Shown here: positions 1 through 32,000 of the stretch, piece by piece
Layout of the letters: every line of letters starts with the position of its first letter
Position numbering within the stretch: the first letter of the stretch is position 1
From: Megasphaera elsdenii DSM 20460
GTDB lineage: Bacteria; Bacillota; Negativicutes; Veillonellales; Megasphaeraceae
Reading direction: 5' to 3'
NCBI RefSeq assembly: GCF_003010495.1
Contig: NZ_CP027570.1
Coordinates: 2,370,001 to 2,402,000, forward strand
Length of the DNA: 32,000 nt
Made by a program: the position numbers and the translations under genes
Notes under the pieces: generated by a model
Database searches by the model: none
Seen by the model: only the letters and a program-made list of their open reading frames with translations
What the model was told of the DNA's origin: nothing

Positions 1-34
1 TCATGACATATAATGTATTCAATAGTTTTCTCAT
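1..34 (-). CDS. cas1: Cas1 (subtype I-C-like), first 11 codons only; the gene continues past the left edge
   Basis: The ATG at 34..32 overlaps the cas4 stop (ATGA, 34..31). The frame reads MRKLLNTLYVM, which I recognise as the conserved I-C Cas1 N-terminus (..LLNTLYV..). Only 34 nt are visible. Confidence 0.55.
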   Translation of the reverse strand, partial: MRKLLNTLYVM

Positions 35-696
35 ACGTCGTCGCTTCCTAACATAGCTTCATAATACGGTTGGGCAGACTTCTTTTTACAAATAACGGGT
101 AGGCAGATTTCTTTCAAAGAACAACTGGGGCAGCCCTTTTTAGGCCGTACTTTGGGAATATATCCGCGTTTAAAATAATCATGCATCATTTCCAGCATTT
201 TTCTAACTTCTTGGCGTAAAGGTTCTGTTAGCTCAACAGGTTCCCTTCTATGTGTTTCGTGATAATATAAAGCCCCTTGATATATAGAAACACCTAACAT
301 CTCTTCTAAACACATCGCTTGGCAACATAGTTGAAGACGATCTGCATTAATATCCTTTGTTTTCCCTCGTTTGTACTCAATAGGAAATGGAAGCCATAAG
401 CCATTATGTCCATATAAACGCCCTCCACCATCATCCCGGTGAAATTCCACCACATCACATTGTCCAGTTACACCTAAAGTCCTTGAAGCAATCCGAATCC
501 CGCGAGAAATAAGAATTTCACCACGCTTCTCTATAAAATCTGGATTATGGCAATTTTCATGGATAATATTGCCTTCCATCGTCTTCATGTTTTCATCCCA
601 AACCTGGTCGATGTGAATCAAGGCCCATTGTCGAGGACAAAATGAAAAATGTTGTATCCCTGAAATCATCAAAAAATCATCTTCATCGTATTCCAT
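31..696 (-). CDS. cas4: CRISPR-associated exonuclease Cas4 (RecB-like nuclease with a 4-Cys cluster)
   Basis: It has an N-terminal Cys (FSFCPRQW), RecB motifs (CDVVEF, IEYKRGK) and a C-terminal CPSCSLKEIC. Start chosen at MEYDEDDF (ATG 696..694), preceded by GAGGGGG. The ORF-track start at 750 has no RBS. Confidence 0.9.
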   Translation of the reverse strand: MEYDEDDFLMISGIQHFSFCPRQWALIHIDQVWDENMKTMEGNIIHENCHNPDFIEKRGEILISRGIRIASRTLGVTGQCDVVEFHRDDGGGRLYGHNGLWLPFPIEYKRGKTKDINADRLQLCCQAMCLEEMLGVSIYQGALYYHETHRREPVELTEPLRQEVRKMLEMMHDYFKRGYIPKVRPKKGCPSCSLKEICLPVICKKKSAQPYYEAMLGSDDV

Positions 697-826
697 AACA
701 GACACCCCCTCATTATATTGTAAAATTCGACTGCTGATCCATAAAAACATTTCCCCATTCCAATACGGATTCTCACCATTGAAGATTCTCTTCCGCAGTA
801 ATTTTGCCCGAACAATCTAAAGCAAG

Positions 827-3476
827 TTAACATTCTTTTTTCCCATGAAAGGTGAGACTTGTAAGTATCCGTACAAGGCGGAGCCTCCATGTGATTTCAA
901 TCCACGGACCCATGAAGGGTGCGACAGTAGCCGGATAAAAGCTTCGGCGACAACCAGCAAATTTCAATCCACGCACCCATGAAGGGTGCGACGTCAATGG
1001 TGCTGACTTATGGGAGATGGTAGACAGCATTTCAATCCACGCACCCATGAAGGGTGCGACGCCAATCCGGTCGAGGTACTTAGCCACGGCATCGGAATTT
1101 CAATCCACGCACCCATGAAGGGTGCGACCTGCTGTGTTAGTGGAACTAGCTTTTATCAGCAACATTTCAATCCACGCACCCATGAAGGGTGCGACATGTG
1201 ATTTGTCGCTTATTCAAAGTACGCCAGTAATTTCAATCCACGCACCCATGAAGGGTGCGACGCAGATGGCGTCGAGGGCATCTGCGGCCATGCCGACATT
1301 TCAATCCACGCACCCATGAAAGGTGCGACCTGTTCGGGTGTCCGACCGTCTAAATCCTCCAGCGTATTTCAATCCACGCACCCATGAAGGGTGCGACACC
1401 GCAAGTACTCATGATTGACTGTGACCCGCAAGATTTCAATCCACGCACCCATGAAGGGTGCGACTGCGGCCGATACCAGGACGCCAATCAGTACTGCCCA
1501 ATTTCAATCCACGCACCCATGAAGGGTGCGACCGGGACGATACCGGCGTCTTCCTGGATGAGTTCCATTTCAATCCACGCACCCATGAAGGGTGCGACGT
1601 AAAATGGCTGGAAACACAGATCTGCCCGGCTTGCATTTCAATCCACGCACCCATGAAGGGTGCGACATCGGATTTCGCGTGAAACGTCGTCCGCGGTCCT
1701 CATTTCAATCCACGCACCCATGAAGGGTGCGACGATGCTTACGGTCGTATGAAAAGGGTCTACCTCATATTTCAATCCACGCACCCATGAAGGGTGCGAC
1801 CAGTTTAAAAGACAGCTCTTCTTGCCCTGGCCCGATATTTCAATCCACGCACCCATGAAGGGTGCGACCTGCTGTGTTAGTGGAACTAGCTTTTATCAGC
1901 AACATTTCAATCCACGCACCCATGAAGGGTGCGACACGGCGCGGAAATCTCATCCGGCGGACGCACACGGATTTCAATCCACGCACCCATGAAGGGTGCG
2001 ACTTCATCAAGACTCGGATAAAGTCGTACTTCAACTATTTCAATCCACGCACCCATGAAGGGTGCGACGACGTGCCGCTTTCTTCAAGCATCACAGCCAA
2101 CCAATTTCAATCCACGCACCCATGAAGGGTGCGACGTATGCATCTGTGAGGAAATCCGTCATGGTTTCAATTTCAATCCACGCACCCATGAAGGGTGCGA
2201 CATACCCAGAAGCAGTGCCTTGTAGATGATAATTATATTTCAATCCACGCACCCATGAAGGGTGCGACTTCCAGCCAGGCCGCAGCCGTGTTCTGTTTGA
2301 TATTATTTCAATCCACGCACCCATGAAGGGTGCGACTCTAAGGCATGGCATGGCGTCACAGGCGCCGTGAAATTTCAATCCACGCACCCATGAAGGGTGC
2401 GACGTAAGCCAGTTTTTCCCTTTTACAGATGTCAATGCATTTCAATCCACGCACCCATGAAGGGTGCGACCCCGGCCACCGCAACCACTAAACAGCCCGA
2501 ACCGATTTCAATCCACGCACCCATGAAGGGTGCGACAAGATTCGTGTCTATGAGCAGTGGTTAGCAAAACTTATTTCAATCCACGCACCCATGAAGGGTG
2601 CGACAGCCCTTGATTACATCGTCGAAGCAGCAGAGAGCATATTTCAATCCACGCACCCATGAAGGGTGCGACGGGTCGCCAACTGCCGCGTACTCATATC
2701 CGCTGTAATTTCAATCCACGCACCCATGAAGGGTGCGACGGCGACGGCGGCCCCAGCCGGGCTGACGTGCTTATTTCAATCCACGCACCCATGAAGGGTG
2801 CGACCCTGCGGGCCGACGTCGATGCCCTGCCCATTGAGATTTCAATCCACGCACCCATGAAGGGTGCGACAAGACCGGCATGAACGTCGACCAGATGGAC
2901 CTCATCATTTCAATCCACGCACCCATGAAGGGTGCGACGCATATTCAACTCCTTGGCCCGCTTCACCATATCGGATTTCAATCCACGCACCCATGAAGGG
3001 TGCGACGCGGCAGGCCCGGAACAACCGCAGGGCATCTTCCTGATTTCAATCCACGCACCCATGAAGGGTGCGACCTTTTCCCGGCTCTCAGACAAGCCGC
3101 GGCTGACGAATTTCAATCCACGCACCCATGAAGGGTGCGACCCAGGACCAGCTGGCCTTTCAAGGATATATCCAGTATTTCAATCCACGCACCCATGAAG
3201 GGTGCGACATGGGCCTGGGCGCCATCAGCTACGGCATCAACTTTATTTCAATCCACGCACCCATGAAGGGTGCGACTGGCCGACGGGACGTCTTCAAAGA
3301 TATCGCTTTCCGATTTCAATCCACGCACCCATGAAGGGTGCGACGCGTTGATGTCCGCCAGGGGATACTGGGTATCTTTATTTCAATCCACGCACCCATG
3401 AAGGGTGCGACGTAGCAGAGGGCGGCATAGCCTGTAAGGAACGGATTTCAATCCACGCACCCATGAAGGGTGCGAC
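827..3476 (-). CRISPR. Subtype I-C CRISPR array: 39 well-conserved 32-nt repeats (894..3476) plus one decayed terminal repeat (827..858), with 39 spacers of 33-36 nt
   Basis: The plus-strand repeat is ATTTCAATCCACGCACCCATGAAGGGTGCGAC. Its reverse complement GTCGCACCCTTCATGGGTGCGTGGATTGAAAT is the canonical I-C repeat form (GTCGC..hairpin..GTGGATTGAAAT), so transcription is on the minus strand with the leader at the high-coordinate end. Variant repeats: 894..925 (C>G at 907), 1298..1329 (G>A at 1321) and 827..858 (21/32 identity, exactly 35 nt from the next repeat). Confidence 0.97.
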
Positions 3477-3750
3477 AGTCTTCAAATTAACTCAGTCATC
3501 GCCTGCTTTTCTATCATCTATATTGCGAACTGAGAGAAAGCCAATCTAATTTTTTGAGTTAATTATCTGGATATTGCTTAATTTTATAGAAAGTAAGGCC
3601 TGCGCGGAACCCCGATATATTTTATGTGTGATGCCGCTTCGCACCACTTTCTCTCTATAAATCAGTCTTGACAGAGTTCGGTATGACCTGGTTACATATA
3701 CGGATAGCCAAGATGCCCTGTCTTAATTCGGTAATCTATTTTATATGGTT
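3477..3750 (-). promoter_or_regulatory. CRISPR leader (AT-rich; upstream boundary uncertain)
   Basis: It directly abuts the newest-end repeat (3445..3476) on the transcription-upstream side and is much more AT-rich than the flanking genes. It contains weak promoter-like hexamers (e.g. TTGGCT 3544..3539 / TATAGA 3522..3517). Confidence 0.6.
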
Positions 3751-3779
3751 AGTATACCTCTTTCACCATAGAAAATCAA
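3751..3779 (-). promoter_or_regulatory. Sigma-70-like promoter reading toward the leader and array (TTGATT-17 nt-TATACT)
   Basis: -35 TTGATT at 3779..3774, exact 17-nt spacer, -10 TATACT at 3756..3751. This is the best hexamer pair in the gap. It lies 8 bp from the TTC PAM of the partial protospacer. Confidence 0.5.
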
Positions 3780-3786
3780 TATATAA

Positions 3787-3807
3787 TTCTGTAATGTTGA
3801 CTAGTAA
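3787..3807 (+). promoter_or_regulatory. TTC PAM plus an 18-nt partial protospacer matching the orphan crRNA-like RNA (candidate Cascade operator)
   Basis: TTC at 3787..3789 is followed by TGTAATGTTGACTAGTAA. This is identical to the spacer-like segment TGTAACGTTGAATAGTAA (3884..3867, minus) at 16/18 positions, with mismatches only at positions 6 and 12. It contains a plus-strand TTGACT (3797..3802). Confidence 0.6.
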
Positions 3808-3821
3808 TTTAATAGCTATAG

Positions 3822-3857
3822 AAAAAACCTGCCGCAGGGTTAGCATACGGCAGGTTT
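3822..3857 (-). terminator. Intrinsic terminator of the orphan crRNA-like transcript
   Basis: On the minus strand: AAACCTGCCG, a 13-nt loop, CGGCAGGTTT, then TTT. This is a perfect 10-bp stem with a six-T run overlapping and following the 3' arm. Confidence 0.75.
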
Positions 3858-3922
3858 CCACCTCACTTACTATTCAACGTTACAATTTCAATCCACGTCC
3901 CTGTGGAATCCACAAAAACGAC
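3822..3922 (-). ncRNA. Stand-alone crRNA-like small RNA: one diverged repeat with an intact 5' handle, a 27-nt spacer-like segment and a terminator hairpin (CreA/CreR-like candidate)
   Basis: The diverged repeat at 3916..3885 is 20/32 identical to the array repeat, but its last 13 nt (CGTGGATTGAAAT) are identical. The spacer-like segment is 3884..3858. It has its own extended -10 promoter upstream and terminator downstream, and has the same orientation as the array. Confidence 0.6.
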
Positions 3923-3928
3923 AATTAT

Positions 3929-3937
3929 ATTATACCA
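3929..3937 (-). promoter_or_regulatory. Extended -10 promoter (TGGTATAAT) of the crRNA-like RNA
   Basis: The minus strand reads TGgTATAAT (3937..3929), a consensus extended -10. There is no good -35, as is usual for this promoter class. Predicted start is near 3922. Confidence 0.6.
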
Positions 3938-4033
3938 TAAAATCCAGTATCGACGCGACTTAGTTTTCGTTTAAGTCAAACCTTAAACTTAAACGTTTAT
4001 TGTGATTATTTCAAAAAATATTATGTTTTATTC

Positions 4034-4062
4034 TTGACTTTATTAAGTGATGATGCTATCAT
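4034..4062 (+). promoter_or_regulatory. Promoter of the T-box leader (TTGACT-17 nt-TATCAT)
   Basis: -35 TTGACT at 4034..4039, 17-nt spacer, -10 TATCAT at 4057..4062. Confidence 0.7.
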
Positions 4063-4090
4063 AGCACCATCAACTGATAAACGTCACAAA

Positions 4091-4366
4091 CGCGATGACG
4101 CAAAATAGTACGTCTGAGTCTATCGTTTCCAGAGAGCTGCCGGCTGGTGTGAGGCAGTATCGATTCCGGACCGAACTCATTGCTGAGCGGAAAGGCTGAA
4201 TGAAGTAGGCCGATACGGGAACTCCCGTTACAGAGCGTGGATATCGCCATGGCCGTATCCGAGAGTGCATCCATAAAGGATGAAACAGAGTGGTACCGCG
4301 GAAGGATTACAACGCCTTTCGTCTCTCTTCAACGCTTCGTGCAGAGAGACGGAAGGCGTTTCGTTT
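4091..4366 (+). promoter_or_regulatory. T-box riboswitch leader with a probable Leu (CUC) specifier
   Basis: Stem I has a GA/K-turn (CGCGATGACGC 4091..4101 with GAGCG 4185..4189) and an AGTA box (4107..4110). It also has an AG bulge AGAGAG (4131..4136) and a distal loop GGCTGGTGTGA between CTGCC and GGCAG. The specifier loop reads GAA-CTC-A (4173..4179). The F-box CCGTTA is at 4225..4230 and the T-box AAACAGAGTGGTACCGCGG at 4283..4301. The terminator is CGCCTTTCGTCTCTCT ... AGAGAGACGGAAGGCG followed by TTTCGTTT (4313..4366). Confidence 0.85.
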
Positions 4367-4397
4367 CTCTCCATTGTCCTAAAAGGAGGAAAATCTT

Positions 4398-5633
4398 ATG
4401 GCTAACATTTCATCAATCAAAGCCGCTTCACTGAGCATGTGTTTTTCCGTCGGTGCCGTCTTATTTAGTTCTCACGCCGGCGGCGGTTTCGCTACGGGCA
4501 ACCAGGAAAACGTCTATTTCGTCAGCCTCGGCTGGCTCGGCCCGATTACGGCTATCATCACCATGCTGCTGTTCACGCTGACCATCAAGGAAGCCATGAA
4601 CATGTACAATTCCCGTCACCTCACGAGCTACCGTCAATTATTCCAGAACTTATACAGCCCCTTCAAAGGCATTGAATACCTCTTCGAAGCCTTCTTCTAT
4701 ATCATGGTCTTAATGGCCGTATCGGCTACGATTTCCGGCGCCGCCTCGGCCATCAATGCCCAGACGGGCCTCAATTATTACGCCGGTATCGGCATCGTCG
4801 GCACGATCATCTTCTTCCTGACCATCTTCGGTGCCGGCCTGGTACGTCGGGCCACGACCTACATGGGCATGGCCATCTTAGCCATGGTCATCATGATTTT
4901 CTCCGTCGGCATCTACATGGGCGGTTCCATTGAAGGGACGCAGTTCTTCACGGCTGCCATGGCCCAGGATTTCACCACGAACGGCTTCAGCAAAGTACCG
5001 ACAGCCATTCTCCACGCTTTCACTTATTCCGGTTTCCAGTGCGTCGTCATCCCGACGATGATCGTCGTCGGCACGCCCTTAGTCACCCGTAAGAACTGTG
5101 CCACGTCCATGTGGTTCTCCTTCGCCATGAACGCCATCGCCCTGACCTTAGCTGTCTGCATGCTCTTAGGCTGGACCGGCATCTACGGCAAATCGCCCTT
5201 ACCGACCCTGACCAGCTGCAAAGCCATGGGCATGTCCTGGCTGACCATTGCCTACAGCGCCTTCTTACTGCTGTGCCTCATCTCGACAGGTGTCACGACG
5301 GTCTTCGGTTTCACGGCCCGCTTCTCGGAAACGAAATGCCTGAAGAAAATCAGCCGCAACACCGTTACCCGCTCGGCTATCGTCACCTTATTCATCATCA
5401 TCGCTTCCATGACCGTCTCCGTTGCCGGCCTGACCAACATCATCAAATACGGCTACGGCTATTGCGGTTACTTAGCCATCGCCATCATCATCGTTCCCTT
5501 CCTGACCATCGGCCGCTACAAAAACAAACGCTATGCCGCTGACAGCAAATACCGCGCCCGCATCGACGCCATGAACGAAAACCCTGAAGCTGCCCAGGCA
5601 TTCCAGCCGACAGCCGAAGCTGCTGGACATTAG
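4398..5633 (+). CDS. YkvI-like (APC-superfamily) membrane permease; putative amino-acid transporter
   Basis: 411 aa and multi-pass hydrophobic. The N-terminal GGGFATGNQE motif resembles the GAGFATG(R/Q)E motif of YkvI-family proteins. RBS AAGGAGG lies 8 nt upstream of the ATG. It is directly downstream of the T-box. Confidence 0.7.
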   Translation: MANISSIKAASLSMCFSVGAVLFSSHAGGGFATGNQENVYFVSLGWLGPITAIITMLLFTLTIKEAMNMYNSRHLTSYRQLFQNLYSPFKGIEYLFEAFFYIMVLMAVSATISGAASAINAQTGLNYYAGIGIVGTIIFFLTIFGAGLVRRATTYMGMAILAMVIMIFSVGIYMGGSIEGTQFFTAAMAQDFTTNGFSKVPTAILHAFTYSGFQCVVIPTMIVVGTPLVTRKNCATSMWFSFAMNAIALTLAVCMLLGWTGIYGKSPLPTLTSCKAMGMSWLTIAYSAFLLLCLISTGVTTVFGFTARFSETKCLKKISRNTVTRSAIVTLFIIIASMTVSVAGLTNIIKYGYGYCGYLAIAIIIVPFLTIGRYKNKRYAADSKYRARIDAMNENPEAAQAFQPTAEAAGH

Positions 5634-5777
5634 AAAAAAGGGACCTCGCATGATGGTAGATGTAGTGACCCCAATAAGTTAGACCATATACTCGGATAGG
5701 CTGTGGTCGAACTTCGCAGCGGGCCGCCCTAACCGGGTCAGCCCCTACGCACAAGGCCATGGGCCGTGTATGTTTTT

Positions 5778-5812
5778 GCGACCTGTCACCTGCGACCTGC
5801 GATCTGCAGCTG
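5778..5812. repeat. Tandem 7-nt repeat, about 5 units (GCGACCT GTCACCT GCGACCT GCGATCT GCAGCTG)
   Basis: Read directly from the sequence. It lies in the intergenic region between convergent genes. Confidence 0.7.
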
Positions 5813-5845
5813 AAAAAGGCCCGTCATATGACGACGGGCCTTTTT
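5813..5845. terminator. Bidirectional intrinsic terminator (permease / thiC)
   Basis: AAAAA, GGCCCGTC, 7-nt loop, GACGGGCC, TTTTT. Confidence 0.8.
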
Positions 5846-5876
5846 CAGTATCTATGAGGTAAATTTTAGCTGGAGC

Positions 5877-7178
5877 CTAGCGGATAGAAACGTCTTCGCC
5901 GGCGAGGATGCGTTTCATCGTGCGAGCCGGGCACATCTTGCCGCACATAGTGCAGGTGCCTTCACATTCCGGTTTGCTCGATTCGTAGTAGCGGCGGGCT
6001 TTTTCCGGATCGATGGACAAGGAAATCATCTTGTCGAAGTCGACGTCGACGCGGGCTTTACTCATGGCGTCATCCCATTCCTGGGCACCCGGGATGCCTT
6101 TGACCAGGTCGGCAGCGTGAGCTGCGATGCGGGCAGCGATGATGCCTTCTTTGACGTCGTCGACGGTCGGCAGGCGCAGGTGTTCAGCCGGTGTGACGTA
6201 GCAGAGGAAGTCGGCACCGCACGATGCAGCGATGGCACCGCCGATGGCGCTGGTGATGTGGTCATAGCCCGGTGCAATGTCCGTGACCAAAGGTCCGAGG
6301 ACGTAGAACGGAGCGCCATGGCAAAGGCGTTTTTCAATTTTCATGTTGGCTGCGATTTCATTGAGGACCATGTGGCCCGGGCCTTCAATCATGACCTGGA
6401 CGTTATGGGCCCAGGCGCGTTTGGTCAATTCGCCGAGGGTAATGAGTTCTTCAATCTGTGCGGCATCGGTAGCGTCATGGGTACAGCCCGGACGACAAGC
6501 GTCGCCGAGGCTCAAGGTGACGTCATATTTTTCACAGATGTCGAGGAGACGGTCGTAGTATTCGTAGAACGGGTTTTCCTGATTGTTCATTTCCATCCAG
6601 GCGAAGAGCAGCGAGCCGCCGCGGGAAACGACATTGGTCAGGCGCGGGTTGTCTTTGATGCGCTGAGCCGTCTTGCGATTCATGCCGCAGTGGATGGTCA
6701 TGAAGTCGACGCCGTCTTCTGCGTGCTGTTCGACGACGGAGAAAAATTCATCGACGGTAATGTCTTTCAGGTCCTTTTCCAGCATGCCGACAGCATCGTA
6801 CATGGGGACCGTGCCGATCATGGCCGTAGACATCTTGACCAGTTTACGGCGAAATTCACGGGTCTTGCCGAAGTTGGACAAGTCCATGATGGCTTCGGCT
6901 TTCATGTCGATGGCATTCTGGACTTTCTGCAATTCTTCTTCATGGTTGTTGTGTTCCGGAGAAACGCCGAGGTTGACGTTAATCTTGGTGCGGCAGTCCT
7001 GGCCGACGGCTTCCGGCGACAGACTGGTGTGGACTTTGTTGGCCGGAATGGCGACTTTGCCGCTGGCGACGAGGGCCATGAGTTTTTCGACAGGCATGTG
7101 TTCCTTTTCAGCGACGATCTTCATCTGCGGCGTGACGATGCCTTTGCGGGCAGCATCCATCTGTGTTGTGTAATCCAT
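5877..7178 (-). CDS. thiC: Phosphomethylpyrimidine synthase ThiC
   Basis: Full-length match to the ThiC family as I recognise it, including the C-terminal CxxCxxxxC radical-SAM-type cluster (CTMCGKMCP). Start chosen at MDYTTQ (ATG 7178) with GGAAGGA upstream. The ORF-track start at 7187 abuts the RBS. Confidence 0.95.
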
Positions 7179-7221
7179 TACTAACATCCTTCCTATACAA
7201 AAAAATAATCCAATGCAATAA

Positions 7222-7353
7222 AAAAAGCTCGCCCTACGGTCCTCCGCAGGTGAGCTTTATAATCCCGTAAAGCTTCCCTACGGCGGCATGATCCGCATCA
7301 GGTAAAGGGTCAAGTGTAATCCGTCACTTTTCTCAGCCCGAAGGCTCCCCTAG
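7222..7353 (-). promoter_or_regulatory. TPP (THI-box) riboswitch with a terminator expression platform
   Basis: The minus strand reads CTAGGGGAGCCTTCGGGCTGAGA ... ACCCTTTACCTGATGCGGATCATGCCGCCGTAGGGAAGC (7353..7272). This is followed by an imperfect hairpin and a T-run (7262..7222), directly upstream of thiC. Confidence 0.9.
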
Positions 7354-7375
7354 CTTTTTCTATGTATCTGTGGCT

Positions 7376-7404
7376 ATTATAGTACGCCACGAAAAAAAAT
7401 GCAA
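7376..7404 (-). promoter_or_regulatory. thiC promoter (TTGCAT-17 nt-TATAAT)
   Basis: On the minus strand: -35 at 7404..7399, 17-nt spacer, -10 at 7381..7376. Confidence 0.7.
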
Positions 7405-7450
7405 CACTTTTGTCATATTTGGCATAGACAAATACGTTATTTGTCCTACA

Positions 7451-7479
7451 TAGACGTACATTCACCGATATGGTATAAT
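7451..7479 (+). promoter_or_regulatory. Promoter of the SIMPL gene (TAGACG-17 nt-TATAAT, with TG extension)
   Basis: TGGTATAAT at 7471..7479 and TAGACG at 7451..7456. Confidence 0.6.
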
Positions 7480-7508
7480 GAAACCACATTGAAAAGGAGG
7501 TCTTACCT

Positions 7509-8231
7509 ATGAAATATAAACCCTTGAAAGGCCTGGTCGTCGCAGCCATGCTGGCGTCGTCCCTGGTACTCGCTGCCCCGCAGTCCCTGGCAGCTGGCCC
7601 GGAACCATCTGTCGTCACCGTCACGGGCTATGCCCAGCAGGAAGTCTCACCGGATACGGCCTATGTCACTATCGGTACGACCAGCACCGATGCCGACGCC
7701 CAGCAGGCCCGGACCAAGAACAACCTGGCCATGAATGAAGTGACCAATGCCCTGAAAGCCATGGGCATCCCGGCCGAAAACATGAAGACTACGGGATTCT
7801 ATATGTCGCCGAACTACGACATGAAAGGCCAGAAAGTCACGTCGTATACGGTAAGCAACAACCTGGAAGTCAAACTGACCGACCTGACCATGGTATCGCA
7901 GGTCATCAACAAAGCCGGCAGTCTCGGTGCCAACCAGATCAACAACGTACGTTTCACCAATGAACACGCCGACCAGATCAAAGAAAACCTGATCAAAGAA
8001 GCTGTCCACAACGGTCAGCGCGCTGCCCAGGCCGCAGCGGAAGCCGCTGGCAGCCAGCTCGGCGCCGTCAAGGAAATCAACATTTCCGGCACAAGCCCCT
8101 CGTATAACCGCGTCTATGCAGCCGGCATGAGCCTGCGGGCCGTCAAGATGGAAGCCGCCGATTCGACGCCTGTCGAAGCCGGCACCAATACCCTCAGCCA
8201 AAGCGTCAACTTGACCTATTATTTGCAATAA
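7509..8231 (+). CDS. SIMPL/DUF541-family secreted protein (periplasmic immunogenic protein-like)
   Basis: It has a signal peptide (..LVLAAPQSLAAG) and overall resembles the SIMPL/DUF541 family. RBS AAAGGAGG. Confidence 0.65.
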   Translation: MKYKPLKGLVVAAMLASSLVLAAPQSLAAGPEPSVVTVTGYAQQEVSPDTAYVTIGTTSTDADAQQARTKNNLAMNEVTNALKAMGIPAENMKTTGFYMSPNYDMKGQKVTSYTVSNNLEVKLTDLTMVSQVINKAGSLGANQINNVRFTNEHADQIKENLIKEAVHNGQRAAQAAAEAAGSQLGAVKEINISGTSPSYNRVYAAGMSLRAVKMEAADSTPVEAGTNTLSQSVNLTYYLQ

Positions 8232-8246
8232 GCATACATGATTTGC

Positions 8247-8293
8247 GGGACGCCCTCTGGGCGTCCCCTACGAGCCACGAACCACAAACCACG
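8247..8293. repeat. REP-like palindrome (GGGACGCCC-tct-GGGCGTCCC) followed by CTACG and about 3 heptamer units (AGCCACG AACCACA AACCACG)
   Basis: Read directly. The reverse complement CGTAGGGGACGCC..GGCGTCCCGC matches the copies at 31931..31958 and (truncated) 31698..31711. The heptamer is the same family as the long tract at 17516..17603. Confidence 0.7.
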
Positions 8294-8299
8294 AAAAAA

Positions 8300-8334
8300 A
8301 AGGTTTTGTCCTTTGATGACAAAGCCTTTTTTCT
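8300..8334 (+). terminator. Intrinsic terminator after the SIMPL gene
   Basis: AAGGTTTTGTC, 7-nt loop, GACAAAGCCTT, TTTT. Confidence 0.7.
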
Positions 8335-8407
8335 TTCCCCAAAATATGCTATGATAATACTGTTCTACCATAATAAAATAAGTTCTGAATCATGGAGGCC
8401 AGACAAG

Positions 8408-9280
8408 ATGAAAGAATACACCCCTTTTAAATCCGGTAAAGTACGCGAAGTCTATGACGCAGGTGACAGCATTATCATGGTTGCAACGGACCGCATTTCC
8501 GCTTTCGACCATATCCTCAAGAACAAGATCACCAAAAAAGGCGCCATCCTCACGCAGATGTCCAAGTTTTGGTTCGATATGACGTCGGACATCATCCCGA
8601 ACCACATGATTTCCGTCGACAACGCTGACATGCCGGAATTTTTCCAGCAGGAACAGTTCGTCGGCAACAGCATGAAATGCCAGAAACTGACTATGATCCC
8701 CATGGAATGTATCGTCCGCGGCTACATCACGGGCAGCGGCTGGGAAAGCTATCAGAAAGACGGCACCGTTTGCGGCATCAAATTGCCGGCAGGCCTCAAA
8801 GAATCAGAAAAACTCCCGGAACCGATCTTCACGCCGAGCACGAAAGCGGAACTCGGTGACCACGACGAAAACGTATCCCTCGAAGAAGGCGCCGCTTTCA
8901 TCGACAAGACCTTCCCGGGAAAAGGCAAGGAATACGCTGAAAAAATCCGCGATTATACCCTGGCCCTTTATAAAAAATGTGCCGAATACGCCCTTTCCAA
9001 AGGCATCATCATTGCCGACACGAAATTCGAATTCGGCCTCGACGACAAAGGCAATATCGTCTTAGGCGACGAAATGCTCACACCGGACAGCTCCCGCTTC
9101 TGGCCCCTCGAAGGCTACAAAGCCGGCCAGAGCCAGCCGTCGTATGACAAGCAGTTCGTCCGCGACTGGCTCAAAGCCAACCCGGACAGCGATTATCTCC
9201 TGCCCCAGGACGTCATCGACAAGACCATTGCCAAATACAAAGAAGCTTACGAAATGCTCACAGGCAAAGCCTTCGACTAG
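8408..9280 (+). CDS. purC: Phosphoribosylaminoimidazole-succinocarboxamide (SAICAR) synthase
   Basis: The N-terminus MKEYTPFKSGKVREVYD...ATDRISAFD is typical of PurC. GGAGG lies 9 nt upstream of the ATG at 8408. The ORF-track extension to 8243 crosses a terminator. Confidence 0.93.
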   Translation: MKEYTPFKSGKVREVYDAGDSIIMVATDRISAFDHILKNKITKKGAILTQMSKFWFDMTSDIIPNHMISVDNADMPEFFQQEQFVGNSMKCQKLTMIPMECIVRGYITGSGWESYQKDGTVCGIKLPAGLKESEKLPEPIFTPSTKAELGDHDENVSLEEGAAFIDKTFPGKGKEYAEKIRDYTLALYKKCAEYALSKGIIIADTKFEFGLDDKGNIVLGDEMLTPDSSRFWPLEGYKAGQSQPSYDKQFVRDWLKANPDSDYLLPQDVIDKTIAKYKEAYEMLTGKAFD

Positions 9281-9296
9281 TGTCTACCAGCTAACG

Positions 9297-9345
9297 AAAA
9301 GGGACTGTGCATGATGGTTTCGACCATCATGCACAGTCCCTTTTG
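9297..9345. terminator. Bidirectional terminator (purC / potD)
   Basis: AAAA, a 17-bp perfect stem (GGGACTGTGCATGATGG / CCATCATGCACAGTCCC), TTTT. Confidence 0.85.
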
Positions 9346-9346
9346 C

Positions 9347-10411
9347 TTACCACACTTTTACTTGTATCCATTCATCGTTATAGCGTTTATCCCCTTCTTC
9401 ACCTAAATACTTGTATGTTTCCTGACCAGCGTAAGCTTCTTCCGGCGGGAAGACGACAGGGTTATCTTTATAGTCTTCGTCTTCTTCCATATCCGGAACG
9501 GCCGTATTGGGCGTCGAATAGGTCAGGTACTCGAAGTTCTTCAGGGCAATGTCCGGGCGGCTCATGAAATCAATGAATTTATGGGCATTCTCGACGTGTT
9601 CGGCGTTCTTGGGGATGACCCACGAGTCGATCCAGAGGTTGGTCCCTTCTTTGGGGATGACGTATTCCAGGTCGCGGTTCTCCAGGATCATGCGCAGGGC
9701 TTCGCCGGAAAAGACGACGCCCATGGCCGCTTCGCCGGAGACGAGCTTGTCCTTGACGTCATCGATGCCATAAGCCTGGACCAGGGGCTTCTGGGCAATG
9801 AGCATCTCCCGGGCTTCTTGGATCTGCTGGGGATCCGTCGTATTCAGGGAATAGCCCAGGCGCTTCAAGGCGACCATGAAGGAATCGCGCGGCGAATCCT
9901 GCATGATGATGTCATTCTTATACTTCTCTTTCCAGAGGATGGACCAGCTGTCGACAGGTTCATCGACCATGGTCCGGTTGTAGACGATGCCGACAGTCCC
10001 CCAGCAATAAGGGACGGCATAGCGGTTGCCCGGGTCGAAGGACTCAGACTGGGTCCAGAACTGCTTGCCGACGTACTGGCGGGCGTTAGGCAGCTGGGAA
10101 TAATCGAGGGGCTGCAAGAGATCGTTGTGGATCATCTTCTGGATCATGTAGTCCGACGGGCAGATGACGTCATAGCGTTCGGCACCGGCTGCGACCAGGG
10201 GATACATGCTCTCGTTGGTATCAAATTCATCCATGACGACGCGGATGCCCGTTTCTTCTTCGAACTGCTTGAGCGTGTCCGGGTCGACATAGTCCCCCCA
10301 GTTGTAGACATAGACGACGTTGTCCCCGTCTTCTTCACTTTCCCAGAAGCCACAGCCGCTCAAGGCCAGGATGCAGCAAAGGCCGAGCAGGATCAGGCGG
10401 ATATATTTCAT
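9347..10411 (-). CDS. potD: Spermidine/putrescine ABC transporter substrate-binding lipoprotein
   Basis: PotD-like sequence with a lipobox (LALSGC). It is last in the potABCD order. Confidence 0.85.
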   Translation of the reverse strand: MKYIRLILLGLCCILALSGCGFWESEEDGDNVVYVYNWGDYVDPDTLKQFEEETGIRVVMDEFDTNESMYPLVAAGAERYDVICPSDYMIQKMIHNDLLQPLDYSQLPNARQYVGKQFWTQSESFDPGNRYAVPYCWGTVGIVYNRTMVDEPVDSWSILWKEKYKNDIIMQDSPRDSFMVALKRLGYSLNTTDPQQIQEAREMLIAQKPLVQAYGIDDVKDKLVSGEAAMGVVFSGEALRMILENRDLEYVIPKEGTNLWIDSWVIPKNAEHVENAHKFIDFMSRPDIALKNFEYLTYSTPNTAVPDMEEDEDYKDNPVVFPPEEAYAGQETYKYLGEEGDKRYNDEWIQVKVW

Positions 10412-10421
10412 GACAGACCTC

Positions 10422-11204
10422 CTACCAGTTCCGTCCCAGGGTCAGGCGCTTGCGGTTGACGATGAGCAAGACGGCGAAGACCAGGACGAAGACGAAGACT
10501 AACGTCGAAAGGGCGTACATTTCCGGATGGATGCCCAATTTCAGTTCGGCATAGATTTTCGTCGGCAGCGTATCGATGCCGGCGCCTTTGGTGAAATGAG
10601 TAATGATGAAGTCATCGGCAGACATGGTGAAGGCCAGCATGAAGCCTGCCAGGAGGCTCGGCCGCAATTCCGGCAGGACGACGCGGCGGAAAGCCACGAA
10701 CGGCGTCGCTCCCAGGTCGCGGGCCGCATCATAGCAGCTGCGGTCCAGGGACAGGAACTGGGGCATGATGCACAGGATGACATAGGGCAGGTTGAAGACG
10801 ACGTGGGCCATGAGGATGGAACCATACCCCAGGCGCAGGCCCATGCCCAAAAAGAGGAGCATCAGGGAAATCCCCGTGACGATGTCCGCATTGAGCAGAG
10901 GCATACTGGCCACGCCGAGGAAGACCGATCGCAGTTTGCGGCCCATGCCGCGCAGGGCCATGCAGGTGATGAGGCCCAGGACGGTGGCAATGGCCGCTGA
11001 CGACAGGCCGATAGTGACGGTGTTCTGCAAGGCGTCGAGGATGCCTTCATTCTGGAAGAGTTCGCCATACCACTGCAGGGTAAAACCCGTCCAGTGACCG
11101 CGGTAGCGGCTGGCGTTGAAGGACTGGGCCACGAGGACGCCGATGGGCGCATAGAGGAAGAGGACGACCAGGGCGACGTAGAGTTTCTTCACTTTTTCCA
11201 TCAC
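10422..11204 (-). CDS. potC: Spermidine/putrescine ABC transporter permease
   Basis: Six-TM BPD-type permease with an EAA-like loop (YDAARDLGATPF). It overlaps potB by 4 nt. Confidence 0.85.
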   Translation of the reverse strand: MMEKVKKLYVALVVLFLYAPIGVLVAQSFNASRYRGHWTGFTLQWYGELFQNEGILDALQNTVTIGLSSAAIATVLGLITCMALRGMGRKLRSVFLGVASMPLLNADIVTGISLMLLFLGMGLRLGYGSILMAHVVFNLPYVILCIMPQFLSLDRSCYDAARDLGATPFVAFRRVVLPELRPSLLAGFMLAFTMSADDFIITHFTKGAGIDTLPTKIYAELKLGIHPEMYALSTLVFVFVLVFAVLLIVNRKRLTLGRNW

Positions 11205-12020
11205 TTCTTCACCTGCCCTTCACTGCGGTCGAAATAAGCCGTCACGGCCATGTTGACGACGATGAAGACCATGAGCACCAACGACAGGCCGCTGCCCAGG
11301 TGCCAGTCGTAGGCCATGGTAAATTCCTGTTCGACGATATTGCCGATGAGGAGAATCTTGTTGCCCCCTAAGAGGCCGCTGATGAAGAACGTCGTCAGCG
11401 ACGGAATGAAGACCATGGTGATGCCGCTGATGGCACCGGGCAGGGACAAGGGCAGGATGACCTTGGTGAAGGTCTGCCAGGAACTGGCGCCCAAATCGCG
11501 GGCAGCGGCGATGACGTTGCCGTTGATCTTGCTCAGGGCCACGTAAAGGGGCAGGACCATATAGGGCAGGAAATTGTAAATCATGCCGATGACGATGGCT
11601 GCCGGCGTATTGATGAGGCTCATGTCGGGCAGGGACAAGAGGCGCAGGAACTGGTTGAGGATGCCGTTCTTTTCCAGAATCGTCTGCCAGGCCATGGTCG
11701 TCAGCAGGGAATTCATCCACATGGGCAGGATGAAGAGCAGGAACAGGAGCGAGCCCTTCCTCCGCTTCTTCTCAGTCAGGATGAGGCACAGCGGATAGGC
11801 CACGATGAGGCAGATGACCGTGCTGATGAGGGCCAGGACGATGGACAATTCCAGGGCCTTCAAGTATTCCCAGTGGGTCATGAGGCTGATATTGGCCAAG
11901 GTCATCGCCCCCTGGGCATCGGTCAGGCCGTACCAGGCGATGGCCACGACGGGACAGAAGATGAACAGGACCGCCCAGATGAGGAACGGCGCGGCAAAGA
12001 GGTTGCGGATCGCTGCTGAA

Positions 12021-12028
<8 letters not shown>
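11201..12028 (-). CDS. potB: Spermidine/putrescine ABC transporter permease
   Basis: BPD-type permease (AARDLGASSWQTF). It overlaps potA by 8 nt. Confidence 0.85.
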
Positions 12029-13091
<1,063 letters not shown>

Positions 13092-13125
13092 TCTCACTTC
13101 TCCTTCTATTTATGAATAAGACCGT

Positions 13126-13163
13126 AAAAAAAGGGAGTCGCATAAGCTCGATGCGAGGTCCCT
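13126..13163 (-). terminator. Intrinsic terminator after the transglycosylase gene
   Basis: On the minus strand: GGGACCTCGCAT, loop, ATGCGACTCCC, TTTTTTT. Confidence 0.75.
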
Positions 13164-13172
13164 TTCTCGATA

Positions 13173-13961
13173 TTATTTTCTACGGGTCCCTTCGCCCCAT
13201 GGCAGGGACGTCGTCCAATAGGACGGACGCGGGCGTTCCGGTGCTACGCGCGCCGCTTTGGTCCGGACCAGAGCGGGTTTGGTGGAACCGACGGATTTCG
13301 CCTGGACCTGGGCAGCCTTCTGACTATGCTGTTCATGCCATTCCTTCAGGCTCGGGAAAATCGGCGCTTCCTTTTCCTGCATCGTCATGGCCGACCGCTT
13401 ATAGGGCTGCATGGCCATGGCTTCATGACCGGCGAGGCGCCAGATTTCCCGCCGCGTCTGTTCGACGGTCTGGACGTAGTTCATGGTCTCCGTATAATGC
13501 GGGACGCCACGGGCCCGGTCGACGGCACCGGGGCCGGCATTATAGGCCGCTTCGGCATAGACGAAGGGCTTGTCCCACGTACGGTAGCGTTCGACCATCT
13601 GGCCGAGGTATTTGACGCCGCCAAAGATGTTCTCCCGCCGGTTGTACGGGTTGACGTTGAGCGAGGCCGCCGTAGCCGGCATGAGCTGGGCGATGCCGAC
13701 GGCGCCGACACCGGAAACGGCAGAATTGTCGAAATGGCTTTCTGTCGTAAAGACAGCCGTGACCAGGATCGGGTCGACGTCATACATATAGGATGCATCG
13801 CAGATATCCTGGGCGATAGCCGCCGCTTCGCTGCCGCGGATATATTTGCTGACCTGGTCGTAGACCATTTCTTCCTGTGTAATGGCCTGGACCGGCGCCA
13901 GGGCCATAACAGCCAGCAAAAAGGCCGCCATTTTTGTCTTACAGGCTTTGCTAAGTATCAA
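13173..13961 (-). CDS. Secreted lytic transglycosylase (SLT domain) protein
   Basis: Signal peptide present. SLT motifs TESHF...GAVGIAQLM...AYNAGPG. TTG start 9 nt after GGGGAGGA. Confidence 0.8.
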   Translation of the reverse strand: MILSKACKTKMAAFLLAVMALAPVQAITQEEMVYDQVSKYIRGSEAAAIAQDICDASYMYDVDPILVTAVFTTESHFDNSAVSGVGAVGIAQLMPATAASLNVNPYNRRENIFGGVKYLGQMVERYRTWDKPFVYAEAAYNAGPGAVDRARGVPHYTETMNYVQTVEQTRREIWRLAGHEAMAMQPYKRSAMTMQEKEAPIFPSLKEWHEQHSQKAAQVQAKSVGSTKPALVRTKAARVAPERPRPSYWTTSLPWGEGTRRK

Positions 13962-14108
13962 CTTTCACATTCCTCCCCACTCACGACGATACTCTACCTT
14001 TTATTATAGCATGGTCGTCAAGCTATCGGCCAATGCCTTTTACGTCTGCCCTATTAGGGTTCTGCATCATAGTTCCCATTCGACGTGTTAGTATCCTTCA
14101 CCATATTC

Positions 14109-15851
14109 CTAATCGAGTTCAACAGGAACGAAATCGAAGGCTTCGACGTCGAAGAGGCCCGTGTCCAGTAATTTCAGTTTGGGAATGACGGGCAGGCTCA
14201 TGAAACAAAGGGTCATGATGACGTCGACCTCATCGCTGACGCCCAGGATATGATGGGCCTTGGCGTAGAGCTCATCCATGGCGGCATCGACGGCAGCTGC
14301 CGGCTGGTCGCTCATGAGGCCGGCAATGGGCAGGGGAATGGCTGCCAGGACCTGTCCGTCCAGGACGATGGCCATGCCGCCCTTCTGGGTTTCCAGGGCC
14401 TTGACGGCAGCAGCCATGTCCCCGTTGTTCGTGCCGGCGACGATGATGTTATGCGAATCGTGGGCAATGGACACGGCGACGGCGCCCCGCTTCAGGCCGT
14501 AACCGCGCAGCAAGCCCAGGCCGACGTTGCCCGTGCCGTGATGGCGTTCGACGACGGCGACCTTGACGATATCGGCCTGCGGGTCGTAGATGAAATCGTC
14601 GCGGTCGTCGCGCCGGATGGAAGCTTGTCCCTTTTCAGTGACGACGCCTCCCGGCAGGATATCGATGGTCCGGACCTGGTCCGATGTCAGGTGCATGACC
14701 AATTTATCTTCAGAAAAGCCGGCAATGCAGACGGAACTGCCGACGGCGCTGTAATCGGCTCGCGTAAAGGGCAGGCTGTACCGGCCTTTTTCGGCTACTT
14801 TCCGGCCGCCGATGAAGGTCGCCAGGGCCTTGAAGTCCTTCAAATCCTCGAAGAGGACAATGTCCGCCCGCTTGCCCGGTGCCAGGGCGCCGCGGTCGTC
14901 GAAGTGATAGCAGTCGGCGGCGTTGAGGGTCGCCATGGTAATGGCCGCTTCCGGCGACAGGCCGGCGGCGACGCAGAGGCGCAGGTGTTCGTTGAGGTGG
15001 CCTTTCTCGAAAATCGTCTTGGGATGAAGGTCGTCCGAGCAGAGCAGAAACCGGCGCAGGTTGGCCGGCGTCACGGCCTTGACCAGGTTGGGCAGGTCAT
15101 GGCAGGCCGAGCCGTTGCGCAGCATGACATATATACCGGCCTGGAGGCGCGCTTCGACGTCATCCAAGGTGAAACATTCGTGGTCCGTCCGGATCCGGGC
15201 CGATGCATAGGCTTGCAGGTCCTTGCCCGAGATACCGGGGCTGTGGCCGTCGATGGGCTTTTTCGCTTCATAGGCGGCGACGAGCTTGTCCAGGACGGCA
15301 TCGTCGCCGTTCAGGATGCCCGGGCAGTTCATAAATTCGCCGACGCCGAGGATGCGGTCGTCTGCCAGGGGCCCTTTCATATCGTCGGCTTCCAGCACAG
15401 CGCCGCTGTGGTCGAACGGCGTCGCCGGGACGCACGACGGCACCATGAAGCGGATGTCCAGGGCCGTCTTTTCTGCGGCTTCCATCATGTAGCGCAGGCC
15501 GGCCAGGCCGCAGACATTGACGATTTCATGCGGGTCGGCGACGACGGTCGTCGTCCCCAGGGGTACGACGAGGCGGCCGAACTCTTCCGGGCTGACATAA
15601 GACGACTCGATATGGATATGGCTTTCGATGAGGCCCGGTGCAGCATAAGCCCCATGGGCCTCGATGACTTCCCGTCCTTCATAAGGGCCGCCGACGCCGG
15701 CGATGACGCCGTCAGCCACGACGATATCCCCGGTCCGGATGGTCTGTGTATAGACGTCGACAATCCGGCAGTCCTTGAGGACGACGTCCCCCGGTTCCAG
15801 GCCCCGGGCTACGGCAATGCGCCGTTTTAAAAGATTCCCTGTCATAGTCAT
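14109..15851 (-). CDS. ade: Adenine deaminase
   Basis: 580 aa amidohydrolase with PGLIESHIHIESS and the typical Ade length and architecture. Confidence 0.9.
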   Translation of the reverse strand: MTMTGNLLKRRIAVARGLEPGDVVLKDCRIVDVYTQTIRTGDIVVADGVIAGVGGPYEGREVIEAHGAYAAPGLIESHIHIESSYVSPEEFGRLVVPLGTTTVVADPHEIVNVCGLAGLRYMMEAAEKTALDIRFMVPSCVPATPFDHSGAVLEADDMKGPLADDRILGVGEFMNCPGILNGDDAVLDKLVAAYEAKKPIDGHSPGISGKDLQAYASARIRTDHECFTLDDVEARLQAGIYVMLRNGSACHDLPNLVKAVTPANLRRFLLCSDDLHPKTIFEKGHLNEHLRLCVAAGLSPEAAITMATLNAADCYHFDDRGALAPGKRADIVLFEDLKDFKALATFIGGRKVAEKGRYSLPFTRADYSAVGSSVCIAGFSEDKLVMHLTSDQVRTIDILPGGVVTEKGQASIRRDDRDDFIYDPQADIVKVAVVERHHGTGNVGLGLLRGYGLKRGAVAVSIAHDSHNIIVAGTNNGDMAAAVKALETQKGGMAIVLDGQVLAAIPLPIAGLMSDQPAAAVDAAMDELYAKAHHILGVSDEVDVIMTLCFMSLPVIPKLKLLDTGLFDVEAFDFVPVELD

Positions 15852-15936
15852 AAAGTGCTCCTTCCCTTCGGCAAAGGCGTAAATTTTTTTCTTTCGGACT
15901 CATTGTATCATAAATTTCCTTTTTTTGACAAAATAG

Positions 15937-15965
15937 TTGCTCAAAAAGGCAGAACCCCCTATAAT
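15937..15965 (+). promoter_or_regulatory. Promoter of the purine permease (TTGCTC-17 nt-TATAAT)
   Basis: -35 at 15937..15942, 17-nt spacer, -10 at 15960..15965. Confidence 0.6.
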
Positions 15966-16061
15966 AATTATATTCAGTTGATGTCCGTCGTCTTTTTGGC
16001 TTTATGTGTGTACATGTATGGGTATCAACTTGTTTCATTTCAAAAGGAGTGTGAATGTATT

Positions 16062-17456
16062 ATGGAAAACCAACCGTCCTTTCTCGACCGGTTCTTTCAC
16101 CTGAGTGAAAACGGCACGACGGTCCGCACGGAAATCCTGGCTGGCATCACGACGTTCATGACCATGGCCTACATCCTGGCCGTCAACCCGACCATCATGA
16201 GTGCCGCCGGCATGGACAAAGGCGCCGTCCTCACGGCGACGGCCCTGGCCTCCTTCATCGGGACGCTGTGCATGGCCTTCTTTGCCAACTACCCCTTCGC
16301 CCTGGCACCGGGCATGGGCTTGAACGCCTTCTTCGCCTTTACCGTCGTCCTGCAGATGGGCTACACCTGGGAAATGGCCCTGGCTGCCGTCTTCTTTGAA
16401 GGCCTGATTTTCATCGTCCTGTCCCTGACCAATGTCCGCGAAGCCATCTTCAACGCCATCCCTATTACCTTGAAGAAAGCCGTCTCTGCCGGCATCGGCC
16501 TGTTCATCGCCCTCATCGGCCTGCTGAACGCCCAGATCATCGTCGCCAATCCGGCAACCAAGATCGCCCTGTTCTCGTTCAAACAGTCCGCTGCTACGGG
16601 GACCTTCCACACCGTCGGCATTACGGTCCTCCTGGCCATGCTCGGCATCGTCTTCACGGCCGTCCTCATGGTCAAGAAAGTCCGCGGCAACATCCTCTGG
16701 GGCATCCTCTTCACGTGGATCCTGGCCATCCTCTGCGAACTGACCGGCCTCTACGTCCCCAACCCGGAAATGAAGATGTTCAGCGTCATCCCCGACCTGT
16801 CCGGCGGTGCCGCTGCCTTTGCTCCGGCCAGCCTGAGTCCCATCCTGGGCCAGCTCGACTTCAGCCGCGTCTTCAGCCTGGACTTCCTGGTCGTCATGTT
16901 CGCTTTCCTCTTCGTCGATATCTTCGACACGTTGGGCACGCTCATCGGCGTCTCGTCCAAGGCCAACATGCTCGATGAACGGGGCCGCCTGCCTCGCATC
17001 AAAGGCGCCCTCCTGGCCGACGCCGTCGCCACGACTATCGGGGCAGTCCTCGGTACGAGTACGACGACGACCTTCGTCGAAAGCGCTACCGGCGTCAGCG
17101 AAGGCGGCCGCACGGGTCTGACGGCAGTCTGCGTCGCCGTCCTCTTCGCCTTGTCCCTCTTCCTGTCGCCGTTCTTCATGGCCATCCCGGCCTTTGCTAC
17201 GGCACCGGCCCTGGTCATCGTCGGCTTCCTCATGCTGACCTCCGTCGCCGGCATCGATTTCAATGACTTCAGCGAATCCATTCCGGCATACATCACCATC
17301 ATTGCCATGCCGTTCTGTTACAGCATCTCTGAAGGCATCTCCTTCGGCATCATCTCGTATGTCGTCATCAACCTGCTCACAGGCAAACGGGAAAAGATTT
17401 CCCTCCTCATGTACTGCCTGGCCGTCATCTTCGTCATGAAGTACATTTTCTTGTAA
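16062..17456 (+). CDS. NCS2/AzgA-family purine (adenine/guanine/hypoxanthine) permease
   Basis: The N-terminus MENQPSFLDRFFHLSENGTTVRTEILAGITTFMTMAYILAVNP is typical of this family. It is divergent from ade. The ORF-track N-terminal extension has no RBS and crosses the promoter. Confidence 0.88.
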   Translation: MENQPSFLDRFFHLSENGTTVRTEILAGITTFMTMAYILAVNPTIMSAAGMDKGAVLTATALASFIGTLCMAFFANYPFALAPGMGLNAFFAFTVVLQMGYTWEMALAAVFFEGLIFIVLSLTNVREAIFNAIPITLKKAVSAGIGLFIALIGLLNAQIIVANPATKIALFSFKQSAATGTFHTVGITVLLAMLGIVFTAVLMVKKVRGNILWGILFTWILAILCELTGLYVPNPEMKMFSVIPDLSGGAAAFAPASLSPILGQLDFSRVFSLDFLVVMFAFLFVDIFDTLGTLIGVSSKANMLDERGRLPRIKGALLADAVATTIGAVLGTSTTTTFVESATGVSEGGRTGLTAVCVAVLFALSLFLSPFFMAIPAFATAPALVIVGFLMLTSVAGIDFNDFSESIPAYITIIAMPFCYSISEGISFGIISYVVINLLTGKREKISLLMYCLAVIFVMKYIFL

Positions 17457-17478
17457 GAGATGGGGGCTAGTGGCTAAC

Positions 17479-17512
17479 AAAAAAGCTGTCGCATAAGCGA
17501 CAGCTTTTTTGT
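17479..17512 (+). terminator. Intrinsic terminator after the permease (bidirectional form)
   Basis: AAAAA, AGCTGTCGC, ATAA, GCGACAGCT, TTTTTT. Confidence 0.85.
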
Positions 17513-17515
17513 TAT

Positions 17516-17603
17516 ACGAACCACGAACCACGAACCACGAACCACGAACCACGAACCACGAACCACGAACCACGAACCACGAACCACGAGCCACGAGCCA
17601 CTA
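17516..17603. repeat. Tandem heptanucleotide repeat, about 12 units ((ACGAACC)x10 then (ACGAGCC)x2)
   Basis: Read directly. It is intergenic between convergent genes and ends 4 nt from the stop of the 17607 gene. Confidence 0.95.
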
Positions 17604-17606
17604 AAA

Positions 17607-18035
17607 TTACTTCAGCAATCCTTTTTCGGCGATGAAGTCGGAGACCATGTCGGCGGCGGTAGCCGTGATCTTGATGCAGTGCTTGCGGTATTCCGGCGTA
17701 CCGAAGCTGAGGGTATTGAGGGCCCGGCAGCAGGTGGCGCCGAAGTGCTGTTTGAAGCGGTCATGAAATTCGCTGGTGTATTTATAGACTTCCGGCAAGG
17801 GCTTTTCGTCCGGTGTCCGGCGGCCGACGAGGGCGCCGATGACCAGACAGGCCCCGCTCAAAGCGCCGCAGACACAGCCCGACCGGCCGATGCCGCCGCC
17901 CATGCCCGAAGCCATGCGGATGGCCACGTCCGGCAACTGGAGGTTCATCGTATCGTTACAGGTCTTGATGACCGATTCGATACAGTTATTGCCCTGCAAA
18001 TGATACTGTTCTGCTAATTTATATTCTCTTTCCAT
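17607..18035 (-). CDS. C_GCAxxG_C_C-family protein
   Basis: It has NNCIES ... GCVCGALSGAC ... ATCCRAL, the Cys pattern of this family. Start at MEREYKL (ATG 18035), 9 nt after AAGGA. Confidence 0.7.
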   Translation of the reverse strand: MEREYKLAEQYHLQGNNCIESVIKTCNDTMNLQLPDVAIRMASGMGGGIGRSGCVCGALSGACLVIGALVGRRTPDEKPLPEVYKYTSEFHDRFKQHFGATCCRALNTLSFGTPEYRKHCIKITATAADMVSDFIAEKGLLK

Positions 18036-18055
18036 GAGGATCAATCCTTTCGTAA

Positions 18056-18793
18056 TTAACTCCGGCCTTCGCCGTCCTTGAGATCGTCGGCGATCTTATG
18101 GAGGACCTTCTTGGCCTGCTGACGGCGATGCCAGTACCACAGGCCGCCGTAGACGATGGCGATGACGATGAGGACGATGGTCAGGCGCATAGAATGTTCT
18201 TCCATCATGACCAGGTCGTGGCCGACCAGGACTTCGCAGGCTACAGACGGCAATTTGCCGATGAAGCAGCCCAGGATATAGTCGCGGTAGCTGATGCGGC
18301 TCAGCGCCCCCAGGGCCGTGACCAGGCCGTTCGGCGAATACGGGACGGCCCGGGCCAGGGTCATGGCCTGCCACGTACTGTAGTGGTCGAGCTTGCTGAG
18401 CATGCGGCTCTTCTCGATGACCTTCTTGGCCTTATGGCGGAACAGGGTCCGCATGAAGAAGAAGCTGATGATGACGCCGATAGTCTCGGCCACCCAGGAG
18501 ACGACGGTCCCGCCGACGACGCCGAAGAGGACGCCGTTGGCCGTGGAAATGAAGATGGACGGCAGGAAGCCGACGATGTTGATGACGATGTCGATGATCA
18601 TGCTGACCAGGACGGCCCAGGCGCCGAAGGAGCGCAGGTAGTCGATGGTCCCCTGCATATTGCCGCTCGTCGACAGCTGCCAGACCGTGCGGTAAAAGTC
18701 AGGGATGGCCACATAAATCGCGGCCAGCATGATCACTAAAACGGCAAAGAAAGCGATTTTGATATGTGTTTCATGAATCTGCTGCGTAGTCAT
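18056..18793 (-). CDS. TVP38/TMEM64 (DedA-related, SNARE-associated domain) membrane protein
   Basis: Multi-pass membrane protein with the family-like core (..ANGVLFG...ARAVPYSPNGLV..). Confidence 0.6.
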   Translation of the reverse strand: MTTQQIHETHIKIAFFAVLVIMLAAIYVAIPDFYRTVWQLSTSGNMQGTIDYLRSFGAWAVLVSMIIDIVINIVGFLPSIFISTANGVLFGVVGGTVVSWVAETIGVIISFFFMRTLFRHKAKKVIEKSRMLSKLDHYSTWQAMTLARAVPYSPNGLVTALGALSRISYRDYILGCFIGKLPSVACEVLVGHDLVMMEEHSMRLTIVLIVIAIVYGGLWYWHRRQQAKKVLHKIADDLKDGEGRS

Positions 18794-18807
18794 TCGGATG
18801 CCTCTTT

Positions 18808-19692
18808 CTATTTTCGTTCCTGCATCTTGGCCATTTCGGCAATCTTATCGTGCTTGAGCTTGGTCAGGTACATGGACCCGCCGATGATGAGCACGCCGCC
18901 GGCAACGGTCAGGCCCGTCAGGATTTCGCCAAAGATGACGAAGCCCCAGAGGGCGTTGAAGAAGACGCCGATATAGGAAACGAAGCTGACGACGACGGGA
19001 TTGGCCGTCGCATAAGCATTGGTCATCCAGATCTGGGCGATGACGCTGAACAACGCCAGACCGCCATAATAGATCCAGTCGCCATGAGCCGGCATGACGA
19101 AGCCGCCGGTCAGGGCCATGAGGACGATGCCGGCCAGGGCGGCACAGACCAGGAAGTACAGGACGACTTCATACGGGTGATGACGGCCGGAACCGGTGAG
19201 CTTGCTCACCGTTGTGTAGGCACCGGCGGCAAAGACGGCCTGCCCCAGGGCGAACAGGGAATAGACGTTGAAGGACGAAAAATTCCAGGGCCGGACGACG
19301 AGGCAGCCGCCGATGAAGATGATGAGCAGCGGCAATTTCGACCCAGGCGGCAGGACTTCCTTTAAGAAAAGCGCCGCGAAGAGCATGACGAAGAACGCCG
19401 ACAACTGGGAGATGATGGATACGTCGGCCAAGGGCATGCCGCGGAGGGCATAGAAGATGCAGATCATGCCGATGCCGCCGAGGACACCGCGCAGGGTCAG
19501 CGTCGGTATGTCCTGCTTCGACAGATGTACATGCTGGATGCGCATGAGCCCCAATATCAGAAGGGCACTGAGGAAGCCGCGGAAGAACGCGATTTCCCCA
19601 GTGCTCGTCGTATAGGACAATTCTTTTACGATGACATTCTGGATACTGAAGGCCAGGGCCGATAAGATAGCGTAAATAACCCCTTTACTCAA
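18808..19692 (-). CDS. EamA/DMT-family transporter
   Basis: About 10 TM segments and two EamA-like halves. Confidence 0.7.
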   Translation of the reverse strand: MSKGVIYAILSALAFSIQNVIVKELSYTTSTGEIAFFRGFLSALLILGLMRIQHVHLSKQDIPTLTLRGVLGGIGMICIFYALRGMPLADVSIISQLSAFFVMLFAALFLKEVLPPGSKLPLLIIFIGGCLVVRPWNFSSFNVYSLFALGQAVFAAGAYTTVSKLTGSGRHHPYEVVLYFLVCAALAGIVLMALTGGFVMPAHGDWIYYGGLALFSVIAQIWMTNAYATANPVVVSFVSYIGVFFNALWGFVIFGEILTGLTVAGGVLIIGGSMYLTKLKHDKIAEMAKMQERK

Positions 19693-19709
19693 ACCAAAGG
19701 CCTCTTTTC

Positions 19710-21212
19710 CTAGTGCTTGGCAGCAATGGCGTCGACAAAAGCCAGGACGGCTTTCTTCATGTCTTCTTTGTCGATGGAATCGCTGAAACGGACCGGTTTG
19801 TCCTTGAGATCAGCCAGGGGCTTGGGCAGGGCAATGCCCGTGACGCTGCTGATGTCGGCCAGCATGTCGAAGGGATCATCGCTCTGGCGCAGGGCCAGGG
19901 CTTCGCAGATGACCGGCGGGAATTTATAGGGATGAGCCGTCGCCATGACGACAGTGTGGCGGCCTTCGTCCAGGCCCTGGCGGTGGCGGTTCATGCCGAC
20001 GCCGTAAGCGACCGCCGTATGGGGATCGAGGAGATAGCCAAAATCATTGTAGACGTGGTTGATGACGGCCTTCGTTTCGTCATCGTCGATCCAGCCGCCT
20101 TCAAATTCCTGGCGGAGGGTCTTCAATTCCGCTTCCGAAACGCTCATCTTCCCCGTTTCCAGCAGGTCTTTTTCCCACTGGGCGACCTTTTGGGCATTCT
20201 GGCCGGCGACGTAGAACAAGAAGCGTTCAAAGTTGCTCGACAAGAGGATGTCCATAGACGGGCTCGACGTCGTATAGAAATCGCGGTTCATATCGTAGAC
20301 GCCGGTTTCAAAGAAGTCGGCCAGGACCTTGTTCTGATTGGATGCACAGATCAGTTTGCCAATGGGGATGCCCATTTTCTTGGCGAAATAGCCGGCCAGG
20401 ATATTGCCGAAATTCCCTGTCGGGACGATGACGTCGAATGTTTCGCCTTCGCTGATGGCGCCATTATCGACGAGGGAGACATACGTCGATACATAGTAAG
20501 CGACCTGCGGGAACAAGCGGCCGATGTTGATGGAGTTGGCGCTGGAGAAGAGGACGCCTTTTTCGTTGGCATAGGCATTGACTTCGGCGCTGGTGAAAAC
20601 GCGTTTCAAGAAGCTCTGAGCGTCGTCGAAATTGCCGTAAATGGCCGAAACCTTGACATTGTCCCCTTCCTGCTTCTGCATCTGCTGCTTCTGCATGGGG
20701 CTGACGCCTTCGCTGGGATAAAAGACCATGATATTCGTACCGGGTACATCTTTGAACCCTTCCAGGGCGGCTTTACCCGTGTCGCCGCTGGTCGCCGTCA
20801 GGATAAGGATATCCCGGTCTTCTTTTTCCTGCTTCTTGGCCGCCGTCAGCAAGTACGGGAACAACGACAGGGCCAGGTCCTTGAAGGCCAGCGTCCGGCC
20901 GTGGAACAGTTCGGCAATGGACAAATCCGTATCGATGGAATGGAGCGGTACGATGCGGTCATCGCGGAAAGTCGTATCATTGTAGGCCGAAGCGATCATC
21001 TGCTTCCGTTCTTCCGCCGTGAAATTCGTAAAGAAATGGGACAAGACGGCTTCAGCGATGTCCTGATAGGATTTGCCGGCCAGGTCTTTATAAGACAGGA
21101 CATTTTCCGGGAATGATTCCGGTACATAAAGGCCTCCGTCAGCAGCCAGCCCATGCAAGAGTGCATAAGACGGCGAAACACATTCGTCAGATCGTGTACT
21201 TCTAAAATTCAT
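19710..21212 (-). CDS. thrC: Threonine synthase (long form)
   Basis: 500 aa with the PLP lysine context (RTLAFKDLAL) and a typical ThrC N-terminus (FRSTRS..). Confidence 0.9.
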   Translation of the reverse strand: MNFRSTRSDECVSPSYALLHGLAADGGLYVPESFPENVLSYKDLAGKSYQDIAEAVLSHFFTNFTAEERKQMIASAYNDTTFRDDRIVPLHSIDTDLSIAELFHGRTLAFKDLALSLFPYLLTAAKKQEKEDRDILILTATSGDTGKAALEGFKDVPGTNIMVFYPSEGVSPMQKQQMQKQEGDNVKVSAIYGNFDDAQSFLKRVFTSAEVNAYANEKGVLFSSANSINIGRLFPQVAYYVSTYVSLVDNGAISEGETFDVIVPTGNFGNILAGYFAKKMGIPIGKLICASNQNKVLADFFETGVYDMNRDFYTTSSPSMDILLSSNFERFLFYVAGQNAQKVAQWEKDLLETGKMSVSEAELKTLRQEFEGGWIDDDETKAVINHVYNDFGYLLDPHTAVAYGVGMNRHRQGLDEGRHTVVMATAHPYKFPPVICEALALRQSDDPFDMLADISSVTGIALPKPLADLKDKPVRFSDSIDKEDMKKAVLAFVDAIAAKH

Positions 21213-21264
21213 CGATAAAATCCCCCTTTTTGGCTAACCTCATAGAATGGCTATAAGTAGTTCT

Positions 21265-21293
21265 ATTATAATGGGAAATCCCCATATTGTCCA
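21265..21293 (-). promoter_or_regulatory. thrC promoter (TGGACA-17 nt-TATAAT)
   Basis: On the minus strand: -35 at 21293..21288, -10 at 21270..21265. Confidence 0.6.
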
Positions 21294-21427
21294 CTGTTCC
21301 TCAAGGACTGACGGGCATTTTCCGCTTATCTTTCGGCCCCGGCGTCTCTTTGTTTTACCAGTAATCTGTAGTATAATGGAAAGGTAAACGATAAACTTGA
21401 TAAGCATCCGCAGAAATGAGGTATACC

Positions 21428-22963
21428 ATGGAAAAATTAGCCATCATCGACATGGGCTCTAACTCCATCCGCTTTGTCGTCATGCAGATTGCCGACAACC
21501 AGTCCTATTCCCTGCTCTACCAGGAAAAGGAAGCCATCCGCCTGGGCCACGGCCTGAGCCAGACCGGGGTCATCAGCGAAGAAGGGGTGCAGCGGGCCCT
21601 GACCTGCCTGCACGTCTATAAACACATCATGGAAGTCATGGACATCCATGAATGCCGGGCTGTCGCGACAGCAGCCGTCCGCAATGCCAGCAACGGCGAA
21701 GCCTTCTTGCAGCGCATCAATGCGGAAACGGGCATCACGATGGAAGTCATCAGCGGCGAACGCGAAGCGTACTTGGGTTATCTCGGCGTCATCAACACCA
21801 TTGCCATGAAAGATTTCCTCATCTTCGACCTGGGCGGTGCCAGCGTCGAAATGACCTTGGTCCGCAATGGCGAAGCCGTTCATTCTCTGTCGGTCCCCAT
21901 CGGCGCCGTCACGCTGACTGAAAAATTCGGCACCCAGGGCAACCCGGACGCCGACGCCATTGCCAGCCTGATGAAATTCGTCCGCAAAAAAATGGCCGCC
22001 GTCCCCTGGATCCAGGACATCCACCTGCCCATCGTCGGCATCGGCGGCACAGCCCGTAATTTCGCCAAGATGGACCAGCGGGCGACGAATTACGAATTGT
22101 CGAAGCTCCACAACTACATCATGCCCTTGGACCACTTCGAAGGCCTGTACCAGGAAATCACGACGCGGACCAGCGCCAACCGCAAGAAAATCGCCGGGCT
22201 GTCCAGCGAACGGTCAGACCTCATCGTCGCTGGTGCTGCCGTCATCAAGACCATCTTCGACATGACGGGCAGTCCGGAAATGGTCGTCAGCGGCTGCGGT
22301 CTCCGCGAAGGCTTGTTCTATGAATATTATGCCTCCTACTGCCACCTGCCCTCGCCTCGCTTCGACGACATCCTCGATTTCAGCGTCAAGAACTTCCTCG
22401 GGACCCTGAGCGGCGTCATCATCAACCAGGCCCACTACGACCAGGTCACGCGCATCGCAACGCAGCTCTTCGATCAGCTCCAGCCCCTCCACGGCTATGG
22501 CCCGCGGGAACGCCTCTTATTGCAGACGGCAGCCCGCATGCACGACGTCGGCAAGATTGTCAACTTCTACAATCACGCCCGCCACTCGGCCTTCATGATC
22601 GCCCACGCTCCGCTCTACGGCCTGACCCAGGTCGAACAGATCATTACCGGCTTCATCGCCGGCTTCCACCACGGCATCAGCCGCAAGATCATCCGGGCCT
22701 ACCGCTATGCCAACATGGCCTCGGCTGAAGACTGGATTATGATCCGCAAGCTCTCGACCATCCTGGCCCTGGCCGAAGCGTCGGACCTGACGTATGAACA
22801 AATCGTCACCAACGTCGAAGTCACGCTGGCCGAAAACGTCGCCGTCATGATCCTCACGACGACACCGGGCTCGACATACAACGCGGCCGACTACGAAATG
22901 AAACAACTGAGCAAACAATTCAAAAAAGAATTCGGTGCCTCCCTGCTCCTCGTCTGGAAATAA
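21428..22963 (+). CDS. Ppx/GppA-family phosphatase with a C-terminal HD domain
   Basis: The N-terminal IIDMGSNSIR (ASKHA fold) and ..RMHDVGK.. are present. Start at MEKLAII (ATG 21428), 6 nt after GAGG. Confidence 0.85.
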   Translation: MEKLAIIDMGSNSIRFVVMQIADNQSYSLLYQEKEAIRLGHGLSQTGVISEEGVQRALTCLHVYKHIMEVMDIHECRAVATAAVRNASNGEAFLQRINAETGITMEVISGEREAYLGYLGVINTIAMKDFLIFDLGGASVEMTLVRNGEAVHSLSVPIGAVTLTEKFGTQGNPDADAIASLMKFVRKKMAAVPWIQDIHLPIVGIGGTARNFAKMDQRATNYELSKLHNYIMPLDHFEGLYQEITTRTSANRKKIAGLSSERSDLIVAGAAVIKTIFDMTGSPEMVVSGCGLREGLFYEYYASYCHLPSPRFDDILDFSVKNFLGTLSGVIINQAHYDQVTRIATQLFDQLQPLHGYGPRERLLLQTAARMHDVGKIVNFYNHARHSAFMIAHAPLYGLTQVEQIITGFIAGFHHGISRKIIRAYRYANMASAEDWIMIRKLSTILALAEASDLTYEQIVTNVEVTLAENVAVMILTTTPGSTYNAADYEMKQLSKQFKKEFGASLLLVWK

Positions 22964-22975
22964 GGGTGCCGGGTG

Positions 22976-23012
22976 AAAAAGGCGCTGTCCTATGAAGACG
23001 GCGCCTTTTTGT
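22976..23012 (+). terminator. Intrinsic terminator after ppx
   Basis: AAAAAGGCGCTGTC, loop, GACGGCGCC, TTTTT. Confidence 0.8.
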
Positions 23013-23086
23013 GTTTGAAGTTGAAAGTTTGATGAAGGAGCCTCGCATGATGGCAGAAGCCTTCGTGCGACAGGGCCCTTTTTCTC

Positions 23087-23848
23087 TTATCGCCGCGTCA
23101 TGTCGGCGGCGGTGACGTCGGGATGGTGGTACTGGTCTTCGGCGAGGACCTTTTTTCCATGGACGGTGACGGCCTGCTGGGGACACCAGTGGACACAGGC
23201 CAGGCAATGGCTGCAATGGGACCCGATGACGGCTCGTTTGGCCGTACAGATGATATTGCTCACGGGGCAGATGCGGGCGCAGAGGCCGCAGGCAATGCAG
23301 CGTTCCCCGTCGACGGAAGGCGTCAGCCAGCGTTCCCCGGCACGGCGGACCAGGCCCAGGTTCATGAGCCAGGCCGATGCAGACGAACGGATGGCGTCGG
23401 TATCCCGGATCTGCCTGCGTATCTTATCGGCGGCAGCGGCAATCAGCTCATCGGCGTGGTCCAGGCGGTTCGTGTCGTAGCGGATATGGCGGCGCGACGC
23501 GATGGTGCTGTTGGCAATCATCGGCAAGACGGCGCCATACGACAAGGCACACTGCTGGCGCTGCAAAATCCGGTCCATCGTCTTGAGCGCCCGGCCGGCC
23601 GTACTGCCGCAGGTGGCGATGCCATAGAAATACGTCGATTTCTGGAACCGGACTTGTCTGATGAAATCCTGTACGGGGTCAGGAAGATCCCCGAAATAGA
23701 CGGGAAAGACGAAGCCGATGATGCGGTCCTGGATGCGCTGGCACCGTTCGTGGATAGCCGAAATGGGCACCGCCGTATCGCCGGTCAGTTCAGCCAGTTT
23801 CTTGGCCACATATAATGAATTTCCCGTTCCTGAAAAGTAAAGAATCAT
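23087..23848 (-). CDS. EFR1-type flavodoxin-like protein with two 4Fe-4S ferredoxin motifs
   Basis: The N-terminus MILYFSGTGNS is flavodoxin-like. The cluster motifs are CIACGLCARICP and CSHCLACVHWCP. Start at ATG 23848 after GGTGAG. Confidence 0.75.
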   Translation of the reverse strand: MILYFSGTGNSLYVAKKLAELTGDTAVPISAIHERCQRIQDRIIGFVFPVYFGDLPDPVQDFIRQVRFQKSTYFYGIATCGSTAGRALKTMDRILQRQQCALSYGAVLPMIANSTIASRRHIRYDTNRLDHADELIAAAADKIRRQIRDTDAIRSSASAWLMNLGLVRRAGERWLTPSVDGERCIACGLCARICPVSNIICTAKRAVIGSHCSHCLACVHWCPQQAVTVHGKKVLAEDQYHHPDVTAADMTRR

Positions 23849-23931
23849 AAGGCTCACCTCAGAGACCGCACTGCAAATTTCCCTTTTGCAGACGGACGGT
23901 ATTTTACATCCATTATAGCATGAAACCCTGT

Positions 23932-23973
23932 CATTTGTCTTGATACATTTGTCTTGATACATTTGTCTTTACA
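23932..23973. repeat. Three tandem 14-bp direct repeats (CATTTGTCTTGATA x2, then CATTTGTCTTTACA)
   Basis: Read directly. They overlap the radC stop codon (23969..23971) and the -35 region of a TATAAT promoter (23917..23912, minus) for the ferredoxin gene. Confidence 0.8.
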
Positions 23974-24658
23974 CGTATCCGCGTTCACAAAGGCTGACGA
24001 AAGTCCCGTCGCCAATGATGATATGGTCGAGGACGGGGATTTCCATGATCTGGCCGGCATCGGCAATGCGCTGGGTGACGACGATGTCCTCGTGGCTCGG
24101 TTCAGGGTTCCCCGACGGGTGGTTGTGGACCAGGACGACGGCCGCCGCATTGTAGCGCAAAGCATAACGGAAAACCTCCCGCGACTTGGCCAGGCTGGCG
24201 TTGATCGTACCGATGGTCAAAGTCCGATAGGCGATGAGCTGGTTCTTCGTCGATAAATAGACGGCGCCGAACTGTTCCTGCGGCAAAAAGCGCAGGTCTT
24301 CCATGACATAGCCGGCAATGGCCTGGGGCGTACTGAAATCGGGTGCCGCTTCCTTGACATGCTGCCGGGAAATGCGCCGTCCCAGCTCGACAGCGGCACA
24401 GACCGTGACGGCCTTGTCCGTCCCGATACCGGGAATCTGGCAGAGGTCACCGATACTGGTATCGCTGAGATAACAAATATTTTCCCCTGGCAGGGAATGG
24501 AGGACCTGCCGCGACACATCGAGGACGGATTGTCCCTTCGTACCCGTCCGCAATAAAATCGCCAGCAAATCCTGATCGGTCACAGCGGCCGGGCCGTGAC
24601 GGAGGAATTTTTCCCGCGGTTTCTCACAAACAGCGAGGCTGCGGAAAGGATCGCTCAT
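23969..24658 (-). CDS. radC: RadC-like JAB/MPN-domain protein
   Basis: HhH region (IPGIGTDKA) and JAMM motif (VLVHNHPSGNPEPSHED). The start ATG at 24658 overlaps the maf stop (ATGA). Confidence 0.85.
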   Translation of the reverse strand: MSDPFRSLAVCEKPREKFLRHGPAAVTDQDLLAILLRTGTKGQSVLDVSRQVLHSLPGENICYLSDTSIGDLCQIPGIGTDKAVTVCAAVELGRRISRQHVKEAAPDFSTPQAIAGYVMEDLRFLPQEQFGAVYLSTKNQLIAYRTLTIGTINASLAKSREVFRYALRYNAAAVVLVHNHPSGNPEPSHEDIVVTQRIADAGQIMEIPVLDHIIIGDGTFVSLCERGYV

Positions 24659-25215
24659 ACATGGACCTTGGCCTTGTGGAACAACTTGCATACCTGGGAC
24701 AAGGGCAGGCCGACGACATTGGTATAGGAACCGTTGATTTTATCGACGAAAGCCGCAGCCCGGCCCTGTATGCCATAGGCACCGGCTTTGTCCAGCGGTT
24801 CCCCGGAAGCGACATAGGCTTTGATTTCCTTTTCACTGAGCCGTCGGAACCAGACCTTCGTTTCGACGACCTTCGTGTATTCCTTGTGGCCATTGATCAG
24901 AGCGATGCCCGTATAGACGGAATGTTTCCTGCCCGATAATTCGCGGAGCATCTCGATGGCCGCCGCTTCATTCTTGGGTTTACCCAGCATTTCCCCATCG
25001 ATGGCGACGATCGTATCGGCCCCCAGGACCCACTGGCCCGGGAATTTCTCGGCTACATCGCGGGCTTTCCCCAGAGCCTGGGCCTGGACGTATTTCTCCG
25101 GGTCCTTCTTTTTCGGCGATTCTTCATTATACGTACTCGGATTGACCATATAGGCGACGCCGATTTGCGTCAACAGTTCGCGGCGACGGGGCGAACCAGA
25201 AGCTAAGATAAGCAT
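24655..25215 (-). CDS. maf: Maf-family nucleoside-triphosphate pyrophosphatase / septum formation protein
   Basis: MLILASGSPRRRELL ... typical Maf. Confidence 0.9.
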   Translation of the reverse strand: MLILASGSPRRRELLTQIGVAYMVNPSTYNEESPKKKDPEKYVQAQALGKARDVAEKFPGQWVLGADTIVAIDGEMLGKPKNEAAAIEMLRELSGRKHSVYTGIALINGHKEYTKVVETKVWFRRLSEKEIKAYVASGEPLDKAGAYGIQGRAAAFVDKINGSYTNVVGLPLSQVCKLFHKAKVHV

Positions 25216-25230
25216 GTAATCCCTCCTAAA

Positions 25231-25506
25231 TTACTGAAGATGACGGAAGAGGATGGCTGCCAGGATGACGCCGATGATGCTGAGCATGTTCGGAGCCAGG
25301 TGGATGCCAAACTGCAATTCCATGAGATAAAGATTGAGGTGAATATTCTGGATATTCAAGATTTCATAATGCTGCGTCAGCGCCGGCAGGATGCCCTTCA
25401 AGGCCGGGACCGCATACAACGCTTCCCCGACGATACCACCGAGGATGCCGCCGACGATGAGAAAGATAAAAAAGAACAGCAGGCTGTGTGAACCAGGGGT
25501 TTTCAT
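25231..25506 (-). CDS. DUF4321-like small membrane protein
   Basis: 91 aa with two hydrophobic segments. Its position upstream of maf-radC matches many Firmicutes. GGAGG RBS. Confidence 0.6.
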   Translation of the reverse strand: MKTPGSHSLLFFFIFLIVGGILGGIVGEALYAVPALKGILPALTQHYEILNIQNIHLNLYLMELQFGIHLAPNMLSIIGVILAAILFRHLQ

Positions 25507-25538
25507 GGACTACCTCCATTATACACGAAAGATACGAA

Positions 25539-25595
25539 GGGGCCGCCCTTTCTCATGAAATTCTAATCCATTCTGAGAAAGGCAGCCCCTTTTTT
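25539..25595. terminator. Long hairpin with a T-run on the plus strand, lying between two minus-strand genes
   Basis: GGGGCCGCCCTTTCTCA, 18-nt loop, TGAGAAAGGCAGCCCC, TTTTTT. In the glnS (minus) direction the stem is followed only by TTCGTATCTTT. Confidence 0.5.
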
Positions 25596-25606
25596 AATAA
25601 ATGACC

Positions 25607-27298
25607 TTATTGATTTTTCTTTTTCTGCATTTTAGCCCACGTATCGCGGAGGCCGACGATGCGGTTGACGACGAAATGGTCTGCCGTCGTATCGGGATCA
25701 ATGACAAAATAGCCCTGGCGCAGGAACTGGAACTTATCACCTACGTGGTACGTTGCCAATGCCTTTTCAGCCTTGCTGTGGTATACATCGAGGCTGTGGG
25801 GATTGATCTGGTCGAGGAAATCCTTGCTTTCCCCTTCTTCTTCGCTGCCATCGTCCTTGAGGAGATAATCATAGACGCGGGTTTCGACATCGACAGCATC
25901 TTCGGCGTTGACCCACTGCAGCGTCCCTTTGACCTTGCGGTTGGCGTTGGCACCACTGCCGCTCTTGCTTTCCGGATCATACGTGCAGTGCAGTTCGACG
26001 ATGTTGCCGTCTTCATCTTTGATGACTTCTTCGCACTTGATGATGTACGCATATTTGAGGCGGACTTCCTTGCCCGGAGCCAGGCGGAAGAATTTCTTGA
26101 CCGGTTCTTCCATGAAGTCATTGCGTTCGATGTAGAGGTTCTTGCTGAACGTCATTTCACGCGTGCCCATGGCTTCATTTTCCTGGTTGTTGTCGGCTGT
26201 CATCGTTTCCGTCTTGCCGTCGGGATAGTTGGTGAGGACGACCTTGATCGGGTCGATGACCGTCATCAGGCGCGGTGCTTTCAGCTTCAAGTCTTCGCGG
26301 ATGCAGTATTCCAAGAGAGAAATATCGACCAGGCTGTCAGCCTTGGCGACGCCGATGCGTTCGCAGAAGTCACGGATCGATTCCGGCGTGTAGCCGCGGC
26401 GGCGGATACCGGAAATGGTCGGCATACGCGGGTCATCCCAGCCGCTGACGATGCCCTTTTCGACGAGGAGACGCAGTTTGCGCTTGCTCGTGATCATGTT
26501 GGTGACATTCAGGCGGGCAAATTCGATCTGCCGCGGTTTCTGGCCTTCCGGATCGTCCCAGTCTTCGAGGACCCAGTTGTACAGCGGACGATGGGCTTCA
26601 AATTCCAGCGTGCAGATAGAATGTGTAATGCGTTCGATGGCGTCCGATACAGGATGAGCGAAGTCGTACATCGGATAGATGCACCACTTGTCGCCCGTCC
26701 GGTGATGCGAAGCATGGACGATACGGTAAATGACGGGGTCGCGCATATTGAGGTTCGGGCTGGCCATATCTATCTTGGCGCGCAGGACCTTTTCCCCATC
26801 GGCATACTTGCCGTCCTTCATTTCTTCAAAGAGCTGGAGATTTTCTTCGACACTGCGGTTGCGGTACGGGCTTTCCTTCCCCGGCGTATTGAACGTGCCG
26901 CGGTATTCGCGGATTTCATCACCCGACAGGTCATCGACATAAGCCTTGCCCAGGCGGATCAATTTCTTGGCATATTCATAGAGCTTATCGAAATAATCCG
27001 AAGCATAGAACATACGGTCATCCCAATCGAATCCGAGCCATTTGACATCTCGCTTGATCGATTCGACATATTCCGTATTTTCCTTGGACGGATTGGTATC
27101 ATCAAAACGGAGATTCGTCAGTCCGCCATATTTCTTGGCAATGCCGAAATTCAGGCAAATCGACTTGGCGTGGCCGAGGTGGAGATAGCCATTCGGTTCC
27201 GGCGGGAAACGGGTATGGACCCGCTTGCCATATGTATTCTTTTCGTTGTCTTCATCGATAATATTTTCAATAAAATTCTTGGTCGTTTCGTTATCCAT
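25607..27298 (-). CDS. glnS: Glutamine--tRNA ligase
   Basis: HIGH motif ([14 protein letters not shown]), a KMSKS-like motif (MITSKRKL) and 563 aa GlnRS architecture. Confidence 0.93.
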
Positions 27299-27420
27299 CG
27301 ATGTAACTCCCTTTCATATATGTATAAATGCCTTCAATACCACATTATACCGTGATTTACACCTATTTGGCAACCATTTTAGAGGGATTTGTGATGAGAG
27401 GCTGGTCCCGCCCGGAGCCA

Positions 27421-27449
27421 TTGCAAATATGTCATATTCCGAGTACAAT
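27421..27449 (+). promoter_or_regulatory. Promoter of the 27483 gene (TTGCAA-17 nt-TACAAT)
   Basis: -35 at 27421..27426, -10 at 27444..27449. Confidence 0.65.
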
Positions 27450-27482
27450 AAAGGTAATACGACTTAGGAGGTAATATACGTT

Positions 27483-28220
27483 ATGCCTAGTGCAATGAGT
27501 ATTCATTTTGAATCGGATCATCCTTTTATCGCCGTTCCTTTGGAATGTGAAACCATTGAGGATTTGCAGGACCGGATCGACGAAATTTTGAAGAAACCTT
27601 ATGACATGATTGCTTTTGATGCCGGCCTCTTCAACGGCACCATCAATTTGTCCCAGCTCTGGAACGCCTTGTTATTCATCGCCCGTGACGCAGAACAGCC
27701 GTCGGTACTCTTTTCCTGCGATAAGAGCAAGCTGCCGGAAATGTATCAGACCGACAACGATTATGCCACGATTCTGCGCTTTGCCATCCGCTCGGCCCTC
27801 ATCGACGCGGTCAAAATCGAAGGCAGCCTCGACGAAGATGATATCGACGATATCGCCGGCCAGGCCGTCGACCTGGGCAGTGTCCCCATCATCGTCATCC
27901 GTGCTGACCAAGGCGCAAAGGCCGATGAATTAGTCCAGAAGATGGAAAGCCGCTGGGATTTGGAAGCCAAGACCTTTGAACTGGCCGTCCCCGTCCAGAC
28001 TCAGGAAGACATCCAGGCCCTGGAAGATGCAGCCAAAGCCTTCCACGAAGCCCATCATGACGCAACGGTCATCCCCCATCCTATCGGCAAAATTGCCAAG
28101 GAAGCCATGCTTCGCGGCGACACCTTCGGCGCGCCCCTGCTCTACACGACAGACGGCGAAGAAACAGAAACGTTGCCGACCAGTACAGCTATCCACAAAC
28201 TGCTCCATCCGGAAGAATGA
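27483..28220 (+). CDS. Hypothetical protein resembling type I 3-dehydroquinate dehydratase (AroD) but lacking the catalytic His/Lys
   Basis: 245 aa with a GGAGG RBS. By-eye collinear similarity to AroD blocks: IAVPL..DMIAFD; VLFSCDKSK; AIRSALIDAVKIE; ELAVPVQTQEDIQAL; IGKIAKEAMLRGDTFGAPLLY. The expected ..H-D.. is ..A-D.. and the Schiff-base K is E. Confidence 0.45.
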   Translation: MPSAMSIHFESDHPFIAVPLECETIEDLQDRIDEILKKPYDMIAFDAGLFNGTINLSQLWNALLFIARDAEQPSVLFSCDKSKLPEMYQTDNDYATILRFAIRSALIDAVKIEGSLDEDDIDDIAGQAVDLGSVPIIVIRADQGAKADELVQKMESRWDLEAKTFELAVPVQTQEDIQALEDAAKAFHEAHHDATVIPHPIGKIAKEAMLRGDTFGAPLLYTTDGEETETLPTSTAIHKLLHPEE

Positions 28221-28224
28221 TAGA

Positions 28225-28259
28225 AAAAAGGGCTTGTCGCACGACGACAAGCCCTTTTA
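28225..28259. terminator. Bidirectional terminator (27483 gene / gatB)
   Basis: AAAAAA, GGGCTTGTCG, CACGA, CGACAAGCCC, TTTT. Confidence 0.85.
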
Positions 28260-28280
28260 AGTGGTTAGTCCCTTTTTCTT

Positions 28281-29720
28281 TTACTGCAAATTCTTAGTCA
28301 ACAGCTGGTTGACGACGCCCGGGTTGGCCCGGCCTTTGGTTTCTTTCATGATCTGGCCGACGAGGAAGCCGATGGCTTTCTTCTTGCCTGCCTTATAGTC
28401 AGCCACGGACTGCGGGTTGGCGGCGATGACTTTCTTGACCATGTCTTCCAGGGCCCCTGTATCAGTAATCTGGACCAGGCCCTGTTCTTTGACGACGACA
28501 TCAGCCGATTTGCCGGATTCCCACATTTCCGGCAGGACTTTCTTGGCAATCTTGCCGGAGATAGTCCCTTTGGCGATGAGCTTCAAGAGACCAGCCAGGT
28601 CAGCCGGTTTGACTGGCGAAGCCGTGATGTCGACGTTTTCTTCGTTCAATTTCTTGGCAAATTCGCCGAGCATCCAGTTGGCCGCTTCTTTGGCGTCGAC
28701 GCCTTCTTTGACGACAGCTTCGAAGTAATCAGCCGTCTGTTTTTCCAGGGTCAGCAAGTTGGCATCGTATTCGGACAAGCCCAGTTCATCCTGGAAGCGC
28801 TGGCAGCGGGCATCGGGCATTTCCGGCAGTTCCTGACGGACCTGTTCGATGTATTCCGGCGAAACTTCGATAGGAATGAGGTCCGGTTCCGGGAAGTAAC
28901 GGTAGTCGCTGTCCCCTTCCTTGACACGCTGGAGGATGGTAATGCCCTTGGCTTCATCCCAGCCGCGCGTAGCCTGCTGGATGGTGCCGCCTTCGTCGAG
29001 GATCTGTGCCTGGCGGACGGCTTCGTATTCAATGCCCTTCTGGACGGCACTGAAGGAGTTGATGTTCTTGATTTCCGTCTTGGTCCCCAATTTGTCCGAA
29101 CCGACGGGACGGACAGAAATGTTGGCGTCGCAGCGCATACTGCCTTCTTCCAGACGGCAGTCGGAAACGCCGAGATACTGCATGATGGAGCGCAGTTTTT
29201 CCAGATAGGCTCTGGCTTCGGCACCGCTGCGCAGTTCCGGTTCGCCGACGATTTCCAGGAGCGGTACACCCGTCCGGTTATAGTCGACGCTGGTCGAGTC
29301 GGAGTTAGCGATGCTGCCGCCGCTGTGGACGAGCTTGCCTGCGTCTTCTTCCATGTGGATACGGGTCAGATGGATGCGGCGCTGTTTGCCGTCGACGTCG
29401 ATGTCGATGTAACCGCCTTTGCAGATCGGCAGGTCGAACTGGGACGTCTGGAAGTTCTTCGGCAAATCCGGATAGTAGTAGTTCTTGCGGTCGAATTTGC
29501 TGAACGGCAGAATGTCGCAATGCAGGGCCAGGCCGGCTTTGACGGCATAATGTAGAACTTCTTTATTGAGTACGGGCAGGACGCCGGGCAGGCCTAAGCA
29601 GACCGGGCAGACGTGGGTATTCGGTTCGGCACCGAATTCTGTGCTGCAGCCGCAGAAAATCTTCGTTTTCGTTTTTAATTCGACATGGACTTCCAAGCCG
29701 ATAACGGATTCATATTTCAT
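28281..29720 (-). CDS. gatB: Asp-tRNA(Asn)/Glu-tRNA(Gln) amidotransferase subunit B
   Basis: [23 protein letters not shown]... is canonical GatB. Its ATG shares one nucleotide with the gatA stop (TAATG). Confidence 0.95.
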   Translation of the reverse strand: MKYESVIGLEVHVELKTKTKIFCGCSTEFGAEPNTHVCPVCLGLPGVLPVLNKEVLHYAVKAGLALHCDILPFSKFDRKNYYYPDLPKNFQTSQFDLPICKGGYIDIDVDGKQRRIHLTRIHMEEDAGKLVHSGGSIANSDSTSVDYNRTGVPLLEIVGEPELRSGAEARAYLEKLRSIMQYLGVSDCRLEEGSMRCDANISVRPVGSDKLGTKTEIKNINSFSAVQKGIEYEAVRQAQILDEGGTIQQATRGWDEAKGITILQRVKEGDSDYRYFPEPDLIPIEVSPEYIEQVRQELPEMPDARCQRFQDELGLSEYDANLLTLEKQTADYFEAVVKEGVDAKEAANWMLGEFAKKLNEENVDITASPVKPADLAGLLKLIAKGTISGKIAKKVLPEMWESGKSADVVVKEQGLVQITDTGALEDMVKKVIAANPQSVADYKAGKKKAIGFLVGQIMKETKGRANPGVVNQLLTKNLQ

Positions 29721-31177
29721 TAAAGTTCAACCTCCCCCATGGGCGACGGCTTGCGAAGGTCCGTCCGATTCTGTTCAAACGTATAGGCCACGCGAAGCAG
29801 TGTGGCTTCGTCCAGGGCCTTGCCGATGAGCTGCATGCCGATGGGCAGGCCGTCTTTGTAGCCGCAGGGAATGCTGAGGCCCGGCAGGCCAGCCAGGTTC
29901 AACGTAACCGTGCAGACGTCGCCGAGGTACATAGCCAGCGGATTGTCGCTGTTCTGACCAATCTTGAAGGCTGTGTCCGGCGCCGTCGGCGTGAGCAGGA
30001 CGTCGCATTTCTTCAAAGCTTCGTCGTAGTCCTGTTTGATCAGGGTACGGACTTTCATAGCCCGCAGATAATAGGCATCGTAATAGCCCGAGCTGAGGAC
30101 GTAGGTCCCGAGGAGGATACGGCGTTTGACTTCGTCGCCAAAGCCTTCAGTACGGGTCTTGATGTACATGTCGACGATATCCTTGCCGTCGACGCGCATA
30201 CCAAAACCGACGCCGTCGTAACGGGCCAGGTTGGAGCTGGCTTCGGCCGGCGCGATGATATAGTACGCAGCGATACCGTATTTCATGTGCGGCATGCTGA
30301 CCGGTACGATTTCGGCACCGAGTTCCTTATACGTTTCGATAGCGTCTTCCAAAGCCTTGCGGCAGGTAGCGTCGAGGCCTTCGCCGAAGAATTCTTCGGG
30401 GACGCCGATTTTCATGCCCTTGACGTCATTGACCAAAGCCTGTTTGTAGTCTTTTTCGGCCTGGGGAATGGACGTCGAGTCCTTGGCGTCATGACCGGCA
30501 ACGGCATTGAGGACGATGGCGCAGTCTTCGACGTCATTCGTGAAAGTACCGATCTGGTCCAGGGACGAAGCGAAGGCGATGAGGCCGTAACGGGAAATGA
30601 GGCCGTATGTCGGTTTGAGGCCGACGACACCGCAGTAGGAAGCCGGCTGGCGGACGGATCCGCCAGTATCCGAGCCGAGGGCCCAGACCGTTTCACCCGA
30701 AGCGACAGCAGCCGCCGAACCGCCGGAAGAACCGCCGGGGACGCAATCGAGGTTCCACGGATTGTGAGTCAGCTGGAAAGCCGAGTTTTCCGTCGAGCTG
30801 CCCATGGCAAATTCGTCCATGTTGGTCTTGCCCAGGCTGACGTAATCAGCTGCCATCAATTTGTCGATGACCGTCGCATTGTACGGCGATTTGAAATTTT
30901 CCAACATCTTCGAAGCACACGTAGCCTTCTGGCCTTTGATGCAGATGTTATCCTTAATGGCACCGGGGACACCGGCAAGGTCACTGATTGTTTCGCCAGC
31001 TGCGATTTTAGCATCGACAGCGGCAGCCGCTTCCAGGGCATATTCGCGGTTATCCGACAAGAATGCCTGTACTTTCGGTTCTACTGTATCTTTATGTGCA
31101 AGAAAAGCCTTGGTCAATTCGACAGCCGATACGTCGCCGTTGACCAGTTTTTCATGCAGTTCATGGATTGTTAACAT
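29720..31177 (-). CDS. gatA: Asp-tRNA(Asn)/Glu-tRNA(Gln) amidotransferase subunit A
   Basis: Amidase signature ([12 protein letters not shown]) and a typical GatA N-terminus. Confidence 0.95.
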
Positions 31178-31192
31178 ACATACGCCTCCCTG

Positions 31193-31483
31193 TTAATCCT
31201 GGATGACTTTCGGAACTTTGAAATAGCCATCAGCCTGTTCCGGCGCATTCTGAAGCGCTTTTTCATTGGCCAGCGACGGCTGGGGAACGTCGTCGCGCAT
31301 GACGTTGGACATAGATACGGCATGGGCCGTCGGTTTGACATCGGTCACATCGACCTGGCTCAAGAGATCCATGTACGATAAAATGTCGTTCAGCTGTTTC
31401 CCGACCGTTTCCATCTGGTCTTCCTTGACTTCCAGGCGGGACAACAGTGCGATCTTCTTTATTTCTTCGGCACTGATTTTCAT
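31193..31483 (-). CDS. gatC: Asp-tRNA(Asn)/Glu-tRNA(Gln) amidotransferase subunit C
   Basis: MKISAEEIKKIALLSRLEV... is typical GatC (96 aa). AGGAG lies 7 nt upstream of the ATG at 31483. The ORF-track extension to 31546 is unsupported. Confidence 0.9.
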   Translation of the reverse strand: MKISAEEIKKIALLSRLEVKEDQMETVGKQLNDILSYMDLLSQVDVTDVKPTAHAVSMSNVMRDDVPQPSLANEKALQNAPEQADGYFKVPKVIQD

Positions 31484-31512
31484 ACTGACACTCCTTGCAG
31501 ATATTTTTAGCG

Positions 31513-31535
31513 TGACAAATCGGAATCGTTTGTCA
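31513..31535. promoter_or_regulatory. Inverted repeat TGACAAA-N9-TTTGTCA upstream of gatC (operator or 5'-UTR hairpin)
   Basis: Read directly. It lies 30-52 nt upstream of the gatC ATG. Confidence 0.35.
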
Positions 31536-31644
31536 AAATTCAACACATATATAATTTAATCACCTTTTGCCATATTTTGCAAGCCTCGGAGCCAATACCG
31601 CAGGTAGCAGACGGCAAACGAGGCTGCCCACCAAGACAGCCTCG

Positions 31645-31668
31645 TTTTGCGTTTGCAGTTTGCAGTAA
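31645..31668. repeat. Tandem 7-nt repeat, 3 units (TTTGCGT TTGCAGT TTGCAGT)
   Basis: Read directly. It follows the hairpin AAACGAGGCTG..CAGCCTCGTTT (31611..31641). Confidence 0.6.
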
Positions 31669-31677
31669 ATATCAACT

Positions 31678-31962
31678 CATCGCCTGTATGCGATACCGTA
31701 GGGGACGTCCCAGAGCCTTTTTGTCCCATCCGATGCAGGACGATTCCCCCAACGGATAGCAGCGGCGGGCGGCCCGCTACGCGCTGAGGGCTTCCCGAAG
31801 CGTCGTTGTCAATTTGAGTCTGTTGCGGCACAGCCGCATCTGACTCGTAGGGGCGTACACGTAGCGCGCCCGCTTTTGAACTCCGTAAATAACCGTGACT
31901 GCGTTCTTTTCCATCGCCTGACTGCGATACCGTAGGGGACGCCTAAAAGGCGTCCCGCCATG
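31678..31962. repeat. Cluster of REP-like elements: a 30-nt direct repeat (31678..31707 and 31912..31941, 28/30) ending in CGTAGGGGACG, with the palindrome GGGACGCC-taaaa-GGCGTCCC at 31936..31956
   Basis: Read directly. It is the same element family as 8247..8272, in the opposite orientation. Confidence 0.7.
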
Positions 31963-32000
31963 AATCCTGTGCCTAGCCGGAATTTATGACGAATGGCACG

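Follow-up and report, generated by a model that had tools for sequence, protein, structure and literature searches.

A solitary CRISPR-derived gene upstream of a type I-C array in Megasphaera elsdenii DSM 20460 probably is creR, encoding the CRISPR-derived Cas-regulating crRNA-like RNA of the M. elsdenii type I-C system (probability roughly 0.85). The gene lies in the window analysed here, a 32,000-nt stretch that is 100% identical to HE576794.1. It consists of a repeat-derived sequence with a 5' handle and a processing-competent structure, followed by a guide with PAM-proximal partial complementarity to a site flanked by a functional PAM. Targets of this kind are located at the cas effector promoter in the same genome, in Mitsuokella and in a second Megasphaera lineage (all of these promoters being consensus predictions), and the paired positions of guide and target co-evolve while every sixth position is free. 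That the element belongs, as an I-C member, among the degenerate-repeat guides of the CreA/CreR class had been proposed in a preliminary description of the DNA, and is now strongly supported by homologous modules upstream of cas3 and by the co-variation. The CreR-type class, I-C included, is already described (10.1101/2023.03.10.532045; 10.1101/2024.12.27.630466) and the mechanism is not new; the locus offers sequence evidence for autoregulation of CRISPR through a crRNA-like RNA, in a bacterium common in gut and rumen.

Anatomy of the guide gene and its adjacent target

The array repeat reads GTCGCACCCTTCATGGGTGCGTGGATTGAAAT on the minus strand, and outside the array the solitary degenerate repeat contains the sole copy of GGATTGAAAT in the 32-kb window (Table 1). 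The part of this repeat that lies 5' of the handle is not random, because it folds into an 11-bp hairpin stopping exactly at the handle; this hairpin is the presumed Cas5c recognition and cleavage site, and in the homologues from Mitsuokella and the second Megasphaera lineage the handle likewise follows such a hairpin. Upstream, the promoter scan returned a second TATAAT (3929..3924) with the partner TCGATA at 18-nt spacing, and the second Megasphaera lineage has retained the layout TGnTATAAT, six nucleotides and GTC (TGCTATAAT). Within the terminated transcript the guide is predicted by RNAfold to be unpaired, and the terminator hairpin appears to take the place of a 3' repeat hairpin. The diverged repeat with its 13 identical last nucleotides, the extended -10 and the terminator with its T-run had all been described beforehand, and each was confirmed on the sequence, RNAfold lengthening the terminator stem beyond the perfect core.

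Table 1 Coordinates of the guide gene, its adjacent target and the downstream CRISPR features in the window
Feature	Position	Strand	Basis or remark
Extended -10 promoter TGGTATAAT of the crRNA-like gene	3929..3937	-	Sequence; predicted start ~3922
Degenerate-repeat hairpin, 11 bp + 3-nt loop, abutting the handle	3896..3920	-	RNAfold; MFE and centroid structures the same
Solitary degenerate repeat TTTGTGGATTCCACAGGGACGTGGATTGAAAT	3916..3885	-	20/32 identical to array repeat, last 13 nt identical
11-nt 5' handle TGGATTGAAAT	3885..3895	-	Same as in array repeat
27-nt guide (spacer-like segment) TGTAACGTTGAATAGTAAGTGAGGTGG	3858..3884	-	Positions 1-18 are the working part
Intrinsic terminator	3822..3857	-	10-bp perfect core, 14 pairs in RNAfold fold, then U6
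Adjacent target: PAM TTC (3787..3789) and 18-nt partial protospacer (3790..3807)	3787..3807	+	Sequence
Sigma-70-type promoter TTGATT-17-TATACT	3751..3779	-	Promoter scan; consensus match; -35 lies 7 nt from PAM
Possible second, decayed target-plus-promoter copy and cas3 5' untranslated region, fused to leader	3654..3746	-	Local alignment (weak); tentative
CRISPR leader	3477..3653	-	Mitsuokella and the M. elsdenii effector locus have homologous sequence right after the cas7 stop codon
Type I-C CRISPR array, 39 repeats/38 spacers ('array 3' of DSM 20460)	894..3476	-
cas4	31..696	-	Pfam Cas_Cas4; cas1 and cas2 next, beyond the window

On its 3' side the guide is followed by an unrelated terminator hairpin and by no further repeat-like sequence, so the gene is not a two-repeat mini-array. 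It also differs from an ordinary self-targeting spacer in lying ~400 nt outside the array, in having a degenerate repeat and a guide of 27 nt, and in matching its target over only 18 nt. Rfam gave no family over the guide gene, the matches in the window being a T-box and a TPP riboswitch, both elsewhere.

The TTC-flanked target sits 50 nt downstream of the guide, and its plus-strand protospacer, TGTAATGTTGACTAGTAA, is identical to the guide at 16 of 18 positions, with mismatches solely at positions 6 and 12; past position 18, identity drops to 3/9 (2/6 over the first six). The flanking TTC, the 16/18 identity, the two mismatch positions and the drop over the first six had been noted before and all held. 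TTC sites with a match at all 15 non-flipped positions are expected 4e-7 to 4e-6 times per window and ~1e-7 times within 500 nt, and every other site in the window falls short of 12 of 15 matches to the guide. Beyond the PAM lies the previously proposed TTGATT-17-TATACT promoter, which was recovered by our promoter scan; it reads into the leader, the array and cas4-cas1-cas2, and alignment with the M. elsdenii effector locus and Mitsuokella shows it to be homologous to the cas3 operon promoter. As the target is predicted to lie upstream of the -35 and not over the core promoter, the strength of any repression is uncertain.

The array maps to HE576794.1 1,758,457-1,761,039, whereas array 3 has been given as 1,758,457-1,760,973 (PMC7708048); the leader-proximal ends are the same and the distal ends are 66 bp apart. 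In the gap between the array and cas4 we found no terminator-like site and no minus-strand promoter-like site, and cas4 is likely to be co-transcribed with the array.

A second target at the effector locus and homologous modules in relatives

The I-C system of DSM 20460 is split, with the cas3-cas5-cas8c-cas7 locus lying ~442 kb from the copy in the window. A scan of this cas3 promoter for TTC followed by a guide match was positive: at the effector locus (L219), TTC+TGTAATGTTGACTAGTAA, identical over the whole 18-mer, lies 8 nt before TTGACT-17-TATACT, which in turn precedes cas3; there the target also overlaps a second promoter-like site, TTTACT-17-TATAAT. The target-plus-promoter unit is present twice in the genome, one copy beside the guide gene, heading the leader, array 3 and cas4-cas1-cas2, and the other heading cas3-cas5-cas8c-cas7 and array 6. 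A solitary handle or guide gene was found at the effector locus neither in 25 effector-type M. elsdenii loci nor in L219. Seed mismatches occur in a few effector-locus variants, at position 10 (L114, L120, L125 and L225) or position 2 (L124), reflecting either co-variation in trans or decay.

Related loci were gathered through the neighbouring membrane-protein gene and through Cas4, Cas7 and Cas5 homologues, a first Cas4-based set having consisted of short contigs broken at the array. In Mitsuokella (L100, L157), the order hairpin-handle-guide-hairpin-target-promoter is found directly upstream of cas3-cas5-cas8c-cas7-leader-array-cas4-cas1-cas2, with guide and target matching at 18 of 21 positions and mismatches solely at 6, 12 and 18. 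In the second Megasphaera lineage, about two dozen contigs have this same module upstream of cas3. The placement of the M. elsdenii element beside the leader, initially regarded as unusual, is not a new design: the split locus has retained there what is left of a cas3 operon promoter.

The anticipated co-variation of guide and target, with freedom at positions 6 and 12, was found. Across the three lineages, the two change in pairs at positions 2, 7 and 10, while positions 6, 12 and 18 drift, with all four bases seen at each among 14 distinct host and phage guides; the other seed positions in these guides are invariant or track the target lineage, the sole exception being position 15 in L147. 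In a wider survey, a solitary handle with 17 nt downstream matching a nearby TTC site was detected in 15 of 80 other I-C loci, against 0-1 with reversed or shuffled guides.

The homologous modules also bear on what the adjacent promoter expresses. Expression of crRNA and adaptation genes, one of the outputs suggested in the preliminary description, fits the data; the other, a hidden toxin, does not. In CreTA, the toxin-antitoxin RNA pairs reportedly described by Li and colleagues in Science in 2021, a degenerate-repeat guide likewise acts with Cascade as a repressor through partial complementarity to a promoter. By analogy, the M. elsdenii guide might be an antitoxin repressing a toxic RNA or peptide encoded in 3750-3480, such that loss of Cascade kills the cell. 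Degenerate repeat, partial match and promoter do make up the CreA architecture, and the promoter and the first repeat are ~270 nt apart. We nevertheless regard this reading as very improbable, since the homologous promoter in relatives goes straight into cas3: in Mitsuokella, the second Megasphaera lineage and the M. elsdenii effector locus, a 70-90-nt untranslated region leaves no space for a toxin. Furthermore, 3477..3653 is a conserved CRISPR leader, found after cas7 in those loci, and 3654..3746 resembles decayed promoter sequence; a toxin search of 3480..3750 was accordingly rejected, as this segment appears to be made up of leader and decayed promoter. CreTA needs a toxin gene under the repressed promoter, and none was found at the M. 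elsdenii locus. The GTG-initiated frame near 3650, once considered a candidate, is without a convincing ribosome-binding site and spans the leader junction.

Local alignment of the segment 3654..3746 with the second Megasphaera lineage's upstream region gave a score of 45, compared with 25.9 +/- 3.7 (maximum 37) for shuffles, which were scored on a different, shorter target. A remnant of the cas3 start codon at 3700..3660 was also tried (alignments to L105 and L100 scored 31 and 39; shuffle maximum 37), and this idea was dropped because a second promoter copy aligns better.

Within M. elsdenii, 16 of 524 sites vary among 10 haplotypes, none of them in the handle, guide or terminator, an invariance that is not significant alone, as ~2.3 variable sites would be expected in these 76 nt. 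Variants in the degenerate-repeat hairpin affect the loop (3908), convert a G-U to an A-U pair (3901) or open the top pair (3906). At the adjacent target, no haplotype differs in the PAM or at 16 of the 18 protospacer positions; the variable ones are position 12 (3801), with three alleles (C, T and A), and position 15 (3804), altered in one haplotype. The promoter at 3751..3779 is invariant.

It is possible, if rather unlikely, that creR is functional with the distant cas3 promoter as its only meaningful target, the adjacent copy being a leftover of the split with no useful control over array 3 or cas4-cas1-cas2. The adjacent promoter may contribute little to array transcription, because its -35 is weaker (TTGATT against TTGACT) and it precedes the apparent decayed duplicate; in relatives, the leader follows cas7 directly, with no promoter of its own between. 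Additionally, the sequence of strain L092 diverges right after the terminator, so a guide gene need not be accompanied by the adjacent target. Arguing for a working adjacent copy, its PAM, paired positions, -35 and -10 are unchanged in the 10 haplotypes, save for position 15 in one, while their neighbours vary; among minus-strand sites upstream of the array, its promoter ranks highest in the promoter scan, and the stretch between the array and cas4 offers no substitute on that strand.

Guide genes carried by phages

Independent genes with the arrangement promoter-hairpin-handle-guide-terminator were found on at least 17 IMG/VR phage contigs. A loose viral scan with TGTAANRTTGANTAGTA gave mostly chance matches, with three further mimics remaining after a handle filter, among the matches listed. 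The phage genes have a similar promoter element, TGCTATACT, at a different spacing, and their guides keep all 15 paired positions of either the M. elsdenii target or the second-lineage target. Two contigs were examined for gene content: L214 encodes a portal protein, a large terminase and a major head protein, and L206 a major head protein. Host lineages and phage mimics together amount to a natural mutagenesis experiment, in which the 15 paired positions stay constant but for one exception and every sixth position takes all four bases.

The phage copies also bear on whether the two arms in the window are an ordinary inverted repeat round the terminator, acting for instance as a long read-through hairpin or processing site, with the crRNA likeness coincidental or owed to a dead piece of the array. 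In a read-through RNA the guide can indeed pair with 3807..3790 (MFE -48.2 kcal/mol, z = -4.95). The phage copies, however, have the guide without the second, target arm, and the effector locus retains the target and its TTC PAM with no guide arm nearby, so that no hairpin is possible there. Every lineage has its mismatches at 6, 12 and 18, a selective tolerance not expected of a hairpin, and an exact 11-nt handle and a processing hairpin precede the arm. We therefore consider a plain inverted repeat the least plausible reading, its probability being close to nil.

Eight of the mimic contigs are matched by M. elsdenii I-C spacers, TTC-adjacent in 11 of 13 cases, which confirms TTC as the PAM of the M. 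elsdenii I-C system. Because the mimic-carrying phages are themselves targeted by spacers of the species, transcriptional silencing of CRISPR looks like active counter-defence. Viral Cracr RNAs are phage crRNA-like RNAs that hijack CreR/CreA circuits, with I-C-directed candidates among those reported (10.1101/2024.10.29.618823); the main text of that paper makes no mention of Megasphaera. The phage guide genes found here fit that description: by analogy, their RNAs would mimic the host CreR and make Cascade silence its own promoter, with the window element as the host original and not a viral copy.

Comparison with known systems and a proposed mechanism

CreR autorepression has been shown for types I-B, I-E and V-A, and creA-like elements in I-C loci were found by eye (Liu et al., 10.1101/2023.03.10.532045, Figure S7). 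Like CreR, the M. elsdenii element specifies a degenerate CRISPR-derived RNA with a partial guide match to a PAM-flanked site at an effector cas promoter, and no toxin is linked to it. The described CreRs are mostly mini-arrays with two repeat-like sequences, whereas M. elsdenii has one degenerate repeat and a terminator hairpin. The M. elsdenii system is, moreover, split, with one guide gene that would serve two promoter copies, one of them 442 kb off, and the adjacent copy heads array and adaptation genes instead of effector genes.

A match in subtype and architecture is offered by the Neisseria I-C crlRNAs, which repress the Nezha, Gabija and 'CRISIS' defence genes through ~20-fold, Cascade-dependent promoter repression. 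Their targets lie beside the -35, are flanked by a TTC PAM and match the guide over 16 bp, position 6 being mismatched; the crlRNAs have a single degenerate repeat and a 3' end within the loop of a 3' hairpin (10.1101/2024.12.27.630466). Both systems are I-C and share a solitary hairpin repeat, an 11-nt handle, a non-repeat 3' hairpin, TTC, ~16 bp of pairing and a -35-adjacent target. They differ in that the Neisseria crlRNAs control cargo defence genes between cas3 and cas5c, while the M. elsdenii RNA is predicted to control a cas operon promoter and an array/adaptation unit, and in that the M. elsdenii guide gene ancestrally lay upstream of cas3 in the same orientation. Among I-C loci, Shmakov et al. 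recorded standalone repeat-like sequences in 34%; the guides are complementary in part to cas promoters, each sixth base being left unpaired (PMC10120712). That survey covered the interiors of cas loci, whereas the M. elsdenii guide gene stands apart from the effector genes; a locus-based pipeline could miss the link between guide and effector because of this separation.

We propose that a transcript of ~100 nt would start near 3922 and end at the terminator, and that Cas5c would cleave it at the base of the degenerate-repeat hairpin to leave the 11-nt handle. Handle, 27-nt guide and terminator hairpin would then be loaded into Cascade (Cas5c-Cas8c-Cas7), encoded ~442 kb away, which would read TTC and pair 15 nt (1-5, 7-11 and 13-17) at a site 7-8 nt upstream of the -35. 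The R-loop would be too short to license Cas3, and Cascade would for this reason remain in place as a repressor. One small RNA would in this way place both halves of the split system under negative feedback: less free Cascade would mean more expression of cas genes, crRNA and adaptation genes, and look-alike RNAs from the host's phages would push the switch towards off.

The I-C arrays of DSM 20460 contain 85 self-targeting spacers with perfect matches, and the strain shows no visible damage and has no known anti-CRISPR protein (PMC7708048). The creR switch may bear on this tolerance of dozens of self-targeting spacers by the type strain. In a speculative extension to which we give little weight, a trans-acting CreR would couple the two I-C halves, tying crRNA supply and the acquisition of spacers (array 3 and cas4-cas1-cas2) to how much free Cascade there is, and an off-state, through strong autorepression or a prophage mimic, could explain the tolerance. 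An exact search of viral contigs with spacer 12 of the window, aimed at a DSM 20460 prophage, returned no match. Because a single guide gene has two targets, one adjacent and one 442 kb away, cis and trans action, and control of effector as opposed to array/adaptation genes, are genetically separable.

Guide gene and adjacent target in the window

Upon rechecking the window, we found all sequence statements of the preliminary description to be correct. The solitary repeat is identical to the array repeat at 20/32 positions, including the final 13 nt, and is followed on its 3' side by a 27-nt guide and then by a terminator. TTC followed by TGTAATGTTGACTAGTAA lies on the opposite strand at a distance of 50 nt downstream from the guide; TGTAATGTTGACTAGTAA matches the guide at 16/18 positions, the mismatches being positions 6 and 12, where guide nucleotides are flipped out. 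The chance expectation for this guide-target match is 4e-7 to 4e-6 per window; no other site in the 32-kb window matches at 12/15 non-flipped positions, and GGATTGAAAT has no further copy in the window outside the array. Folding of the predicted transcript additionally revealed a feature unseen in the earlier reading, namely an 11-bp hairpin made by the 5' portion of the degenerate repeat and ending exactly at the start of the 11-nt handle, with the guide unpaired and the terminator formed as expected.

Features of the window (window positions)
Feature	Position	Strand	Remarks
Type I-C CRISPR array	3476..894	minus	repeat GTCGCACCCTTCATGGGTGCGTGGATTGAAAT, 38 spacers
35-nt spacer GTTGCTGATAAAAGCTAGTTCCACTAACACAGCAG	1129..1163 and 1869..1903		present twice; spacers 24 and 35 from leader
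cas4	696..31	minus	3' of array; then cas1, cas2 beyond window edge
Predicted guide-gene promoter	3937..3929	minus	extended -10
Adjacent target	3787..3807	plus	TTC PAM 3787..3789
Adjacent promoter	3779..3751	minus	TTGATT-17-TATACT
Possible target-plus-promoter remnant	3654..3746	minus	looks like decayed second copy; TTGGCTATCC... resembles effector-locus TTGACTATCC
T-box-controlled membrane protein gene		opposite to array	next gene upstream of array
T-box leader	4086..4329	plus	precedes 411-aa membrane protein without Pfam match
TPP riboswitch	7258..7361	minus	precedes thiC

HE576794.1, also from M. elsdenii DSM 20460, is 100% identical to the window across the retrieved 11.6-kb and 6.7-kb pieces. 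The leader-proximal end of the array is exactly the start of 'array 3' (PMC7708048), the distal ends lying 66 bp apart. An amino-acid permease gene follows cas4-cas1-cas2, and none of cas3, cas5, cas8c and cas7 is found near the window array. Since the array-to-cas4 interval contains no terminator-like and no promoter-like site, the adjacent promoter could plausibly serve both the pre-crRNA and the adaptation genes.

A second target in a split system

Cas7 and Cas5 homologues led us to the M. elsdenii effector locus (HE576794.1 2,193,241-2,200,894), where clpB is succeeded by a 267-aa gene, cas3-cas5-cas8c-cas7 and array 6. In the interval separating cas3 from the 267-aa gene, TTC is followed by the same 18-mer as beside the guide gene, so the genome check that had been proposed for a TTC-flanked guide match at the cas3 promoter gave a positive answer. 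Downstream of this target, at a distance of 8 nt, comes TTGACT-17-TATACT, and another promoter-like site, TTTACT-17-TATAAT, overlaps the target itself. The solitary handle is absent from this locus and from 25 other M. elsdenii effector loci, which leaves the species with a single guide gene for two target-plus-promoter copies. Situated ~442 kb apart, these copies together head all I-C genes and both I-C arrays. Each half of the system (cas3-cas5-cas8c-cas7 with array 6, and array 3 with cas4-cas1-cas2 in window 1..3950) has a homologous leader and a target-plus-promoter copy. That the adjacent promoter copy is a leftover, only the distant one being of consequence, seems unlikely to us.

The two halves vary among strains. 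In L195, L197, L198 and L200, gene calling gives two short ORFs (41 and 48 aa) in place of a 96-aa cas2 in the adaptation locus, so the gene has probably been disrupted; L088 additionally has a shortened cas1. Two complete genomes (L105:11040-12155, CP009240.1; L222:6997-7654, CP027569.1) carry an IS605-family TnpB gene inserted at the boundary of cas7 and array 6, and Cas8c is 604, 620 or 629 aa long.

Guide-target pairs in relatives and other I-C loci

A Mitsuokella contig reached via Cas4 relatives (L100) carries, in order, guide gene, target, promoter, cas3-cas5-cas8c-cas7, leader, array and cas4-cas1-cas2, the array lying within a single operon with cas7 on one side and cas4 on the other. 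Its guide (TATAAGGTTAACTAGTAGAAG) matches the target (TTC followed by TATAATGTTAATTAGTAAAG, on the opposite strand just beyond a hairpin) at 18/21 positions, all but 6, 12 and 18, and the PAM is 8 nt upstream of the predicted cas3 promoter TTGCAT-17-TATAAT. Scanning metagenomes with Cas3, we found the same module upstream of cas3 in a second Megasphaera lineage, represented by about two dozen contigs (Cas3 ~92% identical; guide TGTAATATTGAGTAGTAAG, target TGTAATATTGAATAGTAA).

The window target and its promoter align as homologues of the cas3 promoters of Mitsuokella and the second Megasphaera lineage, and the 177 nt before the first window repeat share homology with the leader found directly after the cas7 stop codon in the other loci. 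What separates the guide gene from the array is therefore the promoter of a cas3 operon, linked to a CRISPR leader by ~90 nt of decayed sequence, and the window looks like such an operon from which cas3 to cas7 were removed. A toxin-antitoxin reading of the guide gene fails here, as no toxin was found and the promoter's homologues feed cas3.

Altered versions of this region also occur. In L124, the effector-locus promoter is partly duplicated. Upstream of cas3 in L130 and L146, the guide gene is apparently seedless through deletion (GATTGAA directly followed by TAGAATACC...) and keeps its terminator, the target is missing and the cas3 promoter is different; these variants may be natural loss-of-regulation alleles. 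In one strain (L092:1-70, corresponding to window 3822 and onward), divergence begins directly after the guide-gene terminator, with unrelated sequence instead of the adjacent target, promoter and leader, and the contig ends 65 nt further.

Several patterns of variation indicate selection on the guide-target pairing. Guide and target have changed together at positions 2 and 10 between M. elsdenii and Mitsuokella, and at position 7 between M. elsdenii and the second Megasphaera lineage. Across ten M. elsdenii haplotypes of a 524-nt region, none of the 16 variable sites falls in handle, guide or terminator, and the PAM is likewise invariant; three alleles (C, T, A) occur at target position 12, which is variable inside the other two lineages as well. 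Exceptions are target changes at position 15, 10 or 2 in single strains and a guide change at position 15 in one.

In 15/80 other, unrelated I-C loci from Bacillota (L008, L013, L016, L018, L019, L021, L034, L035, L042, L044, L046, L048, L067, L079, L085), a solitary TTGAAAY handle is followed by sequence matching a TTC site within 800 nt, compared to 0-1 loci with reversed or shuffled guides and 0-3 with other trinucleotides. Where the layout was checked (L008) or can be read from coordinates, the guide gene occupies the cas3-cas5 gap, divergent from cas5, unlike its placement in Megasphaera and Mitsuokella. Among 18 independent pairs (L008-L085, L100, L123 and the window), which were selected on paired positions without use of positions 6, 12 and 18 or anything further, pairing ends after position 17; a match is present at position 6 in 7 pairs, at position 12 in 1 and at position 18 in 6. 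The single match at position 12, against ~30% by chance (P about 0.014), suggests that a mismatch there might be favoured, not just tolerated.

Phage mimics and proposed mechanism

At least 17 IMG/VR phage contigs carry a guide mimic, 14 detected by a handle-plus-seed scan and at least three more by a looser scan (L201-L210, L212-L215, L237, L256 and L295, the last from an isolate genome, IMG 2545824774). Every mimic is a stand-alone gene with its own extended -10 promoter, a different hairpin, handle, guide and terminator. Of the 17 listed guides, 11 agree with the M. elsdenii target at every one of the 15 paired positions and six with that of the second Megasphaera lineage, whose position 7 is A; any base occurs at positions 6, 12 and 18. 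Reading the two arms as a plain hairpin fails, given that neither the distant target nor the phage guides have a partner arm, and given the pattern at positions 6, 12 and 18. In the two contigs examined for phage genes, L214 encodes portal, large terminase and major head protein, and L206 a major head protein. M. elsdenii I-C spacers match 8/17 listed mimic contigs, and 11/13 matches lie beside TTC, confirming the PAM. The mimics fit the description of viral 'Cracr' RNAs, which hijack CreR circuits (10.1101/2024.10.29.618823), and are independent evidence that the target site controls something important for immunity.

With gene anatomy, two targets, cas3-promoter homology, co-variation and phage mimics established at the sequence level, we propose that the guide RNA would be transcribed from its predicted promoter, cut by Cas5c and loaded into the Cascade encoded at the distant locus, which would bind the targets without recruiting Cas3 and repress both promoters. 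This proposal has direct precedent: Cascade-dependent repression of ~20-fold is exerted by I-C crlRNAs that have one degenerate repeat and a 3' hairpin and that pair over 16 bp with a target flanked by a TTC PAM and located next to the -35 box (10.1101/2024.12.27.630466), and autorepression by CreR has been demonstrated for I-B, I-E and V-A systems (10.1101/2023.03.10.532045). The kind of regulator is already known, predicted I-C examples included; noteworthy here are the split system in which one guide gene has two targets, the array-plus-adaptation unit as one predicted output of the regulation and the set of host-linked phage mimics. DSM 20460 has I-C, I-F and III-A systems, with 85 self-targeting spacers in two I-C arrays (Nobrega et al., PMC7708048), and a link between guide-RNA regulation and the unexplained tolerance of these spacers is a speculation to which we give little credence.
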